Shown: piece after piece, positions 1 through 20,000 of the stretch | How positions within the stretch are numbered: the first letter of the stretch is position 1 | Layout: each line of letters starts with the position of its first letter | Assembly: GCA_002245135.1 (NCBI GenBank) | Contig: NGBS01000587.1 | Coordinates: forward strand, 244,059-264,058 | DNA length: 20,000 bases | Direction: 5' to 3' | DNA from: Proteromonas lacertae | Taxonomy: Eukaryota | Notes under the pieces: generated by a model | The model's input: the letters and a program-made list of their open reading frames with translations, nothing else | What the model was told of the DNA's origin: nothing | Databases searched by the model: none | Position numbers and translations under genes: made by a program

Positions 1-184
1 AATGATGAAGATAATATATATGATTTCTTTAAAAGAGTTCATGAGAGATATGTGAAAGTATAAAAGATTTATGTAATATTTCTATAGATGATTATGAATC
101 CATTTTATGAATTAGATCCAGTCATTCGTTCTGATAATTTCAATACCAAAAGTGCAAGATCTAGCAAAGAAGTATTTTAGTTAA
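1..184 (+). CDS. TRAPPC2: 3' end of a sedlin family TRAPP complex subunit (TRAPPC2/Trs20-like); exons <1-57 and 88-184, intron 58-87; one extra A at 148-151
   Basis: Splicing the 30-nt GTATAA...TAG intron gives NDEDNIYDFFKRVHERYVK|MIMNPFYELDPVIRSDNFNTK. Skipping one A continues VQDLAKKYFS* (stop 182-184). This matches the sedlin C-terminus as I recall it (..FF.dV.e.Y.K..MNPFY....pIrS..Fd.KVq.l.kK). As written, the frame ends SARSSKEVF* at 180. Confidence 0.85.
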
Positions 185-283
185 ATTATTATATATAAAC
201 TGTTATTCTTAATACATTGTATTAATATTTAAAAACATAAACTGAATTTACATACGAATAAATAATTATATTCCCTATTTAAT

Positions 284-533
284 TTATTCTGCCTCATTTT
301 CTGTATTCTTGATATTATTTGCTTTATTTTGTTGTAATTGTGCTAATCTTCTTTGTCTTCCCATTCTTGCTACTTCTTCTTGGTGTAATTCATATTCTAA
401 ACGTTTTTCAGGATCAGTATATCTTGGTATTAAAATAACTCCTACAATATATCAATATATGCATACCTGATATAATAGCTGCTGGAACAGCTACAAACAG
501 CATTCTTAGCCAGAGTTTTTTATTCAAAATCAT
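284..533 (-). CDS. 74-aa small single-pass membrane protein of unknown function; exons 533-467 and 441-284, 25-nt intron 466-442
   Basis: ATG at 533, GTATGC...TGTAG intron, TAA at 286-284. Protein MILNKKLWLRMLFVAVPAAIISGVILIPRYTDPEKRLEYELHQEEVARMGRQRRLAQLQQNKANNIKNTENEAE has one hydrophobic segment followed by a charged helical tail. Not in the ORF track. Confidence 0.75.
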
Positions 534-534
534 C

Positions 535-553
535 CAAGCTTTCTTCAAACCTA
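535..553 (+). promoter_or_regulatory. Candidate core promoter/TSS element CAAGCTTTCTTCAAACCTA (copy 1) filling the divergent intergenic gap
   Basis: A near-identical copy (one indel) lies at 6474-6491, upstream of another + strand gene in another divergent gap. Confidence 0.4.
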
Positions 554-555
554 AG

Positions 556-1845
556 ATGTTATTTTATTTAATATTGCTGTTATTCTTTGTCTGTGAAGCT
601 TTTGCACAGGGTGCTAAAGAATATGAGAAAATGATAAATTGGTTGAACCAGAATGGCGGTAAAGTAAACTCATTAGCACTAATGCCCAGTGGTGGAAGAT
701 ACTTTTTATCTTCAACAGTTAATAGAGATTATGGATCAACAGTTTGTGAAATTCCTATTGATTTAGTTATATGTAGAGAGACAATTCTAAAATACCCATT
801 ATTTAAGGAATATAAAGATTTAAACGACAAAGCATTGATTATGGCTTTTATACACTATGCTTATTATTACAACAAAAATACATCCTTTGCACCAATTATG
901 AATACATTAAATCCAAACATTAGAAGTCCATTTATTTATTCTCAAGAGAATAAAGATAAAATAAAATCTGTTTTACCAATGTTCGACCAAAAATTTAATG
1001 AATTAAACAAAAATCTAAATACTGTATATGGAACAATAATTTTGAAACATCCAGAAGTTTATGGCAATCTATCAGATACAGCAAGAATAACTAGCGAATT
1101 AACCTTCGTAGCAACGGTTACAGAAGTTCAAACATTCTCAGATATACAAGGATATGAAGGGATAGTATTTATTCCAATATTAGCAGATTCAAGAGAAGTT
1201 TACAGTTCATTTACTCCTTTCTATAACAAAGAAACAAAGACCTTTTCATCTAAAATAAGGTTTACCCCTCAAAATGGTATGATTGGTGTTACTCATTTTA
1301 ATGATCCTATGGAATGTGATATTGAATCGTTTATTTATTTCAACCAAATTCCTGATGTTAGTATTGCGTGTGCTGATATTGTTATTTTACCTGAATATAG
1401 AGAAGGTGAAAGAATAGTAGAATCTAAAAGAAGAAGAGCGTATGTGAGATTAGGTATATCAGATTCAGTAGAGAATGTTTTATATAAGTTTAGATTATCA
1501 ATTCATAATCCTTTACCTAACAAACTATTAATGTATGCTAGATTATATTCTGCTAATGAATTTAATATTGATACAATTGTAAATGAACCATATCAACCAG
1601 TGTCAATAGAAAATGAATATAGAGCTTTGAAATTCTTAAGAAGAGAATTAATGAAGATTGAAGATGGTTTTCCAACTACTTTAGAGTATGATCAGAAGAA
1701 ATTAAGTGAAGTGGAAGTAAAAACTGTTTATGATTTAGAAGATAGAGAGACATTGAAGTTTGTAGTTGGTTTTAAAACTACAATTCGTCAAGGATTGAAT
1801 GAGATTGAGAAGAGATGGGAAAGATTATTATATTCTGACCTTTAA
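556..1845 (+). CDS. Signal-peptide-containing Rubisco-LSMT/SETD3-type SET-domain-like protein with C-terminal Rubisco-LSMT substrate-binding domain; probably catalytically degenerate
   Basis: Intronless 429-aa ORF. Hydrophobic N-terminus MLFYLILLLFFVCEAFA; LSMT-like N-SET segment (MINWLNQNGG...GRYFLS...VCEIPIDLVI); VFIPILAD in place of LvPlaDmlNH; C-terminal LLMYARL...PVSIENEYRALKFL...FPTTLEYD pattern. Confidence 0.75.
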   Translation: MLFYLILLLFFVCEAFAQGAKEYEKMINWLNQNGGKVNSLALMPSGGRYFLSSTVNRDYGSTVCEIPIDLVICRETILKYPLFKEYKDLNDKALIMAFIHYAYYYNKNTSFAPIMNTLNPNIRSPFIYSQENKDKIKSVLPMFDQKFNELNKNLNTVYGTIILKHPEVYGNLSDTARITSELTFVATVTEVQTFSDIQGYEGIVFIPILADSREVYSSFTPFYNKETKTFSSKIRFTPQNGMIGVTHFNDPMECDIESFIYFNQIPDVSIACADIVILPEYREGERIVESKRRRAYVRLGISDSVENVLYKFRLSIHNPLPNKLLMYARLYSANEFNIDTIVNEPYQPVSIENEYRALKFLRRELMKIEDGFPTTLEYDQKKLSEVEVKTVYDLEDRETLKFVVGFKTTIRQGLNEIEKRWERLLYSDL

Positions 1846-1928
1846 ATTTGAACACTTATACTTTAATAATAATAATGACTTTAATTTTTTATTTCTATTA
1901 GTTAAAAACACAATGTTAAATAATTAAT

Positions 1929-4175
1929 TTAAAACACATTTTTCTTTACTAAAGAATAGATTGAAATGAATGGATAGAAAGATATATCATAATTTGTGTC
2001 ATTTGATTCAATTATCCTTCTAACTTGTTCTAAAAGAGAAATATTACATTGACTTTGTATTGGTTTAATATTTATTTTTTGTATGATTGAATGTAAATTT
2101 TGGTGAGATAAATTGTGATGAATACAAACTAAAATCCAGATTAATGATGTAACATAATCATTTACAATGTTGTTCTCACTGAAATAGTGGAATATCTCAT
2201 TGGCTGGACCTACTGATTGATTTATATATGGTTGTAACAGGACATTAACCATTCTTCTCCAATTAAGACATTGCTGATAATAGGGTAATTTCAAATATGT
2301 CAAAATTGCTTCTTTTATCATCATATTCTTCGAATAACAACTAATACAAGCATAGAATGTATTTATATCAATCTCATTATCCTTTTGTATTTTTCTTAAT
2401 ACTTCATCTATTTGCTTCTTTGGATTTTTCAAATATCTAATTATTTCTATTCCCATGACATTTGTAAGTGTAATGTTATTTATATAATATAAATCATATA
2501 AATATGAAGAATAATTCTTGGCTGTAGCTTTTACAATCAAAGTATGTAATCTTTCAGAAATATATAATTGAGTGGATAGAAGGTTTGTATAAATAGATAA
2601 CAAATCAGCATCATTTAATAAACGACTCAATCTATCATTATAACATTAATATATTGATACAATAAAAAGTATTCTTCCAGAAAATTGGTAAGAAATCCAT
2701 AGGGAGATCCTTCATTAGTAAATGTTTGTGTTAATTCATATATAGCTTGATTTACATCAATATTCTGAGATATATTGTATAGATGAATTGCTTTTCTATT
2801 CTGAGTATGAATATCACCTACTGATATTTCTTTAATGTAATTCAAAAACTATATGTTTTTATTATTATATGAATAAAATACTTTTGAATTAATTTGTTTA
2901 TTGTTTATAGTGTTGATTTGAACTAGCATTTCGTAGAAGTTGTTTATAAATGGATCAAATTCCATTGAGTAGAGTGTATTTAGATACTCTTCAGCTACAG
3001 CTGGTTGATTATTCTATTTATAATATATAAATCATAATAATTAATACTTCCAAAGCTAATGAGAATAAAGCACAAACTTTTCTTTGATCCTGAACTGGAG
3101 TTGTTCCTTTTATTTTTGATAGTAAAACTAAACCATATTCTGGATTTCTCGCTCTAACTGATCCTTCTAGGAAATAAGATAATAATGAATTTGGGTCAAA
3201 ATATTTCCCGTATTTGATTATCTCAACTATTGAGTTGTGAATCATTAGATTATCAAACTAAGAATAATAAACAAAATGAAATAAATATATCAATACAAAC
3301 ATCTTTGGAAAAACTGTAATAAATTTACTATTCTTAAAATGAAAAGATTTAAAATCACTCAGAAGCATATTAATATATTTATATAAAGGAGGAAAAGTAG
3401 ATGTTGCTTTAAGCAAACTCATTATTAGTATTTTGGTTGGTTGATATCCAGCTTTTTCTATACAACTTATAAAGTTCAAGTGAATTATCTGTAGTTAATG
3501 GATCTGTCAAATATTCTAATATTAAATCTTCAATTTCTGTAAAAGATGCAATAGATCTAAGATTTTCTGGCTTGTAAAACGTTAATAACGAAAAATCATC
3601 TATATAATAAGAGTTTGATAAAATATACCATTTAAATTACATTGCCTAATCATTTTATCCAACATTTTAAGAGTCACATGTACTTTAGGCAATAATAATT
3701 TTGATATTTCAAATTCAATAGCTTTTACTGATGCTATAAAAATTGATTCAAGAATAATTGGCGGAATTTGAATGTTCTGAAGTATATTTTTGTATAAATA
3801 GCATGTACATTCTGGCTTATCATAATAAATAGCAGAATTAATAAAATTAAACGTTCTATTAGCTATAATGACAAAAAACCTATACGATTCTGAATTCACT
3901 TCAATTTTTTGAGCTATCTTTTGTAATTGTGCATTAATTTCATTCTGAGATAGGTTAGAAACATTCTTTGTGATAATACTACAGATTATAGATAAATAAA
4001 TACTCTAATTCCAAAATTGGTTGTTCATTCCATTTATTCACTATATAGTAATTGTACAATAATATAATACTTGATCTTTTCAATACTGATTTACAAATCT
4101 ATGCATCCAAGTAATAAAAAATAAAGCAAATACATTTTTGGGAGAGAATAGAATGTATTTATTTATTCGAAACAT
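1929..4175 (-). CDS. Degenerate pentatricopeptide-repeat (PPR)-like helical-repeat protein, about 663 aa, 9 exons; one extra A at 3453-3457
   Basis: ATG at 4175. GTAT...TAG introns at 4133-4099, 4070-4041, 4003-3979, 3628-3600, 3296-3258, 3047-3014, 2881-2849 and 2660-2632 join five ORF-track fragments in frame, apart from one +1 indel. PPR-like segments include SLELYKLYRKAGYQPTKILIMSLLKA and INTFYACISCYSKNMMIKEAILTYLKL. The N-terminus is basic with no acidic residues (MFRINKYILFSPKNICKSVLKRS). Confidence 0.7.
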
Positions 4176-4394
4176 TTTAAAACTCAAATGCTCAGTATAT
4201 ATGAAAAAAATGTCGTTTGTTAGTGAAAGATGAATGTGTGATAATATTCACGGTTTACACATTTTTACATTCTAGAGATGGATCTATATGCATTCAAATG
4301 TGTAATTCAATGAATATATGATGAAAAAAGAAATCAATCCTATTTAAACAATGAAAAAACAGTATATAAATGTTAATAATTAATAATAGCTATT

Positions 4395-6330
4395 TTATTT
4401 CATAAATTCATCAAATAAAGTGCCATTGTTACTACTATTAGAAACATTACCCATATTTTGATAGGTGTTAGTAGTAACATTACTATTATCATCAGGAGGA
4501 GGTGATCCAGGTGGTGTTCTAGGTGGCGGTACAACTCTCGATTTATTACTACTACTACTATGATGTTTAGAACGACGAGTAGAAGATGAACTTTCATTAT
4601 TACCATTCCTACTATTAGAATGATGATGTCTATGATGAGATGAAGATCTCTCTGAATGATGATCAATCATTGGATGTTGTTGTTGTTGTTGTTGATTTTC
4701 ATAAGACATATTTGGGTAATATGATGTAGAAGGTGGTGGTATTGGTAATGGTTGTTGTTGTTGTTGTTGCTGTTGATTATATTGATCATAATAACCTCCT
4801 CCTCCTTGATATCCAGGTGGTGGTGGTGGTGGTGCTTGTTGCATCATTGGAGGCATATTATAAACATCATACTGACCAGGTGGAGCAATGTTTGGATATG
4901 ATGAATATGGATCATTATACATCATTGGTAGGTTGTTGCTGAGGTTGTTGTATATAAGGAGGTTGCTGTTGTTGCTGCATTATAAAAGGATCATTACTAT
5001 AACCATATCCTTGCATTGGCGGTGGTGGTGGTAATTGCGGCTGCATTATTTGTTGCATCTGTTGTTGTGGTTGAATTAATTCTTCAGCTCCATGTGCATA
5101 ATTACACATTTTACCTAATCTACAACGACCTTGTCTGTAATAAATACATAGTTCAGTTTTATAACCCATTGCTGGCATTTTATTGAATCTATCTCTTTGT
5201 CTATCATCTGGGATATATGGAAATCTGTTTTGAGTTTGTCTTGATGATTGATAATTGTTAGTATTGTTTCTATTATTATTATTATTATTTCTATTTCTTT
5301 CATTTGAATTATTATTATAAGAAGTTGATGATGATTTTGGTTTTGGTTTATTCTCAGATGAAGTTGATGATTTTACTAATTTTCTTTTCTTTTTCAATTG
5401 ATTATCACTATCACTATCACTATTTCTCAATAGAGATTCATTATTTAATTTACTCTTTTTTTGTGTGTCAGATAATTTCCTCAATTTTCTTTTTACTTTC
5501 TTTTCACTATTATTATTATCTTCTTTTTCTTTTGCATTTTGCTTATGTTTCTTCAATTTTGGCTGTTTATTCTGTATCTGTCTATTTATTCTAATTTCAT
5601 CATCATCTCCACTTTCACCTTCTTCTTCTTCGATTGTACTTGAATCAGAAGCTTCTATAAACTCATCATCATATTTATTTGTTCTATTCTCCTTTCGTTT
5701 TTCTGCTTTTCTCCTCAAACCATCGAACTGTACAGAACATTCTGGACATGCCCAATGTCCTTCAGGTAAAAATGTCATTTTTGGAATAAAACAACTTCTA
5801 TGAAATACTAAATTACAAAATTCACACATTAACACTTCACCACCTTCATTACATAATTCACACACTTCATTATAACCTCCATCCCACAGTTCCATTAGCT
5901 TTAAATCATCATTAGATGCTTCACTTCCGTGTGGATATTTTAAAAATGCTTTTCTTCTACTTCCATCATGTCTTAATGCGATTGGTATTTTCTTTAGATC
6001 ATCTTGTGTCAGTTTTTCTGGTACAAGGTTTCTTACGAATGTATAACCTTTATTTGGCTTTTCTGGTTTGTCTGTATTATTGTCTTTATTCTCTACTAAT
6101 GGTTTATCTTTCAATTCTGTATTTTTCATATCTGTTTCATTGTTCGATTGTTCTTTTACTTGAACATTCATTACTGGTTCTTCTTTATTTATTAATTCAT
6201 CTTTTTTCTCATTCTTTATTGGCTGCGTATTTGAATCAGTATTAGAAGTTTGTTTATTATTATCTTCTGGATTTTCTGCTTTTATAGGTTGATTATTTTC
6301 TTGTTTTTTCAATACTTCTTCTGTTTGCAT
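4395..6330 (-). CDS. PHD finger + CCCH zinc-finger protein with acidic/basic and Q/P/Y/H-rich low-complexity regions; ORFs 4915-6330 and 4395-4925 are probably one gene
   Basis: C4HC3 PHD CELC...CEFC...FHRSC...WACPEC (~5740-5865) and CCCH YKTELCIYYRQGRCRLGKMCNYAHG (~5090-5165). The same Q/P/Y/M-rich composition continues across the frame break at ~4926. Confidence 0.8.
4676..4832. repeat. Coding trinucleotide microsatellites (TGT)n and (GGT)n encoding poly-Q and poly-P on the minus strand
   Basis: tgttgttgt runs near 4676-4694 and 4752-4775, and a ggtggt run at ~4816-4833, are directly visible. Confidence 0.85.
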
Positions 6331-6473
6331 TCTTCTTCAAGATAAAAGACTATTAATATATTTTTGAATAATTAATCTTTTTACTACTGTTTTATAGTAG
6401 TGCTATAATCTTGAAATGCAAATAAAAATAGGTAAATCTGTTTAGAACTATTAAAAAGTTCAAAATTCAATTT

Positions 6474-6491
6474 CAAGCTTTTTCAAACCTA
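6474..6491 (+). promoter_or_regulatory. Candidate core promoter/TSS element CAAGCTTTTTCAAACCTA (copy 2), within a cluster of TTCAA words
   Basis: Matches 535-553 except for one C indel; ends 24 nt upstream of the ATG at 6516. Confidence 0.4.
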
Positions 6492-6515
6492 TTTTTATTG
6501 ATTTTGTTGATTTAC

Positions 6516-6983
6516 ATGTCATATAACCCTCCTAATCGTTTTTTTCAATTAGCACAAGAAATGAAACAGAATACACCTTTTCCACAACCACTACCTCAAC
6601 AACAACAATTTACACAACAACCAATACAACCTTCACCAATTGCAATGTACAACTCACAAAATCTGAATTATCAAAACAACCAACAAAATATTCCTCCACA
6701 ACCTCAATTAAATATAAATCTAGTTAATCCACCTGTTCAATACCCCGTACAACCAATAAATCCTCCTCAACCGATGTATGCTCAGTATTTAACACCAAAC
6801 CACAATCAAAATCCTGAAGAAAATGTAGCAAATATGCTTTTAGATGAATTGGATCAATTTACTAAACAAATACTATCTATGCCATACAAATCAAACCCAA
6901 ATCCGCAAATAGAAAAGAAATTCCCATATGCTACACCAACATCCGAAGTACAAGCTGAAAGAGCATTATTTACATCATATTAA
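6516..6983 (+). CDS. 155-aa Q/P/N-rich hypothetical protein with a short helical C-terminal region
   Basis: First ATG of the 6498-6983 ORF is at 6516 (MSYNPPNRFF...). CAA/CCA-rich coding bias; no recognisable domain. Confidence 0.7.
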   Translation: MSYNPPNRFFQLAQEMKQNTPFPQPLPQQQQFTQQPIQPSPIAMYNSQNLNYQNNQQNIPPQPQLNINLVNPPVQYPVQPINPPQPMYAQYLTPNHNQNPEENVANMLLDELDQFTKQILSMPYKSNPNPQIEKKFPYATPTSEVQAERALFTSY

Positions 6984-7096
6984 TATATTATTTTATTTAA
7001 TCATACTCTTGTGTGTGTTATTTTATAAATAAAATCCAAAAAATGGCAGAAATTTTCAAAAGAATTAAGGCAGTACTCATTCTGAGTGTTAAAAAA

Positions 7097-7623
<527 letters not shown>

Positions 7624-7856
7624 CTTAATTCTTAAGACTTAAAAATTAATGCCAGATGATGGCAAGTGTTGATATTAATTTATCTCTATTTAAATAAAAA
7701 CTATTTTTAGTCATTAAATGCAATTTCAAATTTTTAATTTTATCTGCTTTAATACATCAAACAGAATAAAAATATGGCTATTAATAAGTATAAATGCACA
7801 TTCATCATTTTTTAAATATATAATCAGTACACTTATTTCAATCAATAAAGATTTGC

Positions 7857-8146
7857 TTAATTATTGATGTAACAATAAATTAAACTATCTAAAAAATGAT
7901 ATTTAACAACTAAATAATACAAACTTCGGATTGCATTTGATTTGCTATCAGTGTAGTATTTAATTCATCTTTTTCTAAATCAACACTCACATCAAATATA
8001 CAGAAAACAGGATTATCAGAAATCTTCATTTTATAAGTCCTAGAAGGTATTCTATACTTTTTAGATAATTGTAAATAACTAAGTCCAAAATAGCATTCAA
8101 TTCAACAAAACAAATAACGAATAATTATAATAAATGCAATAAGCAT
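7857..8146 (-). other. Possible small spliced gene or relic, with a 32-nt intron-like segment at 7920-7889 and an in-frame TGA at 8104-8102
   Basis: About 60 stop-free codons in AT-rich DNA end at a GTATTA...TTTTAG segment that matches the local intron consensus. No recognisable domain. Confidence 0.3.
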
Positions 8147-8159
8147 TTTAAAAAAACAT

Positions 8160-11100
8160 CTAAGAATTTTCATCAGTATTAATAATATCTGTTTCATATC
8201 CTGGTACATTAATCAAAACAACACTATTATCATTCCTCCTTTCCACTGGCATACTAACCATGGGATATTTATTATTTGGATTTGCATTAAGATTAGTTTC
8301 TAAATGATTAGGCAAAATATTCAAGCTATGGTTATGAGGTTGTCTAAGTGGAGTATTATTTCTATCATAATTACTCTGGTTATTTTTACTATCATCCATA
8401 AGTCCAGGTTCTGATTGAGATAATACATTATATTCCATTCCAAGGCTATTATTTACAGGAACCATATCTTTATTCTGTTTCACATATATCTTTTGATTAT
8501 TGACTAATTGATCCACATAAGGTCCATTTCGTTGTGCTATTATATTTGTAACATTTGTTGTAGTTGTTGTGGTAGTTGCTGTGTCTGCATTTGTTTCATA
8601 ATCAGTTCTTCCAGTTGTTGGTTTACTTCCTGGTGGAGATAATGGCCTGATTTTATTGGCTAAATGAATTGATGAATATACATCCTTTTTCATTCCTTCT
8701 TTTTCTTTATTACTACTATTATCTGAAGATGGTTTCATTGATGAATATTCTCTTACTATTTTATAGAATTTTGGAGTTATTATAATCAATGTTATTCCAA
8801 TATTAATCAACACTATTCCTATACTCTCTAATAAGAATTTAGCTGCTGGAGATGATGTTAATGTCATTTCAATAGCGAAGTATAGAACAAAACACACAAA
8901 TAAACATCCAATACATGCTGTTAATGTGTTTGAATCATTATAATCATCAACACAATTTCTAGTTGTATAGGAATAGTATAAACCTAATACAAAGATAAAT
9001 AATAGGAATATAAAAAACACTGCATCATATACAACTGATCTATTACATGTTGGAATATAATATGAAACTAAATAATTACCTTCATCTGTTGAAATTTTTT
9101 CTTCATATTTCGAGAATGGATATATTAATCCCCATATTAATGATAATACCACAAATATTGATAAATATAAAAACAATCTCATAAACACTTTCTCATTATT
9201 TATTCTTAACCTTTTCATATCTCTATTGTTATAAACTGCATGAATTCTCCAAGTTCTTAACACAATTATACAAGAGTAATTCAATAATAATAAATAAAAG
9301 ATTGCTTGAAATACCATACACGTTCCATCACTATATTGAGATATATTCATTGGAATGATTGACCATAATGCTATTGTACCACTGAATAAGAAATATATTA
9401 CAAATGTATGACTTGTTGCTCTTATTATTTTGAATCTTCTGAATTTAATTATAAATCCAATTACTATATAAATTGCTGTTGAAACTAGTACCATTACTAC
9501 TATCACAGCTATTAAACTATCACTTGGTAATTCATATCTTAATAACAATGGTCCAACATTACATTCTGCTACATCACCATAATAAACTTCTGGATGTTTC
9601 ATTACAGTAAATTTCGTATCATCAACCAATACTGGTATTCCTGACATACTTAATTCGGCTAATTTTATTACTTGAATAAATTGATTTGTTACTGTTCCTT
9701 GCTTTGTTCCTGAGGATGTATCTATTAATATTAATTGACTAGCTCTTCGAATATAATCTAAGGAAATTACATTATCATTCACATCTAAACCATCAGATTT
9801 CATCAGATTTCTGCTTTGAGTGTATGAATTAATGAATATTTTGTAAATACTTTCAAAATCAGATATTGACTGAGATATAACATCAATTTTACCAACATTA
9901 GTATTTACATAGTTTTGGAAATTAATTGAGTTTATATTGGTATTATCATTCAAATATGTTCTAGTTATTATATTTCCATACAATCTAGGCATTTTATCTG
10001 TTCCTAATTCATATTCATCAACATAATAAATAATTTGAAGTGCTCTAATATAAGATATTTGATTGATGTAAATCAAATCTTCAAATAATGTTAATTCATT
10101 ACCATTTAATGAGTTTAAAATTAGTATTGTATCATTCCTTATAAATTCTTTTATAAACATTACTGTTTCATTTATTAGTTTAATTCTTTCACTATTTTCT
10201 ATACCATCAAATACAGGAATTGCATATGTTTTAACAATTACACTATCTTCAATATATACTTTTACATTTTTAGTTATATAAGCTATTAAATCATCCATAT
10301 ATCCACTTATAACTATACTTCCTTGTATTAATAACATTATATTCTTAAAACCTAATCTTTGACTGAATTTCAATGATGGCTCAATTCTACTCTTCATTGA
10401 TGCAGAAATAAAGAATATATATTTATTACATATTGGCGGATATACAAATACAGTCGAATAAATCAATTTGTATTGCATTTTTCTTTCATAATTGAGTAAT
10501 AAATATCTAATCACATCCATAGAATTTGATGTAAATAATATCTTATATTCATTGTTAACTTCAAACAAATTATCAAACACTAACTTGTCCTTATTTTCAT
10601 CATTATAATATGGAAATACTTTAAATTCAATATGAACATTTGTTGAAAAATTGAACTTGTTATTATCTCTAATTAATGAATCTATTAATATTAATAATAT
10701 ATGTGATAATTTCTTCTGTTTTTCTTTAGAATAATCAAGCAATAATCCTACTTTAACATTTACCTCTCTCGTTGTACATTTCTCAATATATTTATCATAA
10801 TCTCTTGGTGCTAATTGATTAGTTACATCAATAATTCTTTCATTTTCATACTCACAGTTAAATTCTGTATGGAAATAATACCTTTGAATGTATAAATCAC
10901 CTCCTAAATACATCGTTACTCCACTGTTAGAATATTGATGATTTATCAACTGAGTGATATAATCTCTCGAAGTATAACTAGATAATAATAAATTTTTATC
11001 ATTATTACTAGTGAATCTGTTTAAAACTAACTCTAACATCTTAAATGCTGAAAATATATCTTCTGTTGAAGAAGAATAGTAATTATCATAAGGGAAATAA

Positions 11101-14100
11101 TCTTTACAATATTTTTGAAATGTTTTTGTTCCATTTGATAAGAATGAATATGAAGAATTCTGTAATGCTGGTGTATAGGTTACTATTGATTTTACATCAC
11201 ATAAATATTTTTTATAAGAACCATGATTTGGTATTTCCATTAATGAAAACATATTGTATATAATTATATCTTTTATTTTTGTCAATAATCCACTTTCATA
11301 TATATACTTATATTCTTCTCCAACATCATTTTTATATATTGAAACAATTATATAACACTTATTCTTAGATGATTTACAATAATCATAAATACTATTATAT
11401 AACTTTATTTTCTCACTCTCATCTTTATATAACTCATCATATACATTGAATTGTTGATAATAAAGGTTTGAATCATTCAAACTTTTATCAATATGATCTA
11501 TTAACAATTTAGACATGGGTGAATAATTATATAATATAATCACATCATTAGATTCTCTTATAAATGATCTTTCATGTAAATATGAAATAATTGCTAATGA
11601 ATTAGTCATATGAATGACATTATCTCTACATACTATTTGAGTATCATATCCAACTGTTAAATATAGTGTATCATTATAAAGATTAAGTTTGGAAACATCA
11701 AAAAATCCAAAAGATGTAAATACTATATTAATCTTATTCTTATGCATTTCATCTAAATACTTTTGTAGTTCATTTACATCTCTCTTTTTCATATTATGTG
11801 ATTTTACAGCTAAATATGTATTACTACTGAATGAATTTACATCATTATAATCATCTACTAGTTTGACTAACAATATAAACCGTTGAATTCCATTAGTATA
11901 ATAATCTTCAATAGTTAATGGTAATATCAAACCAATGTAATATAAATTCAATTCTTTATTACCTGAATGACTATTCATATCATCATTCCACATACAAGCT
12001 GTAAGTTTATTATTATTTCCATTATTAACACCATCAAAGTCATAATTATCATCCATACTAAATAATAAAGCTGCATTTGGTGAAAATGAATATTCTATCA
12101 ATTCTCCATTGAATTCATAATAAGACATTGTAATTGATTTTGTCAAATAATTGTTTCTTTGCATATATATTGCATTTCTATTATCCATTCCTTCATTTTC
12201 ATAAGAATAACACTTAAAATTATATACATGTTCTCTAAAATGTTTATCATTTGGGGTTAATCTGCCATATTCTCTTTCAAATTCGTACCAGAAATATAAT
12301 ATGTTCAATTCTGATACAACATCTCTACTAAGTTCTTTATCCAGCAATAATGAAGTATAATCAAAATCATACAATACTTTGGAAATATAATTTTCTAAAT
12401 CATCATCATTATTAGAGTCATATTTATAGTTATTCTTCTTACTACTAAACTTTCCATTCAAATTCCAGAAATGAGGTAAATATTTATATTTCATTGGTTT
12501 ATTTTCAGGATGTTGAGACATATAAAATATATTATTTACATCTATTGAATTGGTTGTTAATAGTGTATTATTTATATAATCCAGAATGTAATCTAAATCT
12601 TCAATATCACTTGAATCCATCATTATTGCAACTTTATAGTCAATAGATTTTTCTAATATTCCATTCAATTCATTCTTACTTTCTTTAATATCATCAAATG
12701 TCATTGAATATATTTCTGGAATTAATAAATACTGTCCTGTCTTCTCAAAATATTGATGTAATTTAACATAATCATTATCATGAATCACTACTAATATGAA
12801 ATATCTAAATATATTATAAAATGTTTCTAAAACAACAGGAACATTACTCTTTGGCACAAATGAACCATGATAAACATTTTCAAAACAAAATGTCTCATTT
12901 ACTTCATTGATTATTGTCACTTTGAAGTTTTTTCCTTCCACCAAATTGATAAACTTTTTCAAACATTCACTTGGTAAGTATAAATAAACAGTTGAATCAT
13001 ATTTGAATTGTTTAATTATATCTTCGAAATCATCACATTCTGATTCAGTTCTTAATAAATAGCTTCTTATATCAAAATAATCGTTTGTGTCTTTTCCTAA
13101 TATATTAAATCGTTCTTTAATTGCATGGAACATTCCATAAATTTCATAATCTTTGTCACTTCTAATCATTATTACTGTTTCTATTACAATTACTGGAACA
13201 GTATAAATATATTCTTCTTTTGTAAAATCACACATTTTCCCTTGGTTCAATTCCCAATTAAATGCATATGGATATTCATTGAAATAATACCTCTTTAATA
13301 TTTCAACTGTATTATTTGCATATACTCTAGCCAATTGAAAATAATTGAAAATGTTATTATTTGATGCTAATTGAGTTACTCCTTCATGACTATCAAAATC
13401 AGAATAATAAATACTTGATAAATTGAATTGAGTTATTTCATTGTTTCTATTCATAACTATATCTGAATCTTTCATTTTTTGGAATAATTTATTTAGTATT
13501 ATAAATGCCATAAATATATTTGACATTTGATTGAATGGTTCAGATATCATTGAGTATTCATATAAGTACTTTAGAAACACTTTGTTCATATCACCTTCTT
13601 CATTATTCTTATTAAAATAACCACCTATTATATCAATTCTATCTTTCAAATAGAATGGCATTGTTTTAACATTCTTTTCTGTTAGTAATAATGCTATTAT
13701 TCTCCACTTATCTCTATCCAAATTTCTTATATAAAACTCATATAAAACTGATTGAGAATCTCCTAAATCTGTTGCTAAAAATATTACTCCAGCAAATTCC
13801 TCTATTACTCTCATTGAATCATTCATTTCTGTTGCATTTGACACATCAACACTAATTGATGGAGATGGACGATCTAGTCTGTCTTTTAACAATTTCTCCA
13901 ATATATTCTTTACATCAATCGTTGATTGATCATTTGAATTATAAAATATATATGATATATTAGTAAGATATCCATTCAATGCATAGTAATACATTGAATT
14001 GAAATAATATTGACTTGGAACTCCAGATGTTATAATTACGTTCTTATAACATATTTCGCCAGTTACTGGTGTAGTAATAAAATATAATATATCTTTATGA

Positions 14101-17100
14101 TCATCTTTTATCTTATTGATTATTATCTTCATACATTCTTTTGAATTACCACTTATAACTATCTTAAATCCTTCTTCTATCGCTTGATCAATTAATGATT
14201 CACATGTTGTTGTTGGTGAACTTTCTATATCAAATAACTTGTAAGAGATTTGATAGTTTTCATTTTCATTCTGTACATAATTATATCCTGCAATGGCAGA
14301 TAGATAATTTGAAATATCATAGTAATTATCATTATGACTAATAGAAAATACCAAAGCAATTTTTATTTTCGGTACTTTTGTAACTCCTTCAATATTATCC
14401 AATATTCTATTCTTTGTATGTTCTACAATCGGTTGTAAATCACTAACTTCACATCTTTTACCACTGTATGGAGGAAATGGTTCAGATTTAACTGGCGATG
14501 AAGATTTAAATACAGTTTTAAACTTCAATGTAACATTATCACTTTTATCAACTTCTTCTAATTTTATGAAATAGAAATATCCTTGAAAATAATGATTCTT
14601 TCCTATATAAACTATTCCAGCTGGTGTTACAATAGGAATCTTATAAAATGTATAAATCAATTCACTAACTTCATTACTGTGTATAGTATGTGTCGAATAT
14701 CTTAAGAACAATGGTATAGTATATAAATTATAGGTTAATCTAGAAAGAGTTATATTTTTACCATATTTGTCATAATATCTATTCAATATTTCATAGGTTA
14801 TTAAATTATCTTCTCCTTCTTCTTTAGCTTCAGTTGGATTAAAGATTGTAAAGAAATAAGTATCTATCGTTGGTTGTACTTTGTCACTTGCATTAAATTT
14901 GATTAAACCTGGATCAGTATTTAAACATATAATTTTGCTTGAACTTCCAACCAAATTATAGGAATATAACTCTGTTAATAATGAACTAATTTGATTTGGA
15001 GATACAATTGTAACAATACAACTACTGTGACTTAAATATTGATTTAATGAACTTAATATATTATAATATTGATTAGTATTATCACTAATTGCGAGTTTAT
15101 AACTAATTTCCATTCCATTTTCTACAAACATATTCTCATATATTTCTAACAAAGTTTTATGTTTTTGAGTAACACTATATAACATTAATATATTCTCACA
15201 ATTATTGATCATATATGATAGTCCAGGTTTCATTGACTCATAGATACTTCCACCATAGAATAATATATTATTATTATTACATTTTGCTATATATGTATTA
15301 CTTGCTACAATTAACAATATTGAATTATCATTTTCAATTTCATTTGATATTATTGTTATTAATGGATCACTTAAATAACCAATTAATATTCTAACACCCA
15401 AATCCATCAAATGTCTGAATGATATGATGAAATCTGTTTCATTTGTGTTGGATGTATATGTTAATGATTTATAACTAACTGTAACTCCTAATATACCTCC
15501 ATATTTATTGTTTATATTATCAATTCCACTTTCAAATGATGTTTTTACCATTTCTCTTTCAATTCCAAATGTTTCATCATGTATTAAACCTAATGTGAAT
15601 AAATTGATGGGTCTTAAATCTGGTTCATTTTCTTCAGTGAAATTACAATAATTTCTCATCACATTTGAATCAACATATAATATGTTTGATGTTTTAGTTG
15701 TTGAAACATAGCTAATTACATTAAACTGACTAATCTTTACTACAACTGAAGGTAAACGTTCATAAAGATTAGATTTCATAGAATTAATTCCACTTACAGT
15801 ATCAAATTGTGTAGTTAACATTGTTCTTTGTATTGTATATAAATCATATGGATTATGAGATGTGATCTGATCATGGAAATTGAAAAATGCATCAGCTGCT
15901 AATAACTCATATATATAAAATATCTTATCTTTTCTATAAATTGTATGATAGATATTATCAAATAAATTACTTCGTTCTGTAGATAAGAAGAAATCAAATA
16001 TTGTGTAAAAATAAATATTGTAATTTCTAGCGGATATAGCATTATCATTAAAGAACGATGTTAATGCATAGAATTGATAATTTCCTCCTAATTGCATAGT
16101 AGAAAAAAACATTCATAATTTGATTGGTTTTTTCTGCAATATTATATGTATTAAATACTATAATATTACCACCTGTTGGCATAAATGAATATATTTCTTT
16201 GATTATATTATCTATTGAAGCAGTATTATTTTCAATATCAATATATATTACATTTTCAGAAAATGAAATTGATTCTTTTATATTGTTAATGATTTTCACT
16301 TTATTTGGTATATCACTATGTAGAATTACTAATTTTTCGATTTGTAGTATGAACAAAGTTATACATTGTTGTAATCAACAAATCATTTGCAGAATATGTA
16401 AATACTCTTGGACTACATTTCTCCAATGAATAATAATATCCAATATACCACAATTGCATATCATATTGATCTAATTTCTTAACAATATGATCCATCATAA
16501 CTCCTCCTAATACTCCAAACACATGTTTGATATTATATTTAGTATGAAATTCTTCAAATATTTGACTTATCTCTTCTTCTGTATTTGCATGTTTTACTAT
16601 TCCTTCATATTGAAATTTTGTATCAGCAACATTATTAAAATAAGTTCCCAGTGCATATATTATCCTAGAAACCATTCCAGATTCATATTTTAACTTTTCA
16701 CATCTTACAAACAACATGCCAAACCTTACTTTAATTCTATTCGTGATGAATTCGTTTGTAAGATTACTGTTTGGAAGCAGATGAAGTAGAAGAAGTTGTT
16801 AATATTGTATCATATTTACTACAATCACAAACCTTGACTATTTTCCTCAATAAACATTATTGCAGGTAATGGATAATTCAAATTACTTGTAGTAAAAAAG
16901 TTATTATTACCATTTAAATCTACATATATTATCATAATAGTTAAATAATGAGATAATTGGTTACTGATTGAAAATGTCAATGGAGTATCTAAACCAACAT
17001 TTAAATTCAGCTTTTCTCATATTTATATCACAATTCTTTTCTTCTAAACAATTTGAATTCATATTTATCGATAAAGTCAACATTGATTGTGCATAAAATA

Positions 17101-18690
17101 ATGGATATAATAGATAATTATAATCATAATAAATATCTTCAAATTCTGTAATACGATCTAAAACAACATTAACAAACTTTGATTCACTTTCTTTTATATG
17201 ATCTGAAATAAACATAAAATTATCTAATTTTGGATTATGTATTGTTTTAAGGCTTTTAAACTTCATTAATGATGGTGTATATGAAGGAAATGGAAGTCTT
17301 GATGATTGAAATTCTGCTCCAACTTCTAATATTTTTTCATCATCATCTAAATTCACTAATATTCCACAATTACCATCTGGAAATTGAGTTTTTATATCTA
17401 TAAATATATCACTTATTGATTTTGTATTGATTGAAGTTCTAACTACTTTCATATCTGTTTGATCTAACTTCTTCAGTGTTTTTATTATGTATTTATACAT
17501 TTCATCATCATTCTCATCGTCTATATCAGTTATTATGTAAAAACTTTTCAATTTTGAGTCTAAAGCATAATAGATTACAGGAAAAATAGAGTTGAATCAA
17601 ATTGAAGTTTGTATAGAATAGATATGGTGAACAATCATTTTTCTCATTCAAATACAAATCAAATGTTATTATTTTCTTTCTACTGGTTATTTCTATCAGT
17701 TTCTTCATCTTCATGTAATTATCACCAGCTAAGAATGCGATTGGATTATATTTCTCTATTAATTTTTCCACTTGAGTCTTTAACTTCTCAGGATTATTAC
17801 TCAATTGATATTCTATTACTCTATATCTATACTTAGTATCATAAAACGAAACAGACATTAAATTAGTCACTGTAAATAATGAATTCATTAACAATCGAGG
17901 AATTGTTTCAAATATACTGATTATTACTATAGTTTTACCTTCTTTTGTATAATTACTATTATATTTACTCCAATCACATACACAATTCTCATTTACTGTT
18001 GATGAAGTGTGAGGAACTGGAAACCATTCATAATTGTAAATTATCTTCTTTATTTCTTGAATATGGTAAAATCTTTTGGATCAACTGTCTTGCATAATTT
18101 TGTTATTAATTGTAATGTATTTTCTCTTGTATATTGTACTTTATATTTTTCGCTGTAAATATCTAACGATGGTAAAATAGATAGAATATTATCAGGTGTT
18201 ATTGATGTTAAAGTAGTGAATATTTGATATGCAATCTGAGTTGATAAATATGCAAAATATGCAATTTCAGTCATCAAGTTGTTTGGACTTATTATTTTGT
18301 ATGTATCACATATATGATTATTATTTCCACATTTACCATCAAAATACATTATAGTGTAAAAATCTTTCCACTATTAAAATATAACATATATAATATATAT
18401 AAATACAGAATTATCATCAACATAATCAATATAAGATAATCCCATTATATAAACTTTAAATTGATTTTCACTATATCCTTTACGACTGTATTGTTTCATA
18501 AATTCAGATGAATATGGTGGAGCTGTTATTGATATAATTAATATATTATTCTTTGTCTTATATCCATCGATTGTTGTGATAATACTTTGAACAGAATTCT
18601 GAATATTATCCAACTGAATTATTAAAGATTCTAACAGAGTATTATTCTGTTTGATTGTATTTTCTGCATATGTTTTAAGTGTTTTTGCTC

Positions 18691-18725
<35 letters not shown>

Positions 18726-20000
18726 TTTATACTCAGTTTTTGCAGTAATTAATATCACATCTTTCCTATATTTCCCAAATTCAACATCAAATTTAAGATT
18801 GATGGAGCAGTTAAACCTGTATTAAATACTCTTGGATGACAATACAAACCTGAAAGATGTCCGATATTGAAAATGACAGGTAAATCATCACGATTTTCAT
18901 GATAGATATCTAATTGAGGTATATCTTTGTTTATAATATTTCCATGTGAATAATAAATAATAACCTTTATTTTATTCTCTACATAATAATCATATTGTTC
19001 AGCAGGAGTATGTGAGTAATTTGAATCTACCAGTAATATCAGCCTTTTATTACCAACTTTCTCAGATTATTTGCATTTGCAGATATATATACACTGTTGA
19101 ATATGGGAATGATATATTCAGCTTTCAATGACTATCAGTAATTAATCCTATAAAAAAAACATCTTCTACCTCTAATTCACCTATTTCATTACATCTATTC
19201 TGTTCTATTACACTAAAATCGTCATATGCCTCTAAAGGAAAGTAATTTCTGAAATTGTGTATAAATTTGATATCTCCATTTGCTTGCACCTCTCCTAAAT
19301 AGGAACTTCGCATAAAATACTGATTTGTGTATAAATATATAAGATCCTCTGAAACATATGCATTTATTCTTTTAAATGTCATATTTTGAATAAAAACCGA
19401 TACAGGTACTTTGTATAAACTATCTATACACTGTAAAATCATTTTCAGGAATATTCCACTGATATACAATGAATCAGTTAAATATTCACCTGAAGCTAGA
19501 TTTAATGCTGTTAAAAATGCTTGATCTCAGGAGATGGATAATCATCAAATATCCTGAATATATATAAGCACCAGCGAATAGAGTAGTATCTTTGTGAGTA
19601 AGGTATTCATCAGCACTTAGAACAGCTATTTTATACCCTTTAGCAGCAACATTGTATTGGTTAAAATATTGGACTATTTTTATCTGTTCATCATACTTTC
19701 TATAATAATCAGCAATTGTAATGGCAGTTGTTGTATGTTCTAAGTTCTTCAAATATTTTTCAGCATCTGCAATCTCCATTCTATTGTTTAAAATCTTTAT
19801 ACCAAGCAGCGTGTAAGTTCTGACCAATCTATTATAATCATCTTCATTATTAGTCAATATAATTGATTTATATTCACTATTAACTATAAATGAGTTGGCT
19901 ATGATAATAATAAAGAGATTAAAGCATACCTTGATAATCTAAATTTCTGATATTGATTGAATTAATGAGATTAGGGTTACACATTGTTCAATATATTGAT
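8160..20000 (-). CDS. Giant class C (GABA-B-like) GPCR with at least 9 tandem PBP type I / Venus-flytrap modules; 5' end lies beyond the window; part above 16100 broken by about 13 small indels
   Basis: Uninterrupted 2650-codon ORF (8160-16112) ending in a 7TM region and cytoplasmic tail. Upstream fragments continue the same ~1.2-kb module periodicity and carry GTAT...TAG introns at 19929-19899, 18732-18690 and 18406-18371. Confidence 0.85.
8760..9520 (-). other. Class C GPCR seven-transmembrane domain (7tm_3-like)
   Basis: Seven hydrophobic segments with class C hallmarks: RRFKIIRATS in ICL1, Cys at the top of TM3, VLRTWRI at the TM3 end (cf. AKTWRI), Cys in ECL2 (IPTCN), TRNCVDDYNDS in ICL3 (cf. 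TRNvp..FNES) and ITPKFY in TM7. Confidence 0.92.
9560..20000 (-). repeat. Protein-level tandem array of ~400-aa modules: approx. >20000-19190, 19155-17970, 17935-16820, 16740-15645, 15600-14450, 14370-13230, 13200-11990, 11945-10775, 10760-9560
   Basis: Each complete module begins with a hydrophobic strand (FIGLI, IVIIS, FGMLF, LGLIH, IALVF, IETVI, IGLIL, VGLLL), contains a C-x-x-x-V/I/L motif, and ends with an N-containing hairpin motif and a terminal Cys. No obvious DNA-level identity between modules. Confidence 0.8.
18691..18723. repeat. (TAA)11 microsatellite forming most of a 43-nt intron
   Basis: Directly visible. On the minus strand, GTATAAATA(TTA)11G runs from donor to acceptor, and its removal joins ...AKTE|AKTLK in frame. 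Confidence 0.9.

Follow-up and report, generated by a model that had tools for sequence, protein, structure and literature searches.

A putative class C GPCR of Proteromonas lacertae bearing at least eight UrtA/AmiC-type modules in series

INTRODUCTION

A 20,000-nucleotide stretch of DNA from the eukaryote Proteromonas lacertae (hereafter the window) carries on its minus strand, at 8160..20000, a gene predicted to place a GABA-B-like seven-transmembrane (7TM) domain behind at least eight, and likely nine or more, modules of the bacterial UrtA/AmiC type. Judged from sequence and structural models, the odds are about even that the product is a G-protein-coupled sensor of small molecules. Class C receptors are understood to have one flytrap per chain, whose closure is passed to the helices within a dimer. 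A chain of this length raises the question of whether its outer modules bind, signal, or merely extend.

GENE STRUCTURE AND READING FRAME

Some 3,915 aa of the receptor are encoded within the window; its 5′ end, the rest of the ninth module and any signal peptide lie beyond, and the open frame continues past the window end. The uninterrupted part is a minus-strand ORF of 2,650 aa (8160-16112), in which the 7tm_3 domain follows five full modules of ~400 aa and part of a sixth. All features below lie on the minus strand, and modules are numbered outward from the membrane, M1 being proximal. The window is AT-rich (about 25% G+C), and its predicted introns are 31-43 nt long.

Upstream of this ORF the frame is repeatedly broken. 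Single-base frameshifts occur near 16098, 16336 and 16772 in M6 (15645..16770), near 16836, 17002 and 17582 in M7 (16820..17960), near 18063, 18762, 19058 and 19126 in M8 (17975..19170), and near 19524, 19547 and 19983 in the likely M9 (19190..20000), which is represented by its C-terminal two thirds. M8 also contains two predicted GT-AG introns, at 18371..18406 (36 nt, with in-frame stops) and 18690..18732 (43 nt, with an ATT repeat), and M9 a third, at 19899..19929 (31 nt, GT-AG), whose excision links two frames without a shift. A further suspected intron, 16831-16768, was dropped, as it is coding in the relative P0001.

This independent relative (3,387 aa, 69% identical) provides the key to the upstream region. 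It shows a single frame for M1-M7 and the C-terminal third of M8, its called ORF beginning just downstream of the point that matches the 18371..18406 intron. Since P0001 passes the upstream breaks of the window in one frame, these are single-base frameshifts, probably assembly errors, with no second gene involved. The preliminary description had proposed one gene of more than 3,900 aa and named a separate gene above 16100 as the case that would overturn it; the intact P0001 reads through and excludes that case up to 18349, and the single gene stands.

It is very improbable that the locus is a decaying pseudogene in this organism, or that production is limited to the 2,650-aa part, the full chain functioning in relatives alone. 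Such decay would account for the frame changes, each of a single base, of which 13 lie between 16098 and 20000, but the seven that P0001 fixes leave no in-frame stop in about 750 codons (identity 510/791), although 6.5% of random substitutions would create a stop, and not one frame change falls in the 7,950 bases downstream. The changes are moreover arranged in two runs, seven deletions and then six insertions; 11 of the 13 sit at base runs of three or more, compared with 948 of 2000 background places (6 of the 13 places having been chosen by the analyst); and a comparable shift occurs near 4932 in a neighbouring gene, of the PHD/CCCH kind.

A GABA-B-LIKE TRANSMEMBRANE DOMAIN

The 7TM domain (8769..9515; aa 2200-2448) is recognized by Pfam 7tm_3 at aa 2201-2448 with 91.4 bits against a cut-off of 33.5 (E 1e-25), and seven hydrophobic helices span aa 2200-2445. 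Its closest solved relatives are GABA-B subunits, both by sequence and by fold, where they take ranks 1-12. An excerpt of PMC8163086 gives K/R3.50-D/E6.35 as the class C ionic lock and FxPKxY as the TM7 motif. Here, R2286 aligns with K3.50 of GB2 and the D of YNDS with D6.35, and TM7 reads TPKFY, which keeps PKxY and has lost the F of FxPKxY. Across 12 aligned rows, the 3.50 position is K or R in all, 6.35 is D or E in 10, PK is present in TM7 in 10, and the TM3-ECL2 cysteines (C2265, C2356) are invariant. These features together bear out the earlier assignment of a class C 7TM domain.

The region preceding TM1 is also of the GABA-B kind. Pfam returns no NCD3G match for a nine-cysteine domain there, and one cysteine (aa 2184) is found between aa 1896 and TM1, in agreement with the absence of this domain noted previously. 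The 13-residue linker between the terminal cysteine of M1 and TM1 (9516..9560) is predicted to contain a beta-strand, and the long ECL2 a beta-hairpin, elements of the GABA-B-type stalk, which the same excerpt of PMC8163086 describes as linker plus ECL2 beta-sheet. On the other side of the membrane, the cytoplasmic tail (8160..8756; 198 aa) is of low complexity, with a Thr run and an Asn-rich composition; it gave no match in a Pfam scan and aligns with P0001 along its full length.

MODULES OF THE UrtA/AmiC BRANCH

The ectodomain had been described as Venus-flytrap-like. The bilobed type I binding fold is borne out by AlphaFold2 and fold searches for M1 and M2 and by profile homology for the rest, but the branch in which the modules fall is the bacterial one of UrtA and AmiC (Peripla_BP_5) and not that of the ANF_receptor flytraps of GABA-B and mGluR. 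M1 (9549..10760; Cys 1895, 2184) and M2 (10764..11945; Cys 1495, 1779) are modelled as bilobed type I binding proteins, with a pLDDT of 79.8 and a pTM of 0.73 for M2, M1 and the 7TM domain together. M1 matches UrtA at Z 35.6-36.0 (7s6e, Z 36.0 (VIA), rmsd 3.4 over 373 residues) and AmiC at Z 32.6 in the fold search; M2 matches type I binding proteins (4zpj, Z 31.3 (VIA), rmsd 3.3 over 352 residues). The model of M5 to M3 is poor (pLDDT 51.7, pTM 0.31), with M3 (11982..13214; Cys 1076, 1373), the most divergent module, at low confidence, and it gives no confident inter-module packing. Fold searches on it covered M4 alone (13218..14375; Cys 688, 961), which from this low-confidence model matches LivJ (1z15) at Z 17.2, rmsd 5.0 over 284.

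M4 of the relative P0003 aligns to three UrtA structures (E 2e-9 to 2.5e-8), both cysteines included, and four of the five relatives scanned match the UrtA family TIGR03407 (E 4e-10 to 1e-14) at 39-54 bits, far under its cut-off of 492.75. Within the window, none of the 13 pieces matches TIGR03407, and none of the five modules matches any NCBIfam binding-protein family on its own. Pfam Peripla_BP_6 scores 29.2 bits at aa 192-519, under the 31.7 cut-off, in M5 (14436..15614; Cys 278, 554; E 1e-6), and reaches E 9e-4 in M7; among single window modules scanned with Pfam, M5 alone gave a match, to ANF_receptor at E 0.009. Searched against the PDB as single sequences, M4 and the M9 fragment gave nothing beyond chance matches.

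In these alignments, the cysteine pair of UrtA is kept and its urea pocket is lost. A mid-module cysteine occurs in 36 of 41 modules, and the mid and terminal pair is that of three cyanobacterial UrtA structures; M2 has an additional conserved pair (1579/1586), and M1 an insertion common to the M1 of relatives. At the nine pocket positions (W120, S122, Y141, Q144, E146, Y190, F192, N246, S274), which were mapped via P0003 M4 and are uncertain in gap-adjacent columns, just 23 of 369 cells across the 41 modules are identical to UrtA, and they point to no particular ligand. In M1 (12% vs 24%) and M2 (14% vs 20%), conservation is lower in the pocket columns than in the others; in the distal modules, the pocket columns are at 20-22% against a background of 19-25%.

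COUNTING THE MODULES

The ~400-aa period of the ectodomain, with five modules and part of a sixth in the clean ORF, is confirmed by profile methods; plain self-BLAST of the ORF finds no internal repeat, and the period is visible with profiles only. Per-position profiles built from relatives give HH-align probabilities of 94-98% in seven of the ten M1-M5 pairs, the three weaker pairs all including M3 (39-74%), which reaches 96.7% with M4; the maximum among 49 reversed controls was 6.7%. The ORF's own modules show global identities of 20-30% to one another, but composition inflates these values and they were not relied on. An HMM from 37 M1-M5 modules detects the held-out M6 and M7 of P0001 at 20.5 and 24.1 bits, compared with a best score of 7.8 among 200 shuffles and 20 reversed modules, and also recovers the window fragments in register. 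Two-row profiles of M6 and M7 stay low in HH-align (at most 48%). Read across its introns and frame changes, M8 scores 44 bits, equalled by none of 500 shuffles, with an HH-align probability of 95%.

Eight modules are thereby statistically supported at the sequence level. A ninth, truncated where the window stops, is plausible but weak: both module cysteines are present in register in its last 263 aa, and no shuffle of 1000 reaches its uncorrected score, but 84 of 1000 do so after composition correction and HH-align gives 6%. The earlier count of at least nine accordingly becomes eight supported modules and a likely ninth. The linkers between modules comprise 6-28 residues.

AN OLD, ORDERED ARRAY

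Eight unnamed relatives share the design of many modules and a 7TM domain. In a quick tree, whose groups were initially cut from a collinear alignment, modules cluster by position across relatives, M1 to M5 each forming one group with SH-aLRT of 93-99, and even among relatives that share about 25% identity, a given position has kept a sequence type peculiar to it. Because modules group by position, the array appears old and ordered; a recent repeat expansion is rejected on the same ground, as they do not group by protein. Between the ORF and P0001, identity is 66-71% in each of M1-M5 and 82% in the 7TM domain, and this similarity in every module indicates that the whole chain has been kept.

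In a tree of 135 class C domains, from which 19 of 154 proteins had been excluded for a short 7TM, the 7TM domains of the many-module family make up a separate clade on a long branch. Those of P0009 and P0022 branch away from the other nine UrtA-bearing 7TMs, and a single origin of all UrtA-bearing 7TMs is unsupported. P0008 has lost both the ionic lock and the PK motif; therefore, not all members need signal. Searches elsewhere were sparse in returns: one profile search returned P0001 alone from the many-module family, two metagenome contig scans gave no locus (0/361 and 0/210 pattern matches), and five window proteins had no exact-sequence match in the protein collection.

SENSING, REACH, OR BOTH

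In the reading that we prefer, a bacterial UrtA-type gene would have been fused to a class C 7TM domain and duplicated early, and the pockets would later have diverged from urea toward other ligands. Closure of the membrane-proximal M1 would move the helices via the short beta-stalk. The two conserved cysteines of each module may form a disulfide tying the module exit to its hinge, and such disulfides, together with linkers of 6-28 residues, could make the ectodomain a semi-rigid string of some 50 nm if extended. Distal modules would either extend the set of ligands or keep sites of binding at a distance from the cell surface, reaching the 7TM domain through M1 only. The low pocket conservation of M1 and M2 is what a receptor family with varied ligands would be expected to show, and it fits lost binding equally. 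An excerpt of PMC4352136 argues that linear flytrap chains may dissipate the signals of distal domains, which counts against the sensor reading.

Pocket analysis is thus compatible with either of the two functions raised in the preliminary description, an antenna or a stalk. There is perhaps one chance in a few that the modules are dead binding folds making up a long, disulfide-stabilised stalk, and that the protein serves in adhesion or mechanical sensing, extending across the cell coat and signalling in response to pulling or to the binding of a surface partner. The UrtA pocket is gone with no conserved pocket in its place, the ORF ectodomain holds 20 N-glycosylation sequons, other class C 7TMs among the matches sit on long stalks built of repeats (TIG domains, 14 of them in P0036 and 23 in P0086), and ligand-independent mechanical activation of GABA-B is reported in an excerpt of PMC12595035. 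Position-specific sequence types across such distant relatives nonetheless exceed the apparent needs of a spacer, and M1 and M2 retain the full two-lobed fold in the models.

Less probable still is an integrating device in which several modules have distinct ligands and the closures add up at one 7TM domain through a tightly packed, probably dimeric chain, as proposed for BvgS-type kinases; BvgS homologues form an intertwined dimer and have between one and five flytraps (PMC4352136, in part). Fixed order and position-specific modules, short linkers, the pTM obtained for M2-M1-7TM and the conserved M1-only insertion, a possible docking site, all speak for it; the packing of M5 to M3, however, lacks confidence, and the distal modules show no pocket conserved above background. 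The broadest version, an old, unannotated protist GPCR family in which a horizontally gained bacterial urea-binding protein became nine or more different sensors on one 7TM domain, making the longest class C receptor so far seen and a multi-input antenna, we regard as doubtful, at odds lying between those of the stalk and those of the summing chain.

COMPARISON WITH KNOWN SYSTEMS

GABA-B GB1/GB2 share with this receptor 7tm_3, the lack of a cysteine-rich domain, a short linker, a long ECL2, the lock and PKxY, but carry one ANF_receptor-type flytrap in contrast to at least eight UrtA/AmiC-type modules. In mGluR, CaSR and T1R, a nine-cysteine domain (NCD3G), missing here, precedes TM1. UrtA and AmiC (Peripla_BP_5, TIGR03407) have in common with the modules the bilobed type I fold, yet they are free, single-module bacterial proteins, whereas here the fold is chained on a eukaryotic receptor.

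Tandem binding folds have precedents. Nematostella v1g206093 (10.1101/621060, in part) bears tandem flytraps on a class C chain, although these are two GABA-B-type modules. BvgS/EvgS kinases (one to five flytraps; PMC4352136) and trypanosome receptor adenylate cyclases (two flytraps; PMC6027212) likewise join tandem folds to one output according to the excerpts available, but they are single-helix kinases and cyclases, respectively, rather than GPCRs, and have fewer modules. In non-animal class C GPCRs, Bmp, OpuAC, SBP type II and Peripla_BP domains are fused to 7tm_3 (excerpts of PMC3251606, PMC5168858 and PMC3971589, the supplement of the last listing a Peripla_BP-7tm_3 architecture); these excerpts name no tandem array, and the reported ectodomains extend to 1,600-1,667 aa, compared with more than 3,450 aa here. 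The claim that no receptor of this architecture had been described consequently narrows: at least eight UrtA-type modules on a GPCR were not found in print in the literature searched, but tandem flytraps on such a chain were.

IMPLICATIONS

The receptor points to a family in an AT-rich eukaryote lineage for which the collections searched contain no named protein. The modules might serve as scaffolds for new biosensors of small molecules, and nature provides in this family a way to ask whether a distal flytrap can signal by way of a proximal one; were the antenna reading true, signals would pass from distal flytraps along a route that no studied GPCR has. At least eight position-specific, UrtA-derived modules would mean that the fusion of a binding protein to a class C domain was made again, from another bacterial source than that of the animal flytraps, and then multiplied.

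The receptor frame and its membrane domain

The receptor is encoded on the minus strand of this Proteromonas lacertae contig, where an open frame at 8160-16112 yields 2,650 aa and contains seven hydrophobic helices. The Pfam family 7tm_3 covers aa 2201-2448 at 91.4 bits against a cut-off of 33.5, Peripla_BP_6 matches aa 192-519 below the Pfam threshold, and among solved structures GABA-B subunits come closest (E 4e-9). The 7TM retains the lock residues and PK motif of class C as defined in PMC8163086, along with the TM3-ECL2 cysteines. With a single cysteine from aa 1896 to TM1, there is no nine-cysteine domain, as the preliminary description had noted. By all sequence tests run, the protein is the class C GPCR originally proposed, and is neither a GABA-B orthologue nor a UrtA, the bacterial urea-binding protein.

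One gene across the frame breaks

Toward the window end, the gene runs into a series of frame breaks bridged by its closest relative, P0001. This unnamed Logan-contig protein (3,387 aa, 69% identity), the sole match among 4,475 candidates in a protein collection search, spans 18349 to 8166 in one frame, which contradicts, as far as 18349, the possibility, raised at the outset, of a separate gene above 16100. Frameshift-aware alignment to P0001 places seven single-base shifts at 18063-16098, with zero in-frame stops and 510 of 791 columns identical. Beyond 18349, a manual frame with three predicted introns and six further shifts brings the product to ~3,915 aa within the window without a stop, in keeping with the more than 3,900 aa first estimated, the switch points above 18349 being hand-chosen. 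The shifts run as seven deletions, then six insertions; none occurs across 7,950 bases downstream, and a neighbouring gene has a shift of its own. They likely stem from assembly error, and a gene genuinely broken in this genome is a very improbable reading of them, given that no stop interrupts the frame over the first seven.

The surroundings, at ~25% G+C across the window, hold further eukaryotic genes identified by Pfam. A ubiquitin-L40e fusion gene (7095-7550, minus strand) contains a 31-nt GT-AG intron at 7221-7191, the size model for intron prediction in the receptor gene. It is accompanied by a PHD-finger and CCCH-finger protein (4395-6336, minus strand), whose Pro/Gln-rich tail runs on in a different frame past a single-base shift near 4932, likely another assembly error. 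An intronless 429-aa protein (556-1845, plus strand) carries a Rubisco LSMT substrate-binding domain (E 3e-11); its hydrophobic N-terminus resembles a signal peptide, atypical of the LSMT family, and its three homologues (70-74% identity) are all unnamed Logan proteins. Several minus-strand open frames at 1929-4004, including ones of 238 and 134 aa, lack a Pfam match and are probably exons of a single helical protein.

Number of ectodomain modules

The ~400-aa modules, numbered outward from the membrane-proximal M1, share a cysteine near position 120 and a terminal cysteine in all five modules of the open frame and all seven of P0001. When per-position profiles of M1-M5 are compared, 7 of the 10 pairs match at 94-98% (reversed controls, <7%), M3 being tied to the others chiefly via M4. 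An HMM from M1-M5 alone recovers M6 and M7, which were held out, and, in the correct order, the fragments that lie upstream of the open frame in the window. M8 is a solidly predicted module (44 bits, reached by 0 of 500 shuffles; 95% by HH-align). M9, cut by the window end, has both module cysteines in register; once composition is corrected for, 84 of 1000 shuffles reach its score, against 0 of 1000 uncorrected, and HH-align gives 6%. Of the nine or more modules put forward initially, M1-M8 thus stand by profile and HMM, but the ninth is a weak candidate.

A phmmer search with aa 1390-2470 against 1.84 billion representatives (E <= 0.001) returned 768 matches, eight of which (P0001-P0008, 1,155-3,387 aa) align across almost the entire query; all are unnamed and, one short ENA member apart, come from Logan contigs. 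Six of these eight pass the Peripla_BP_5 cut-off in a Pfam scan of 25 matches, and at least 11 of the 150 matches listed bear a module of the receptor family. The relatives have two to seven modules by position, counts that are minima because several sequences begin mid-module.

Fold and origin of the modules

AlphaFold2 modelled M2-M1-7TM from a 12-row alignment at pLDDT 79.8 and pTM 0.73, and GABA-B tops the Foldseek ranking of the whole model. The bilobed flytrap fold anticipated for the modules is borne out in these predicted structures: M1 resembles UrtA (7s6e, Z 36.0, rmsd 3.4, 373 residues; 8hic and 7s6f, Z 35.6) and the bacterial amide receptor AmiC (32.6), followed by Leu/Ile/Val-binding proteins (32.1), more closely than animal flytraps (28.9 and below), and M2 matches type I binding proteins at Z 31.3. 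The M5-M4-M3 model is poor (pLDDT 51.7); M4, the module of this model taken to a fold search, reaches Z 17 to LivJ. By sequence, M4 of P0003 matches three UrtA structures only (E 2e-9 to 2.5e-8), in an alignment that places both module cysteines in UrtA as well. The urea pocket of UrtA comprises nine residues (PMC10392092), and identities to it fill 23 of 369 cells across 41 modules. From the match in sequence and fold, together with the cysteines, we infer that the modules descend from UrtA, but the loss of the pocket indicates that they do not bind urea in the known manner.

Age and constraint of the array

A quick tree built from 41 modules gathers each of the positions M1, M2, M3, M4, and M5 into a single group that spans proteins (SH-aLRT 93-99), but not M6 or M7, which have two rows each and sit on long branches. 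Since modules group by position, sequence comparison indicates that the array was laid down early, predating the drift of these proteins to ~25% identity, and that its order was retained. The open frame and P0001 are 66-71% identical in each of M1-M5 and 82% in the 7TM. The 7TMs of the open frame and P0001-P0008 constitute a single clade among 135 domains (support 100, on a long branch with biased composition), outside which fall P0009 and P0022, proteins with similar modules. P0009, P0011, and P0022 combine a UrtA-type module with 7tm_3 on a separate 7TM branch, P0009 also holding the tail of a second module; tandem modules may occur in this branch as well. The family appears old, and none of its members in the collections searched has a name. 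In two family members, P0008 and P0168, the acidic lock residue of TM6 and the PK motif are gone (7tm_3 only 22 bits); these proteins are possibly non-coupling partner subunits.

Precedents

Two flytraps occur on one chain in a Nematostella GABA-B-like receptor (10.1101/621060) and in trypanosome cyclases (PMC6027212), and one to five in BvgS-type kinases (PMC4352136). Reported fungal class C ectodomains extend to 1,667 aa (PMC3251606; PMC5168858), and the supplement of PMC3971589 includes a Peripla_BP-7tm_3 architecture, with repeats perhaps collapsed there. A targeted literature query on tandem or repeated ANF flytraps, three or five, returned no paper. The literature searched, figures and most subscription papers apart, contains no description of this receptor design, although a mention could be missed (the papers covered include PMC8687355, PMC12716839, PMC10445921, and PMC12965686). 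The initial impression of an undescribed architecture survives for eight or more modules, but tandem flytraps as such have precedent in the Nematostella pair. What appears to be new is at least eight UrtA-type modules on one 7TM; class C GPCRs and tandem flytraps were known already.

Other matches display different ectodomains. P0086 (3,288 aa, Rigifila ramosa) and P0036 (1,865 aa) carry 23 and 14 TIG domains, respectively, ahead of a class C 7TM, a second giant repeat ectodomain type on class C receptors. P0032 (1,860 aa) is an ANF_receptor-7tm_3-lipase 3 fusion, and P0028 and P0125 are VWA/Cache-7tm_3 fusions.

Implications for signaling

Thirteen residues separate the terminal cysteine of M1 from TM1, and AlphaFold2 models this linker with a strand beside an ECL2 hairpin, like the GABA-B stalk. 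Because only M1 adjoins the stalk in sequence, it would be the likely switch of the 7TM. A flytrap module is 6-7 nm long, so that with inter-module linkers of 6-28 residues the chain could reach ~50 nm. The pocket columns of M1 and M2 are less conserved than average, those of M3-M5 conserved to an average degree; this fits either ligand diversification or ligand loss, and favours none of the sensor, stalk and summing-antenna readings over the others. Ligand loss would suit modules that act as a stalk, a reading we regard as rather unlikely, though less so than the antenna, which is improbable, and we give about an even chance to the receptor being a sensor.
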